Below are positions 1 to 64,000 of a stretch of 64,000 nt of DNA, in pieces (position 1 is the first letter of the stretch; each line of letters opens with the position of its first letter). The notes under the pieces were generated by a model that saw only the letters and a program-made list of their open reading frames with translations, was not told where the DNA came from and made no database searches. This DNA comes from Bacteroidales bacterium (GTDB lineage: Bacteria > Bacteroidota > Bacteroidia > Bacteroidales > UBA4417). The stretch covers positions 927-64,926 of the forward strand of contig JBBRCH010000016.1 of assembly GCA_038204995.1 (NCBI GenBank). Reading direction: 5' to 3'. Position numbers and translations under genes: made by a program.

Positions 1-26
1 CTTTGCACCGCAAAAACATATTAGGC

Positions 27-3000
27 ATGATTCATTTCTTTCGCAAAGACAAAACGGTGTACGCAGTACATCATCAAACCGATATTAACAGGATTGATGT
101 TCCAAAGCTTGAATGGCTTTTTGGAGATGCCCGGCAAATTAGCGAAAGCAAAATAGCCGGGTTTTTTGTTGGCCCGCGCCGTGAAATGATCACTCCATGG
201 AGCACCAACGCTGTTGAAATTACCCAGAACATGGGCATCGAAGGCATTCTGCGAATTGAAGAAATGACTGAAGTTGAAAATGAAAATTCTCCTTTTGATC
301 ATATGCTTCAACGATTGTATATCAGCCTTGAGCAGGATATTTTCACCATAGTGAAACAGCCTGATCCAATTCTTGAAATTAATGATGTTGCCGCTTACAA
401 TAAAAAGGAAGGCCTTGCTTTAAGTGATGAAGAAATTGAATATTTAAAGGAAGTCAGCGTAAAACTCGGTCGAAAACTTACCGACAGCGAAGTATTCGGT
501 TTTTCACAGGTTAACTCTGAACATTGCAGGCATAAAATTTTCAACGGCACATTCGTAATCGACGGTGAAGAAAAAACTGAAAGTCTTTTTCAACTCATTA
601 AAAAAACATCAAAAGCACATCACGGCAGAATAGTTTCAGCTTACACTGATAATGTGGCATTTGTCGAAGGACCAGTAGCCGAACAATTTGCCCCCGCCAC
701 TCAGGACAAACCCGACTATTTTGAAACCCGTGAAATAGAAACCGTTATTTCACTTAAAGCCGAAACGCATAATTTCCCTACAACCGTTGAGCCGTTCAAT
801 GGCGCTGCTACTGGTTCGGGCGGTGAAATACGCGATCGTATGGCCGGTGGGAAAGGTTCCATGCCTATTGCCGGTACTGCTGTTTATATGACTTCTTACC
901 CACGAACCGGCGAAGACCGCGAATGGGAAGCTGAAAATGAACCTCGCCCTTGGTTGTATCAGAATCCGGAGGAAATCCTTATCAAAGCTTCGAATGGTGC
1001 CAGTGATTTTGGAAATAAATTCGGCCAACCGCTGATCTGTGGCTCTGTACTTACTTTCGAGCATTCCGAAAATGGGAAGAGCTACGGTTATGATAAAGTG
1101 ATTATGCAGGCTGGTGGCATTGGCTATGGCCGTAAAACGGATAGTTTAAAAGGCCATCCGCAGCCCGGCGATAAAGTAATTGTGATGGGAGGTGATAATT
1201 ACCGCATCGGTATGGGCGGAGGTGCTGTTTCGTCCGTTGCCACCGGCGAATACCACAGTGGAATTGAACTGAACGCCATTCAGCGTTCGAATCCCGAAAT
1301 GCAGAAACGTGTATACAATGCTATCCGTGCTATGGCCGAAAGTTCGGAAAATCCTATTGTTTCGGTTCATGACCATGGTGCAGGAGGACATTTGAATTCA
1401 CTATCCGAATTGGTGGAAGAACAGGGTGGTGCCATTGATTTGGGGAAATTACCTGTTGGCGACCCTACCTTATCTTTTAAAGAAATTGTGGGAAACGAAT
1501 CCCAGGAGCGCATGGGCCTGGTTATTCATGCTGATGATGTCAGTATGATGGCAAATGTGGCAAGCCGCGAGCGGGCTCCTTTTTACGTTGTGGGTGAAAT
1601 TACAGGGGATATGAATTTCTCCTTTACTGATTCGAAAACCGGTAAATCACCGATCAACATGCCTCTCGAAAATTTTTTCGGGAAACCGCCACGAACTTTT
1701 ATGCGTGATAAAGCAATAGAATCAACTTTTGAGTCAGCGGAATACAGACAATCGCAGTTGATACATTATATTGAACAGGTTTTACAACTCGAAGCGGTTG
1801 CCTGTAAAGACTGGCTTACCAATAAAGTGGACCGCTCGGTAACCGGCCGTATCGCGCACCAGCAAACCGCTGGTCCGCTTCAACTTCCGCTGAATAACCT
1901 GGGTGTAGTTGCACTAGATTTCCAGGGCGTGAAAGGCATTGCCACTTCTATCGGTCATTCCCCGGTTGTTGGTTTGGTAGATCCTGAAGCAGGCTCCGTA
2001 CTGTCAATCGCCGAAGCACTCACAAATCTAGTTTGGGCCCCGATCGAACAGGGCCTGGGTGGTGTTTCTCTAAGTGCCAACTGGATGTGGCCCTGCAAAA
2101 ATGAAGGTGAAGATGCTCGTTTGTACAAAGCCGTGAAAGCAGTCAGTGAATTTGCAATTGAATTGGGCCTTAATATACCAACCGGGAAAGATTCCCTCTC
2201 GATGACACAGAAATATCCCGGTGGTGTAACAGTAATGGCTCCCGGGACCGTGATTATTTCGACGGTAGGGGAGGTGACAGATATTCGGAAAGTAATAGGC
2301 CCTGTTTTAAAAGAAAGCTTTACATCTTCACTTATTTATATTGATTTCTCAAAAAGCGATTTTAATATTGGCGGAAGCTCATTTGCACAGGCTTTGAATA
2401 AATTGGGTGGCGGTACTCCTGAAGTGAAAGATGCCGCATATTTCCGCCTTTGTTTTGAAGCTGTTCAGGAACTTATCCATAAAGATATGATCCTTGCCGG
2501 TCATGATATTTCGGCCGGCGGACTGATCACTACTTTGCTCGAAATGGCTTTCAGTTATAATTCGGTAGCAATGGATCTGAACCTGGACGACTTAGGTGAA
2601 AACGATATTATCCGTTTGCTTTTCAGCGAAAAACCAGGTATTGTGATCCAGGTTAATGATCTCGATTTTGTCAGCATTTACCTGCACGAAAAAGGAATCC
2701 GTTACGGTGTGATCGGCAAACCGGTAGCTGGAAAAACACTTGCAATTATGCATCAGCAGCAGAATTATACTTTTGATATTCACACGTTGCGTGACAAATG
2801 GTTCCGCTCATCTTACCTGCTCGACAGAAAGCAGAGCGGAGAAGAAAAAGCCAAAGAGCGTTTTGAAAATTATTCCATACAAGAGCGTAAATTTATTTTC
2901 CCTGGAACTTTCACCGGGAAATACAAGCAGTTTGGTATTGATTCGAATCGCAAAACACGCTCAGGCATTAAAGCTGCCATTATCCGCGAAAAAGGAGTAA

Positions 3001-3716
3001 ATGGCGACCGCGAAATGGCCTGGAGCATGCACCTGGCCGGTCTGGATGTGAAAGATGTCCATATGACCGATTTAATGAGCGGTAGAGAGACTCTGGAAGA
3101 TATAAGGATGATCGTTTTTGTAGGCGGGTTCTCCAATTCAGATGTACTGGGTTCGGCCAAAGGATGGGCCGGGGCATTCAAATATAATGACAATGCTCGG
3201 ATTGCTCTTGAAAAATTCTATGCACGTACAGATACTTTAAGCCTTGGTGTTTGTAACGGTTGCCAGGTAATGATCGAGCTGGGACTTGTAAATCCTGAGC
3301 ATACTGAAAAAACGAAGATGCTGCATAATGCTTCCGGGAAATTTGAATCGAGTTTCCTTACGGTTGACATTCAGGAGAATAATTCGGTAATGCTAAAATC
3401 TCTTTCCGGAAGTAAACTGGGCATTTGGGTAGCGCATGGCGAAGGGCAATTCAGTTTCCCGTATGCTGAAGATCAGTATAACATTGCAGCAAAATATTCT
3501 TACAGCGCTTATCCGGGTAATCCCAACGGATCGATGTACGATGCCGCATGTCTTTACAGCAACGATGGACGTCATCTGGTAATGATGCCGCACCTTGAAC
3601 GTTCGCTGTTGCCCTGGCAATGGCCACTCTACCCGGATGCACGCCAGGCAGATCAGCTTTCTCCATGGATCGAGGCGTTTGTAAATGCAAGGGAATGGAT
3701 GAAGGGGAATAAATAA
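27..3716 (+). CDS. purL: Phosphoribosylformylglycinamidine synthase (large, fused PurL/PurQ type)
   Basis: Motifs NSEHCRHKIF, KAETHNFPT, GGEIRD, HDHGAGG and a C-terminal glutaminase (GGFSNSDVLGSAKGW, GVCNGCQ, MMPHLER). ATG at 27 is in frame and preferred over the TTG at 3. Confidence 0.97.
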   Translation: MIHFFRKDKTVYAVHHQTDINRIDVPKLEWLFGDARQISESKIAGFFVGPRREMITPWSTNAVEITQNMGIEGILRIEEMTEVENENSPFDHMLQRLYISLEQDIFTIVKQPDPILEINDVAAYNKKEGLALSDEEIEYLKEVSVKLGRKLTDSEVFGFSQVNSEHCRHKIFNGTFVIDGEEKTESLFQLIKKTSKAHHGRIVSAYTDNVAFVEGPVAEQFAPATQDKPDYFETREIETVISLKAETHNFPTTVEPFNGAATGSGGEIRDRMAGGKGSMPIAGTAVYMTSYPRTGEDREWEAENEPRPWLYQNPEEILIKASNGASDFGNKFGQPLICGSVLTFEHSENGKSYGYDKVIMQAGGIGYGRKTDSLKGHPQPGDKVIVMGGDNYRIGMGGGAVSSVATGEYHSGIELNAIQRSNPEMQKRVYNAIRAMAESSENPIVSVHDHGAGGHLNSLSELVEEQGGAIDLGKLPVGDPTLSFKEIVGNESQERMGLVIHADDVSMMANVASRERAPFYVVGEITGDMNFSFTDSKTGKSPINMPLENFFGKPPRTFMRDKAIESTFESAEYRQSQLIHYIEQVLQLEAVACKDWLTNKVDRSVTGRIAHQQTAGPLQLPLNNLGVVALDFQGVKGIATSIGHSPVVGLVDPEAGSVLSIAEALTNLVWAPIEQGLGGVSLSANWMWPCKNEGEDARLYKAVKAVSEFAIELGLNIPTGKDSLSMTQKYPGGVTVMAPGTVIISTVGEVTDIRKVIGPVLKESFTSSLIYIDFSKSDFNIGGSSFAQALNKLGGGTPEVKDAAYFRLCFEAVQELIHKDMILAGHDISAGGLITTLLEMAFSYNSVAMDLNLDDLGENDIIRLLFSEKPGIVIQVNDLDFVSIYLHEKGIRYGVIGKPVAGKTLAIMHQQQNYTFDIHTLRDKWFRSSYLLDRKQSGEEKAKERFENYSIQERKFIFPGTFTGKYKQFGIDSNRKTRSGIKAAIIREKGVNGDREMAWSMHLAGLDVKDVHMTDLMSGRETLEDIRMIVFVGGFSNSDVLGSAKGWAGAFKYNDNARIALEKFYARTDTLSLGVCNGCQVMIELGLVNPEHTEKTKMLHNASGKFESSFLTVDIQENNSVMLKSLSGSKLGIWVAHGEGQFSFPYAEDQYNIAAKYSYSAYPGNPNGSMYDAACLYSNDGRHLVMMPHLERSLLPWQWPLYPDARQADQLSPWIEAFVNAREWMKGNK

Positions 3717-3747
3717 GGGCAATTATCGGATTATAATTTTATTCCGT

Positions 3748-5967
3748 TTAGGTTGTCAATTCTTTAATTAATATCTGCATCCTCATTTCATTTCCCACAA
3801 TCCATACCTTGTCATTTATTTCAAACACCAGGTCAGATTCGGGATTTAAAATGCGTTCACCATTTCTCTCTATCCCAACCACCAGACCTTTCGATCGCTC
3901 ACGAAGCTTTGATTCGCGTATGCTTATATTTACAAGCGGACAATTCGGGCCTAACGTAAAATGATGCAGGGATACCATTTGCTTATTAGCTTCCTTCTTT
4001 GATTCAGCAGCAGTAGAATTGAGGTGTGAGCTAAATTTTTCGAGTTGTTCATCGGTTCCAATTACAAAAAGTTTATCATTTGGATATAAATATTCAGCCC
4101 GGCTTGGAACATTTATTACAGAATCACCACGTTCAATTACAGCTATATTCACTCCAAACTCTTCGCGTATTTTCGATTCAAATAATGTTTTCCCGATGTA
4201 AGGTGATTTGGGATTTAATTCAAATGTGGTTATATGCGAATCCCATGGACTTAACATCCCTATGGTATCAGGCATTTCTGATTCGCGTTCATTATAATTT
4301 ATTAAAAAACGCATCTCAATTTTCCCATAAAAAGCCTTTATCTTTTTTGACAAAATCGCCAGAATCAGAACTGAAACAACAACACCAGCCAGGGCTATCC
4401 ATGGAGAGAATAAACGATCGAATAAAAATCCAATAAATAATACAGCTAATAAAACTCTGGACGAGAGCAAAACAAGTAAGGGTCCGCGTTGTGAAGTTTT
4501 TACCCACACATTGGCATATGCCTGCTTGTTAGTTCTGCGAAAGGCAAGTGCCCATAAAAAAGGAGACAAAATTATAAGTGATATGCCTGCGGTAATCAGC
4601 TGGCCCCATCGATAACCTGAAAAATAAGGCGCTATGTATTGTGTGCTCAATAAAATAATGGTGATAATGATTACTGAAAATAAAACTAAGTTAACAAAAT
4701 AAAAACGTAGTATTCTTTTCCAGTCGCTGATTTCCGTTATATTTTGTGCTTCTACATTGTACCTGCTTAACGCCCTTTTCCATTTTTGTGGAAGGATTTT
4801 CTGAATTCGTTGATAAACAGGATCTGAAAACCTTATCATATAAGGCGTAGTAAATGTAGTGAGCACTGAAACTGCTACGGCCACAGGATATAAAAAACTA
4901 CTGGTCACATTCAGTGTCACGCCCAGGGTTGCAATAATAAAAGAGAATTCGCCTATTTGCGAAAGACTCATGCCCGACTGAACTGCAATTTTGAGGGGCT
5001 GGCCGGCGGCTACTGCACCAATGGTTGCAAATAAAGGCTTGCCAAACAACAGAACAGCTGTGGCTGCAATAATTGGCAAAGTGTGTTGCATCAACATTCC
5101 GGGGTCTATTAACATACCTACCGAAACAAAGAAAATTGCACCAAAAAGGGTTTTTATTGATTTGGTGAGGTGTTCAATTTTTTCGGCTTTCGTTGTTTCA
5201 GCTAAAATAGAACCCATAATAAAAGCCCCGAGTGCCGGAGAAAACCCAAAATAAGTTGCCAGCACAACCATGAGGAAACACAGGGCCAGGGAAACAATCA
5301 GCAAGGTTTCCTCATTCATTAACGAACGAATCTTTTTTAGCAATGTTGGAAGGAAGAATATTCCGGAAACGAACCATAACACCAAAAAGAAAGCAAGCTT
5401 TAATACCGAAATAATCATTTCAGATCCTGAGAATGTTTTGCTTACAGCAACTGTTGAAAGCAATACCATAAGTAAAACAGCAACTAAATCTTCAATAACC
5501 AAAACCCCTGTAACAATACCGGCAAATTTTTGATTTTTTACACCCAATTCATCAAAAGCACGTATTATAATTGTAGTGGATGCAATAGCAAGAATGCCTC
5601 CCAGGAACAAACTGTTAATGCTGTTCCAGCCTAATATTCTACCCAAACTGTAGCCCACTAACATAGTGAGCGTAATTTCGGTCAGAGCTGTTACTATGGC
5701 AACACCGCCTACTTTTATTAGTTTTTTAAAACTGAATTCAAGCCCAAGTCCAAACAACAGGAAAATAACACCAATGTCGGCCCATATCCTGATACCTTCA
5801 ATATCAACAATGGTGGGAAACATTTTAAAATTGGGGCCTACCAGGAATCCGGCAATAATGTACCCCAACACTACAGGCTGCTTTAACCATTTAAAAAGCA
5901 ATGTAACAACAGCCGCTGCACCCAGGATTAGCGCCAGATCAACTATTAGTGCAGGGAGGTGTAACAT
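3748..5967 (-). CDS. CPA2-family cation:proton antiporter with two C-terminal RCK_C/TrkA-C domains
   Basis: Many TM helices, GVIFLLFGLGLEFS and SQIGEFSFIIA motifs; two TrkA-C-like repeats (IREEFGVNIAVIERG, LVVGIERNGERILNP). Confidence 0.9.
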   Translation of the reverse strand: MLHLPALIVDLALILGAAAVVTLLFKWLKQPVVLGYIIAGFLVGPNFKMFPTIVDIEGIRIWADIGVIFLLFGLGLEFSFKKLIKVGGVAIVTALTEITLTMLVGYSLGRILGWNSINSLFLGGILAIASTTIIIRAFDELGVKNQKFAGIVTGVLVIEDLVAVLLMVLLSTVAVSKTFSGSEMIISVLKLAFFLVLWFVSGIFFLPTLLKKIRSLMNEETLLIVSLALCFLMVVLATYFGFSPALGAFIMGSILAETTKAEKIEHLTKSIKTLFGAIFFVSVGMLIDPGMLMQHTLPIIAATAVLLFGKPLFATIGAVAAGQPLKIAVQSGMSLSQIGEFSFIIATLGVTLNVTSSFLYPVAVAVSVLTTFTTPYMIRFSDPVYQRIQKILPQKWKRALSRYNVEAQNITEISDWKRILRFYFVNLVLFSVIIITIILLSTQYIAPYFSGYRWGQLITAGISLIILSPFLWALAFRRTNKQAYANVWVKTSQRGPLLVLLSSRVLLAVLFIGFLFDRLFSPWIALAGVVVSVLILAILSKKIKAFYGKIEMRFLINYNERESEMPDTIGMLSPWDSHITTFELNPKSPYIGKTLFESKIREEFGVNIAVIERGDSVINVPSRAEYLYPNDKLFVIGTDEQLEKFSSHLNSTAAESKKEANKQMVSLHHFTLGPNCPLVNISIRESKLRERSKGLVVGIERNGERILNPESDLVFEINDKVWIVGNEMRMQILIKELTT

Positions 5968-6434
5968 ATATTTTATTTATTTTGTTAGTTGAACTGAAGG
6001 AATTTCCCTTGATAGTAAACGCTTTCAGGTTTCTAAGATTCTTATAAAATGAAGAACTTAATATAAGATAAACTTTCTGAGAAATTCTCTAAATTCAAAA
6101 ATACTACAATTAATTCAATTTTGAATCCGGATGGATTGAAAACGGAATAGAATGACGAATGTATTTCGGGTATACCGGGCTATCCACCTTCGCAAGTTTG
6201 GAAATTAGATTTGAGCTTATTCCGGAATCAGAGAATCTATACTTTTTTGTTAGGCAGGTGCGATTTATCAGCATGGAAGTTAATTTCACCCCATCTCTCT
6301 TTCGGAAAATTAATAATTATTTTTATTGTGCAAATCTGAGAGCAGCAGGCAAGCCGGAACAAAGATTTTCTATTTATTCCTAACTTTCCCTATCTCCACA
6401 ATATTTTTAAACAGAACCTTTTTTTAACATTTAC

Positions 6435-9400
6435 TCATGCACTAATTCTGATGGAATTAACCTGTTCAGGGTGAGTATTATAAGGAATTGTAAAGTAAAA
6501 TGCACTTCCCTGTCCAACTTCACTCTCGATCCAGATAGTGCCTCCGAGCATTTCTACATAAGCTTTGGTAATTGACAATCCCAGGCCGGCTCCTTGTTTG
6601 GCTTGACTGTCAAAAATGTCTGCCTGAATAAATCGTTCAAAGATTGCTTCCTGTCTTTCTTTGACAACTCCAATACCTGAGTCTTTTACATAAAATTCAA
6701 GGTATTTTTCTTTTCTCACATACCCAAATTCTATAGTACCTTCGTTGGTATATTTTATAGCGTTTTTAACAAGATGCGTCAGGATTGCATATAATTTTTC
6801 CTTATCTGTTTGGATAATTGCATAAATAACAGGTAAATTACTTTTTAAAGTAAGTTTAATTCCCTTATTTTCAGCCTCTGGATTAAAGGATGTATTGATG
6901 TTTTTGACCTGTTCGTTAATATCAGTTTCTGAGAAATGAACTTTCATCTGACCTGATTCAATCTTCGATATATCTATTATATCGTTAATAATATTAAGCA
7001 TACGATCACCACTTTTCTTGATAATGCGGACATACTCTTGTTGCTGCTCTCCCGAAAGATGCGGCTCTTTCAACAATTCAGCAAAACCCAGTATCCCATT
7101 CATTGGAGTTCTGATTTCATGACTCATGTTGGCAAGAAATGCCGATTTCAATCGGTCACTTTCTTCAGCTTTCTCTTTTGCCATAATTAATTCTTTCTCA
7201 GCATGCTTACGTTCAGTTATATCAACATGGGTTCCGACAACACGGATTGCTTTACCGTTTTCATTAAAAAGAACATTTGCTCTCGAAAGGATTTCAACCC
7301 ATTGGCCGAGTTTGTGTTTCATCCTGAACTCTAACTCAAAATGAGTGTGTTTGCTGTCGATAACCTCATTTAATATTGCCATGGTCTTTTTTAAATCATC
7401 CGGTTCAGTGTGTCTTTCCCATTCTGAAAAATCATTTGCAATTTCGTTTTCTCCATAGCCAAGCATTTTCTTCCAACCAGGTGAGAAGTAAATCCCATTT
7501 GTTATTAAATCCCAATCATATAATCCATCCTTGGTAGCCTGCATGGCAATATCGTAGCGGAATTTGCTTTTTAAAATTTCATCCTGCGCTTTTTTATATT
7601 CAGTGATATTATTGTGTTGTATAATGACATTAGTTATTTTTTTGTTTCTGTCGAAGATGGGATATGCCCAATTATGATACCAAACTTTCTTTTTCTCTTT
7701 TACTTTTATGCTTTGAGATTCTGCTGCAGTGCCAATATCAAAGAATACTTCCCATTCCGAGGTCTTTCCTTCATTAAAAACACTTTCCAGGTGTGGGATA
7801 ATTCCGCTCCTTTTCACTTCTTCATCATGGAATATGTTGTAAACGCTCCCTTCAATATCCTGAGCCTCAACACCAAATATTTCACTCAATTTAGGATTAA
7901 TTCTCTCACACCATCCGTCACTATCAAGTATTTGGGTGCTTACGGATGATTGCATAAACATTTGTTCGAAAAAGTATTTCTGCCTGGTTAATTCTTCTTC
8001 AGCCCTCTTGTGCCTGGTGATGTCAACAGAGACTCCGAACGTACCCAAGATTTTTGCATCTTTGCCGCGTAAGGGTAGTTTGGTCGAAGCAACCCATGTA
8101 TCCGGCTTTCCGATCCATGTTTCCTTTTCTTCCTTAATAAGTGTCTGCCCTGTACGCATTATTTCCTGTTCATCGTTAAATGCCTGTTGAGCATGTTCGT
8201 ACATAAAAAAATCATAATCGGTTTTGCCGACGGCTTCAGCGGGATCACTTAACCCGAATGAATGTGCTTGCGCATTGCTGATCCTGATGAACCTGCTTTC
8301 AGCATCTTTAAAATAAATATGATCAGGTATGTTTTCCATCAGGGAATGCATCAGGTATTGTTCATATTTCAAGGCTTCTTCTGCAATCTTACGATCGCTA
8401 ATGTCAGTTCCTACACCCATAATATATTTCTGGCCGTGAACTTCCATTCTGACACCTGTAAGTATGAAGGGCATTGTGGAACCATCTTTCTTAAATAAGG
8501 AAGTTTCGATGCTTGCCTGGCCATTCTCCATAACTTCCCTCATCGCTTCAATTACAGTTTCTTTTATTTCCTGATTAGGCCAGGCTTCTACCTGGAATCC
8601 TTTCAGCTCTTCAGCATCAAATCCCAGCAGTGTTTCATGATTTTTGTTCCATCGAACCAAACGCATGTCAGGGTATGTGTAAAGATAGAAAATGCCCGGG
8701 AGGCTGTCTAATAGTGACTTTGAGAATAATTGTTCCTGAAGCAAATCTTCCTCTGCCCGTTTGCGTTCGGTGATATCACGTACAATCAATTGTACAGCTG
8801 GGGTATTTTCAAGCCTGATATGCATTGCTTTAACTTCAACATCAACCTGGGAGCCATCAAGACGTAAGAATTTTTCTTCAGTAAGAGGTAAAACAACCCC
8901 TTCGGTTATCACTTTTTTCATCTGATCAATAACTAAATCGCGGCAGTCAGGATGTACAAATTGTATAAATGATTTCCCGATTAATTCTGATGTTTCAGAT
9001 GCAGCCATCAGACGGAGACATTCTTTATTAGTATATACTATTTCTCCTTTTGCATGAATAATAATTGCATCGGGTGAATTTTCAACTAACTCGCGGTATT
9101 TTTTCTCACTTTCTTCTGATTTTATTCTTTCTGAAGTGTATTGTTTATGAACAAAGTTTATAATCAGGTATATAAAGTAAGAAACGTAAAAAAGTGTAAA
9201 TAATGAATCTATCCAACGTTCGGTCTCTGATTGAAAGTTTACTATCAAATCAGGTCTGTTGAATTGGATAAGGTAGATTGAGGTATTTAAAGCTAAGAAC
9301 AGAAAGAGTACATATTTTTTTAATTTTCCGGGAAAAACAATTAATCCGAGAATTAGAATTATAAATCCAGGCATTGTATTTGAACCGTTGATACCACCAT

Positions 9401-9689
9401 TAAATATCCAAATTATTGAAATACCTATCATTGAAACTACAATAGAAGGCATAATAAATGGGTTAATTACCTTTTTAAACCTAGCAAAATAATAAAGAAT
9501 CGATAATAAAACCGATAAAATAAAAGGAATAGTTACGGCAGTTACTGAAGTAATTAGGATTAAATTTGTAATGGAACCAACAACACTTGTCAGTAACCCA
9601 ATTATAATAGACGATAAGAACAGCCGATTTTCTAACGATAAATCTTCGTCCTCTGCGAAAATATACTTTATAACTTTTTTAATACTCAT
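6435..9689 (-). CDS. Membrane-anchored multi-PAS sensor histidine kinase without a receiver domain
   Basis: N-terminal TM region, about five PAS/PAC modules ending in DITERK-like motifs, H-box FLANMSHEIRTPMNG, HATPase (NAIKYT, DSGIG, GAGLGLSI). Confidence 0.92.
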   Translation of the reverse strand: MSIKKVIKYIFAEDEDLSLENRLFLSSIIIGLLTSVVGSITNLILITSVTAVTIPFILSVLLSILYYFARFKKVINPFIMPSIVVSMIGISIIWIFNGGINGSNTMPGFIILILGLIVFPGKLKKYVLFLFLALNTSIYLIQFNRPDLIVNFQSETERWIDSLFTLFYVSYFIYLIINFVHKQYTSERIKSEESEKKYRELVENSPDAIIIHAKGEIVYTNKECLRLMAASETSELIGKSFIQFVHPDCRDLVIDQMKKVITEGVVLPLTEEKFLRLDGSQVDVEVKAMHIRLENTPAVQLIVRDITERKRAEEDLLQEQLFSKSLLDSLPGIFYLYTYPDMRLVRWNKNHETLLGFDAEELKGFQVEAWPNQEIKETVIEAMREVMENGQASIETSLFKKDGSTMPFILTGVRMEVHGQKYIMGVGTDISDRKIAEEALKYEQYLMHSLMENIPDHIYFKDAESRFIRISNAQAHSFGLSDPAEAVGKTDYDFFMYEHAQQAFNDEQEIMRTGQTLIKEEKETWIGKPDTWVASTKLPLRGKDAKILGTFGVSVDITRHKRAEEELTRQKYFFEQMFMQSSVSTQILDSDGWCERINPKLSEIFGVEAQDIEGSVYNIFHDEEVKRSGIIPHLESVFNEGKTSEWEVFFDIGTAAESQSIKVKEKKKVWYHNWAYPIFDRNKKITNVIIQHNNITEYKKAQDEILKSKFRYDIAMQATKDGLYDWDLITNGIYFSPGWKKMLGYGENEIANDFSEWERHTEPDDLKKTMAILNEVIDSKHTHFELEFRMKHKLGQWVEILSRANVLFNENGKAIRVVGTHVDITERKHAEKELIMAKEKAEESDRLKSAFLANMSHEIRTPMNGILGFAELLKEPHLSGEQQQEYVRIIKKSGDRMLNIINDIIDISKIESGQMKVHFSETDINEQVKNINTSFNPEAENKGIKLTLKSNLPVIYAIIQTDKEKLYAILTHLVKNAIKYTNEGTIEFGYVRKEKYLEFYVKDSGIGVVKERQEAIFERFIQADIFDSQAKQGAGLGLSITKAYVEMLGGTIWIESEVGQGSAFYFTIPYNTHPEQVNSIRISA

Positions 9690-9978
9690 GGGTTCTGTTT
9701 GGTTTTAACAACTCCAACCGGAAAAAGTAAAATTAATTCTACAGAATCAGGAAGGAGAATGACTAATAATTGGTATTACTTTAAAAGAGCGTTGAATTCT
9801 GATTTGTTAATTCCACACCAGTAAGTTTCATTTACATATTCCTTTTTGCATAATTCTTTTTGTCTTGTACCCTTTAATAAATCGGGTGTTTAGTTATTTT
9901 AGCTGACTTATTGTTTTTACTATCAACTAAATAATAGTATTGGGCAAAATAAATTAATTGTAATTCGATCAATATTAC

Positions 9979-12900
9979 TCATCTCATAAATTGCTTTTGA
10001 ATTATCTGCTTTAATGAAGAAATATTTATCGGTTTTGAGATATAATGGTTGCACCCGGCCTCAATTGCCTTTTCACTATCATCCCTTAATTCAGATGCTG
10101 ATTGTGCAATTATGAATACATCTGGATTGAATTGCCTTATTTGTCTGGTCGCTTCATATCCATCTATTCCTGGCATTTTAATATCCATCATAACCAAATC
10201 GATGTCCGGATTATTCCGGCAGGTTTCAATGGCGTCAATACCTGTTTTCACCTTTAATACTTCTTTGCTGAATACTTTCACTACCATCGAAATAAGCATT
10301 TCGGATGTTTCATCATCTTCAACTATTAATATTTTAAGGCTTTTACCCTGTTTTTTTTCTTGTTTTTTAGCAGCAATAAGCGGCGGCTCTAAATGATTAA
10401 AAGGGTTGGGAAGCGAAAAGTAAAAAACAGATCCCTTGCCTTCTTCACTTTTTAACCAAATGTTACCTCCATGTTTTTCCACAAATTCCTTGCAGAGTAA
10501 TAAGCCTAGCCCTGTGCTTGGTTCACCTTCCGTGCCACTTCTATTTACCTGAACATCCAGACGGAATAGATTGGCCATCATTTTCTTGCTTATTCCTATC
10601 CCTGTATCCTTAATTGATATTTCAATACCGTTAGTACTGGCATTTTTAGCTGAAATGATAATCTTGCCACCCCTGGCTGTAAATTTCACTGCATTTGAAA
10701 CGAGGTTACGTATTACAGTTTGAATCATGTTATTGTCAGCAAAAATTGTTAAAATCGCCGGGATATTGCAAATAATTTCAATTTCCTTGTTTCTTGCTGG
10801 TTCTGATACCATTATTATGCATTCATCAATAATTTGCCTTAATTGAGTTTCATTCGGATTAAAAGGTATTAGCCCTTGCTGCATCCTTGACCATTGAAGC
10901 AGGTTCTCGAGCAGCCGAAAAAGATTAATGGCTGAATTATTCATGCTTACAGCAATTTTTTGTAATTCATCCATCGTCAATACCGGTAATTCTTCAGCCA
11001 TAATATGCGTTAGCCCGAGGAAGCTGTTAAAAGGGCTTCGTAAGTCATGAGCAATGATCGAAAAGAATTTATCCTTTTCAGTAACGATTTTTGTCAGTTC
11101 TTCATTTTTAAGTTTAATTTCTTCTTCTGCCCATTTACGTTCGGTAATATCACGCATGATTCCTTCATGAAAAAGTATATTGCCGTTTTCATCGAGATTA
11201 TACCATCCATGATCTTCGACCCAAATTGGAGAACCGTCTTTCTTTTTCAACCTATAGACTCCGGTTTCTTCCAACTTCTCCTGCAATACGAGGCTTTCGC
11301 GGTCGGCAGGCTCAAAATAAAGTTGTTTCTTTATATCAATTGCCATCAGTTCATCCTTACTTGAGTAGCCCAGTAGTTTCACCAATGCCGGGTTAGCATC
11401 AACAAATTTTCCTTCATGCGTACTTTTATAAACGCCATCAGGTAACCTTAATACAAGATTCCGGTAAAGGGCTTCACTCTCCTGCAAAGCTAGTTCTGCA
11501 TGCTTACGTTCGGTTACATCCCTCATGATTCCTTCATGAAAGAGGGTATGCGCTTTTTCGTCGAAATTTAACCAACCATGGTCTTCTACCCAAATCTCGG
11601 AGCCATCTTTCTTTTTCATCCGGTAAACACCGATTTTTTCAAGCTTTTCCTGTAATTCCACGCTTTCGCGGTCGGATTCTTCAAAGTACAACTGTGTTTT
11701 TATATCAATGGCCATGAGTTCCTCTTTACTAGCATATCCCAGCATCTTAACCATGGCCGGATTTACATCCACGAATTTACCGCTATGCGTGCTTTTATAT
11801 ACGCCGTCAGGTAATTTTTCAACCAGGTTCCTGTAAAGTTCCTCGCTTTCCTGTAATGCTAACTCAGCTTTCTTCCGTTCGGTAATGTCACGTCCGATGC
11901 CGACCAAACCTATAATCTGGTTGTTCTTATCGCGCAAAGGGAGCTTACAGGAAAGCAGCCAGCGCAGATGTCCATTTGCGTCAAAAATATGTTCTTCAGT
12001 ATTAATTTCCGGTACCCCGCTTTGCAACACCATTTGATCATTTTCAATAAATCTTTCGGCGAGTTCTTTCGGATAAAAACCAAAATCATCCTTACCAACA
12101 ACATCAGCTTCGGAATTTGCTCCGAGTAATTCTACTTCTGCGCGGTTAGCCAGAGTTTTACGGCCAGATAAGTCCTTGGAATAAATGAAATCAGGAATAT
12201 TATCTATCAGAGTGCGTAGCAGAACATGTTCGTTTAATAGCTTTTCTTCGGCATGCTTGCGTTCTGTAATATCAATAATTAATCCTTCCAGAGCTTCTAT
12301 TTCTCCGGCTTCATTGTAAATAGGGATTCCCTGCTCCCAGACCCATTTTTCCCTGTTATCGGCTGTATGGATTCTATATTCTTCATAAACATGTTCATGA
12401 AACTCTACAGCTCTTTCCCAAGCCATCCAGAGATGTTCCCGATATTCGGGAAGGATCATTTGGTTAAAAGAAATGTCCCTGTTATGAAGTAAAGCCTCTT
12501 TCTCATAGCCTGTCAGGCTTAAACAACCATCGGATACAAACTCCATGGTCCAGTCGCGGTCAAAAAGGCAACGGTATGCCAAACCCGGAAGATTGGATAG
12601 CAATACTGATTTGCTGCGCTCACTTTCCCGGAGTGCTTTTTCGATCTTGCTTTTTGCCGAAATATCCGAAATTACCAACACTACGCCCCTGATAGTCCCT
12701 TGTTTGTTTTTTATCGGAGCCACTTTGCCGGCGATCAGGTATTTGGTACCTTCTTTTGCAAAAAGGACAGATGAGTTTACACCAGTACTTATTTTGTCAT
12801 TTTTCAATACCTTTTTAACTGCAGCGATTATAGGATTTCCAACTTCAGAAGAAATAAGATTGAGCACATCTACAAATGGTTTTCCCACAGCATCGGCTTT

Positions 12901-13629
12901 TTCACAGCCACAAAGGTTTTCAGCAATTGAGTTTATGTTTTGTATTAGTCCCTTATTATCAATAGAAATCACACCATCACCAATTGAATTCAGCATGATC
13001 TCAAGATTTTCTTCACTATCTTTTAACAAGGATTTTGATTTCTCCAGATCAGTAATGTGGATTTTTAGCTGCAAATTGTTATAGGCTTTTTCAGAAAGTT
13101 CGCTCGCAAATGCAGTAAGCATTTTCGAGACTTTTATAAACTGTTCAGCAGACATAAGTGGAACTTCATGAAGTGCTTCACGAAAATCTGCCCTTTCTAC
13201 ACCAATTTCGTCAGCATATTTCAAAATATGCTCTTCATCCAGCTCGTTATTTCGCATCGGCCCTATCAACCAGTTAGCTATGTGCTTGCCTCCGACATGA
13301 ATACTGGTTCCGGCTTCCCATAAGCCTGTGCTTAAACAAGTATGTATAGCCGATCCTGAATTATTGATGCTGTCAAACCTTGCATCGGATAGTAAACAGT
13401 TGGCAAGCCCTTTTTCGGTTTTGCTGATAATATCCTTACACAACCTACAGAAATTGCTTGGGCTGGTGATGGGTGTTCCATCAGGATTTGTAATTATAGA
13501 AGCAACACCGGTAGCATCCGAAAATAAATCCTGCATCCGTTGAATATCCTCAAGGTCGAGAAAATCACATAACCGGATGCTTTCAGTAGCAACCGTTTTC
13601 GAATTTCCGTAATTTGATTTACTATTCAT
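9979..13629 (-). CDS. Cytoplasmic hybrid histidine kinase: PocR-like sensor, five PAS, HisKA/HATPase, receiver
   Basis: N-terminus (QRMQDLFSDATGVASII..PSNFCRLC..HTC..GLWEA) resembles the PocR ligand-binding domain; H-box IIAHDLRSPF; receiver ILIVEDD..VMMDIKMP..YISKPI. Confidence 0.9.
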   Translation of the reverse strand: MNSKSNYGNSKTVATESIRLCDFLDLEDIQRMQDLFSDATGVASIITNPDGTPITSPSNFCRLCKDIISKTEKGLANCLLSDARFDSINNSGSAIHTCLSTGLWEAGTSIHVGGKHIANWLIGPMRNNELDEEHILKYADEIGVERADFREALHEVPLMSAEQFIKVSKMLTAFASELSEKAYNNLQLKIHITDLEKSKSLLKDSEENLEIMLNSIGDGVISIDNKGLIQNINSIAENLCGCEKADAVGKPFVDVLNLISSEVGNPIIAAVKKVLKNDKISTGVNSSVLFAKEGTKYLIAGKVAPIKNKQGTIRGVVLVISDISAKSKIEKALRESERSKSVLLSNLPGLAYRCLFDRDWTMEFVSDGCLSLTGYEKEALLHNRDISFNQMILPEYREHLWMAWERAVEFHEHVYEEYRIHTADNREKWVWEQGIPIYNEAGEIEALEGLIIDITERKHAEEKLLNEHVLLRTLIDNIPDFIYSKDLSGRKTLANRAEVELLGANSEADVVGKDDFGFYPKELAERFIENDQMVLQSGVPEINTEEHIFDANGHLRWLLSCKLPLRDKNNQIIGLVGIGRDITERKKAELALQESEELYRNLVEKLPDGVYKSTHSGKFVDVNPAMVKMLGYASKEELMAIDIKTQLYFEESDRESVELQEKLEKIGVYRMKKKDGSEIWVEDHGWLNFDEKAHTLFHEGIMRDVTERKHAELALQESEALYRNLVLRLPDGVYKSTHEGKFVDANPALVKLLGYSSKDELMAIDIKKQLYFEPADRESLVLQEKLEETGVYRLKKKDGSPIWVEDHGWYNLDENGNILFHEGIMRDITERKWAEEEIKLKNEELTKIVTEKDKFFSIIAHDLRSPFNSFLGLTHIMAEELPVLTMDELQKIAVSMNNSAINLFRLLENLLQWSRMQQGLIPFNPNETQLRQIIDECIIMVSEPARNKEIEIICNIPAILTIFADNNMIQTVIRNLVSNAVKFTARGGKIIISAKNASTNGIEISIKDTGIGISKKMMANLFRLDVQVNRSGTEGEPSTGLGLLLCKEFVEKHGGNIWLKSEEGKGSVFYFSLPNPFNHLEPPLIAAKKQEKKQGKSLKILIVEDDETSEMLISMVVKVFSKEVLKVKTGIDAIETCRNNPDIDLVMMDIKMPGIDGYEATRQIRQFNPDVFIIAQSASELRDDSEKAIEAGCNHYISKPINISSLKQIIQKQFMR
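11116..11853 (-). repeat. Tandem duplication of a 123-aa (369-bp) PAS/PAC module within the hybrid kinase
   Basis: QESEELYRNLVEKLPDGVYKSTH...FHEGIMRDVTERK is followed by QESEALYRNLVLRLPDGVYKSTH...FHEGIMRDITERK; the corresponding Gln codons are 369 bp apart. Confidence 0.9.
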
Positions 13630-14370
13630 GCTCCGGTTTTCTTAAAGTGATTTAGTTTTCATGCAATTCAGGATGTGAATTTTAAATGTTTCGGATACCC
13701 TAAACACACCATGCTTTATTTTCAATTGCTGGTTCATATAAAATAAAAGGGTAGGATCTGCTTTTTATTTGGTATTTACAGGTTAACCCTTTGCATGTTA
13801 ACTGCCAGTTTCGGACATTGAGCATCGCACGTAGTCAAATCATAATCAGGGTTGTAAAGGCTGGTATGAGTAGTTGCCTTGCTTTTCAGGGCTATAAATA
13901 CTGGATTAAATTTAGTTAAAAGCCTTTTAAATCAGTATTTCAGTCTTTTCATCATCAAATTAATAAGGTATGTTCCGGATTAGACTTTTATACATTACTT
14001 TATCAACCACGAGATCATTTGTAATACTATTTTTTAAAATCAGGTTCATAGCCTCATGCAATAGAACCATAAACTATTGGACTTCCCCTTTTGCGTTCTT
14101 ATATTATAACGTTATCCGGGTTGATTTCTGCATTCAATAAATACTAAAATCTTTACTTGTATCAAGCAAGGAAGATACAAATTTTAAGACCTGAATTTCA
14201 GGTAGAGCTTTTTAATGTTTTTATGGCCTTGTTTTATTTTATTAACCCATTCGCTTTGAATATTGTACATAGAAATCCAGAACCTTTAGAGATAAATATA
14301 ATGTTTCATCCCGTTTTATGCATAAAACCATCAAAATGATCCCAGTATAGTATGCATACCCATTTGTTCT

Positions 14371-14378
14371 TATCTTTG
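14371..14378 (+). promoter_or_regulatory. Bacteroidota housekeeping promoter -7 box (TATCTTTG) upstream of deoD
   Basis: Exact TAnnTTTG match 19 nt before the ATG at 14398. Confidence 0.65.
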
Positions 14379-14397
14379 CACCTTTATTTTTATAAGA

Positions 14398-15105
14398 ATG
14401 AGTATACATATTGAAGCAAAACAAAACGAAATAGCTGATTTTGTGCTACTTCCGGGAGATCCGTTACGGGCAAAACACATTGCCGAAAATTTACTTACCG
14501 ATGCGGTTTGTTATAATAATGTTCGTGGCATGCTTGGATACACCGGGTTTTATCAGGGAAAACGTGTTTCAGTCCAGGGTACCGGTATGGGACTGCCATC
14601 GTTAATGATATATGCCAGCGAACTTATCAATGATTATAATGTGAAAACTCTCGTAAGGGTTGGAACGTGTGGAGGGTTGATTGATGAAGTTAAATTGCGT
14701 GATGTAATACTTGCTATCAGCGCTTCAACCGATTCGGCAGCTGTTTCGAGGCATTTCCATGGAATGACATATGCTCCGACGGCCAGTTTCAGATTGACTC
14801 AACTCGCATCGGTTAATGCATTAAAAATGAATATGCCTTTAAAGGCCGGAAATATTCTTTCTTCTGATTTATTTTATCATTTTCCTGAAGAAGGCGATGC
14901 CTATGAACTTTGGCGCAGTTTTGGTGTGCTTGCTGTTGAAATGGAGTCAGCCGGGCTTTATATGCTTGCTTCCCGAGCCGGGATTGAAGCAATTTCATTA
15001 CTCACAGTCAGCGATCACCTGCTTACCGGTGAACATGTGAGTGCCGATGAACGGCAGACAAATTTTACTAATATGTCAAAACTGGCGCTCTCTTTGGTCC
15101 AGTAA
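14398..15105 (+). CDS. deoD: Purine nucleoside phosphorylase (DeoD type)
   Basis: [50 protein letters not shown]. Confidence 0.95.
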
Positions 15106-15110
15106 ACTAA

Positions 15111-15184
15111 TTTACGATTTCGGACTACGATTTCGGATCAAAGATTCCGACATTCGACATCCGATAAGCAACATTCGAAATCCA
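15111..15184. repeat. Imperfect inverted heptad-repeat element between deoD and the SMR gene
   Basis: Left arm TACGATTTCGGA x2; right arm TCCGACA TTCGACA TCCGATA AGCAACA TTCGAAA TCCA, roughly complementary to the left arm. Confidence 0.6.
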
Positions 15185-15502
15185 ATGTCCTGGTTTATCC
15201 TTTTTATTGCAGGTTTATTCGAAGTGGTATGGGCTGTTGGCATCAAATACACCCTGGGTTGGACACGACTTTGGCCAGCTATAATTACCATTTTTGCCAT
15301 GGCTGCATCATTTTACCTGCTTTCGCTGGCATTGAAACACATTCCGATGGGAACTGCATATGCCGTATGGACAGGTGTTGGGACAATCGGAACAGTTATT
15401 TATGGCATTATTTATTTTAAAGAACCAACTGATATTCTTCGAATCATGTGTATCTTGCTCATTATTTGTGGTATTGTCGGGTTGAGAATCCTTGCCGGTT
15501 AA
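15185..15502 (+). CDS. sugE: SMR-family transporter, SugE/Gdx (guanidinium exporter) subtype
   Basis: [40 protein letters not shown]; four TM helices. Start placed at ATG 15185 rather than the track's 15041. Confidence 0.85.
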
Positions 15503-15550
15503 GATATCCGGTAATAGATTAAATATTAAATTGAAAAGGTAAGAACGGGT

Positions 15551-16312
15551 ATGCAGAAAACAATTTTTATTACTGGAGCTACAAGCGGTTTTGGAAAAGC
15601 TTGTGCACATGCATTTGCAAAAGACAATCATCGGTTAATTCTTACTGGTCGCAGAGAGGGTCGGTTAACGGTTGAAGCCGAACTTCTCCTTGCAAAATAT
15701 AACGTTGAAGTTTTAACTTTAAATTTTGATGTCCGTAATCGTGAAGCAGTGAAACTGGCAATTGAAGGATTGCCGGCCGGATGGCGGGATATCGATATTC
15801 TGATAAACAATGCAGGACTTGCAGCAGGGAGTGACCCGATTCAGGACGGCAATATGGATGACTGGGATGTAATGATTGATACCAATATTAAAGGATTACT
15901 TTATGTTACCAAAAACGTTTTCCCGCTTTTATTGAAAAGCAAATGCCCTCATATAGTAAATCTTGGATCTATTGCCGGCAAAGAGGTTTATGCCAAAGGA
16001 AATGTTTATTGTGCTACTAAATTTGCTGTTGATGCCCTTACCCGAGGGATGAGGATCGATATGCTCAGTCACGGTATTAAAGTATCGCAGGTAGCCCCGG
16101 GAGCAGCTGAAACAGAATTCTCTCTGGTGAGATTTAAGGGTGATGAGGAATTAGCCACTAATGCCTATAAGGGATTCACTCCTCTCTATGCTGAAGATAT
16201 AGCTGCTGCGGTAATCTGGATTACCGGTCTGCCTGCACATGTCAACATTAATGATTTAATAATCATGCCTACAGCACAGGCAAGTCCGGGGTATTTTCAT
16301 AAGGACCTGTGA
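15551..16312 (+). CDS. NAD(P)-dependent short-chain dehydrogenase (YdfG-like)
   Basis: TGATSGFG, NNAG, catalytic YCATK, LPAHVNINDL. Confidence 0.92.
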   Translation: MQKTIFITGATSGFGKACAHAFAKDNHRLILTGRREGRLTVEAELLLAKYNVEVLTLNFDVRNREAVKLAIEGLPAGWRDIDILINNAGLAAGSDPIQDGNMDDWDVMIDTNIKGLLYVTKNVFPLLLKSKCPHIVNLGSIAGKEVYAKGNVYCATKFAVDALTRGMRIDMLSHGIKVSQVAPGAAETEFSLVRFKGDEELATNAYKGFTPLYAEDIAAAVIWITGLPAHVNINDLIIMPTAQASPGYFHKDL

Positions 16313-16454
16313 GCCTGATATAAAAATTAATAATTGGATCTGATCAGCCTTTTTTGTGGTATCTGCATTGTTAATAAATTCCTGACTATAATAACTATCT
16401 CATATGTAATTATATAATTATCTTTACATCCAATCGTTAATATAATAGAACCTA

Positions 16455-18236
16455 ATGGGAGACGTTACACGTTTATTTGATATCCTGCCACATTATGTAA
16501 AATCATTTCAGCCCAAGGATGATGTGCTTGCAGGTAAGGAAAATGGTACATGGATCAAATACTCAATTAACGATTATGTTTCTCATGCAGATAATATAAG
16601 TTATGGGTTGCTCAAATTGGGCATAAAGCCTGGTGACAATATCGCAACCATTTCGGGGAGTCGTCCGGAATGGAATCTAGTTGATATGGGCATTCAGCAG
16701 ACAGGAGCAATACATGTTCCGATCTATCCGACCATCAGCGAAGACGATTATAAATTTATCCTGGAACATGCCGAAGTTAAAGTGATTTTTGTCACCGGAC
16801 GGGACATCTATCGCAAAATAGTACACCTCGTTGGTGAATTGAAGGGCTTGGTTGCGGTTTATGCATTTAAGGAAACCGAAGGAGTAAAGCACCTTAACGA
16901 TCTTATTTTATTGGGCAAAGAAAATGCTCAACCTTTTCGTATCAATGAAATAAAAGATTCTATTAAGCCAACAGACCTGGCAACAATAATTTATACATCC
17001 GGTACCACCGGAAATCCGAAAGGTGTTATGCTTACGCATAACAACATTATTTCCAATTTTAAAGCGGTACAGGATATTCCTCCTATAGGCGAAGAGGGAA
17101 GGGCTCTCAGTTATCTGCCTCTTTGCCATATTTATGAGCGTATGCTTGTTTACCTTTACCAGTATCTTGGTATATCGGTATATTATGCCGAAAATCCTGC
17201 TACCGTGGGTGATAATCTACGGGAAATAAAGCCTGACATTCTCAGTACAGTTCCCCGCCTGCTCGAAAAAGTTTACGATAAGATTATTAATTCAGGGCGT
17301 AAACTGACAGGAATAAAAAAGATGATCTTCTTCTGGGCAGTAAACGTCGGCATGCATTACGAACTTAATGGCGGGAGAGGACCCTATTTTGCTTTGAAAC
17401 TGAAAATTGCCCGTAAACTTGTATTCAGTAAATGGCAGGAAGCACTTGGCGGAAAACTTAAAGTGATTGTGAGCGGAGGAGCCGCTTTACAACCCAGGCT
17501 GGCACATATCTTCTGGGCCGCCGGAATCCCGGTACTCGAAGGTTACGGTCTGACAGAAACTTCGCCGGTTATTGCTGTAAATAATTTTGAAAAAAATGGC
17601 GTGAAATTCGGAACGGTTGGGCCGATAGTAAAGAATACAACTGTAAAAATTGATGATGATCATGAGATATTGTGCAAAGGACCGGGATTGATGCTTGGAT
17701 ATTATAAAGAACCCCAGCTAACTTCGCTGGTGATCGACAAGGAAGGTTGGTTTCATACCGGAGACCTTGGAAAGATGGAACCAGAGGGACAACTTAAAAT
17801 TACCGGCCGTAAAAAGGAAATATTTAAAACCTCATTTGGGAAATATGTAAGTCCCGAAATGGTGGAGAACCGGATGAAGGAATCAGAATTTATTGATGCA
17901 ATAATGGTAGTTGGTGAAAACCAGAAATTTGCAGCGGCTATTGTTGTCCCCGATTTTAACCACCTGCGGTCATGGTGTCAGATTAAGGAAATCCCGTATA
18001 CTTCAAATACCGAAATGATCGCATTTGAACGTATCCGAAAACGATTTCAGAAAGAAATACATAAATATAACCGGCATCTGGGTGCAGCTGAACAAATTAA
18101 AGCATTTGAATTACTTAATACTGAATGGACTGTTGATTCGGGAGAACTTACAGCAACACTCAAGCTTCGCAGAACATTAGTTAATGAAAGATACAAACCT
18201 GTAATAGATCGACTTTACAACAAACAGGACGAATAA
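16455..18236 (+). CDS. Long-chain fatty acid-CoA ligase
   Basis: YTSGTTGNPKGVML, EGYGLTETSP, GWFHTGDLG, ITGRKKE. Confidence 0.93.
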   Translation: MGDVTRLFDILPHYVKSFQPKDDVLAGKENGTWIKYSINDYVSHADNISYGLLKLGIKPGDNIATISGSRPEWNLVDMGIQQTGAIHVPIYPTISEDDYKFILEHAEVKVIFVTGRDIYRKIVHLVGELKGLVAVYAFKETEGVKHLNDLILLGKENAQPFRINEIKDSIKPTDLATIIYTSGTTGNPKGVMLTHNNIISNFKAVQDIPPIGEEGRALSYLPLCHIYERMLVYLYQYLGISVYYAENPATVGDNLREIKPDILSTVPRLLEKVYDKIINSGRKLTGIKKMIFFWAVNVGMHYELNGGRGPYFALKLKIARKLVFSKWQEALGGKLKVIVSGGAALQPRLAHIFWAAGIPVLEGYGLTETSPVIAVNNFEKNGVKFGTVGPIVKNTTVKIDDDHEILCKGPGLMLGYYKEPQLTSLVIDKEGWFHTGDLGKMEPEGQLKITGRKKEIFKTSFGKYVSPEMVENRMKESEFIDAIMVVGENQKFAAAIVVPDFNHLRSWCQIKEIPYTSNTEMIAFERIRKRFQKEIHKYNRHLGAAEQIKAFELLNTEWTVDSGELTATLKLRRTLVNERYKPVIDRLYNKQDE

Positions 18237-18421
18237 CAGCAGACCGGGAAAGTTCAGGCCTGAAATAGTATTTTTTTTACTCAAATAAGGATTCGAGTAA
18301 GCGATTTTAGTGTCGACATCGATAACAGGATTTGCATTTGGGAAGTACTAAACTATTATTTCAAAATGTGGATTAGGTATATTAATGCTATATTTATCTC
18401 ATACTAACCTAAGTTGGACAG

Positions 18422-20197
18422 ATGAACGGAGTAACCCGCATTTTCGATCTGCTTCAATTGAATGACAATCTCTACAAAGCCGGGGCTCCTGTATTATTCG
18501 GGAAGAAAAACGGGCAGGTTTTCAGCGTTGACAGTCAGACCTATCATTGCAACAGCTATATACTTGCTCATGCATTACTGGCATCCGGAATTAACAAGGG
18601 CGACAGGATAGCCACGATAATCAACAACCGACCTGAATGGAGCTATTTCGATATGGCCATCAGCCTGATTGGTGCGGTACAGGTACCTGTGTATCCTACG
18701 ATCAGTGAAGACCACATCAGGTTTATTTTTAATGATGCTTCTGTTTCGGGGCTTATTGTAAACGATGCACTGCTTTGGGATAGAATTAAAAATGTTATTA
18801 ATGAGATTCTTACTATAAAAGTTGTAATTTCAATTGATGTAGTCAGCGGAGTGCAAAGTACTTATAATCTTATAAAAAAGTATGAGCCTTTTTATCCTGA
18901 AATTAAGGTTATTGATATTGCTCAGGAAATTAAACCGGATGATCTTTTTTCAATCATTTATACTTCTGGCACTACCGGCAGGCCAAAAGGGGTTATGCTT
19001 TCGCATTTTAACCTGGTGAGTAATTTTAAATCGCTGACCGAAATTTTGAAACAGCAGCCAGCTAAAAAAGCTGTAAGCATGCTGCCGTTGTGCCATATAT
19101 ATGAAAGGATCCTAAATTATACCTACCAGAATTCAGGAACCTCCATCTGGTATATTGATGGATTCGATAACATACGTGAAGGCCTGGCTGAAGCTCAGCC
19201 TGATATCTTTTGCGCAGTTCCAAGGCTCATTGAAAAACTGTATGATGCCATTCTTGCCAAAGGACGTGATTTTAAAGGGATTAAAAGATTTCTCTTTTAC
19301 AGGGCGATTGCAATTGGTCAACAATATGAACCCGACCAGGAGTTTCCATTATTTTATTCCTTACAACTTGCTTTGTTACGTAAACTGGTTTTTAAAAAAT
19401 GGCACAAAGCCCTGGGTGGTAATCTTGTTACGATAGTTTCAGGTGGAGCCAGTCTTAATCCTAAGATTGCCCGTATATTCTGGGCTGCAGGATTTAAAAT
19501 AATGGAAGGATATGGCCTGACCGAAACATCACCTGTACTAGCGGTCAGCAATTTCCTGAAGGGTGGAGTCCGAACCGGAACCGTAGGTCCTGTGCTGTCA
19601 GGCGTTGAAATCAAATTTGCGGCTGACGGCGAAATCCTGGTTCACGGGCCGAATGTTATGCTGGGCTATTATAAGCGCCCTGATCGTACGGCCGAAGTAA
19701 TTGATTCTGAAGGATGGTTTCATACAGGCGATATTGGTCAATTGGTTGAGAACAAATACCTGCAGATTACCGATAGGAAAAAGGAAATGTTTAAAACCTC
19801 AGGAGGTAAGTATATTGCTCCACAGGTTCTTGAAAACCGTTTCAAGGAGTCTGCCTTTATTGAACATGTGCTTGTGATAGGTGAGAACTGTAAACATCCG
19901 TCAGCCATTATCATACCTGCATTTGAATATCTGAAAAATTGGTGCAGGGTGAAAGAAATCCCTTATTCAACAGACCAGGATATTATCCGCCATTCCAGAG
20001 TGATCCATCGTATTGAAGAAGAAATTTACCTGATCAACCAGCATTTCGGGCATCATGAGCAAATAAAAAAATGGGAACTTGTTTCTGACAAATGGAGTGC
20101 TGATTCAGGTGAATTGTCTCCTACCTTAAAACTGCGACGTAAATTTCTGATCGAAAAATATGCAAAACTCATTGAGAAAATGTATGAAAAACCGTGA
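18422..20197 (+). CDS. Long-chain fatty acid-CoA ligase (tandem paralog)
   Basis: YTSGTTGRPKGVML, EGYGLTETSP, GWFHTGDIG, ITDRKKEMFKTSGGKY. Confidence 0.93.
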   Translation: MNGVTRIFDLLQLNDNLYKAGAPVLFGKKNGQVFSVDSQTYHCNSYILAHALLASGINKGDRIATIINNRPEWSYFDMAISLIGAVQVPVYPTISEDHIRFIFNDASVSGLIVNDALLWDRIKNVINEILTIKVVISIDVVSGVQSTYNLIKKYEPFYPEIKVIDIAQEIKPDDLFSIIYTSGTTGRPKGVMLSHFNLVSNFKSLTEILKQQPAKKAVSMLPLCHIYERILNYTYQNSGTSIWYIDGFDNIREGLAEAQPDIFCAVPRLIEKLYDAILAKGRDFKGIKRFLFYRAIAIGQQYEPDQEFPLFYSLQLALLRKLVFKKWHKALGGNLVTIVSGGASLNPKIARIFWAAGFKIMEGYGLTETSPVLAVSNFLKGGVRTGTVGPVLSGVEIKFAADGEILVHGPNVMLGYYKRPDRTAEVIDSEGWFHTGDIGQLVENKYLQITDRKKEMFKTSGGKYIAPQVLENRFKESAFIEHVLVIGENCKHPSAIIIPAFEYLKNWCRVKEIPYSTDQDIIRHSRVIHRIEEEIYLINQHFGHHEQIKKWELVSDKWSADSGELSPTLKLRRKFLIEKYAKLIEKMYEKP

Positions 20198-20390
20198 GAG
20201 ATTTCATAGTTTACCCTTACTCTCAATGAACATTGGGATTTGCCATTTTAGTATAGAATCAGATATTCATTGCCAGGAGAAATAATCAACAGATCTAAAA
20301 TTTTCTCCATCCGTCATCCACGGGAAACGCAAATCCTAAAACCGGATTAGAATAATGGTCTCATTGTCCGGTTCACTATGTTCCTTTTTT

Positions 20391-21410
20391 TTAGTGCAGT
20401 ATTTTAAACACAAGTTCCCTGAGTAATTCGCCCTGATCCGTTGAGTAATTTTCAATGCCCAATGCACGCACATTACACTCGCGAAGCCAACCTATAATTT
20501 CCTGTACTTTCTTAGCATCATAATTGTGGTATGCATCGAAATAATCATTTTTATTAAAGTTGGTAAGTTTGGTTTTATTCAGGATTGAAGCCTCTGATTT
20601 GTCAGGTAGTGAGTGAATCAGTAATACCTTGCTAAAAAATGAGAACAGCATGGGTATAGTCTTGAAAAGTGAATTATCAGCCGGATTTAGTGCAAAATGA
20701 TGGGCTATCCGGTTGGCTTTGAGAATATCCTTTCTGGCGAGCGCTTTTTGAAATTCAAAAATATTATAGTCTTTACTTATTCCAATATACAATTCAATAA
20801 CGTCCTCTGTAATGACTTTGTTTTTAGGAAGGTTGATATATAATTTACTTAATTCATTATTAACTTTTTCGAGGTTTGTTCCCAGGTATTCAACCAACAT
20901 ATTAGCGGCCTTGTCCGAAATGGAATGGCCACTATTTTTTACCTGAGTCGAAATCCAGACAGGCATCTCATTTTCATATTTTTTTTTCGATTCAATCGCG
21001 ATCGACTTCTCAGAACCGACAATAGCCTTAAGCAATTTTGCCGGTGGGGTTTTGTATTTATAGCAGATTACGAGAATGGTTGATTGTTGTGGATACTTAA
21101 TATAGGAAAGTAATGGGCCCAGGTTTTCATCTTTCTTCAGATCCATATCCTGGGCTTCGCGTAAAACAACAAGCTGCGTCTCTCCAATCATCGGGAACTG
21201 CTTGCTGCAGTTTACGACAGTGGCAGCTGATGAATCGCGGCCATACAACAAATACAAATTAAATTCTTTTTCAGTTTCGCTCAAAACATGTTCAGTGAGA
21301 TAGTCAGATAGTTCATCGATATAATAGGGCTCTTCACCATAGAAAAGGTAAATATTGACATAGGATTTCTTCTGAAAATCCTTAACTAACTGAAAATAGG
21401 TTGATGTCAT
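20391..21410 (-). CDS. holA: DNA polymerase III delta subunit
   Basis: YLFYGEEPYYID, EKEFN..LYGRD, GISKDYNIFE, C-terminal LLRELVFKILH typical of Bacteroidota HolA. Confidence 0.9.
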   Translation of the reverse strand: MTSTYFQLVKDFQKKSYVNIYLFYGEEPYYIDELSDYLTEHVLSETEKEFNLYLLYGRDSSAATVVNCSKQFPMIGETQLVVLREAQDMDLKKDENLGPLLSYIKYPQQSTILVICYKYKTPPAKLLKAIVGSEKSIAIESKKKYENEMPVWISTQVKNSGHSISDKAANMLVEYLGTNLEKVNNELSKLYINLPKNKVITEDVIELYIGISKDYNIFEFQKALARKDILKANRIAHHFALNPADNSLFKTIPMLFSFFSKVLLIHSLPDKSEASILNKTKLTNFNKNDYFDAYHNYDAKKVQEIIGWLRECNVRALGIENYSTDQGELLRELVFKILH

Positions 21411-21445
21411 TATTCAGGATACATTTTGATGCAGTGAAGCAGAGA

Positions 21446-22216
21446 TTAGAATTTCAGATGTTTAACGGTAACACGCTTTTCAATAAGTTGTTGCAGTGAT
21501 TCAATACCTATCATTACATGTTGTTCCATGTAGTTTTCAGTAACAATTTTATCACTTTGCTCTGTCTTAACCCCGCTTGATATCATAGGTTGGTCCGATA
21601 CCAGCAGCAACGCTCCCGTGGAAATAGAATTGGCAAAACCAACAATAAATATGGTTGCAGTTTCAAGATCAATAGCCATTGCTCTTGATTTCTGCAGGTA
21701 AAGCTTAAACTCTTCGTCGTGTTCCCAAACCCTGCGATTGGTAGTATACACGGTGCCGGTATAATAATCGAGCCCCATATCACGGATCGTGGTAGAAATT
21801 GCCTTTTGCAGGTTAAATGCCGGGAGAGCCGGTATTTCAGGAGGAAAGTAGTCGTCGGACGTACCGTCACCTCTTATAGCGGCAATAGGTAGTATATAGT
21901 CGCCCAAAGCATTGATATGTTTCAGCCCCCCACATTTCCCCAGAAACAGGCATGCTACAGGATTAATAGCACTAATCAGGTCCATAACAGTAGCAGCATT
22001 GGCGCTTCCCATACCAAACCTGATCATTGTAATATTCCCGGAAGTAGCACTGGGCATCGAGCGGTCACGTCCCTTTATTTCTACATTATTAAGACGTGCA
22101 AATGTTTCGAGATAAGCTCCGAAATTGACTAAAAGAATATATTCACCAAAATCTTCAATTGCAGTTCCTGTATAACGAGGCAACCAGTTCTCAACTATTT
22201 CTTTCTTTGTTTTCAT
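21446..22216 (-). CDS. AMP nucleosidase (Bacteroidota type, PNP/UDP superfamily)
   Basis: MKTKKEIVENWLPRYTG, FGMGSANAAT, TTNRRVWE, IDLETAT. Start placed at ATG 22216. Confidence 0.9.
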   Translation of the reverse strand: MKTKKEIVENWLPRYTGTAIEDFGEYILLVNFGAYLETFARLNNVEIKGRDRSMPSATSGNITMIRFGMGSANAATVMDLISAINPVACLFLGKCGGLKHINALGDYILPIAAIRGDGTSDDYFPPEIPALPAFNLQKAISTTIRDMGLDYYTGTVYTTNRRVWEHDEEFKLYLQKSRAMAIDLETATIFIVGFANSISTGALLLVSDQPMISSGVKTEQSDKIVTENYMEQHVMIGIESLQQLIEKRVTVKHLKF

Positions 22217-22519
22217 GATGCAGAATTGACGATAAATTAGTATTGATGGCAAATTTAGAATTTTTAAGCCATCTTTGTAGTGATTTTTGTCTGGATTTTT
22301 CCAAAACAGTTAAAATAGGAGATAATTCAATATTATCGGGCACAGTCTAATGCCGGAATTGTAAAATTAAGACTATGGTGGTTCAGAGAACAGCAGAAAA
22401 CACAAATGGACATGATCAGAGCCATTTGGGTGGCCGTATTTCTTAGCATGGTTTTACTGTCAAAATACTGAAAGACAAAGAAATATGCAGATGCTTTACA
22501 TGGTTCAAAATTATCAGGG

Positions 22520-22990
22520 ATGCAGCAATTAAACTTTCCTCATTTTGATTTCAAAATACGGAATTTCAATAACCGGGAAAAAATTTTTGACCCGGTACGT
22601 CGTAAATATGTAATGCTTACGCCCGAAGAATGGGTTCGTCAACATTTAATACTATATCTGACAGGTATAAAAGGATACCCCTTATCAATTATCGGGGTGG
22701 AGAGACAGCTGATGCTTAATAAACTTCCTAAACGTTTCGACCTGGTTGTTTATTCGCGTAATGCAAATCCACTTCTATTGGTCGAATGCAAAGCTCCTGG
22801 TATTGAAATTACTGAAAAAACATTTGATCAGGCTGCCAGGTATAATATTCTCCTTAAAGCTGAATACTTCCTTATAACGAATGGCCTTGAGCATTATACC
22901 TGCCGTATCGATTACGTGCACAAACAATACATATTTATTCAGGAAATCCCTGATTTCGGTCAGGTGTCCGGGTTGGTCGCGGATAAATAA
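22520..22990 (+). CDS. Stand-alone HsdR N-terminal-like (PD-(D/E)xK) domain protein
   Basis: IFDPVRRKYVMLTPEEWVRQH, RFDLVV, LVECKAP, LITNG. Confidence 0.85.
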   Translation: MQQLNFPHFDFKIRNFNNREKIFDPVRRKYVMLTPEEWVRQHLILYLTGIKGYPLSIIGVERQLMLNKLPKRFDLVVYSRNANPLLLVECKAPGIEITEKTFDQAARYNILLKAEYFLITNGLEHYTCRIDYVHKQYIFIQEIPDFGQVSGLVADK

Positions 22991-23040
22991 ATCAGCAAAG
23001 AAACTTTACAATATTAACCTGATATTTGGTTATCGGGCAT

Positions 23041-23068
23041 AAAAAAAGTCGGCAAAACCGACTTTTTC
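23041..23068. terminator. Bidirectional intrinsic terminator
   Basis: AAAAAAAGTCGG-CAAAA-CCGACTTTTT between convergent genes. Confidence 0.8.
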
Positions 23069-23084
23069 AATAAAAGTTTTTTTG

Positions 23085-24059
23085 TTACTGGCATTTTAAA
23101 ACCGTTTTCATCTGATAGTTGGCAGATTGAACAAAAGTACCATATGACGATTTTTTATAATTCTCACATGCATTTTGGGTATCTTGTTTGCCTTCATAAG
23201 CCTTTGCAATTTCGTAATAGAAACGGGCCAGTTTAAGATTGTTTTGAACTTCTAAAGTTAGTCCGGTATTAGCAGCTTCAATTGCTTCATCATGTTTTTT
23301 CAGGTTATTGTAGGATACAGCAAGCAGGTAGTATACTTCCTTGTTGGTGGTGTCGTAGGCAAGTGAGCTTTTGAGCTTTTCAGCTACTTCAGAGTATGAC
23401 TTTTTCTTGAATGCATCAGCGCCTTCCTGGTATAAACTTGAAGAAACCGCATTTCTTGCTGCCTGGACAGTAACAGTATCATTTGATTTTGTGGCCGATG
23501 CAATAGCCAGATCCATGTTTTCCTGCATTTTTACATTCTCACCTTTTTTCTTGTAAGCCAAGCCATTAGCATAATTGGCCTTGCTGTATTCAGGATCTAA
23601 CTTCAGTGCTTTGTCGAAATAAGCTATTGCATCGTCATATTTAAGTGCTTTAAGCAGGTTATTCCCTTTGTTGGCATAGAGTTTCACCAGCATCGATTCT
23701 GATTTTTCTTTGATATTGTCATCTGAATATGTAATAGCCAAATCGCGGCTTTTTTCGTAGGCGGGAATTGATAAATCATATTTCTTAGCCTTAATTAAAT
23801 CGTTTCCGACATTAAATTGCCAGGCAGGTAACACGGTGCCAACTTTCATTTTAAGTGTGTCACCTTCACTGCCAAGTGCAGTGCACATTTTTAACACATC
23901 CTGCATTTTGACAATAGCACCTGTTATATTGGTTTTTGAAAGTTCAAGTGCAGAATTAAAAGCATTACCAGCATCTTCCTTGGTTTGTGCATGCAAATTA
24001 TTAACTGATAAGGTTGTGAAAATGGTTATGGCAAAAGCCATGATCAGAGTCTTCTTCAT
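23085..24059 (-). CDS. Secreted tetratricopeptide-repeat protein
   Basis: Signal peptide; TPR motifs (YDDAIAYFDKALKLDPEYSKANYANGLAY, YYEIAKAYE). Confidence 0.85.
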   Translation of the reverse strand: MKKTLIMAFAITIFTTLSVNNLHAQTKEDAGNAFNSALELSKTNITGAIVKMQDVLKMCTALGSEGDTLKMKVGTVLPAWQFNVGNDLIKAKKYDLSIPAYEKSRDLAITYSDDNIKEKSESMLVKLYANKGNNLLKALKYDDAIAYFDKALKLDPEYSKANYANGLAYKKKGENVKMQENMDLAIASATKSNDTVTVQAARNAVSSSLYQEGADAFKKKSYSEVAEKLKSSLAYDTTNKEVYYLLAVSYNNLKKHDEAIEAANTGLTLEVQNNLKLARFYYEIAKAYEGKQDTQNACENYKKSSYGTFVQSANYQMKTVLKCQ

Positions 24060-24508
24060 CGATTTAAAAGGATTAATTAATGATTAAAGCAATAAAACTA
24101 CCTGCAAATATACATATTTATGTATTTGTAACAAGTCTTCTTATCTGCCTAAATACCAATAACCGTTCCAAATATTAGGGGGAAGGGAGTTTTAAAAATT
24201 GTTAAAAATTTGTAAATTGACCGATTACATATATTAACTGAACTTTTAATCATGAATTTATAGCCTGAATTCCTGAATCTCAAGTTTTAATTTGGGAAAA
24301 AGGACAAAAATTTTTCATATAGAATTCCCGGACATTTAGTCACTAAAATTTGAAATTATAAGGTTCCCTTCAGGTAAATTTAGATAATCCACAAAGGAAT
24401 TATTGAAAAATGTTATACATTTGCACATGTGTGAAAAGTCGTAAAGATTCATATCCGTTGATTTTTAAATGCTTGATATTCTGATCATAATAAAAAACTG
24501 AAAATTCA

Positions 24509-25105
24509 ATGAAAAGTAGTATAGTAAAGGTTGTGCTTGCTCTGGTTATCATAATTTTAGGATACCTTATCTTCAGTAGTATTAATAAGCCTGTAAAATT
24601 CGAAAACAAGCTTCAGACCAGGGGAGATGTTATTGTTGGCAAACTAAAGGATATTCGAACGGCACAAATCCTTTTCCGTAATCAGTACGGGCACTATACC
24701 GCTAGTTTCGATTCCCTGAAAGTTTTTGTAAAAAACGGGAAAATCCCGGAAGTGAAGATGATACCTGACCCCAACGATACTACTTTCACACGTACCATAT
24801 CCGACACAATCGGTTATATTAACATCTTTGATTCTATTTTTGCCAAGAAGAATTATCCTCTCGAGAAACTTAACGAAATACCTTTCTCTAAGGGTGATCT
24901 GTTTTCGATTTTGGCAGGTAAAATCAATAAAGGTGGAGTTGACGTAGCTGTATTCGAAGTTTCAGCCCGAATAGAAACATATACCAAAGATCTTGACAAA
25001 CAGTTGGTAATTAACAGGGTCAAAGAACTCGACGATAAATCAAAATTCCCTGGTCTTAAAGTTGGTTCTATGACAGAGGCTTCTATAGACGGGAATTGGG
25101 AATAA
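24509..25105 (+). CDS. Conserved Bacteroidota membrane-anchored hypothetical protein
   Basis: N-terminal TM, KLKDIRTAQ..Y..SFDSL, C-terminal GLKVGSM...GNWE; in an operon with DUF3822 and rsmD. Confidence 0.75.
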   Translation: MKSSIVKVVLALVIIILGYLIFSSINKPVKFENKLQTRGDVIVGKLKDIRTAQILFRNQYGHYTASFDSLKVFVKNGKIPEVKMIPDPNDTTFTRTISDTIGYINIFDSIFAKKNYPLEKLNEIPFSKGDLFSILAGKINKGGVDVAVFEVSARIETYTKDLDKQLVINRVKELDDKSKFPGLKVGSMTEASIDGNWE

Positions 25106-25120
25106 TAAAATATATATCCC

Positions 25121-25990
25121 TTGGAATGTATTCTTAATCAGGTTGATCCTCAGTTTGAAACTACTCAGGGATTAAATTACAGGCTATCCGTTCTGCTAAG
25201 TCAGGATGGATTTTCATTTCTGGTCTCCCATATTAGTTCGCTGAAAATCCTGAAACTCGCTTCCTACAAGCTGGCTCATGCTGATTCTCTACACGGAGAC
25301 ACCGGAGGATGGCCTTCGAAGGCTAATGAGTATTTTGATCAGCTGAAAAAAGTTGATTTTACCTGGAATACCTATAAGCAGGTTGATGTTGCTATTGCAT
25401 CCTGCAAAGTTTCCACAGTACCATCAGGCTTTTTTGACAAAGCTTATGCCATGAATATTATGTCGGCGGCACATCCTATATCCCCGGCAGAAGAGATATT
25501 AACCGAGTCAGTTTTTGATCTTGGACCAGTTATAGGCATGCTTGTGCCTGCTTATATAAAGGAAAACTGTAAGACACTATTCGTTAACCCGGATTTTCGG
25601 AGCGCGCCTGCTGTTTTTGTTAAAGGCGTAATGCGTAAACATGCAAACTTAATAGCTCGCCAGGTATTCTTAAATATTCATTCCGGTTATTTTGAGATAA
25701 CTGTGATACAAGGATCACGATTGCTTTATCTGAATTCTTTCAGGTACACATCTCCTTCTGACGTGTTGTATTATGTGATTTTTGTACTCGAACAGCTCGG
25801 ATTCGTTCCTTCGGAGGAAAAGGTTACCCTTATGGGAGAAAATTCCGGAAATGAAATCATATTCAACCAATTGAAAATGTATTGCGCTACACTATCTTAT
25901 GCTGAGAGAAGGGAAGGATTTGAATACGGTAGTGCTTTTGACGGTGTTGCACTCCACAAATACTTTACCCTTTTAAATATACCCGAATGA
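25121..25990 (+). CDS. DUF3822-family protein
   Basis: YRLSVLLSQDGFSF at the N-terminus and NSFRY..SDVLYYVIFVLEQLG; sits upstream of rsmD; TTG start. Confidence 0.75.
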   Translation: MECILNQVDPQFETTQGLNYRLSVLLSQDGFSFLVSHISSLKILKLASYKLAHADSLHGDTGGWPSKANEYFDQLKKVDFTWNTYKQVDVAIASCKVSTVPSGFFDKAYAMNIMSAAHPISPAEEILTESVFDLGPVIGMLVPAYIKENCKTLFVNPDFRSAPAVFVKGVMRKHANLIARQVFLNIHSGYFEITVIQGSRLLYLNSFRYTSPSDVLYYVIFVLEQLGFVPSEEKVTLMGENSGNEIIFNQLKMYCATLSYAERREGFEYGSAFDGVALHKYFTLLNIPE

Positions 25991-26550
25991 GAATAATAAG
26001 CGGTAGTCACAGAGGAAGAGTACTTCGTCCGCCGCAGGGATTACCTGTAAGGCCAACAACAGATCTGGCTAAGGAAAGCCTGTTTAATATATTGAATAAT
26101 TATATTGATTTCGAAGCTGTAAATGTGCTTGATCTCTTTGCCGGAACGGGAAACATTTCTCTGGAGTTCGCCTCGCGTAATGCAAATATGGTTTTGAGTA
26201 TAGATTTGAGCAGCCTTTGTATCAGTTATATTTCAAAAATGGCAGCGGAATTAAAATTCGGGAATTTATCGGCAATACAGGCTAATGTGTTTACCTATCT
26301 TGCGCGTTCAGCCGGAAAATATGATATAATTTTTGCAGATCCCCCATATGACCTTAAAGACCGGGAAAAAATACCTGACCTGGTTTTTGAGAATCAATGG
26401 CTGGCTGATGATGGGTGGTTCATCATTGAACATGATAAAAGTCTCAGTTTTACAGCCCATCCCTTTTTCAGTGAAGAACGAAGATATGGGAAAGTTCATT
26501 TTTCGTTCTTAAGAAAAACAATACCTGAAACCATTGAAAATCAGGGCTAG
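25987..26550 (+). CDS. rsmD: 16S rRNA m2G966 methyltransferase
   Basis: MRIISG..RGR, RPTTDLAKESLFN, LDLFAGTG, FADPPY. Confidence 0.93.
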   Translation: MRIISGSHRGRVLRPPQGLPVRPTTDLAKESLFNILNNYIDFEAVNVLDLFAGTGNISLEFASRNANMVLSIDLSSLCISYISKMAAELKFGNLSAIQANVFTYLARSAGKYDIIFADPPYDLKDREKIPDLVFENQWLADDGWFIIEHDKSLSFTAHPFFSEERRYGKVHFSFLRKTIPETIENQG

Positions 26551-27002
26551 ATCGAAATTTGCTCAGGAATGAACTGGTCGATATTGCCTCCGTGTTTATG
26601 CACTTCACGCACAATGGATGAGGTAACCATTACATATTCAGGTATTGTCAGCAGAAAGACGGTTTCTATTTCAGGAACCAGTTTCAGGTTTACCTGGGCA
26701 ACACTGCGCTCAAATTCAAAATCAGCTGAAGTTCTCAATCCCCTGATAATATAATCAGCTTTCATTGTCCTGCAAAAATCAACAGTAAGTCCATTGTACC
26801 ATTCAATACTTACCTGGGGCAAATCGCTGAAAGTCTGATTCAGCCATTCAAGTCTCTTTTCAACAGGGAAATATCCGCTTTTGTCGGCATTAATTCCAAT
26901 GGCAACAATAATTTTATCAAACAGCGGCAGAGCACGCCTTACAATTGATTCGTGGCCTAGGGTGATAGGATCAAAAGAACCCGGAAAAACTGCGATTTTC
27001 AT
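26547..27002 (-). CDS. coaD: Phosphopantetheine adenylyltransferase
   Basis: AVFPGSFDPITLGH, IIRGLR..ADFEFE, SSIVRE. Confidence 0.96.
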   Translation of the reverse strand: MKIAVFPGSFDPITLGHESIVRRALPLFDKIIVAIGINADKSGYFPVEKRLEWLNQTFSDLPQVSIEWYNGLTVDFCRTMKADYIIRGLRTSADFEFERSVAQVNLKLVPEIETVFLLTIPEYVMVTSSIVREVHKHGGNIDQFIPEQISI

Positions 27003-27084
27003 AGTATTGATTTGTGCAAAGATAAAAATATAATTATTATTTTTTGTTGCAGAATTCAGAACGAAACAGCTTGAATATAGCCGG

Positions 27085-27714
27085 TTATTGCTGCAAATAG
27101 TTTTCTAACAGTTTCCTGAGTGATGCATATGTGTTTCGCAAAGGGATATAAAGGTCTTTTTCCGAAAACCATTTCACTTCAGTAATATCTTCCTCCAGCT
27201 GAGGAACCAGGTTTTGTGAACCTGTGCAAATCATTTCGAACCAAAAAGTCTCTTTTAATACTTCTCTGCCTTTACGGTCAGTAAAAATATGATACGTTGA
27301 AGGTAGCTGTTTGCTGATAGTGATGCCGGTAAGTCCCGTTTCTTCAGTTACTTCCCGTATTGCGCCATGCTGAACTGGTTCTTTTTTATGCAGCTTCCCT
27401 TTAGGCAGATCCCATACTCCAAACCTTTTTATAAAAAGATATTCAGCTTCCTTGTTCCTGACTATACCTCCGGCGGCTTCAATACGAGTGAACAAACTAG
27501 TAAATACGGCACAGGCCTTTTCGAAATTTTCAGTTGCCTTTACATGTAGATATTTAAAATCAGGATTAGCTGAAAAATGCTCATATGCTTCTGCAAGAGA
27601 GTGTTTGTCAACAAAATCAAGACTCATTTCGTTTGAGATGTTGTTGGGCCTGTTAATATCTTGCCGGATTATTACTGCCCGATCATTCAAAAAAACTATA
27701 TACCTTTGCATCAT
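27085..27714 (-). CDS. NUDIX hydrolase
   Basis: AAGGIV, WDLPKGK and Nudix box GAIREVTEETGL. Start ATG at 27714 or 27711. Confidence 0.9.
   Translation of the reverse strand: MMQRYIVFLNDRAVIIRQDINRPNNISNEMSLDFVDKHSLAEAYEHFSANPDFKYLHVKATENFEKACAVFTSLFTRIEAAGGIVRNKEAEYLFIKRFGVWDLPKGKLHKKEPVQHGAIREVTEETGLTGITISKQLPSTYHIFTDRKGREVLKETFWFEMICTGSQNLVPQLEEDITEVKWFSEKDLYIPLRNTYASLRKLLENYLQQ
27701..27708 (+). promoter_or_regulatory. -7 box (TACCTTTG) for pyrE, lying inside the NUDIX coding sequence
   Basis: Exact TAnnTTTG match 4 nt before the pyrE ATG. Confidence 0.6.
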
Positions 27715-28363
27715 GAGAACAAAATCAGAAGAAACTGCACTTTTTGCAGCCGAATCGTTACTGCAAATTAAAGCAATAAAGCTTGATAATACTAACCCGT
27801 TTACATGGACTTCTGGTATAAAATCACCGATTTATTGCGACAACCGCCGTACTTTATCATATCCTAAAATCCGGACCTATATCCGCCAGGAATTCGTGAA
27901 ACTGATAAATGAAGAATATGGCACTGTCGACCTGATTGCCGGAGTTGCAACAGGTGCCATTGCTATCGGAGCCCTTGTTGCGCAGGAACTGGGTTTGCCT
28001 TTCGTTTATGTGCGATCTGAAAAAAAAGGCCACGGGCTTGAAAACCAGATTGAAGGTGTAGTTGAAAGCGGACAGTCGGTAGTAGTGGTCGAAGATCTTA
28101 TTTCAACCGGCAAAAGCAGCCTGAATGCAGTACAAGCTTTACGCGATGCAGGTTGCAATGTAAAAGGAATGGTTGCTATTTTTACCTATGGATTAATTGA
28201 AGCAGAAGAAAGTTTTAAATCTGCAAACTGTACTTTACATACTCTGACCAATTATGATTTCCTGATTAAAAAAGCCCTGGAACAAAATAATATCAAAGAT
28301 TCCGATATACAATCACTCAAGCAATGGCGCGAAGATCCTAAAGGATGGGGGCTCGATAAATGA
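27713..28363 (+). CDS. pyrE: Orotate phosphoribosyltransferase
   Basis: FTWTSGIKSPIYCDNR, YVRSEKKGHG, PRPP loop VVVEDLISTGKS. Start at ATG 27713; the track's extension to 27452 is antisense to the NUDIX gene. Confidence 0.95.
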   Translation: MRTKSEETALFAAESLLQIKAIKLDNTNPFTWTSGIKSPIYCDNRRTLSYPKIRTYIRQEFVKLINEEYGTVDLIAGVATGAIAIGALVAQELGLPFVYVRSEKKGHGLENQIEGVVESGQSVVVVEDLISTGKSSLNAVQALRDAGCNVKGMVAIFTYGLIEAEESFKSANCTLHTLTNYDFLIKKALEQNNIKDSDIQSLKQWREDPKGWGLDK

Positions 28364-28767
28364 GCAGGCGCATCGAAAGCCAGATGGTGATTATCAATTG
28401 CACGTCAGAGAAAGTGTTTACTTATCTCGGTAATTTCGATAATTTCGCAAGCGTATTGCCTGAACAGGTTGCAAACTGGCAGTCAACCGGAGATTCCTGT
28501 TCATTCGAAGTTAAGGGTCTGGCAACCTTAGGCCTGCGCATCACGAGTAAAACACCTTTTACCTGTATAACTATGAAAGGTGAAGGGAAACTTCCTTTTG
28601 GTTTTACCTTAGAAAGCTTAATCAGTGAGACTGCAGCTCAGCAATGCAGGGTACAGTTGGTGATTAATGCTGATATGAATCCTTTTATTGCAATGATGGC
28701 TGAAAAACCCCTGCAAAATTTCGTAGATATGGTAGTCACTAAGCTTAAACATGAAATGGAGAAGTAA
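28360..28767 (+). CDS. SRPBCC/START-like small protein coupled to pyrE
   Basis: ATGA overlap with pyrE; KVFTYLGNFDNF..LPEQVANW..ADMNPFIAMMAEKPLQNF. Confidence 0.7.
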   Translation: MSRRIESQMVIINCTSEKVFTYLGNFDNFASVLPEQVANWQSTGDSCSFEVKGLATLGLRITSKTPFTCITMKGEGKLPFGFTLESLISETAAQQCRVQLVINADMNPFIAMMAEKPLQNFVDMVVTKLKHEMEK

Positions 28768-28811
28768 TTTTTCTGATTCACTGAAATATGAACGTTTAGA
28801 GTATGATCAAC

Positions 28812-28837
28812 AGCAGGTTATTACCTGCTTTTTTTTT
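28812..28837 (+). terminator. Intrinsic terminator of the pyrE operon
   Basis: AGCAGGT-TATT-ACCTGCT followed by a T run. Confidence 0.85.
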
Positions 28838-29133
28838 GTATTTGTGAAAACCGAATTTTAATTGGTTTCCAGGTCAACCAACAGTATTTTCAAAATTCAG
28901 TAGAATAAAAAGGAACTGATATTTCAGGAACGAACCGGCAATAAGTGAGAATATTCCGAAAGGAATTGTATAGTATTGTATTACAGAATCATAGATAGTA
29001 CTAGTTGATAAGAGTTCGTTATATATTTTGAATTCCTGTTTAAATGTCTTACCTTTAGTTTCTTAAAACTGGAAAGCAAATACGCTCATATAGAATAGTG
29101 ATAGTAATTTTTTAAACCAAATACCTACACGTT

Positions 29134-30120
29134 ATGAGAACCAGATTTTTTATTTCCGCCATTCTGTTGCTTACCGGGCTGATTCTTTTCCAAACCTGTA
29201 AACCCCGCCAGAAAGTACCTGTTATAGGCCTGTTGATGGACCAGTACAATGTAGAGCGCTGGGCAAAGGATACAACCTACTTCATTGAAAATGTTAAGAA
29301 ACTGGGTGGGAAGGTCATTTGTCTCTCAGCCAATGGCGATGCAGCCCTTCAACTCGAACAAGCTAAAAAGCTGATTGCAAAAAAAGTCGATGTCCTGGTT
29401 ATATTACCGGTTGAACTCGGAAGAGCAGCGGAAATAGTGCAACTGGCGAAAAAAGCATCCATTGGTGTAATCTCTTACGATCGCCTCATCCAGAATGCTC
29501 AGGTCGATTATTATATCTCTTTTGATAATGTGAAAGTAGGTGAACTACAGGCTGATTATATAAAGAACAGACTGCAAAAGGGAAATGTGGCACTGATAGG
29601 AGGTGCTTATACCGATAAAAATTCCTATTACCTGCAATTTGGGCAGATGGGTATTCTGCAGCCTTATATTGAACGTGGAGATATCAAAATAGTTTACGAC
29701 AAAATGGTCAAGACCTGGTCATTCGACGCAGGATACGAAGCTGCAAAAGAATGCCTGCGCAAATATAAAGTAGATGCCATCATAGCCGGCAACGATCTTC
29801 TGGCACGTGGAGCCATAAAAGCCTTAAAAGAAAAAGGGCTCGCCGGGAAAGTACTGGTTGCCGGACAGGATGCCGATACAGAAGCCCGCGAAAACATAAT
29901 ACAGGGTTTACAAACCATGACGGTTTACAAATCCATTGAGGATATAGCTTCCAATGCTGCACGTATGGCTATGGATTTGGCTAAGGGGAACTCTATATTC
30001 TATGCAACATTCACGGTTAACAACGGGGCCAAACTGGTTCCTTCTCTTTTAATTGACCCTATTTCAGTAAATAAAGGGAATATTGGCATGGAGATCGATA
30101 CAAGGAAGAAGGTAAACTGA
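29134..30120 (+). CDS. XylF-like sugar-binding periplasmic protein (probable lipoprotein)
   Basis: ERWAKD, VISYDRLI, YYISFDNVKVGELQA, VAGQDAD, QTMTVYKSI; signal peptide ending ..FQTC. Confidence 0.85.
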   Translation: MRTRFFISAILLLTGLILFQTCKPRQKVPVIGLLMDQYNVERWAKDTTYFIENVKKLGGKVICLSANGDAALQLEQAKKLIAKKVDVLVILPVELGRAAEIVQLAKKASIGVISYDRLIQNAQVDYYISFDNVKVGELQADYIKNRLQKGNVALIGGAYTDKNSYYLQFGQMGILQPYIERGDIKIVYDKMVKTWSFDAGYEAAKECLRKYKVDAIIAGNDLLARGAIKALKEKGLAGKVLVAGQDADTEARENIIQGLQTMTVYKSIEDIASNAARMAMDLAKGNSIFYATFTVNNGAKLVPSLLIDPISVNKGNIGMEIDTRKKVN

Positions 30121-30211
30121 TGCTTCTCAGACGAAAGGATTGTTTTGCTGTAAACCGGCTTTTCCGGTGACAGATATCTTAATTCATGTTTGGTATGTCA
30201 AAAACTGATAA

Positions 30212-30949
30212 TCAAATAACGAATTTAACTTCCTTCAAATCACAAGCCAGCACCTCTTCATTTTTAGTTTCAAGCAATAACTGCCCGTATGGATTGGTGC
30301 CTCTGATTCTTGCCTGGATTTTAGCGTCCCGCACAAAGTAGTCGTGCCATTCCATCAGCCGGTAAAGCGTTTTTTGATACTCATTTTCAATTTTTTGGGT
30401 TGATTCCGGCTTGACTTGTGCATACCTTCTGAAAATGCAATGCAATAGACTGCCTAGGATTTTGTCCAGGTTATAATCCCGGGCGGTTGTCATTTTCATA
30501 GAAACAGGATTCGGAGCATCACTTATAAAAAGTGTTTGGTTAACATTGAGTCCGATACCCACCACAACATAATCAAGTTTATTGCCAATTACTGAGTTCT
30601 GTATAAGGATGCCACAGGCTTTTTTGTCACCGATATAGATATCATTTGGCCATTTGATGCATATTTTGTGGCCTGAGATTTCGGTTTTCAGAAAGTCAAA
30701 GATGCCCAGCGATATAGCTTTATTCAATATAAACTGCTGGTCTGCTGCAAAGGATGGGTAAAGTATAAGGCTGAAAGTAAGGTTTTTCCCATATTCGCTT
30801 TCCCATTTATTTATATCCATGCCTTTTCCATGTGTTTGGTTGACGGCAACAAACACACTACCCTCCTTCGGGCGATCTTTGGAAAGCAAACCAATGGCAT
30901 GGCTATTGGTCGAATCGATTTCGGGAAGGTGTATTATTGTAGCCCTCAT
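30212..30949 (-). CDS. birA: Biotin-[acetyl-CoA-carboxylase] ligase (no HTH domain)
   Basis: IDSTN, QTHGKG, IKWPNDIYIGDKKACGILI, GIGLNVNQ. Confidence 0.92.
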   Translation of the reverse strand: MRATIIHLPEIDSTNSHAIGLLSKDRPKEGSVFVAVNQTHGKGMDINKWESEYGKNLTFSLILYPSFAADQQFILNKAISLGIFDFLKTEISGHKICIKWPNDIYIGDKKACGILIQNSVIGNKLDYVVVGIGLNVNQTLFISDAPNPVSMKMTTARDYNLDKILGSLLHCIFRRYAQVKPESTQKIENEYQKTLYRLMEWHDYFVRDAKIQARIRGTNPYGQLLLETKNEEVLACDLKEVKFVI

Positions 30950-31125
30950 AAATTTCAATTTATAAATATTAACTTCTATTGGCAGGCAAAGTTAAAACAA
31001 TTGGAGCTTTAATCCGTTCAAGATGCCGTGTACTACGGGGTGACAAATTGTCGTGTATTACAAAAGGGACTGAAGTTTGTTGTGGTAAGAGCACGAATTA
31101 GGAAACTACATTTACTTTTAATATG

Positions 31126-31133
31126 TACCTTTG
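31126..31133 (+). promoter_or_regulatory. -7 box (TACCTTTG) upstream of the rsfS-ftsH operon
   Basis: Exact TAnnTTTG match about 150 nt before rsfS. Confidence 0.5.
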
Positions 31134-31285
31134 CAAATTGATGTTAATTAGACATCTAAGTGAAATAATCAAAAGAAAAGCACTTGATTCAATGCTGCCA
31201 GTTAATACCCATGTTTAAAATTCATGACAAGGTGTGCTGTCAACAGTAATAATTACAAATTAAGGCGTAAATTAATACAATATAA

Positions 31286-31675
31286 ATGGCGAAACGTAAA
31301 AAGAGTGAAACTTCGGGAATGCTTGCTGATATTATCGTTAAAGGAATGCAGGAGAAACTCGGATTAGATATAGTAAAACTTAACCTTTCAGGAATACCAA
31401 ATTCAATTACCGATTATTTCGTCATTTGCCACGGTTCATCACACTCTCAGGTTGATGCCATTGCTGATTCTGTGCAGGCTGAAGTTAAGAAAGCTGTTGG
31501 TGCTCTGCCTTCGCATAAGGAAGGATTTGAAAACTGCGAATGGATACTGCTCGATTATTTTGATGTGGTAGTTCATGTTTTCCAGACCGAAACCCGTGGT
31601 TTTTATCAGTTGGAGAAATTATGGGCTGATGCTCCCCGTGAAGATGTATCAGTGTTAACTAAAGAAAAAAATTAA
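31286..31675 (+). CDS. rsfS: Ribosome silencing factor
   Basis: DYFVICHGSS..QVDAI, EG....WILLDYFDVVVHVF..RGFYQLEKLW. Confidence 0.95.
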   Translation: MAKRKKSETSGMLADIIVKGMQEKLGLDIVKLNLSGIPNSITDYFVICHGSSHSQVDAIADSVQAEVKKAVGALPSHKEGFENCEWILLDYFDVVVHVFQTETRGFYQLEKLWADAPREDVSVLTKEKN

Positions 31676-31688
31676 GAATTTCAACGTA

Positions 31689-33767
<2,079 letters not shown>

Positions 33768-33861
33768 TAAGTTTTACCCGGGTGAGTCTGATAAGGTGAA
33801 AAATTGCATAAATTTACCTTGTCAGAATAAATTCATCCAGGATAAATAATTTTACCGAAAA

Positions 33862-34518
33862 ATGGAAGAAAGTACATCACGGGAAAAGGTACTGAAAAAA
33901 GTTCGCCATGCTTTAATTTATAAAACCGATAATCCCTTTCCAAAGGTCGATTTCGAGTCTCCTGTTTACAAACCGATGATTGAGACGCCTGCGGTGAACT
34001 TTGCCCAGGAATTTACAAAAGTTGGAGGGGTTTTCATATATTGCGAAAACGAAAGCGAAGCCGTAAGCGCCTTATCTGCCCTGTACAATGAATGCAAATG
34101 GCATAATATTTACTGCACCGAACCGGAACTTCAATTTATGCTAACCCAGGCTGCTGTGCCTTTTGATTCGGATGAAGATAGCCTTAAAAGCCTCAATGTG
34201 GGTATTACCGGATGTGAGTTCCTGGTTGCTCGCTTAGGTAGTATTATGGTCTCATCACGAAACAGCCGGAAACTTAATGTTTATCCGGAGATTCATGTCG
34301 TTATTGCTCATGTAAATCAGCTCGTTGATGACCTGAAGGATGCTTTTCATGCTGTTCAGGTTAAATATTCGGGAAAGCTTCCATCCATGGTTTCGGTAAT
34401 AACCGGTCCCAGCCGCACTGCAGATATCGAGAAAACACTGGTAATGGGAGCACATGGTCCCCGCGAACTGATTCTGATCCTGGTTGAAACTCCTCCCGGA
34501 GAGGATGAAATTATATAA
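33862..34518 (+). CDS. LUD (LutC/YkgG) domain protein
   Basis: ITGCEFLVARLGS, ITGPSRTADIEKTLVMGAHGP. Confidence 0.88.
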   Translation: MEESTSREKVLKKVRHALIYKTDNPFPKVDFESPVYKPMIETPAVNFAQEFTKVGGVFIYCENESEAVSALSALYNECKWHNIYCTEPELQFMLTQAAVPFDSDEDSLKSLNVGITGCEFLVARLGSIMVSSRNSRKLNVYPEIHVVIAHVNQLVDDLKDAFHAVQVKYSGKLPSMVSVITGPSRTADIEKTLVMGAHGPRELILILVETPPGEDEII

Positions 34519-34520
34519 AA

Positions 34521-34727
34521 ATGTTAGATAAGTGGATAGTAATATACAGCACTTCTGAGCTTTATGATGCCGAACTGGTAAAAACTTTTATGGCGGATAA
34601 CAATATTGAATGTGTTATAATGAATAAAAAGGATTCAACATACGGGTTTGGTGAAATTGAAATTTATGTCCCTACAGAAGAAGCCTTTAGAGCAAAACAA
34701 CTAATTCTTGAATTTACAGGTGAATAA
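34521..34727 (+). CDS. Small DUF2007-like putative signal-transducing protein
   Basis: W..IYST..YDAELVK....NNIECVIMNKKDS.Y..GEIEIYV. Confidence 0.7.
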   Translation: MLDKWIVIYSTSELYDAELVKTFMADNNIECVIMNKKDSTYGFGEIEIYVPTEEAFRAKQLILEFTGE

Positions 34728-35541
34728 CTTAGCTACACGTTCCCTTACTGCTGTCTTTTTTGTAGTGGTTATGGTTGGTTCAGCGCTGCTTGGGCAAACA
34801 GTTTTCTCAGCATTGCTTTTTATCATCACTTTTCTCAGTATCAATGAGTTTGTTACCATAGTTACGAATGATAAAATTCAACCTGCGCTTTGGCCAACAC
34901 TGGTTACCGGAAGCATAGTTTTTACTGCTTTAGCAGCTAATGCCATGGGTATGATGAGAGCTGAAGGTATACTTCTCTCAATTCCCTTTATTTTCCTGCT
35001 CTTTTTCTTTGAACTGTGGCGAAAAAAAACAAATCCTTTCCTGAATATTGCGATGAGCCTTATTGCTGTTATCTATATTGCTCTTCCATTCGGTCTGATG
35101 ATGTATTTTTTTGATCCTGTAGTTATTTCCGGACCCTTCCACTATGGTATTGTGTTAGGCTTTCTGCTAATTTTGTGGCTGAATGATACGGGTGCTTATT
35201 TTATTGGATCTTTATTGGGAAAGCACAAACTTTTTGAACGCATTTCTCCCGGTAAAACCTGGGAAGGAAGTATTGGGGGAGCGATATTCGCGATGCTGAC
35301 TGCCTTGGGATTGTCATACTTTTTCGTTCAACTCGATATGCTTCACTGGCTTATTCTGGCAATAATAATTGTTGTTTCAGGCTCATTGGGCGATTTGGTT
35401 GAGTCCATGCTAAAACGCAGCCTGGGAATAAAAGATTCAGGTAATATTTTACCGGGACATGGAGGATTGCTCGACCGATATGATGCGGTTTTGCTTTCAG
35501 CTCCTTTTGTATTCGTATATTTGGCAATGTTTTGCCGGTAA
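34720..35541 (+). CDS. cdsA: Phosphatidate cytidylyltransferase
   Basis: NDTGAYFIG, ISPGKTWEG, GDLVESMLKR..IKDSG.ILPGHGGLLDR. Start probably GTG 34720 (track gives 34708). Confidence 0.93.
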   Translation: MNNLATRSLTAVFFVVVMVGSALLGQTVFSALLFIITFLSINEFVTIVTNDKIQPALWPTLVTGSIVFTALAANAMGMMRAEGILLSIPFIFLLFFFELWRKKTNPFLNIAMSLIAVIYIALPFGLMMYFFDPVVISGPFHYGIVLGFLLILWLNDTGAYFIGSLLGKHKLFERISPGKTWEGSIGGAIFAMLTALGLSYFFVQLDMLHWLILAIIIVVSGSLGDLVESMLKRSLGIKDSGNILPGHGGLLDRYDAVLLSAPFVFVYLAMFCR

Positions 35542-35560
35542 TTAATACTTTTGACGATTA

Positions 35561-36241
35561 ATGAAAATACATAAAGAAGGATATAACAGTATTGTCGCTG
35601 CGACTATAGCCGCTTCAATATTGGTGGTTGGTATCAATTATTTTTTTCCTGTACAGACTATCTTTCATCTACTTGGATATTCAGGACTCTTTGTTATCTG
35701 GATAATAATTATACGGTTTTTCCGTATGCCGTATCGGGAATTTGTTGAGGATTCTGATATTGTACTTTGCCCTGCCGATGGTACTATTGTTGCTATCGAA
35801 GAAGTTTTTGTTGATGAATTTTTTAATGACCGTCGGAAACAAGTGTCTGTTTTTATGTCCCCCAGCAATGTGCATGTTAACCGGTATCCTGTATCGGGCA
35901 AAATAGTCTATACCAACTACTGGCCGGGATCCTTCCTTGTTGCCTGGCATCCTAAATCGTCAACTGAAAATGAACGAAATACGGTTGTGGTTGATCATGC
36001 GAAATATGGCCCGATAATGGTGCGCCAGATAGCCGGCGCACTTGCACGCAGGATAGTCTGTTACTCAAAACCTGACGAGCGGATTCAGCAAGGCAGGGAA
36101 TTGGGTTTCATAAAATTTGGCAGCCGGGTCGACCTTTTTCTGCCTCTTGAAGCCGATATAAAAATTGCTCTGGAACAAAAAGTGCAGGGTGGAATTACCG
36201 TTATTGCCAAACTGGACGACAAACAAGTTTCGAATGTTTAA
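35561..36241 (+). CDS. psd: Phosphatidylserine decarboxylase proenzyme
   Basis: CPADG, VFMSPSNVHVNRYP, QIAG..ARRI, self-cleavage motif KFGSRVD. Confidence 0.93.
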   Translation: MKIHKEGYNSIVAATIAASILVVGINYFFPVQTIFHLLGYSGLFVIWIIIIRFFRMPYREFVEDSDIVLCPADGTIVAIEEVFVDEFFNDRRKQVSVFMSPSNVHVNRYPVSGKIVYTNYWPGSFLVAWHPKSSTENERNTVVVDHAKYGPIMVRQIAGALARRIVCYSKPDERIQQGRELGFIKFGSRVDLFLPLEADIKIALEQKVQGGITVIAKLDDKQVSNV

Positions 36242-36334
36242 CATATTTTTAACAAAATAATAGATTGTTTGTCCAACAAAACTATATACTTTTGCGTTAT
36301 CAAAAAATGTAACCATTTTAACAACTTATAGACC

Positions 36335-36628
36335 ATGAAAAAAATTGCCATTGTAATTTCAATTTTCTCTCTCATTTTTGCTTTCTCTCTGTCAACAGTT
36401 TCAGCACAGAAAGTTACTTCCGCACAGAAAGCTAAAACCGAAAAAGTTAGCTCAACTAAAGAAGCCGCCGCTCCTGCAAAAGCATGTTGCTCAAAAGGCG
36501 CTGCAAGTGCTTCCGATACCGATGGTAAAGCTGGCTGCTCAAAAACATGTTCCAAGGCCGAAAGTAAAGCCTGCAGCAAAAAAGGAGAAGCTAAAACTGA
36601 AGATGCCCCCGTTCCTAAGTCGAACTAA
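36335..36628 (+). CDS. Small secreted Lys/Ala/Ser-rich protein with a Cys cluster
   Basis: Signal peptide MKKIAIV..VSAQ; ACCSK..GCSKTCSK..ACSKK; own -7 box TACTTTTG at 36287-36294 and a downstream terminator. Confidence 0.75.
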   Translation: MKKIAIVISIFSLIFAFSLSTVSAQKVTSAQKAKTEKVSSTKEAAAPAKACCSKGAASASDTDGKAGCSKTCSKAESKACSKKGEAKTEDAPVPKSN

Positions 36629-36652
36629 AACAAAAGGATTTCTACTGTAAAA

Positions 36653-36680
36653 TAGACCCGCTTCATAGCGGGTTTTTTTA
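36653..36680 (+). terminator. Intrinsic terminator
   Basis: ACCCGCT-TCAT-AGCGGGT followed by TTTTTT. Confidence 0.85.
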
Positions 36681-36887
36681 TCCCTGTTTGGGTATAGTGT
36701 ATGATTTTGCACGTATAGTAAGCCAGGCGTTTCTTGGATCAAAATTATAGGTTGGGGAATATTTTAACCTTTAGGAGATTGTCCTGGAAAGAGAAAACTG
36801 TTATTGTTAAAGGGTAAGAACCTGAATTTTTCAGTCAATAAATTAATACTAAAAAAGGGATTTTTGAATAGTTGATACCTCATCAAC

Positions 36888-37832
36888 TTAATTTGGAATA
36901 ATAGGCAGAACCAAATTTCTGACTTTTCCGGTTAACCAGATATTTCCAGCTTTATCTGTTAAAGCTGACAGACCAATATCATTATCATGAAGACCAAGCT
37001 CACCCCCCTCTATAAACTTGGTAAATGTTTTACCATCATAGCACCATATACCCTGATGCCGGGTGCCTAACCATAAATTACCATTTCCATCTTCTAATAT
37101 ATACCGAATCCATACTTCACCACCTGGTTTTATATTAGTTATGGATTTTCCATCATATCGACACAGACACTCAGATGCCATGGGTCCGGAGCCAAATAAA
37201 ATAATTCCATTTTTATCTTCCAACATACATTGTACACTTTTAAGACTAAGACCATTGCTGTTGATAACGCTTTGATGATCTAAAAAACGGGTAAAAGTTT
37301 TGCCATCGTAAAAATAAACACCGGCAGTTGTGCCAAACCAAATGATTCCGCTTTTATCCTGTATCATACTCCACACTTCATTTTTTGCAGGTGGGTTATT
37401 GTTTGATAAATTATTGGGATAGAAAGTTAAGCCATTGGTAACGGCAATCGGAATACGTATAATTGCTTTTCCATCGAAACGACACACTCCTGAATCTGTA
37501 CCGAACCAAATATTTCCGGATTTATCTTGTAAAATAGACCAAACAATATTGCTATTCAAACCATCTTTAACTGTAAATTGAATAAAGAATTTCCCATCGT
37601 AGCGTTAAACGCCTTCCCCTGTGGTACCAAACCAAAGATCCCCGGTTTTATCCTGCAAACTACAATGAATATTTTGATATTGGTTTGAACCTTGTGTCTT
37701 TACCAGTTTCAATTGTCCAACAGCAGTCATTACACTGTCCTTTGGCCATTTTGTTTTTACTTGCCCGATGCAGGAAGTAAAGAACATCCATACTAAAAGT
37801 ACGGTTATTGAGACGAATTTTCTGTTTTTCAT
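36888..37832 (-). pseudogene. Secreted beta-propeller (Reg_prop repeat) protein interrupted by an in-frame TAA at 37605-37607
   Basis: ORFs 37605..37832 and 36888..37559 share one frame and read ..WFGTTGEGV*RYDGKFFIQFTVKDGLNSNIVW..; other repeats have an aromatic or Cys residue at the stop position (GVYFYDGK, GVCRFDGK). Confidence 0.8.
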
Positions 37833-38028
37833 TGTTAATAGATAACAAAGTTATCTATTGAATAGTTGCATTGTTGTCTGTCTTTTAGCATTGGCATAAT
37901 TTATTAGCATAAATTTTAATATACTAAATCTGTGAATTCTTTTGTCTCATTATAGAAAAATCAACTTTGATAAACCGGAAAATGTTTAAATGATAATTTT
38001 AGCCTGAATGTTGACTCCGGAAAATTAT

Positions 38029-38727
38029 TTAAAGCAATCCCATGATTTCATCCAGCGAAAATACTTCGAAAGTTACCGGCTCTGAATGTATTTTCCTTTC
38101 ATGATTTACATAAAGCTGATCAATGCCTAAACGACGGGCACCTGCCATATCCACATCCAGGTCGTCACCAATCATAAGGCTTTCGCCGGCATGTGCTCCG
38201 GCTTTTTGCAATGCAAACCTGAAAATCTCCGGATCGGGTTTCTTTACACCAGCCTCTTCACTGGTAATGATTTGGGTAAAGTATTTGCCCAGGCCGGAGT
38301 TTTTGAGCTTTCCGTATTGCACTTCTTCAAAACCGTTAGTAATAATATATAATGGGTATTTGGGATGCAAATAGGCAAGCAATTCGCGTGTAAACGGAAA
38401 CAGATATGTTTTCGACGTTATGCCTTCAATATAGGCTTTGGCCATCTCAGCGCCTAAATCCTTGTCGTCGATGCCGAATACACATAGAGTGTCATAAAAT
38501 CTTCTGAAATTAAGCTCATCTTTTTCTATTTTGTCTTCGCGGTATAAGGCCCATAATGCCAGGTTGATTCCGACATATTTTTCCCTGAAAATCTCATATC
38601 TTTCAATACCCCTTTCTCCCAGCTTTAAAAGTTCAAACATCTCGCGTTTTGTTTCTTCGGCATTACGCTCAAAATCCCACAAGGTATGATCCAGGTCAAA
38701 GAAAATGTGTTTATATCTTTTTTCCAT
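38029..38727 (-). CDS. YjjG-family HAD pyrimidine nucleotidase
   Basis: FFDLDHTLWDF, ITNGF, KKP..IF, MIGDDL..D. Confidence 0.9.
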   Translation of the reverse strand: MEKRYKHIFFDLDHTLWDFERNAEETKREMFELLKLGERGIERYEIFREKYVGINLALWALYREDKIEKDELNFRRFYDTLCVFGIDDKDLGAEMAKAYIEGITSKTYLFPFTRELLAYLHPKYPLYIITNGFEEVQYGKLKNSGLGKYFTQIITSEEAGVKKPDPEIFRFALQKAGAHAGESLMIGDDLDVDMAGARRLGIDQLYVNHERKIHSEPVTFEVFSLDEIMGLL

Positions 38728-38814
38728 CTTTGTCTATACAATACATGCAAAAGTAATTCTTGCAGTTCAGAAAAAAAATTTTATTCATTTTGTCGAAAAT
38801 AGAAATAAATGTTG

Positions 38815-38841
38815 TATCATTGCAATATCAATTTAATATCA
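38815..38841 (+). promoter_or_regulatory. Three TATCA direct repeats at 11-bp spacing, candidate operator for the operon's RHH protein
   Basis: TATCA ends at 38819, 38830 and 38841, overlapping a -7-like box (TATCATTG) just before the SPFH ATG. Confidence 0.55.
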
Positions 38842-38848
38842 AAGTAAA

Positions 38849-39715
38849 ATGGAAAAGGAAAAATTAGACTCAACATCAACAGGCTATTTTGGATTGTTGA
38901 TCCTCCTGGCATTTCTTAGTGCCGGTATTTTTATCATGATTAAGTTTAATCAGCAACTTTTCGGCCTGATATCAGGACCGGTTTTCCTGGTCTTAGCTGC
39001 ATTTATGGCAACTGGCTTCCTGGTGGTAAATCCCAATGAATCGTCAGTATTGACTCTTTTTGGCGAATATAAAGGAACCTTAAAGCGCAACGGCTTTTAC
39101 TGGCTTAATCCTTTTTTTGTAAAAAAGAAAATTTCCTTACGTGCCCGTAATTTTAACTCCGAGTTAGTTAAGGTTAACGACAAGCTGGGTAATCCTATTA
39201 TGATCGGCATTGTATTGGTGTGGAAGGTAGAGGAGACTTTCAGGGCAGCTTTCCAGGTGGATGACTACCTCAGGTTTGTAGAAATACAGAGCGAATCAGC
39301 GGTGCGTAAATTGGCAGGCCATTATGCTTATGATAATTTTGATGATGATCAGACTGAAATCACCCTTCGCAGTGGTGGTGAAGAAGTGAACCACGTTTTG
39401 GAAAAGGAGCTTTCGGAGCGTTTGCATATTGCCGGAATCAATGTGATTGAAGCCCGTATAGCACACCTTGCCTATTCCGCAGAGATTGCCCAGGCAATGT
39501 TGAAGCGTCAGCAGGCAACAGCGATCGTGGCAGCGCGTACTAAAATTGTTGAAGGTGCTGTTAGCATGGTCGAAATGGCGTTGACCAAGCTCTCAGAGGG
39601 TAAGATTGTGGATCTGGACGATGAGCGAAAGGCCGCTATGGTAAGTAACTTACTGGTGGTTTTATGTTCAGATAAGGATGCCTCACCTATCGTTAATGCT
39701 GGTTCAATTTATTAG
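38849..39715 (+). CDS. SPFH (band 7) domain membrane protein
   Basis: Two N-terminal TM helices, [53 protein letters not shown]. Confidence 0.92.
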
Positions 39716-39724
39716 TCATAAGCT

Positions 39725-40270
39725 ATGGAAAGACTCATTTACAGGGAAGAACAACTTGTTCGTCAGTCGGTTATGCCCTGGATCGTTATTCCTGCATGGT
39801 TGTTTATGATAGGAACATTCGGATATGGTTTCTATCAGCAATTTTATCTTGGCAGGGCATTTGGTGACGAACCTATGAGCAATAACGGCCTGCTCCTGAC
39901 CGGAATACTTACTATTACTCTTACGGGCATATTTTTTGTTGTTTTATTGAGTGGGTCACTGGATACCGAAATATGGTCCGATGGCATCAGGTACAAGTTC
40001 CCACCCTTTATACGCAATTTAAAACATATTCCTTTGAGTGATATAGCTTCGGCAGAGGTCTCGAAATACAGGCCTTTAGTGGAATTTGGCGGCTGGGGAT
40101 GGCGGAAACGACTTTTTTCACGAAAAACAGCCTATAACCTGGGAGGGAATATCGGGCTCAGGGTGGTACGCAAAAACGGAAGCCAGATAGTATTCGGCAC
40201 GCGAAAGAAAGATGAAATGAAGCGCGCCGTTGATAAAATGATGTTAACCGGCACTGAGCAAAGATTTTAA
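39725..40270 (+). CDS. Hypothetical membrane protein (two TM helices plus a probable PH-like domain)
   Basis: YREEQ, two TM helices, YRPLVEFGGWG.R..AYN..GN.GL..IVFGT. Confidence 0.7.
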   Translation: MERLIYREEQLVRQSVMPWIVIPAWLFMIGTFGYGFYQQFYLGRAFGDEPMSNNGLLLTGILTITLTGIFFVVLLSGSLDTEIWSDGIRYKFPPFIRNLKHIPLSDIASAEVSKYRPLVEFGGWGWRKRLFSRKTAYNLGGNIGLRVVRKNGSQIVFGTRKKDEMKRAVDKMMLTGTEQRF

Positions 40271-40290
40271 CACAATTAATCGTATCGGCA

Positions 40291-41691
40291 ATGAAAAAAA
40301 AGATAACATTTTCACTCCTGGCAGTATTCACCTCGCTTTATATATTTAGCCAGGATATAACAGGACAGTGGAACGGAATGCTCGAAGTTCAGGGAATAAA
40401 GTTAAGAATAGTCTTTAATATTACCCAAACCGATAGCGGGTACATTTCAACAATGGACAGCCCCGATCAATCGGCAAATGGTATTCATGTCAGTTCAACG
40501 AGTTTTGAAAATCCGATCCTGAATTTGAAAGTACTAAATGCAGGTATTGAATATGAAGGTGAACTTAAAGAAAATGCGTTTATCGGTACTTTTAAACAGG
40601 GAGGACTCTCATTGCCGCTGGATTTAAAACGAGAAAAAATTGAAAAAGTAAAAATGATCAGGCCACAGGACCCTGTTGAGCCATACCCGTATTATTCGCA
40701 AGAGGTATCTTTTACTAATGATAAAGCCAACTTAAAATTGGCGGGAACACTTACATTGCCTCATAAGCAAGGGAGATATCCGGTTGCTGTTCTGATTACC
40801 GGAAGCGGACCACAAAACAGGGACGAAGAACTTTTAGGTCATAAACCATTTCTGGTTATATCGGATTATTTAACCAGAAACGGAATTGCAGTTTTGCGCT
40901 ATGATGACCGGGGTACAGCACAATCAGAAGGCGATTTTAAGACAGCAACCTCTCAGGACTTTGCTTCTGATGTCGAAGCAGCCATATCCTATTTGAAAAC
41001 AAGAACTGACATAGATAAAAGCAAAATTGGATTAATCGGCCACAGTGAAGGTGGAATTATTGCTCCTATGGTAGCCTCAGGTTCAAAAGATGTAAATTTT
41101 ATTGTACTGCTGGCAGGTACGGGGATCCGAGGTGATAAATTGTTATTAATGCAACAGGAACTGATTGGAAGAGCATCGGGAGTTTCTGAAACTGATTTAC
41201 AGAGAGCGAAAGAGATAAACAGGTATGCATTTGATCTGGTGGTAAATTCTACTGATATTGAAAAGTTAAAAGCAGACCTTACTGATTTTATAAAGCAAAG
41301 AATAAAGGATCTTCCCGAATCTGAAAAACCTAAGGGCATAAGTGAAGATGAATATATAAGCTCCCAGGTAAATCAGCTTACAAGTCCGTGGATGCTTTAT
41401 TTTCTCAAATATGATCCTGCAAGGACATTACAAAAAGTAAAGTGCCCGGTTTTAGCTATTAACGGAGAAAAAGACCTTCAGGTGCCAGCAGTTGAGAATC
41501 TGGAAGCGATAAAAATTGCTTTACAAAAAGGAGGAAACAAAAATGTTACAGTCAAGGAATTACCAGGCTTGAACCATTTATTCCAGGAATGTAAAACAGG
41601 TTTGCCAGCTGAATATTCACAGATAGAACAGACATTTTCCCCAGTTGCATTAGAAAAAATAACAACCTGGATACTGAATCAAGTGAAATAG
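40291..41691 (+). CDS. Secreted alpha/beta-fold serine hydrolase
   Basis: Signal peptide; ITGSGPQNRDE, nucleophile GHSEGG, GEKDLQV, LNHLFQ. Confidence 0.88.
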   Translation: MKKKITFSLLAVFTSLYIFSQDITGQWNGMLEVQGIKLRIVFNITQTDSGYISTMDSPDQSANGIHVSSTSFENPILNLKVLNAGIEYEGELKENAFIGTFKQGGLSLPLDLKREKIEKVKMIRPQDPVEPYPYYSQEVSFTNDKANLKLAGTLTLPHKQGRYPVAVLITGSGPQNRDEELLGHKPFLVISDYLTRNGIAVLRYDDRGTAQSEGDFKTATSQDFASDVEAAISYLKTRTDIDKSKIGLIGHSEGGIIAPMVASGSKDVNFIVLLAGTGIRGDKLLLMQQELIGRASGVSETDLQRAKEINRYAFDLVVNSTDIEKLKADLTDFIKQRIKDLPESEKPKGISEDEYISSQVNQLTSPWMLYFLKYDPARTLQKVKCPVLAINGEKDLQVPAVENLEAIKIALQKGGNKNVTVKELPGLNHLFQECKTGLPAEYSQIEQTFSPVALEKITTWILNQVK

Positions 41692-41830
41692 AATCTGGTA
41701 CTCCTCTTTCTGGTAAACGTGTATTAGCTTTTGTTGATGATATGGTTACAGGTACTTTTAAGCTGATATAAATAGAATCAGCTATACTTTTATCTGTAGC
41801 TGGGTTAATGATGAAAATTAAATAGATCAA

Positions 41831-42019
41831 ATGTCGAAGAAAAAAGTATTTGCCCTGCGTGTGGATGAAGAAGTTTATGCCGCGATCGAAAGATGGGCTG
41901 CCGATGAATTTCGCAGTACCAACGGGCAACTGGAATGGATTATTGGCAAGGCCTTGAAAGAAGTCCGTAGAATGCCCCAATCAACTCAAACAGGTGATGA
42001 TAAAATTAGCGGTAAATAA
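41831..42019 (+). CDS. Arc-like ribbon-helix-helix DNA-binding protein
   Basis: KKVFALRVD....AIERWAADEFRSTNGQLEWII; the RHH type usually found next to SPFH genes. Confidence 0.85.
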   Translation: MSKKKVFALRVDEEVYAAIERWAADEFRSTNGQLEWIIGKALKEVRRMPQSTQTGDDKISGK

Positions 42020-42050
42020 AAAACGGCGGGAAAATAAATCCCGCCGCTGT
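42018..42050. terminator. Terminator hairpin between convergent genes
   Basis: AAAAA-CGGCGGGA-aaataaa-TCCCGCCG. Confidence 0.7.
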
Positions 42051-42083
42051 ATTTATCGAAATTAGCCCCTTTCGGAGATATTC

Positions 42084-42509
42084 TTATTTTTTAATAACTG
42101 TACCCTTAATAATGAGCATCACAGGATTAGGATCAGCATTGGTGGTAACTGTTACACTCTTGCTGAATTGTCCCATGGCAGCAGCGTTGTAAGTTGCAGC
42201 TATAATTGTAGATTTACCGGGTAAAATAGGTTCCTGCGAATATTTCAGGTTCGTGCAACCGCAACCAGCTTTGGCTGTCTGAATAAGAAGCGGCTCTTTC
42301 CCTTCATTTGTGAGTTTAAATTGCGCTTCTTTTGGAATTCCCTGCTCGATTTCTCCGAAATCGTTTACAGTTTTATCAAATTTTGCTTTAGGTGCATTCG
42401 GATTAACAACCGGAGTTGATTGGGCAGCAACAGCAGTGACTGCAGTTTGAGCGTTTACCTGGCTGAAACCAAGTACAAAAATAACAACAATGAGAAGTAG
42501 GTTTTTCAT
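42084..42509 (-). CDS. Secreted DUF1573 (Ig-like) domain protein
   Basis: Signal peptide; DFGEI..F.LTNEGKEPL.I..AKAGCGCT..PILPG..F.KSVTVTTNA. Confidence 0.88.
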   Translation of the reverse strand: MKNLLLIVVIFVLGFSQVNAQTAVTAVAAQSTPVVNPNAPKAKFDKTVNDFGEIEQGIPKEAQFKLTNEGKEPLLIQTAKAGCGCTNLKYSQEPILPGKSTIIAATYNAAAMGQFSKSVTVTTNADPNPVMLIIKGTVIKK

Positions 42510-42568
42510 GAGATTAATATCGTTTAGTTTGTTTATGCAAAGATGGACCGATATTTTGATGATTGATT

Positions 42569-42624
42569 AAACGAAATGTAAAACAAACCAAATGAAATGT
42601 AAAAGTTTGTAAATGAAATGTAAA
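42569..42624. promoter_or_regulatory. Three AAA(C/T)GAAATGTAAA direct repeats at 21-bp period, candidate response-regulator boxes
   Basis: GAAATGTAAA starts at 42573, 42594 and 42615, between the DUF1573 gene and the divergent two-component system. Confidence 0.65.
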
Positions 42625-42680
42625 TAATAATTTCCTTATCGGAAAATGGCCTATTTTTATCCTGTAAATCATTGTTGCAG

Positions 42681-43958
42681 ATGAGGTTCAAACACATCAG
42701 GTATGTTGTATTATTAGGGGCCTTTGCTATCATTGGGATTATTGGCGTACAGCTATATTTCATGCGAAAAGAATGGAGCAATAAGGAGAAACAATTTGCC
42801 CAAACCGTTACCATTTGCCTTCGAAACGTAGCCACTAAATTATATAAGTTTAATAATACTTTGCCTTCAACTCCGAACCCGGTAAGGCAATTGTCGTCGA
42901 ATTACTTCGTGGTGGATGTTAATAACAAGATAGATGCAAATATCCTGGAACACTATCTTAAGACAGAATTTGAAAGATACAATATCCAGACTGACTTTGA
43001 ATACAGCATCTATAACTGCGAAACCGATGTTATGGAATATGGCAATTATTTGTTTTATAACGGAAAGGTAAAGCAGGATGCCATTTCTGTAAATCTGCCC
43101 AAATACTATGGATACAATTACTATTTCGGAGTAAATTTTCCGCTGCTGAATAATACCATTGCCGGGGATATGACTATCTGGTTTTTCCTGGTTGGAATAC
43201 TGGCAGTTTCAGTCATCTTTTTCGCCTATTCCATTTTTGTGATACTGAAACAAAAAAAATTGTCGGAATTGCAGCGTGATTTTATAAATAATATGACACA
43301 CGAGTTCAAAACGCCGATTGCAAGCATTAATATTGCTGCTGATGTGATTTCTAATCCCAAATCTATCACTGAGCCTTCACGGATTCTTACCTACGGATCT
43401 GTCATCAAACAGGAAGTGAACCGCCTGAATGACCAGGTTGATAAGGTATTGCAGATTGCACGCATTGAAAAAAGCGGCTTTCATCTGCGCAAAGAAAAGC
43501 TTGATCTGAATGCTATAATAAACCAGGTGGTTGAAAATTGCCTGGCGAATAATGCCGGTAAAGTTGTTATAAAAACAAGACTATCCACAGAGATTGGCAG
43601 AATTGATGGCGATCGCATGCATACCACCAATATTTTTTATAATTTGTTGGATAATGCTGTAAAATATGCCGGCGATAATCCTGAAATAGAAATAACCACC
43701 ATGAAGAAAACAAATAAAGTCATGGTAACTGTGAGCGATAATGGACCCGGGATTTCACGGGCACACCAGAAAAGAGTCTTTCAGAAGTTTTATCGTATTC
43801 CTACAGCGAATATTCACGACGTTAAAGGCTTTGGGCTGGGTTTGTTTTATGTAAAAAGTATCTGTGATGCACAAAGGTGGAAGATAAGCCTGGATCCATC
43901 TCCGGCAATAGGCACAACGTTTTTTTTGGAAATAACTCAAAAACAACCTGATGGATGA
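42681..43958 (+). CDS. Membrane sensor histidine kinase
   Basis: Two TM helices flanking a periplasmic domain; H-box FINNMTHEFKTP; NAVKY, DNGPG, GFGLGL. Confidence 0.93.
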   Translation: MRFKHIRYVVLLGAFAIIGIIGVQLYFMRKEWSNKEKQFAQTVTICLRNVATKLYKFNNTLPSTPNPVRQLSSNYFVVDVNNKIDANILEHYLKTEFERYNIQTDFEYSIYNCETDVMEYGNYLFYNGKVKQDAISVNLPKYYGYNYYFGVNFPLLNNTIAGDMTIWFFLVGILAVSVIFFAYSIFVILKQKKLSELQRDFINNMTHEFKTPIASINIAADVISNPKSITEPSRILTYGSVIKQEVNRLNDQVDKVLQIARIEKSGFHLRKEKLDLNAIINQVVENCLANNAGKVVIKTRLSTEIGRIDGDRMHTTNIFYNLLDNAVKYAGDNPEIEITTMKKTNKVMVTVSDNGPGISRAHQKRVFQKFYRIPTANIHDVKGFGLGLFYVKSICDAQRWKISLDPSPAIGTTFFLEITQKQPDG

Positions 43959-44650
43959 GTAAAGCTCGAATATTGTATGTCGAAGATGATCTTACGCTCT
44001 CTTTTGTGACCCGCGATAACCTTGAAAGAGCCGGTTATACTATTGATTCATGTGATGATGGCATAACCGCTTATGAGAAAATTGCAAACGGGGATTATGA
44101 TCTCTATATTCTGGATGTGATGCTTCCAAAAATTGATGGCTATACTTTAGCGAGAAAAATCAGGGAAAAGAATCAGGCAGTGCCTATACTGTTCCTGTCG
44201 GCTAAATCAACAATTGATGACAAATTATATGGACTGCAGCTTGGAGCCGATGATTATATTACAAAGCCATTCAGCATAGAAGAACTGATACTGAGAATCG
44301 AGGTCTTTCTCAAACGCAGCAGCATCGATCCGTCAAGAATGCAGAAAGAAAGCGTGTTTCGTATAGGTAGTTTTGCGTTTTCGCAGTCAGGATTACTGCT
44401 CACGAACAACCGTGAAACGCATTCACTCACACATCGGGAAGCTGAACTGCTTGCATTTCTCTGCATGCATTCGGGCAGTATCCTTAAAAGAGATGATATA
44501 TTAAACAAAGTCTGGGGGAATGATCATTTTTTCTCAAGCCGCAGCCTTGATGTTTTTATATCGCGGTTGCGTAAGCTGCTTCAATCCGATCCATCGGTAA
44601 AAATTGAGAATATTCATAACATTGGGTATAGGCTCGTGGTGAATAGCTGA
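43955..44650 (+). CDS. OmpR/PhoB-family response regulator
   Basis: ILYVEDD, LDVMLP, ADDYITKPF; winged helix VWG..SRSLDVFISRLRK..GYRL. Confidence 0.95.
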   Translation: MSKARILYVEDDLTLSFVTRDNLERAGYTIDSCDDGITAYEKIANGDYDLYILDVMLPKIDGYTLARKIREKNQAVPILFLSAKSTIDDKLYGLQLGADDYITKPFSIEELILRIEVFLKRSSIDPSRMQKESVFRIGSFAFSQSGLLLTNNRETHSLTHREAELLAFLCMHSGSILKRDDILNKVWGNDHFFSSRSLDVFISRLRKLLQSDPSVKIENIHNIGYRLVVNS

Positions 44651-44716
44651 TCAGGAGATAGTTTGAAAGGTTGAAGGATTTCATATGCCAGGTGAATGAA
44701 TACTCAAATAAATCAA

Positions 44717-45676
44717 TTAATCCTTGTGCCCGTAAAACTTCCCCTGCCATGTATCTCTTTTTTTTAATTCGTTCTCTATCAGAACCTGCACCTGGTCGGA
44801 GCGCAATTTGCCCCATGTAGGCCCGGCCTGAAATCGGGGAGGAGCTTCACCGGTAAACCTTTCTATTACAAAATCCGGGTTCAGTTGCTGTGTGAAGCGA
44901 ACTATAAAGTCAATGTAGTTCTCAAGAGTAAACAAATTGAAACCTGATGGATCAGACAGGTATTCAGTTGCCATCGGAGTTTCTTTGATAATCTGAAGTT
45001 GATGGAATTTAATTGTATCGAGCGGAAGTTCCGATACCATTTCAGCTTCAGCAAGCATTTCATCCTCCGTTTCTCCCGGCAAACCAAAAATAAGATGGGC
45101 GCCGGTATGAATTCCGTATCCGGCAGTTTTTCGGATGGCTGCTACTGATTCTTCATACGTATGTCCCCTGTTGATGCGTTTCAGCGTCCGTTCGTAGCAG
45201 GATTCAATACCATATTCAATAATCAGATAATATTTTTCAGCCAAGCGGGCAAAGTATTCAAGTTTAGAATCATCAATACAGTCCGGGCGTGTGCCGATTA
45301 CCAGCCCTGATACTCCCGGGAAATCCAGTGCTTCATTATATAGTGTTTTTAGATATTCAAGAGATCCATAGGTATTGGAATAGGCCTGGAAATACGCCAG
45401 ATAATTTGCAGCCCTACGATATCTTATTTTATGGAATTCAACTCCTTCAGTTATCTGTTGCGTAATGCTTTTATGCGGCTGGCAATACGAAGGGTTAAAC
45501 GCTTCATTATTGCAGTAGGTGCAACCGCCTGTACCTTTTGATCCATCGCGGTTAGGGCAGGTAAACCCTGCATCGATGGTGACTTTTTGCACCCGGGTGC
45601 CAAACTCGCGCCTGAAATATTCAGAGTAGGAATTATAGCGACGGTTGTGTCCCCAGGGGTACAAGTTGTCTGTCAT
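44717..45676 (-). CDS. Radical SAM protein, TIGR01212/YhcC family
   Basis: GFTCPNRDG..GGCTYC, YFQAYSNTY, GTRPDC, INRGH. Confidence 0.92.
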   Translation of the reverse strand: MTDNLYPWGHNRRYNSYSEYFRREFGTRVQKVTIDAGFTCPNRDGSKGTGGCTYCNNEAFNPSYCQPHKSITQQITEGVEFHKIRYRRAANYLAYFQAYSNTYGSLEYLKTLYNEALDFPGVSGLVIGTRPDCIDDSKLEYFARLAEKYYLIIEYGIESCYERTLKRINRGHTYEESVAAIRKTAGYGIHTGAHLIFGLPGETEDEMLAEAEMVSELPLDTIKFHQLQIIKETPMATEYLSDPSGFNLFTLENYIDFIVRFTQQLNPDFVIERFTGEAPPRFQAGPTWGKLRSDQVQVLIENELKKRDTWQGKFYGHKD

Positions 45677-45680
45677 GGTG

Positions 45681-45688
45681 CAAAAGTA
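45681..45688 (-). promoter_or_regulatory. -7 box (TACTTTTG) 4 nt before the radical SAM start codon
   Basis: Minus strand reads TACTTTTG-CACC-ATG. Confidence 0.6.
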
Positions 45689-45713
45689 ACGAAAAAGGGC
45701 GGCCTGGCAACTC

Positions 45714-45749
45714 GTCCTCTACCTTCTTGAGGAGAGGGCAGGGTGAGGT
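45714..45749. repeat. Degenerate REP-like palindrome
   Basis: GTCCTCTACC-TTCTTGA-GGAGAGGGC followed by AGGGTGAGG; GC-rich island in AT-rich intergenic DNA. Confidence 0.5.
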
Positions 45750-45820
45750 GAATTAAGATGCTGGTATTAAAAATCCCGGTGAACAGCCAAGTCTGCTATT
45801 TCTCATAAAGATTCTCTTAT

Positions 45821-45848
45821 TTCGGACTTCCGTCTTCGGACTTCTGTC
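45821..45848. repeat. Heptad tandem repeat
   Basis: TTCGGAC TTCCGTC TTCGGAC TTCTGTC. Confidence 0.6.
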
Positions 45849-45881
45849 CGGATTTCATATTTAAAATGATAAACTTGTTGG

Positions 45882-45922
45882 AAAATCAAAAAGGCCACAT
45901 CCAATGATGCAGCCTTTTGATT
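45882..45922 (-). terminator. Probable terminator of the peptide transporter gene
   Basis: AATCAAAAAGGC...GCCTTTTGATT inverted repeat just past the stop codon. Confidence 0.6.
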
Positions 45923-45939
45923 AAAATCAACTTCTGTTA

Positions 45940-47754
45940 CTAATTCGTCACTCTTTCAAGCCGTTTAATAATGCTGAAAATAAAAGCTGCCGAGAGCAAA
46001 CAACAGACTATAAAAATCAGCCATAACTGTGAAAGATCAAGTTTCCCCCAGAAGAAACTACCAACAACCAGTAATTTGTTTCCAACGGCTGTTGCCAGCA
46101 ACCATCCGCCTTGCATAAGGCCCTGGAAACGGGGAGGAGCAACTTTCGAAACAAATGACAGGCCCATTGGGCTGAGGAAAAGCTCTGCGATGGTCAGGAT
46201 CAGGTAGGAACTCATCAGCCAGTAAGGCATTACACGCGATGAATCCGGAACCGGGTTGAACTTGGTAACACCGCTTTCGTCAACAAATTGCAATTCGTGA
46301 GGCGATACCAGGTTGAGCGATGCAATGAGAACAATACCGAAACCTATAGCTGCTATGATCATACCGATACCGATTTTCTTTGGTGTCGAAGGCTCAAGTC
46401 CGCGTTTATTGAGCCATAAAAAGAATGCCATTACAGGGAAAGTAAGCGTTACAATAAAGAGTGGGTTGAAAGACTGGAATACTTCGGGTGAAATTGGATT
46501 TTCTGCACTTGCCTGGCTGTAAAAGTAATATGCAAGTCCACCGCCAACAAGCAATAAGACTCCACCGGCAATCTTGAGATTCAAGCTGTTTTTCTTGCCT
46601 AAAACCAGGACTATACCAGCAATAAATGCAATTACAGTAAGGATGTTTTCTAAGGTAAAGAACATAAACGTGAATGGTCCGACATTTTTAACTGTATAAT
46701 CGCGGGCGAAGAATGTCAGGGTTAGTCCGTTTTGATGGAACGACATCCAGAAAAAGATTACTACAAGGAATACCATCAGTAAAGCCGTGATCCTGGGACG
46801 CTCTTCTTTGGTCGATATCTGGACGATCCAGGCTACAAAACCGGCAAAGAGACCAAAGGCAAAAGCAATATCCCTGTTCGTGGTGGTAAAATAAATAGCG
46901 GCACCAACTGCCATAGCTATCAGCAGGGAGAAGACACCTGTCATAGGTTTTTTCTCTATCTTGACATCGGTGGAGGAAGGTACAGCCTTTTCTTTATTTG
47001 GTATTAATTTACTATAAAGCAGGTAGATGGCAAGGGAAGTTAGCATGGCTATGGCTGCAATGCCAAATGCATAATTGTAACCGCGTGCAAATACTTCAAG
47101 ATAAGTTTGTGCAAACACCGACAGGTCTGTTACCGGTCCGTTCAGGCTGACGGCATCAGCCAGGATTTGTAACTTACCCGGATCTTCAAGCGTTCCGTTG
47201 ATATATTGATGACATACTGCCGGCAAACTTCCATCGTGAAGAAAGCCATTGGTTCCTAACCACCAGTTGCGGATTCCTGTAGCGGCAAAAGGGGCAAAAA
47301 AAGCACCCACATTAATCCCCATATAAAACACCATAAAGGCTGAGTCGCGAAACTTTGAGTATTTGGGATCATCATACATCTGCCCTACAACAGCCTGCAG
47401 GTTCCCTTTGAATAATCCGTTCCCGAAGGCAATAGTGAATAAGCCGGCAATGGTCAGGGCAAGCGGCAATCCGGGAAGCGCCATAGCTGCATACCCGGCA
47501 AACATAACGATCTGGCCAACCAGGATCACTGTTTTGTATTTTTTTGTATAGTCAGCAAGAAGACCACCGACCAGGGCCAAAGCATAAATCCCAAAATAAA
47601 ACCAGCTGTAGATTTCGCCGGCATCCGCTTCATCCAAACCATACCTTGCCTGTAAAAAAAGCACAAGAATAGCCATCATTGTATAGAATCCGAAGCGCTC
47701 GCCCATATTGGTGAAAAATGCTACGATCAATCCGCGTGGGTGTTGTTTAAACAT
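45940..47754 (-). CDS. Proton-dependent oligopeptide transporter (POT/PTR, MFS)
   Basis: MGERFGFY (ExxERF variant), GNGLFKGN, FYMGINVGAF, FQSFNPLFI, AELFLSPMGLS. Confidence 0.93.
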   Translation of the reverse strand: MFKQHPRGLIVAFFTNMGERFGFYTMMAILVLFLQARYGLDEADAGEIYSWFYFGIYALALVGGLLADYTKKYKTVILVGQIVMFAGYAAMALPGLPLALTIAGLFTIAFGNGLFKGNLQAVVGQMYDDPKYSKFRDSAFMVFYMGINVGAFFAPFAATGIRNWWLGTNGFLHDGSLPAVCHQYINGTLEDPGKLQILADAVSLNGPVTDLSVFAQTYLEVFARGYNYAFGIAAIAMLTSLAIYLLYSKLIPNKEKAVPSSTDVKIEKKPMTGVFSLLIAMAVGAAIYFTTTNRDIAFAFGLFAGFVAWIVQISTKEERPRITALLMVFLVVIFFWMSFHQNGLTLTFFARDYTVKNVGPFTFMFFTLENILTVIAFIAGIVLVLGKKNSLNLKIAGGVLLLVGGGLAYYFYSQASAENPISPEVFQSFNPLFIVTLTFPVMAFFLWLNKRGLEPSTPKKIGIGMIIAAIGFGIVLIASLNLVSPHELQFVDESGVTKFNPVPDSSRVMPYWLMSSYLILTIAELFLSPMGLSFVSKVAPPRFQGLMQGGWLLATAVGNKLLVVGSFFWGKLDLSQLWLIFIVCCLLSAAFIFSIIKRLERVTN

Positions 47755-47883
47755 AACTGTAAGATTTAGTTGATATTTGGTTTTAATTGTTTGCCTGAAG
47801 GCAAAAATAAACTAATTTCTTAATTGATATTGTAGGCTTATTATTTGAAATAAAAAAGCTATAAGCGGTTAACATGCTGTATG

Positions 47884-49986
47884 TTAAAAAGATAGTCGCA
47901 ATACCGTTTTAACGTCTGTTTTTTTATTTCCATTTATTTTATCCAATCCACTACTTATCAGACTCCTGTCAGAATACCATGTTTGAGCCAAACGAAGAAT
48001 TACTGAAAGATTTCTGTTGAGTTTCGAGTTGAGTAGTATGTAAAAGCGGCTTCCCTTGCCTGAAAATGCAGGTACCGAGAAGGAATATGGTACATCCTGT
48101 TCGAAAGTATATAAGCGTGTGTCGTAGGAATCGGTGTCAAACAATAAGTACCTGAAGCTTAATGACCAGTCTTTTTCCGCTGGTCTTACCTGGAATCCCT
48201 GGTAAATGAGATAGCCGACTTCTTTGGCTTTCTCAGGAGATTTGCGCTGAGTGATTTCAACCCGGCTTTGCATTTTAAGCCATGGTAATGCCTGGTAGTT
48301 GAATTGCATCCTGTAATAATCCCGGTTAGATTCTCCAATCTGGTTTATTTTTTCATTGGCAACTGAATAATTCATTGGATTTATCATGTTCCTGTAACCG
48401 AGAATGAAATCGCCGCGGCGGGAAACATTATATACAATCTGTGCCGAATATTCCTGACCTCCCGAAGGCGCATCAACCCTGTAATGTAGCCATTCGTACC
48501 TGAAAACATCAGCATAGGCGCTTAAAGTGATTTTGTTGAACGGAGTGGCAACTATTCCAACGTAGAGTCCTTTTTCATTTGTGTTGTTGCTGCTTTCGCC
48601 GAAAGCTGCGTTAAAAGTGTTTACATAATCTTTCTGGTAATTCCTGTACACCATGGCAAAAGCAATACGGGAATCAGGGCTGAAGGAAAGGCCCTGCAAT
48701 ACGGCTAAGCCCGCATCAAGTTGTTTGGAAGCTTCACCATACAAAGTGAGGGATTTATAGTTGTAGTTGTAATCAAAACCTGCATACGTATTTGAGTTGA
48801 GAACCGGTTGAAATTTCTTATAAAGTGCATCCTGTGTTTCGAAAGGAATGTTGTAATCCACGTGAAAAAGAGTAATTCCTGCCCTGAGATGTTGCCCGTT
48901 AAACGTGATATGCCCACCCTCAGCTATTTCGTGGATAGCTCCTTTGTCAGCAAGTTCCGAAGGAGTGCGGTGATAACCTGTTTGCTGCAATGATGAAACC
49001 ATATCTTCTATCGAGTGGATAGAATCGGAGGGAATCAGGTTGGCATCGGCCCGGCGGTTGGAATAAAATGCCGTAAGATCGAACTTTCCAAGTGCTATGG
49101 TGGTAGCCGCTCCTCTCATAAATGCATATTCGTTGGATGAAGCATGAGGCCGTAAGGCAGGAGCTCTTTTCCGCATAACAACTGAACCGGCCGATTTTCC
49201 CAATGAAAAACCTGACCACATAGTTAAGCCCTGCCCGAATTGTACGTGATAATCGCCAAGGGCCAGCTGTTTTACGATTCCAATATTTTTAAGAAAAAGA
49301 TGAACTGAGTAGAAATCAAAACCCTTGCGTAAAGTATCTGATTTAGGTATAAATGGCTCACCGGCATCTTTATCTCCTACCATTCCTAATTTCAAATAGT
49401 CCTTGTAGGAATACTGAACTCTTAAAAAAAGGCTGTTCTGATCGCCAAGGTAATAGCTATTGGGGTGGGCAAGTCGCATGGAATCCGGAACCGATGCATA
49501 CCCTTTTTGTTCCTGCAATACCCGCTGGTAGCGGAGCATAACATCAGTTCCACCGTATTTGATAGCGCGTTTGAGTGAAAATTTCTCAGGTACAAAAGGT
49601 GATAAGGATATATAGGGTAACATCTGGTTTACCACTCTTTCATTAAAACCATCAATTACCTGTAGTTCGTAAATGGATGCCAACTGGCCATATTGGTTAA
49701 TATATTCGAGTAAATTTCTGATTTGTAGTTCGTTGAGGAAGAATAACCGCCGCAGTTCGTCTTCGCTGCCTGAATTCAGATTAACAGGCCTTTCGCGAAG
49801 CAGGTTTAATTCTTCTACCCAATCACTGTAGTCAATTTCAAGATCTGATCGTTCGGCCAGGTTCTCAATCTGCTGTTCAATTTGTTCTGATCCTGTAAAT
49901 CTGGTTGTATCCGCTTCCTGGGCCGAAACTCTACCGGTACAAAGAAGTATGAACACTAAAAACAGGCTGAAATAGCGGTTGAGCAT
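47884..49986 (-). CDS. Secreted helix-hairpin-helix (ComEA-like) domain protein with a probable C-terminal beta-barrel
   Basis: PVNLNSGSEDELRRL..Y....G.L.SIYELQVIDGF (HhH); long alternating beta-strand region ending ..LRLSF. Confidence 0.75.
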   Translation of the reverse strand: MLNRYFSLFLVFILLCTGRVSAQEADTTRFTGSEQIEQQIENLAERSDLEIDYSDWVEELNLLRERPVNLNSGSEDELRRLFFLNELQIRNLLEYINQYGQLASIYELQVIDGFNERVVNQMLPYISLSPFVPEKFSLKRAIKYGGTDVMLRYQRVLQEQKGYASVPDSMRLAHPNSYYLGDQNSLFLRVQYSYKDYLKLGMVGDKDAGEPFIPKSDTLRKGFDFYSVHLFLKNIGIVKQLALGDYHVQFGQGLTMWSGFSLGKSAGSVVMRKRAPALRPHASSNEYAFMRGAATTIALGKFDLTAFYSNRRADANLIPSDSIHSIEDMVSSLQQTGYHRTPSELADKGAIHEIAEGGHITFNGQHLRAGITLFHVDYNIPFETQDALYKKFQPVLNSNTYAGFDYNYNYKSLTLYGEASKQLDAGLAVLQGLSFSPDSRIAFAMVYRNYQKDYVNTFNAAFGESSNNTNEKGLYVGIVATPFNKITLSAYADVFRYEWLHYRVDAPSGGQEYSAQIVYNVSRRGDFILGYRNMINPMNYSVANEKINQIGESNRDYYRMQFNYQALPWLKMQSRVEITQRKSPEKAKEVGYLIYQGFQVRPAEKDWSLSFRYLLFDTDSYDTRLYTFEQDVPYSFSVPAFSGKGSRFYILLNSKLNRNLSVILRLAQTWYSDRSLISSGLDKINGNKKTDVKTVLRLSF

Positions 49987-50010
49987 TAGTTATCAGGGTT
50001 GGAGCGGTGA

Positions 50011-50823
50011 TTAAAATGAATATTGTACTGAAACCTGGGGCGAGTATCCTAATTGCGGATGTACTGACGAAGAAAGATCGAGTGTCAGATTTTTCATTTC
50101 CAGTCCAAACCCGAAAGTATAGCGTGCGGGGTTTGTACTCAGGCCTATGCGGGCATAAGCTATGCGACTCAACTTAAACTCTGCACCTGTCCTGAATTCC
50201 ATAGGGAATTCACTGTTTTTAAAGGCTTCTGCCGTGAGTAAAAGCTTATCGGAGAAAGTGTAACCGAATCCGGCATTCAGGATGGTGGGTATCCTCTCGT
50301 TATTGTATTCCGAAAGTTTAACATGCATGGGGTTGAAGGTATGCACCCCAAAGATGAGTTGTTCACTTATTTTAACCATTATTCCTGCATCAAATGTAAT
50401 ATTGCTGCGCTTTCCGTATTCCTCGCCCAGGGTAGTGCCTATATAATCAAGTTGAATGCCTGCCGAAAAACGGGTACCGAATTTCCGGGCATAGGCGATT
50501 CCGGCTTTGGTAGTATTATAATTAGCATCCCCTGAATAGCCAACGGTTGCTCCCAGCATTCCGTATCTGGTTTTCAGGGCGAAAGCACCTGCCTGAGACC
50601 CCATTTCTTTAATCAGAAAGCGGTTTTCGAAATAAATGCCTGCAGCGGTTTTGTCGTAAAAGGCCATTCCGGCCTGGTTGTTATTTATACTCCAGAAATC
50701 GATTACTGCTGCTGACGAAAGACCCATGCCTGCCGAACGGCCGCCCTGGACATTCCATTCCGTTTGCGCAGTTCCTGCCTTCAATAGTCCGAATAATATT
50801 AACAGGGTAATATGTAATTTCAT
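50011..50823 (-). CDS. Outer-membrane beta-barrel protein (PorV/FadL-like N-terminus)
   Basis: Signal peptide; GGRSAGMG..S......WSINNNQAG; amphipathic strands; C-terminal QYSF. Confidence 0.65.
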   Translation of the reverse strand: MKLHITLLILFGLLKAGTAQTEWNVQGGRSAGMGLSSAAVIDFWSINNNQAGMAFYDKTAAGIYFENRFLIKEMGSQAGAFALKTRYGMLGATVGYSGDANYNTTKAGIAYARKFGTRFSAGIQLDYIGTTLGEEYGKRSNITFDAGIMVKISEQLIFGVHTFNPMHVKLSEYNNERIPTILNAGFGYTFSDKLLLTAEAFKNSEFPMEFRTGAEFKLSRIAYARIGLSTNPARYTFGFGLEMKNLTLDLSSSVHPQLGYSPQVSVQYSF

Positions 50824-50994
50824 CCCTTTCTAATTTTCGACTAATGTATAAAAAAAATGGTTAGTCGAAGCACTTCATTTAAAATGCCACTGGTAAAAAG
50901 GGACTTTCTCCTTTATTTGGTGCAAATATTTATTCAGATTTCTCTGAATAGTCTTATTTTTGTATAGTTACTTTAACGCTAAAACTGATTTTGT

Positions 50995-51663
50995 ATGGAT
51001 GCAAATATTATTCTTGATTTCCTTGCGCAACTTAAACTGAATAACAACCGTGAGTGGTTCAACGAAAACAGGAAAGGGTACGAGGCGGCAAAAAAAGAAA
51101 TGGAAAACTTTGTATCGGGCATGATTGCTACTGTTTCAGCCATTGATCCATCCGTGCAAAACCCGGCCATGAAGGACTGCATGTTCCGCATATTCAGGGA
51201 TGTGCGTTTCGGTGCCGACAAGTCGCCGTACAAAACCAATTTCGGGGCTTTTATTGCCCAGGGTGGACGGAAAAGCAATTTGCCCGGGTATTATTTTCAC
51301 TTCGAACCCGGTGCTTCCATGCTGGCAGGAGGCGTTTACCAACCCCAACCGGAAACACTTAAGCTGCTGCGTAACGAAGTGTATTACCATAGTGATGACC
51401 TGAAAGAGATTATGGGAAAACCTTCTTTCCGTAAGTATTTCGGTCACATGGGCGATTTCGACAAAATGAAAAAAGCACCAAAAGATTTTCCTGCCGATTT
51501 CCCGGATATCGATTTGCTGAAATACCGCTCATACATCGTTTCGCAGACTATTCTTGATAATGTGGTAACCTCACCCGAAGATCATACAAAACATGTTATG
51601 GAGATGCTGAAAGAACTCCAGCCGTTTATGGCTTTCCTCAACAGGGCTATAAAAAACGGGTAG
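50995..51663 (+). CDS. DUF2461 family protein
   Basis: FL..LK.NNNREWF, FRIFRDVRFGADKSPYKTNFG, GYYFH.EPG. Confidence 0.9.
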   Translation: MDANIILDFLAQLKLNNNREWFNENRKGYEAAKKEMENFVSGMIATVSAIDPSVQNPAMKDCMFRIFRDVRFGADKSPYKTNFGAFIAQGGRKSNLPGYYFHFEPGASMLAGGVYQPQPETLKLLRNEVYYHSDDLKEIMGKPSFRKYFGHMGDFDKMKKAPKDFPADFPDIDLLKYRSYIVSQTILDNVVTSPEDHTKHVMEMLKELQPFMAFLNRAIKNG

Positions 51664-51714
51664 AAATATAACGAGTTTTATTCACCTTATTTATTTGAAC
51701 AGATAAAACGCACC

Positions 51715-52551
51715 ATGCAAAAGGGCTTACTTTCAATTTTATTATTTTGTATCGGGATAGTTTCCTTTGCACAGAAAGCTGAATATAAAACCAGTCTGAA
51801 CATCCCGTACTACAGCGATTCGGTAAGACAGGCTAATGCTTACATAAAAGAGCGCTGTGTTCTCGATATCTATTATCCTCAAAACAGCAAAGGCTTTGCC
51901 ACAGTTGTGTGGTTCCACGGAGGCGGGTTGACCGGCGGGGGAAAGGAAATTCCTGAAGCGCTGAAAGAAAAAGGGCTTTGCGTGGTAGCCGTGAACTATC
52001 GCCTGTACCCGAAAGTGAAAGCTCCCGGATATATTGAAGATGCCACAGCAGCCGTTGCCTGGACATTCAAAAATATTGCCGGCTTTGGTGGCGATTCATC
52101 GCTGGTATTTGTTTCGGGTCATTCAGCAGGCGGGTATTTAACACTAATGCTGGGATTGGATAAAAAGTGGCTGAATGCCTTTCATGTGGATGCAAACCGG
52201 ATTGCCGGGCTTATTCCGTTCAGCGGACAGGCTATCACCCATTTTACAGTGCGCAGCGAAAGTGGCATTGCCGGAAACCAGCCGGTAATTGATGACCTGG
52301 CGCCTCTTTACCATGTGCGTGCCGATGCCCCGCCTTTATTATTGATTACCGGCGACAGGGAACTGGAACTGCTGGGCCGTTACGAAGAAAATGCCTACCT
52401 GATGCGTATGATGAAAATTGCAGGTCATAAGGAAACAAGACTTTTTGAACTCCAGGGATACGACCATGTCGGTATGCCTTACCCGGCCTTTCCGCTGCTG
52501 GTCAACGAAGTGAACAGGATCACGCAATTGAAAAAAAGTGCAAAGCATTGA
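51715..52551 (+). CDS. Secreted alpha/beta hydrolase (HSL-like esterase)
   Basis: WFHGGGL, VNYRL.P, nucleophile GHSAGG, GYDH. Confidence 0.9.
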   Translation: MQKGLLSILLFCIGIVSFAQKAEYKTSLNIPYYSDSVRQANAYIKERCVLDIYYPQNSKGFATVVWFHGGGLTGGGKEIPEALKEKGLCVVAVNYRLYPKVKAPGYIEDATAAVAWTFKNIAGFGGDSSLVFVSGHSAGGYLTLMLGLDKKWLNAFHVDANRIAGLIPFSGQAITHFTVRSESGIAGNQPVIDDLAPLYHVRADAPPLLLITGDRELELLGRYEENAYLMRMMKIAGHKETRLFELQGYDHVGMPYPAFPLLVNEVNRITQLKKSAKH

Positions 52552-53007
52552 GCTGCTTATCTGATGCAATACTGAATTGGTTTTATTTCAGAAGGATTTC
52601 CGGTACTCTTTGGTTCACTTTGGAGTTTAATTCCAAGATGTTTATTGATTATTTTATTAGTAACCAGGCTTACCTGGAGGATAAAACTTTAAAAGATGAA
52701 TTGAAAGGTTGCCTTGAATATTCTGATAAACCCCGGTACAAAATCATTCCAAATGTTTGGTGATTTTTTAGGCAAATTATTAAATAGTGCACAGTTGCTC
52801 ACCCGCGTTATATCCAGTAAGGGTTTAGATGGTAAGCGAGGTGAAGCAGCCTGCCTCAAAGTTTGTAACGGAGGATACGAACTTAGTCTGCATTCCCTTA
52901 ACGATCACTCCGCCAAAGCGTTATACACAACTCCCCTCACGATAGCCAACCTGACTGCTCCGCATAACGCCCCGATGTCAGAATAGTTTTCAGGAAAAAA
53001 CAAATAA

Positions 53008-54303
53008 ATGATACAAAACTATAGAGATAAAAAAATAGGATTAAAGGCAGCACTTGCAATCGGAATCGGAGGGATGGTCGGAGGCGGGATTTTTGCAGTT
53101 TTAGGCCTGGCTGTTTCCTTAGCCAAAGGCGGAACGCCTGTTGCATTTCTGTTTGCGGGAATTTTAGCTTTAATTACATCCTATAGTTATGTTAAATTAT
53201 CACTTGCTTTTCCCGACAGGGGAGGAACCGTTAAGTTTATCAACCAGGGTTTTGGCAAATCGGTTTTCAGTGGTGGTTTAAACAATCTACTGTGGTTAAG
53301 CTATATCATCATGCTGGCGCTTTATGCTTCCGCTTTTGGTTCTTATGCACCAAACCTATTTCTTCTGTCGGGCAGTAAAGCAGTAAGTTTTCATATCTAT
53401 GCAAGCGGTATAATCATTATTGCCACGGCAATAAATTACTTCAGTCTGAAAGTAGTTGGTGTAATTGAGACCTATGCTGTAGTTATAAAATTAATAATTC
53501 TGCTTGCATTCGTAATAATCGGTATGTATGGTCTGATCGAAAATCCGAATCTGAGCCAATTATCACCTCAAAACTGGAAAAGCACTCTTTATCTTATTAC
53601 CGGAGGCATGGTAATTTTTGTAGCCTACGAAGGATTTGAACTGATAGCTAATGCAGTTCCTGATATTGAAAATCCTGGACAGAATATTCCAAGAGCGTAT
53701 TATTATTCAGTTCTTTTCGTGATTTTTCTTTACATCATTATTGCCGCGGTAACGGTAGGTTCTCTGCCCTTTAACGAAATTGCCATTGCTCAGGATTACG
53801 TATTGGCTGAAGCCGCAAAGCCCATGATCGGACAAATTGGTTTTACCGTAATAACGGTTGCCGCATTAATATCAACGTTTTCGGCAATAAATGCATCATT
53901 GTATGGCGGGAGCCGGGTTAGCTACGAAATTGCTGAGGATGATGAGCTTCCGCACCAGTTAACCGGCATGTTGTGGAATCATCCTGTCGGATTATTGATA
54001 ACTACCATCCTGACATTGCTCCTGGTAAATACCGTAAATTTAGAAAGCATTTCGACAGCCGGCAGCGTTGGGTTTATACTCATTTTTACATTTGTAAATT
54101 ATACCGGCTTTAAATTATCGAAGACTATTAATGGAAATAAAATCATCCCTTTAGCCGGTTTTATCTTAGGAACAGCTTCCTTACTGATTCTGATAACACA
54201 ACAATATTCTTCGAATCGATTAGGGGTTATTTTGGCATTCTCAATAATTTTGATTTGCTTTATCAGCGAATACATTTACAAAAGAACGGTGCGGAATAAC
54301 TGA
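53008..54303 (+). CDS. APC-family amino acid permease
   Basis: GIGGMVGGGIFA, FVAYEGFELIA; about 12 TM helices. Confidence 0.9.
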   Translation: MIQNYRDKKIGLKAALAIGIGGMVGGGIFAVLGLAVSLAKGGTPVAFLFAGILALITSYSYVKLSLAFPDRGGTVKFINQGFGKSVFSGGLNNLLWLSYIIMLALYASAFGSYAPNLFLLSGSKAVSFHIYASGIIIIATAINYFSLKVVGVIETYAVVIKLIILLAFVIIGMYGLIENPNLSQLSPQNWKSTLYLITGGMVIFVAYEGFELIANAVPDIENPGQNIPRAYYYSVLFVIFLYIIIAAVTVGSLPFNEIAIAQDYVLAEAAKPMIGQIGFTVITVAALISTFSAINASLYGGSRVSYEIAEDDELPHQLTGMLWNHPVGLLITTILTLLLVNTVNLESISTAGSVGFILIFTFVNYTGFKLSKTINGNKIIPLAGFILGTASLLILITQQYSSNRLGVILAFSIILICFISEYIYKRTVRNN

Positions 54304-54427
54304 TTTTTATGTTTTGTTTTTCGCTACCTGTCATGAAGTTCTCGTTTTGCCAGTCCTGCATAGCCAGTAAAATCAGCTACTGTCTGGATAATCAGCCGGT
54401 AAGTTTCTTTTACGCTTTATCCTGTTG

Positions 54428-54520
54428 TTTGTTCCGTTTTATTCAGCCGGTGGGTATTTAACATTTAGGATAGGTTTGGATAAAAAGTGGCTGGAAGCCT
54501 TATTATAGGGATGCAAACCG
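54428..54520 (+). pseudogene. Decayed fragment of a paralog of the 51715..52551 esterase (catalytic-Ser region)
   Basis: Aligns with 52108..52199: shares ATTCAGC.GG.GGGTATTTAACA, TTGGATAAAAAGTGGCTG and GGATGCAAACCG; translates FVPFYSAGGYLTFRIGLDKKWLEALL* versus FVSGHSAGGYLTLMLGLDKKWLNAFH. Confidence 0.8.
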
Positions 54521-54564
54521 CCACTGTTATAGACTCAACCATTATTTTCCTAAACCCCAAAAAT

Positions 54565-54599
54565 CAAAAAAGCCAGCGCAATCAAGCCCCGGCTTTTTT
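54565..54599 (-). terminator. Terminator downstream of gyrB (possibly bidirectional)
   Basis: AAAAAAGCC...GGCTTTTTT. Confidence 0.7.
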
Positions 54600-54619
54600 A
54601 TGTTTAAATCAGTTTATTC

Positions 54620-56701
<2,082 letters not shown>

Positions 56702-57041
56702 TTATCAACAATTTTAGAAATAAATATTTTTTTTAACTATCAGTAAATGAGTGTATTATAAATGCATGATGTTTGCTTTTATTAACTTCACAGGTTACGT
56801 TGCAATCACTTCATTCAACACCGGTTCATAAGTGAACAAAACAGGGATTCAGCCTTTAAGGAACTTGAAGGAAAATTTGGATGATGAATTGAGATCAGTG
56901 TATAAAATGCAAGGTTTTCCTGGTCATTATTTGAAGGGATAATTTCTATTAAACCTCTGACACATGATCTTGAGATACAAAAAAAAGGAGTCGAAATTTG
57001 TCGGTAGTTGAATCCTTAGACTCTTTTTCTATGGGTAGAAT

Positions 57042-57075
57042 GCACCAGGCACCAGGCACACCTTCCTCCTCACTC
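57042..57075. repeat. Short heptad repeat next to the stop codon of the DUF5916-type gene
   Basis: GCACCAG GCACCAG GCACACC TTCCTCC TCACTC. Confidence 0.4.
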
Positions 57076-59691
57076 TCAGAAAATTATCGCATACGATACT
57101 TTAATGAGGAAATCGTTCTGTGGATGCGTTTTAACTATCTGATCGGAGTATTTATTGAACATAAACTGCCCTTCAGGCCCATCTGTAGTGCGCCCCTGCG
57201 ACCAAACCAGGAAAATTGTTGACCCCGGCATATATTCCCATCGGAAAACAAGATTTGACCTGTACTGAAGAAAATGAAAATCGGGATCATCGAAACTGAA
57301 ATCCGTTTTATTCCCGTCAGTATCCACATTGTATACTGCCGATTCACTGTTTAACTGAATCTCATTACTGCTGTATTCATGAAACCTGGTATAATAATCA
57401 GATGCATCAGGATTGGTGATGGTTTTAAAATGAGAATAGTGGCCCGAGAAGAAGAAAGGTTGACCGTAATATTGTATTGACATGTCGGGTGTAATACCGA
57501 CATTAACCCGCGCCGAAACAGAAAATTGTTTGCTGTCGAGGCGGCCCATAATATAGTTATCGGGCCCGTTTCCTTCGATTGTTGTTACATATTGAAGATT
57601 ATCCTGAGAAGTATTGAATTCGGGTGAGAGGGATATTGAAACAGTATTAACTGGTTTGTAGGTAAGCGAATATTGAATCAGTGATAAATTTGAATTATTG
57701 TATTCACTCCACCGGTTCATCACGAAGAGACTCATCTGAAGTTTTTTTCTTGAGTCACTGTCGAACCCTATGCGGTATGTAAAATTGGCTGGTATCTTAA
57801 GTGTTGGGCCGCCGCGTAAATCATATGCTGATAAGGAGTTGCCCTGGAGATTGAATCCTGAGAAGATAGTATAGTAATTTTTAAATTGAAGGTTTCCATT
57901 CATCTCAAGCCCTTTATATACATTCTGTCCGCCGAAATTCCAAACCGTATAAAAGTCACCGCCGATATTATAGGAATTATAGAATTTCTTAGGTTGCCAT
58001 TCATTATATCCAAACCACGCTACCTGCTGGATGTTATCTGCTTGCAGCATAAATCCCAGGTCGTTGAAGTCGAGTCCGGGTGATGACCAGGTAATCCATG
58101 AGAGCATCCTGAAATGCCCCCCGCCAAACTTACCGAATTCGAGGGTGCCTCCTTGCCCGCTCAGGCTGGTTCGGGTACTGTCAACTTTCAGGTATGTAGC
58201 ATCAGGTCTTTGAAAATTATGTGTAAAAGTCGTCTGCAAATCCGTTATGGCTTCTTTTGACCCATATATGCTGCTGAATATACCTCGTACTGTAAAAAAA
58301 TAATTCTTGTTATCCCAAAAGCGGGTCATATTTATCCCCCCGGTATAAGCTGAGGCAGGGAGGGTAATGAAATTTTCGTGATTAATATCGCGGTTTGTGG
58401 CGGTCAATAAGCCTCCTACAACAGTATTACCTTTATCGATATCCTGTTCGACCCTGGCGACCATATAATTGGTAAAAGGTTCAACGGGATATTTGCTTCT
58501 TATGCCTGCTATTTCGAGATCTGCACTTTCCTGCTGTGTAAAAGATTCGAGTATACCAATCGAAGTACCTTTACGTGTTTTTCCGGATAATTTGAATGCC
58601 CCAAGAATACTTGTGTTAGCAGGAATTCTGGCATATTCATTATCATTAAGTTCAGGCTCAAAATGAGGGGTACGGCCTATACGCCTTGAATAGAACATAC
58701 CAGTACTGGAACCATCACCATCACCCGAGGTCATCCTGAAGTTAAATATATTTCGTCCTTCGATAAAAAACGGTCTTTTCTCAGGGAAAAATGATTCGAA
58801 TGCCGAAAGGTTCACCTGTGAAGGATCGGCTTCCACCTGTCCGAAATCAGGATTTACTGTCATGTTTAAAGTCAGGTCGTTGGTTATGGCAATTTTACCG
58901 TCAATACCGGCCGAGCATGCCTGCTGCTTACCCGTGGCAAAAGGATTTCCTTCTTCTTTTTCATTACGTGTCATCTTAGCCAAGGCAAAGGGTAAGATTT
59001 CGATGTCTTTTTTAGGTGATATATTGCTTATACCTTCAAGAGTGCCGAAATCACTCACCATTTTGTTCGAGTTCCGGTGCAAAGGTTTCCACAGTGATAA
59101 TTCATTTTTCCTGAAAATAAAACGGCCAACCTCAAGGCCCCAATCGTAATTATTTTTCTTTGTAAACCTGATTTGTGAAAGTGGAATCCGCATTTCGGCA
59201 TTCCATCCTTCCGCATCAAAGCTTGTTTTTACATACCATATAGGGTCCCAGTTGTTATCCTCATTGTTATCATTTGTATAGATAATGTCCATTTTTGAGC
59301 CTGCCGCGGTGACCATAAATCCAAACCCGGTGAGTTTATCTTCATAACTGTCAATTATAAGCCCGGCCCAATCACCATCACCGTCATCGCGCCTCGAAAG
59401 ACGTTTGTTGATTTTATCCGGCTCTGTATCATAGGATTTTATAGCAACATATAAGTTGTTGTCATCGTAAAGTATGGCAAAGGTTGTCTTTTGGCTGGGG
59501 AGGGTATCTTCATAAGGTTGGTGCTGGATAAAATCTCCTGCCCATCCAACCTGTTTCCAGCAATCTTCATCAAATATTCCATCAATTGACGGTGGTTTTG
59601 ATGCTAATTTTTGGGTGGTATAGGTTTGGTTTTGTGCAAATACAAAATGTGGGATCAATATAAGTATCAGAAAAGGTAGTATTCTTGACAT
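57076..59691 (-). CDS. CBM9-like plus DUF5916-type outer-membrane protein
   Basis: PSIDG..DE..W, YDDNNLYV, W.AEMRIP (CBM9-like); NPDFGQVEAD, EKRPFF.EG, FYSRRIG; beta-barrel-like C-terminus. Confidence 0.8.
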   Translation of the reverse strand: MSRILPFLILILIPHFVFAQNQTYTTQKLASKPPSIDGIFDEDCWKQVGWAGDFIQHQPYEDTLPSQKTTFAILYDDNNLYVAIKSYDTEPDKINKRLSRRDDGDGDWAGLIIDSYEDKLTGFGFMVTAAGSKMDIIYTNDNNEDNNWDPIWYVKTSFDAEGWNAEMRIPLSQIRFTKKNNYDWGLEVGRFIFRKNELSLWKPLHRNSNKMVSDFGTLEGISNISPKKDIEILPFALAKMTRNEKEEGNPFATGKQQACSAGIDGKIAITNDLTLNMTVNPDFGQVEADPSQVNLSAFESFFPEKRPFFIEGRNIFNFRMTSGDGDGSSTGMFYSRRIGRTPHFEPELNDNEYARIPANTSILGAFKLSGKTRKGTSIGILESFTQQESADLEIAGIRSKYPVEPFTNYMVARVEQDIDKGNTVVGGLLTATNRDINHENFITLPASAYTGGINMTRFWDNKNYFFTVRGIFSSIYGSKEAITDLQTTFTHNFQRPDATYLKVDSTRTSLSGQGGTLEFGKFGGGHFRMLSWITWSSPGLDFNDLGFMLQADNIQQVAWFGYNEWQPKKFYNSYNIGGDFYTVWNFGGQNVYKGLEMNGNLQFKNYYTIFSGFNLQGNSLSAYDLRGGPTLKIPANFTYRIGFDSDSRKKLQMSLFVMNRWSEYNNSNLSLIQYSLTYKPVNTVSISLSPEFNTSQDNLQYVTTIEGNGPDNYIMGRLDSKQFSVSARVNVGITPDMSIQYYGQPFFFSGHYSHFKTITNPDASDYYTRFHEYSSNEIQLNSESAVYNVDTDGNKTDFSFDDPDFHFLQYRSNLVFRWEYMPGSTIFLVWSQGRTTDGPEGQFMFNKYSDQIVKTHPQNDFLIKVSYAIIF

Positions 59692-60035
59692 AAAAATGAT
59701 TTCACTTATGACGTTAAACCGCCGGAAATGTTACAAAATAAAAGCGTTTTACTCGTTTTTCCACTATAGGGTAGCACGAGTCAGAAGAGGAATATATGAA
59801 TTGGTGAATATGGAGGCTGTTATGTGCAAAATAATCGGTAAGATAAATTTCAATAAACAGTACTACAAAATTAACTCAGATGTAAAATGTAAACATATTT
59901 AACGCACAGATTTTTAGTTAACTTAACATTTTCACTGTTCTGTTGATCAATAAAGGTATTACACTGATATTATTTGGTATTCAACCCGGCCAATTCTATC
60001 TTTGTACCTGCATCATGGTTTCCCTGAAGTTAAAT

Positions 60036-61187
60036 ATGAAAGAAAAAACCCTCAACATACGGATCATTGAAGTTTTTGTATTTGTAGTTATCTGGGTGGC
60101 TGTGTTTGCCGTTCCTTTTTTTAACCGGCGAATTTCAAATGAAATTGACTGGAATAAAGTGTTTGGCGAATGGATCACCATGTTTTCATTATTGCTCATT
60201 TTTCTCTTAAATACACTTTGGTTAGTACCCGGATTTTTATTCCGAAAAAAATATCGTTCCTATTTTATTTACACAATCCTTTCCATTCTGATAGTAATTG
60301 CCTTGAAAATATACCTAGGAACGGTTATCACCTCTCCGCAACCTTTGGCAATGCCGCCCATGGAACTGGGACCGGGAATGCCCCCAATGGAATTAGGTCC
60401 GGGAATGCCTCCGCCCATGGGGTATAAGCCTGTCACACCACCGCCGCCGAAATCCTTATTCATGATCTTTATTGACAACCTGATCCTATCCCTTTTGGTT
60501 GTTGGTATGGGGACAGCAATTAAAATGGTATCGCAATGGCTCAACGAGGAAAGCAGGCGAAAAGATCTTGAAAAAGAACAGCTGAAGACGGAACTAGCTC
60601 TCTTACGGCACCAGGTTAGCCCTCATTTTTTTATGAATACCTTGAACAACATCCATGCGCTTATTGATATAAATGCGGATGATGCTAAAAACACCATCAT
60701 ACAGCTGTCGACCATGATGCGGTATTTACTATACGACACGGCAAACGGAAAAACCACGCTTAAAAAAGAAATTGCTTTTATCGAAAGCTATATCACATTG
60801 ATGAAGTTGCGCTTTCCTGATAACGTGTCTGTAACCCTTGACGTTCCTGATAAAATTGATGATGTTGAGATTCCTCCTATGCTTTTTATTTCCTTTCTCG
60901 AGAATGCTTTTAAACACGGGGTGAGTTATCAGGCCAGTTCGTTTGTTTCGTTTAAAATAGAACAGAAAGACAGGAAACTGAAAAGTGTTATTAAAAACAG
61001 CAGGCATAACAGCAGCGAACTCCAGGATAATAACTATTCCGGCATTGGGTTGGCTAATATAAAAAAGAGCCTGAAATTGCTTTTCGGGAATGACTACACC
61101 CTTACTATCAGTGAAAGCGAAAAAGAATATGAAGTGCAGTTGACGATTCCCATGTACGAAACTCCCACGTTTGCTGTTAGCAACTGA
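60036..61187 (+). CDS. LytS-type sensor histidine kinase with a proline-rich loop
   Basis: TM region; LRHQVSPHFFMNTLNNI, MRYLLY, ENAFKHG, SGIGLANI. Start is 60015 or 60036, downstream of -7 box TATCTTTG at 59997-60004. Confidence 0.92.
   Translation: MKEKTLNIRIIEVFVFVVIWVAVFAVPFFNRRISNEIDWNKVFGEWITMFSLLLIFLLNTLWLVPGFLFRKKYRSYFIYTILSILIVIALKIYLGTVITSPQPLAMPPMELGPGMPPMELGPGMPPPMGYKPVTPPPPKSLFMIFIDNLILSLLVVGMGTAIKMVSQWLNEESRRKDLEKEQLKTELALLRHQVSPHFFMNTLNNIHALIDINADDAKNTIIQLSTMMRYLLYDTANGKTTLKKEIAFIESYITLMKLRFPDNVSVTLDVPDKIDDVEIPPMLFISFLENAFKHGVSYQASSFVSFKIEQKDRKLKSVIKNSRHNSSELQDNNYSGIGLANIKKSLKLLFGNDYTLTISESEKEYEVQLTIPMYETPTFAVSN
60351..60422 (+). repeat. 27-bp in-frame tandem repeat (MPPMELGPG x2 plus MPPPMG)
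   Basis: ATGCCGCCCATGGAACTGGGACCGGGA / ATGCCCCCAATGGAATTAGGTCCGGGA / ATGCCTCCGCCCATGGGG. Confidence 0.85.
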
Positions 61188-61263
61188 TTATTTTTCAGGT
61201 CGACCGTGCCCGGCTACATCCGTGAATGATTAATGATAGAATGCATTATAAATAACAATTACG

Positions 61264-61983
61264 ATGACAATAAAATGCATAGCCATTGATGATGAGCCCC
61301 TTGCGCTAAAGCAAATAAGTTCTTACATCGAAAAAACGCCCTTCCTCGAAGCTGTGGCACTTTGTAAAAGTGCTTTCGAAGCCATGGAATACCTGGAGGA
61401 TAATGAAGCAGATCTTATGTTTGTGGATATCAATATGCCTGATTTGAACGGTATGGATTTTGTCAAATCCCTTGCACAGAAACCACTCATTATTTTCACT
61501 ACGGCATATAGCGAATATGCCATGGAAGGTTTCCAGGTGAATGCCCTTGATTATATTCTGAAACCGATAAGCTATGCTGTTTTTCTAAAAGCAGCGAATA
61601 AGGCTAAAACATGGTTTGAACTGAATGTTAAACAAACGGAAACTATTAAAACTACTCCGGATAGTCTTTTTGTGAAATCCGAATACAAAATGATCCGTAT
61701 TTTTTTGTCCGAAATCAAGTATATCGAAAGTTCAAACGAATACATACATATTCACCTGGTGAACGAGGATCCTGTAACCACTCTCATCAGGCTGAAAGTA
61801 ATGGAAGAGCAGCTTCCCGGGGACAAGTTTATGCGGGTACACCGTTCATTTATTGTAAATCTCGACAAGGTGAAAGTGATTGAGCGGAACAGGATTATTT
61901 TCGATAAAAACGTTTATATCCCGGTTGGGGATCAGTACAAAGAAAATTTCCAGGCTTTTGTTGACAGGACATTTCTGATTTAG
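61264..61983 (+). CDS. LytTR-family response regulator
   Basis: IAIDDEPLA, FVDINMP, LDYILKP; LytTR domain FMRVHRSFIVN. Confidence 0.95.
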   Translation: MTIKCIAIDDEPLALKQISSYIEKTPFLEAVALCKSAFEAMEYLEDNEADLMFVDINMPDLNGMDFVKSLAQKPLIIFTTAYSEYAMEGFQVNALDYILKPISYAVFLKAANKAKTWFELNVKQTETIKTTPDSLFVKSEYKMIRIFLSEIKYIESSNEYIHIHLVNEDPVTTLIRLKVMEEQLPGDKFMRVHRSFIVNLDKVKVIERNRIIFDKNVYIPVGDQYKENFQAFVDRTFLI

Positions 61984-62005
61984 CCCGTCAGGTCATTTCT
62001 TTTTC

Positions 62006-63034
62006 TTATTTGCGTTGCCGGCGAAGCCCGGAAAGCACTTTCTCATATCCAAATGTCAGCAATACCGATACGGTAAAAATGCCTGCAACCCACCAGGGGA
62101 ACGTGCTCAACTGCTGGGTTTGATATATTGCTGTTGCCAGGTTACCTATAATCAGCCATTGTATTACATAGAACGCAGTTATGTTTTTCCCTATCCGGCA
62201 TAATAAAGTTCTGATACGCGTTTCGGGAATGTACGTGATGAAAACATGAAGGAAAAGCGTCCACAATACGGTTAAGCCCAAAGCCCAGAAAACATATCCG
62301 AAAGTATGATGATAATATGCAGGCAGGTTTATGGTAGTACTCAGCCCTTGCTTATAAAACAGACCAACTGCGGCCGCAACCAGGATGGTAACGGAGATTA
62401 AAATACGTTTCTGTTTCAGGAAGAAAGGAATGATTTTCCCATCGTATCGGGCAAATATAAATCCTGCCAGCGGGTAAGCAAGCCACGGGAACAATGGGAA
62501 GTAGGACCAGGAGTAGTTCCCGGCTATAAAGGGCAGAACATAATAATGAGTGGTAACTGTTAGTTTTTCATTTAAAAAACCGGTGAGCACACTAACTGCA
62601 AGGAATACAATCCAGGCGGCCACTTTCTGCCACTTTTTGAGCGATTTTATAATCGATAGAACAACAATACTTAAACCGGCAAGATATAAAATATCGACGC
62701 CAAACATATATTCGAGCGGGTTGTAGGGCCAATCTGCAAATAGTATTTTCAGAAGAAAATGAATATTGAGTCCGATATTAAGCAAAAACCCGAGCATGAA
62801 TATTTTAATTCCCCGCACGATATTTACAGATGTTGTGGCTTTACTCAAAGCAATAAAATAACCCATTACCGCCATAAAGACTACGGCCGCAAAAGGTCCT
62901 CCCAGGAAGAGAGAGATTTTGCCTGATGTACTTTCTCTTCCGGCAGTATCCAGAAAAAGTTCAGTGATATGGATCTGAACCATAAAAAAAGCGGCAAGTC
63001 CTTTGAGTAAGTCAGGAAGAATGTAACGTTTCAT
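62006..63034 (-). CDS. DUF1624/HGSNAT-like integral membrane acyltransferase-family protein
   Basis: R...PDLLKGLA...M.QIH, AAVVF...MG, YFPLFPWLAY...G, GKN....YVIQ. Start placed at ATG 63034. Confidence 0.7.
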   Translation of the reverse strand: MKRYILPDLLKGLAAFFMVQIHITELFLDTAGRESTSGKISLFLGGPFAAVVFMAVMGYFIALSKATTSVNIVRGIKIFMLGFLLNIGLNIHFLLKILFADWPYNPLEYMFGVDILYLAGLSIVVLSIIKSLKKWQKVAAWIVFLAVSVLTGFLNEKLTVTTHYYVLPFIAGNYSWSYFPLFPWLAYPLAGFIFARYDGKIIPFFLKQKRILISVTILVAAAVGLFYKQGLSTTINLPAYYHHTFGYVFWALGLTVLWTLFLHVFITYIPETRIRTLLCRIGKNITAFYVIQWLIIGNLATAIYQTQQLSTFPWWVAGIFTVSVLLTFGYEKVLSGLRRQRK

Positions 63035-63253
63035 CGGCAGATCCTGTTGGAAGTGTTTAACTTTATAAACCGTTAAAAATACGATAAATGAATAAGTTTC
63101 CATTAGTGCGTGGAATATAATTTCCCTGCTGTATCAGAAATAAAACAGCATTTATTTGATTTTACACCAGGCTGTTAACATGATAAATTGCTCTTTACAC
63201 TTATCCAAAAAGGTTGTTTACTGAATTCATTTTACTATCGAAAAGTATGAATA

Positions 63254-63261
63254 TATCTTTG
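63254..63261 (+). promoter_or_regulatory. -7 box (TATCTTTG) of the PqqD/ATP-grasp operon
   Basis: Exact TAnnTTTG match 68 nt before ATG 63330. Confidence 0.6.
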
Positions 63262-63329
63262 TTTTCAGATTACAAACAGAGAAAATATAAAATCACCTTA
63301 ATTCGTCATTCAACTAAAATATCAAAACA

Positions 63330-63575
63330 ATGAAACTTCGAAAAAATATAGCCAGCAGCGAAGAAGGATTTATTTTTAACCCGGGAACAGGAGATTCTTT
63401 TTCAACTAACCCGATAGGAGCCGAAATAATCGCCCTGTTAAAAGAGGATAAAGAATTGCCTGAAATAATAGAGGCAATTTGCGAAAAATATGATGTAGAT
63501 GAAGTGCATTTTGAGAAGGATCTTGATGATTTTGTTTCACAACTGAAGGATTCTTCTATCCTCGCGAATAACTAA
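63330..63575 (+). CDS. Stand-alone PqqD-family / RiPP recognition element (RRE)-like protein
   Basis: 81 aa; beta strands (GFIFNPGTGDSFSTNPIG) then helices (AEIIALL..LPEIIEAICEKYDVD..FEKDLDDFVSQLKDSSIL), the PqqD pattern. Confidence 0.8.
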   Translation: MKLRKNIASSEEGFIFNPGTGDSFSTNPIGAEIIALLKEDKELPEIIEAICEKYDVDEVHFEKDLDDFVSQLKDSSILANN

Positions 63576-63590
63576 TAAACTTAATTGAGC

Positions 63591-64000
63591 ATGGAATCGC
63601 AAGTCGCAAATACAGCAAATCCCTTTAACAAAAAACTCGTAATAGCAGTCACCGGGCTAAATGCCATCGACAGTCCCGGTCCCGGGGTTGCCGTTATCCG
63701 TGCCATACGCGAGTGTTCTGATTTTGATGTTCGTATTGTTGGACTTTCATACGAATCGCTCGAGCCAGGCTCGTATATGCACGACCTGGTTGATAAAACC
63801 TATCATATCCCATATCCTTCAGCCGGAACCGACACACTCATGGCCAGGCTGATGTATATTCATGCTAAAGAGCATATGGATCTGATCATCCCCAATTTTG
63901 ATGCTGAACTCTATAATTTCATCAAATTGAAAGATAAACTTCAGGATGAAGGCATCAATACATTCATGCCTGATTTACAGCAATTTGAAGCCCGCGACAA
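63591..64000 (+). CDS. ATP-grasp-type (carboxylate-amine) ligase, N-terminal part only; runs off the window and is absent from the ORF track
   Basis: Stop-free frame: MESQVANTANPFNKKLVIAVTGLNAIDSPGPGVAVIRAIRECSDFDVRIVGLSYESLEPGSYMHDLVDKTYHIPYPSAG..MDLIIPNFDAEL..LQDEGINTFMP..FEARD; resembles the Rossmann-like domain preceding ATP-grasp folds. The catalytic core lies outside the window. Confidence 0.7.
   Translation, partial: MESQVANTANPFNKKLVIAVTGLNAIDSPGPGVAVIRAIRECSDFDVRIVGLSYESLEPGSYMHDLVDKTYHIPYPSAGTDTLMARLMYIHAKEHMDLIIPNFDAELYNFIKLKDKLQDEGINTFMPDLQQFEARD

Follow-up and report, generated by a model that had tools for sequence, protein, structure and literature searches.

A conserved six-gene operon of Bacteroidota that joins a lasso-type RRE to an ATP-grasp ligase, a PLP decarboxylase with a leader-like tail and a putative export route

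The last genes in a stretch of Bacteroidales DNA 64,000 nucleotides long (the window) begin an operon that apparently has not been described before, and whose six genes keep one order and one strand in 58 of the 80 loci fetched, which come from many families of Bacteroidota. Its products are, in order, a stand-alone RRE of the PqqD family, an ATP-grasp ligase, a PLP decarboxylase, a fusion of a urea-transporter (UT) channel to an M23 peptidase, a TPR protein with an outer-membrane β-barrel, and a periplasmic TPR protein, and the gene starts are closely spaced or overlapping. The operon probably makes a small amine-bearing compound and exports it by a membrane channel and an outer-membrane pore that it also encodes. 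We tentatively propose, at somewhat less than an even chance, that the RRE docks a leader-like tail of the decarboxylase and so organises a ligase and decarboxylase pair that makes an exported amide-amine. No description of the operon was found in the literature searched, which was that outside subscription journals and supplements.

The first gene lies at positions 63330..63575 on the forward strand and encodes 81 aa. The Pfam PqqD profile (PF05402) matches it at E 1.4e-14 (54.5 bits, cut-off 23.4) over profile positions 3-66 of 67, in agreement with the stand-alone PqqD-like gene of 81 aa called by the initial annotation. A profile built from 61 orthologues was compared with solved structures and matched TbiB1 (5v1u, E 7e-11), TfuB1 (6jx3, 5e-6) and PbaB1 (9x90, 0.008), whereas true PqqD structures gave E values of 0.5-0.9 (3g2b, 0.54). 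Gene 1 aligns to TbiB1 and TfuB1 without gaps, so that the RRE fold is supported at the level of sequence, and by this measure its closest kin are the leader binders (B1 proteins) of lasso-peptide pathways. With the two lasso_PqqD models of NCBIfam the protein reaches 32.7 and 28.7 bits, below their cut-offs of 70 and 80, and with TIGR03859 it reaches 18.2 bits against 46. No fused forms of the RRE were found among longer proteins, which is weak evidence. A role as a LysW-like carrier was rejected because the protein in the window ends in ...ILANN and lacks the C-terminal acid.

Residues N27 and D64 are invariant in the 61 orthologues and align with D33 and D70 of TbiB1 and with a Gly and Gln of PbaB1 (the latter assuming a tag offset in the PDB chain), in each case as a pair 37 residues apart. 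In PMC13381572, N33 and D70 of LppB are shown to hydrogen-bond the YxxP motif at its Pro kink and its Tyr, with G42 and Q79 as the equivalents in PbaB1. The LppB positions fall on N27 and D64 in our alignment, and the RRE retains the Asn/Asp pair used for gripping a [Y/W]xxPx[L/V/I/F/A] leader.

The second gene begins with an ATG at 63591, 15 bases past the stop codon of gene 1, and its frame stays open to the end of the window (63591..64000, forward strand, the first 136 codons of 358 aa), continuing for 667 nt to position 65593 of contig C16. The peptides IAVTGLNAIDSPGPGVAVIRAI, DLIIPNFDAEL and FEARD, from which a pre-ATP-grasp-like domain had been suspected in this frame, are all found in it, and the full-length protein matches Pfam ATPgrasp_Ter (42.1 bits, cut-off 29.1) and ATP-grasp_3 (39.0, cut-off 23.2), with Dala_Dala_lig_C and CPSase_L_D2 likewise above their cut-offs. 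An AF2 model (pLDDT 84.2, pTM 0.83) is closest among solved structures to 2pn1 (Z 27.8, rmsd 2.6 Å, 290 aligned), followed by biotin carboxylases (Z ~27 over ~330 residues), PurD and PylC (Z 24.8). Residues K177/K179, E276/E278, E291, N293 and R295 are invariant in the 61 orthologues, and we take these to be the Lys, the Glu/Asn (Mg) and the Arg of the ATP-grasp motifs. Judged by these residues, the protein is a full ATP-grasp enzyme with an intact predicted catalytic set.

Every NCBIfam match of the ligase falls far below its cut-off. CarB was rejected (TIGR01369, 26.8 bits against 1027; 358 aa against ~1050 aa with two ATP-grasp units), as were D-Ala-D-Ala ligase (NF002378, 35.2 against 243; TIGR01205, 20.4 against 245.65) and pseudomurein ligase (Ddl_archaea, 48.2 against 500). 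The expectation of an ATP-grasp core that is neither CarB nor Ddl is thus upheld. At the sequence level, assignment to the graspetide ligases (MvdD/MdnC) was also rejected, since that family is absent from the Pfam matches at E ≤ 0.01 and the adjacent precursor with Thr/Ser/Lys-Asp/Glu core motifs that such a ligase would have was not found among conserved ORFs of the 80 loci.

In the genome of the window the remaining genes are carried by contig C105, which overlaps the end of C16 by exactly 141 nt and in frame. The part of the system that the initial annotation placed beyond the window was recovered here as the decarboxylase, UT::M23, TPR-barrel and TPR proteins, although a conserved precursor was not. 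Of the 22 loci short of the full six genes, 21 are cut by contig ends. The loci are drawn from Lentimicrobiaceae, Paludibacter, Prolixibacteraceae, Rikenellaceae, Chitinophagaceae, Flavobacteriia, Hymenobacter and Mucilaginibacter. The pairing of RRE and ligase is conserved across genomes, as had been anticipated: three of the 80 loci lack the PqqD gene, two of them through contig ends, and in 71 of the other 77 it lies within 150 nt of the ligase gene, several with overlapping starts, an arrangement in which the two genes would be translationally coupled. In the clade defined at 40% identity, the RRE, ligase, decarboxylase and UT::M23 genes are kept together. Exceptions are one genome in which the decarboxylase tail is kept and the RRE gene is not beside the ligase gene, with a weaker PqqD-like match on another contig, and one locus with the ligase alone. 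The conserved neighbourhood contains no pqq, lasso-cyclase or radical-SAM genes, which extends to other genomes an absence already noticed in the window. PADLOC gave no defence-system match for any of the six proteins.

The third gene encodes a PLP decarboxylase similar to FslC and DAP decarboxylase (DAPDC). Its closest solved relatives are the N-citrylornithine decarboxylase FslC (7kh2, 1e-61, 34% identity), DAPDC (5e-42) and BtrK (7e-21), and the PLP-Lys and Cys motifs are retained. It was rejected as LysA, since a full-length orthologue scores 217.8 bits with TIGR01048 against a cut-off of 297.9; a separate and better lysA-like gene of the window's genome, on contig C17, scores 255.4 bits and is also below that cut-off. 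The decarboxylase was likewise rejected as FslC proper (NF041039, 230.1 bits against 500), and an NIS synthetase is absent from the operon. The protein opens with an invariant tail, M-x-K-x-x-Y-E-R-P-I-I...NKFG, that contains YxxPx[I/L] and is not part of the catalytic fold. Among 93 N-termini, which include a few loci fetched twice from the same genome, YxxP is found at residue 5-6 in 92 and FxxP in the remaining one, against a background of 17 in 2417 long ORFs of this genome. Residues 1-31 fall outside the alignment to FslC and DAPDC, and a search with them matched no PDB chain.

How might a lasso-type RRE act in an operon of this kind? The tail of the decarboxylase carries the motif that the RRE is predicted to grip, and we hypothesize that the RRE binds this tail and tethers the decarboxylase to the ligase. 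The ATP-grasp enzyme would link a carboxylate, by an amide bond, to the distal amine of an amino acid resembling ornithine, lysine or DAP (or with the two roles exchanged), and the decarboxylase would then strip the α-carboxylate, as FslC does with N-citrylornithine, to leave an amide-linked diamine. These substrate identities are guesses from the nearest relatives, FslC among them. Alternatively, the YxxP tail may serve the decarboxylase as a structural arm. A complex prediction for the RRE and ligase scored 0.00 with controls not run, and it counts neither for nor against binding. YxxP-like strings also occur inside folded parts of proteins, and 45 of 61 UT::M23 sequences have one at residue 418. 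A YxxP in the linker of UT::M23 was rejected as a lead, with just 21 of 61 sequences carrying it. The fuller form of the docking proposal, which we regard as doubtful, is that the RRE has taken on a new role in docking proteins and grips, in place of a free precursor peptide, the natural YxxPx[I/L] tail of an enzyme, with the ligase and decarboxylase assembled at the channel-peptidase fusion to make and export an amide-amine metabolite across much of Bacteroidota.

A different explanation, which is unlikely but carries real weight, is that the operon is a true RiPP or peptide-scaffold pathway with a precursor gene that lies at another place in the genome, or that escapes detection through its shortness or variability. 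In such a pathway the RRE would present a free peptide with a YxxP leader, the ATP-grasp enzyme would add an amino acid, the decarboxylase would modify it, and the M23 peptidase would remove the leader before export. This is close to the idea put forward by the initial annotation, an RRE-dependent ligation acting on a peptide or protein. To our knowledge all characterised PqqD-family proteins bind free precursor peptides, which favours an unlinked precursor over docking to an enzyme; the kinship with lasso leader binders, the invariant YxxP-gripping pair, and the presence of a peptidase and an export route in the operon point the same way. Against it stands the precursor search, in which the 2.5-4 kb around the operon yielded no conserved small ORF across the 80 loci (ORFs of 12-110 aa; intergenic ORFs of 15-89 aa). 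Clusters of the 12-110 aa ORFs were rejected as shadow frames of flanking genes, and the largest cluster among 1031 purely intergenic ORFs is of low complexity, with 16 ORFs in 13 loci. No conserved ORF abuts or ends at the start of the RRE gene, and the 28-aa ORF of the window that overlaps this start (63248-63334) was rejected as a precursor since it is not conserved. A search for stand-alone peptides resembling the decarboxylase tail returned 14 short matches, and the four inspected are fragments or chimeras of the decarboxylase. The scan was confined to linked ORFs of at least 12 aa. In favour of a hidden precursor, a preprint (PMC13622209) reports that the 21/22-aa precursor of fosfazinomycin escaped an automated short-ORF search. 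Because no precursor ORF is conserved in the 80 loci, we do not class the operon as a classical RiPP cluster. The earlier proposal is thus partly supported: its pairing of RRE and ATP-grasp enzyme holds, and of the partners looked for in the neighbourhood, a peptidase domain and putative export parts were found and a short precursor ORF was not.

The remaining three genes supply the putative export route. In gene 4, the UT part matches Pfam UT (PF03253) with 174.7 bits but stays below the cut-off of TIGR03441 (111.6 bits against 274.6), and the M23 part scores 57-60 bits with Pfam. No paper on such a fusion was found in the literature searched. In the UT part, the Gln-Thr-Thr-Gln urea path appears, on reading the sequence, to have both Thr replaced by Ser and one Gln lost. 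Residues H385, D394, H469 and H502-x-H504 of the M23 domain reach at least 95% conservation across 61 sequences, and we read them as its metal and catalytic motif, with an H-to-D spacing of 8 where 3 is usual; on this reading the predicted metal ligands and catalytic residues are intact. An Arg/Lys-rich segment follows the last membrane helix, and on this account the M23 domain is predicted by the positive-inside rule to lie in the cytoplasm, with the charge distribution set on an assumed UT topology. There it may trim or release a peptide part, and the role of the peptidase is not explained by the docking proposal. The best ESM Atlas score for the C-terminal 222 aa of the fusion was 0.78 and uninformative. 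The fold model of gene 5 (pLDDT 92.9) does show a barrel; its matches are PelBC (the top Foldseek match), OmpG, CymA, BcsC and PgaA, with modest TM-scores of 0.41-0.48 on the query, and a lead from the ESM Atlas to the YaiO barrel was not confirmed by Pfam. Gene 6 encodes a secreted, periplasmic TPR protein.

On the docking proposal, the small polar product would pass out of the cell by way of the UT-type channel and then an outer-membrane barrel of its own. A UT-type pore fits very small solutes only, which counts against the export reading. The same proteins might instead form a route of uptake and conversion, in which the barrel and channel take up a small solute resembling urea or an amide and the cytoplasmic enzymes convert it. 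Characterised UT proteins are passive urea channels, according to PMC11589576, and barrels like OmpG and CymA are uptake pores. We nevertheless consider uptake very improbable, since ATP-grasp ligases and RREs are biosynthetic parts, a barrel with N-terminal TPR resembles the export porins PelB, BcsC and PgaA, and the channel appears from its sequence to keep only part of the urea path.

The peptidase also raises the prospect of a cell-envelope system, in which the ligase and decarboxylase would act on peptidoglycan-type peptides (for example by decarboxylating or amidating the free D-centre of peptide-bound meso-DAP), M23 would cut murein, and the TPR and barrel proteins would serve as an anchor under LytS/LytTR control. 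Each of the three enzyme families has members active on components of murein. The M23 domain weakly matches models of MepM, ShyA and Pgp3, the ligase weakly matches Ddl and pseudomurein ligase models, and the decarboxylase is DAPDC-like; two secreted TPR proteins are present as well. However, all of these matches lie far below curated cut-offs, the Arg/Lys-rich segment argues for a cytoplasmic M23 domain, and the RRE is left without a role. Moreover, the operon is patchy, with the ligase or operon in 26 of 300 sampled Bacteroidota genomes (~9%), unlike core wall functions. We judge this explanation improbable.

Upstream of the operon, on the same strand, the window encodes a LytS-type sensor histidine kinase (60036..61187; Pfam His_kinase PF06580, 84 bits) and its partner, a LytTR-family response regulator (61264..61983; Response_reg 73.2 bits, LytTR 74.9 bits). 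Among the 65 loci in which at least 2.6 kb upstream could be read, 29 have homologues of both on the same strand and no more than 4 kb ahead of the PqqD gene, and in several Prolixibacteraceae-type loci the LytTR homologue ends ~50 nt before the PqqD start. The pair is probably the regulator of the operon and would often control its expression; the suggested link to LytS/LytTR recurs in these loci and not in the remainder. A link to the divergent acyltransferase gene was not borne out, as it is found upstream in just 5 of 80 loci, all of the Lentimicrobiaceae type, as in the window. A promoter box had also been reported. The AT-rich spacer (63104-63329, 226 nt, 28% GC) contains a single -7-like motif of the Bacteroidetes type, TATCTTTG, at 63254..63261 on the forward strand, scored against TAnnTTTG, which we take to be the consensus; such motifs occur along this strand at a background of 0.44 per kb of the window, and it is weak evidence for that box. 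Sigma-70-type matches at 62900-64000 show no excess (6 against 4.3 ± 2.3 in shuffles) and do not add to it. Rfam gave no match at E ≤ 1 across 61900-64000, and hence no riboswitch clue.

A lasso-type RRE is thus tied, in hundreds of species, to an ATP-grasp enzyme, a PLP decarboxylase and a putative private export route, with no precursor seen. RRE domains serve as class-independent flags for RiPP clusters. If the RRE docks the tail of an enzyme, a well-studied recognition module would have acquired a new use, this would be the first natural case of a leader carried on an enzyme, and RREs found in genome mining need not mark RiPPs. If a hidden precursor exists, the operon would represent a new class of RiPP or peptide-scaffold pathway with amino-acid addition and PLP decarboxylation. 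Either reading predicts an exported compound from many Bacteroidota of sediment, soil, freshwater and wastewater, and the UT::M23 fusion gains a genomic context. The cultured carrier Hymenobacter edaphi makes the question testable at the bench.

Parts of the operon resemble several known systems. With the lasso B1 RREs (TbiB1, TfuB1/FusB1, PbaB1) it shares the Asn/Asp pair and a matching motif inside the operon; the B2 protease, lasso cyclase and precursor gene of lasso clusters are absent from the 80 loci, and lasso leaders are free peptides whereas the candidate motif here is fused to an enzyme. An ATP-grasp enzyme in a peptide-linked context is common to the operon and the graspetides, and some graspetide ligases require partner proteins, as reported in PMC13097080 (2026). 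Graspetide clusters differ in having a precursor, and the nearest folds of the present ligase are biotin carboxylase, the CPS-like 2pn1, PurD and PylC; a graspetide survey (PMC8939145) contains no occurrence of decarboxylase, M23 or urea. PQQ and mycofactocin pathways likewise use a PqqD-family chaperone and a peptidase, there to turn a peptide into a small molecule, with a radical-SAM enzyme and a precursor that have no counterpart here. PelB, BcsC and PgaA combine periplasmic TPR with an outer-membrane β-barrel in the manner of gene 5, whose own barrel, at 380 aa, is much smaller and about the size of OmpG. Exopolysaccharide and ABC exporters have a synthase or ABC pump at the inner membrane, where this operon has a UT-type channel, and peptidase-containing ABC exporters, which place a peptidase on an inner-membrane conduit, offer an analogy to UT::M23. 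In the rhizoferrin (FslA/FslC) and butirosin (BtrI/BtrJ/BtrK) pathways a ligase conjugates an amino acid and a PLP enzyme of the DAPDC fold then decarboxylates it. FslA is another kind of ligase, and FslC lacks the extra N-terminal tail of the decarboxylase described here. The ATP-grasp enzyme of the butirosin pathway, BtrJ, acts together with a small carrier protein; BtrI is an acyl carrier protein, and not an RRE as in the present operon.

The PqqD-family gene near the 3' end of the window (63330-63575, + strand) encodes a stand-alone 81-aa RRE that matches nearly the whole Pfam PqqD model at 54.5 bits (E = 1.4e-14; cut-off 23.4 bits). The ligase frame opens at an ATG at 63591, 15 bases past the RRE-gene stop, and exits the window still open. 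The window corresponds to positions 927-64926 of contig C16 of its genome (G000), and the contig extends 1,683 nt beyond the window end; completed there, the frame encodes 358 aa, and its ATP-grasp domains score above the Pfam cut-offs. Both elements of the initial annotation, a small PqqD-like gene and a stop-free ATP-grasp frame 15 bp downstream, are thus borne out. A PLP decarboxylase gene comes next and is interrupted by the contig end. The start of a second contig, C105, shares an exact 141-nt overlap, in frame, with the end of C16. On C105 the decarboxylase remainder is followed by genes, overlapping at their starts, for a 736-aa urea-transporter (UT)::M23 fusion, a protein of 380 aa and a TPR protein of 206 aa; all six genes are therefore present in the window's own genome. 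The promoter box proposed upstream of the RRE gene is a weak claim: one Bacteroidetes-type -7-like motif lies at 63254, but sigma-70-type matches are no more frequent than in shuffled sequence. Neither a terminator-like site nor an Rfam match was found. A 28-aa ORF (63248-63334, +), the stop of which overlaps the RRE start codon (ATGA), resembles a coupled leader peptide and is not conserved in any other locus examined.

How general is this arrangement? The ligase is present in 28 of 41 related genomes, the window's own counted, and in 21 of 24 from the same genus, and tblastn places the PqqD gene beside it, on its upstream side, in 16/16 of these relatives with fetched stretches. A one-genome-per-species scan returned at least 585 relatives, and the 80 loci kept span Lentimicrobiaceae, Paludibacter, Prolixibacteraceae, Rikenellaceae, Chitinophagaceae, Flavobacteriia, Hymenobacter, Mucilaginibacter and others. 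PqqD was found in 77 of these loci and the decarboxylase in 78, and 58 carry all six genes identically ordered on one strand; the PqqD-to-ligase gap does not exceed 150 nt in 71 of the 77, several having overlapping starts, so the RRE-ligase pairing is conserved across genomes. The incomplete loci all reach a contig edge (L040 and L051, for example, are cut by contig ends before PqqD) with the exception of L094, a Cytophagales MAG contig that truly lacks PqqD. The 871 nt upstream of its ligase orthologue (65% identity) contain no RRE, and the 3.1 kb downstream no decarboxylase; none of the other 79 loci is a real exception. A clade at ~40% identity (L110, L111) retains RRE, ligase, decarboxylase and UT::M23 together, and one genome, G128 (locus L109), has no RRE adjacent to the ligase. 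When the phylum was sampled evenly, 26 of 300 Bacteroidota genomes at least 90% complete had the ligase, spread over 22 of 144 genera, figures that include the window's own genome and genus; the operon is widespread but patchy in Bacteroidota. One locus, L096, comes from a MAG labelled Bosea thiooxidans, though in both layout and sequence its operon almost exactly matches those of Chitinophagaceae loci L098 and L099; the bin label is probably wrong.

The initial annotation also suggested links to two neighbors, and these fared differently. A LytS-type kinase and LytTR regulator, identified by Pfam, recur in 29 of the 65 loci with enough upstream sequence, no more than 4 kb upstream and in the same orientation, which upholds that link; in Prolixibacteraceae-type loci the pair directly precedes the RRE gene, and 24 Chitinophagaceae-type loci have an Acetyltransf_3-type GNAT gene upstream instead. 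The window's kinase (60036-61187) has a proline-rich tandem stretch, PPMELGPGMPPMELGPGMPPPMGY, between membrane segments. The membrane acyltransferase_3/HGSNAT-like gene (62006-63103, - strand; 54.9 and 49.6 bits in Pfam) separates the LytTR regulator from the RRE gene as a divergent insertion. It occupies this upstream position in only 5/80 loci, all Lentimicrobiaceae-type, and we leave it out of the system. The whole region is bordered on each side by one of two paralogous secreted DUF5916 proteins, 871 and 875 aa long (window 57076-59691, -, 217.5 bits to Pfam DUF5916; fetched locus L108 4680-7307, -), as also seen in related Lentimicrobiaceae loci. Several insertions were observed within the operon. 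In Lentimicrobiaceae-type loci (L015 7320-8123, L023-L028) the RRE and ligase genes are separated by one for a secreted protein of 266-267 aa whose C-terminus is a T9SS sorting domain, an insertion absent from the window; a DUF2202 gene follows the ligase in some loci of this type. A 121-aa ORF between ligase and decarboxylase (L064 11143-11508, L068 11200-11565) presumably resembles the four-helix-bundle '23S rRNA intervening sequence' type of protein, and a Cys-rich 76-aa ORF with no Pfam match separates decarboxylase and UT::M23 in two loci only (L016 12021-12251, L040 2506-2736).

The AF2 model of the ligase (pLDDT 84.2) has as its best solved match the uncharacterised CPS-like protein 2pn1 (Z 27.8, rmsd 2.6 Å, 290 aligned), along with biotin carboxylases (Z ~27), PurD, L-amino-acid ligase (Z 25.1) and PylC (Z 24.8), and its ATP/Mg residues are invariant. 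In public records it has no name beyond 'ATP-grasp domain-containing protein' or 'carbamoyl-phosphate synthase large subunit'. Its NCBIfam matches, to CPS-like, Ddl, CarB and RimK models, all stay far under the cut-offs. The decarboxylase retains its catalytic motifs and is closest, among solved structures, to the N-citrylornithine decarboxylase FslC (7kh2, 1e-61), followed by DAP decarboxylase (5e-42) and BtrK (7e-21). It scores under both the FslC and lysA cut-offs, and G000 holds a better lysA-like gene elsewhere.

No conserved small ORF emerged from three scans of the operon and its surroundings. A profile built from 61 RRE orthologues matches the lasso leader binders TbiB1 (7e-11), TfuB1 (5e-6) and PbaB1 (0.008), versus only 0.5-0.9 for true PqqD. 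A RiPP or peptide-scaffold route that draws on an unlinked precursor gene is a possible though rather doubtful reading. Discrete lasso RREs are described in a 2026 paper (PMC13381572) as recognising [Y/W]xxPx[L/V/I/F/A], the Pro kink and Tyr being hydrogen-bonded by LppB N33 and D70. These positions align with RRE N27 and D64, both invariant in the 61 orthologues. The decarboxylase N-terminus reads M-x-K-x-x-Y-E-R-P-I-I...NKFG, with YxxP at residue 5-6 in 92 of 93 N-termini and FxxP in the remaining one; the tail is also kept in the 40% clade, and only 17 of 2417 long ORFs of G000 have the motif within their first 20 residues. The tail is not covered by the alignments to FslC and DAPDC, matched no PDB chain, and was not found as a separate peptide family. 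Taken together, the missing precursor, the lasso-type RRE with N27/D64 and the invariant YxxP tail suggest that the decarboxylase's own tail may be the docking partner of the RRE. Two caveats apply to docking: similar strings also occur inside folded domains, and G128 lacks an RRE beside its ligase.

In the fusion, the UT domain reaches 174.7 bits and the His/Asp/HxH residues of the M23 domain are conserved; a further stretch of ~230 aa follows M23 at the C-terminus. UT proteins have in-in topology, and because the segment past the last membrane helix is Arg/Lys-rich, the peptidase domain is predicted to be cytoplasmic. Set beside that placement, a murein-related envelope system employing the M23 domain appears unlikely. 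An M23 paralogue lies on G000 contig C23. The product of the fifth gene combines a signal peptide with a helical TPR segment and a barrel of 14-16 strands (AF2, pLDDT 92.9), and has an outer-membrane-type C-terminus (...GGxxWK[F/L/I]); Foldseek lists PelBC first, then OmpG, CymA, BcsC and PgaA. The sixth encodes a secreted TPR protein. A TPR + barrel paralogue at G000 C5:41827-43248 (-) is 30% identical over 487 aa to the distant-clade version. Channel and barrel could also serve uptake followed by conversion, which we consider very improbable.

We hypothesize, with somewhat less than even confidence, that the RRE would organise the ligase/decarboxylase pair to yield an amide-linked, decarboxylated amino-acid conjugate, which would exit through the UT-type channel and then a dedicated outer-membrane barrel, with trimming or release carried out by the M23 domain. 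No paper combining these parts turned up in word searches of open-access full texts, and no NCBIfam or PADLOC model claims the operon proteins. We regard the system as RRE-assisted biosynthesis, a known kind, in a new form, with a real chance that it is something more unusual.
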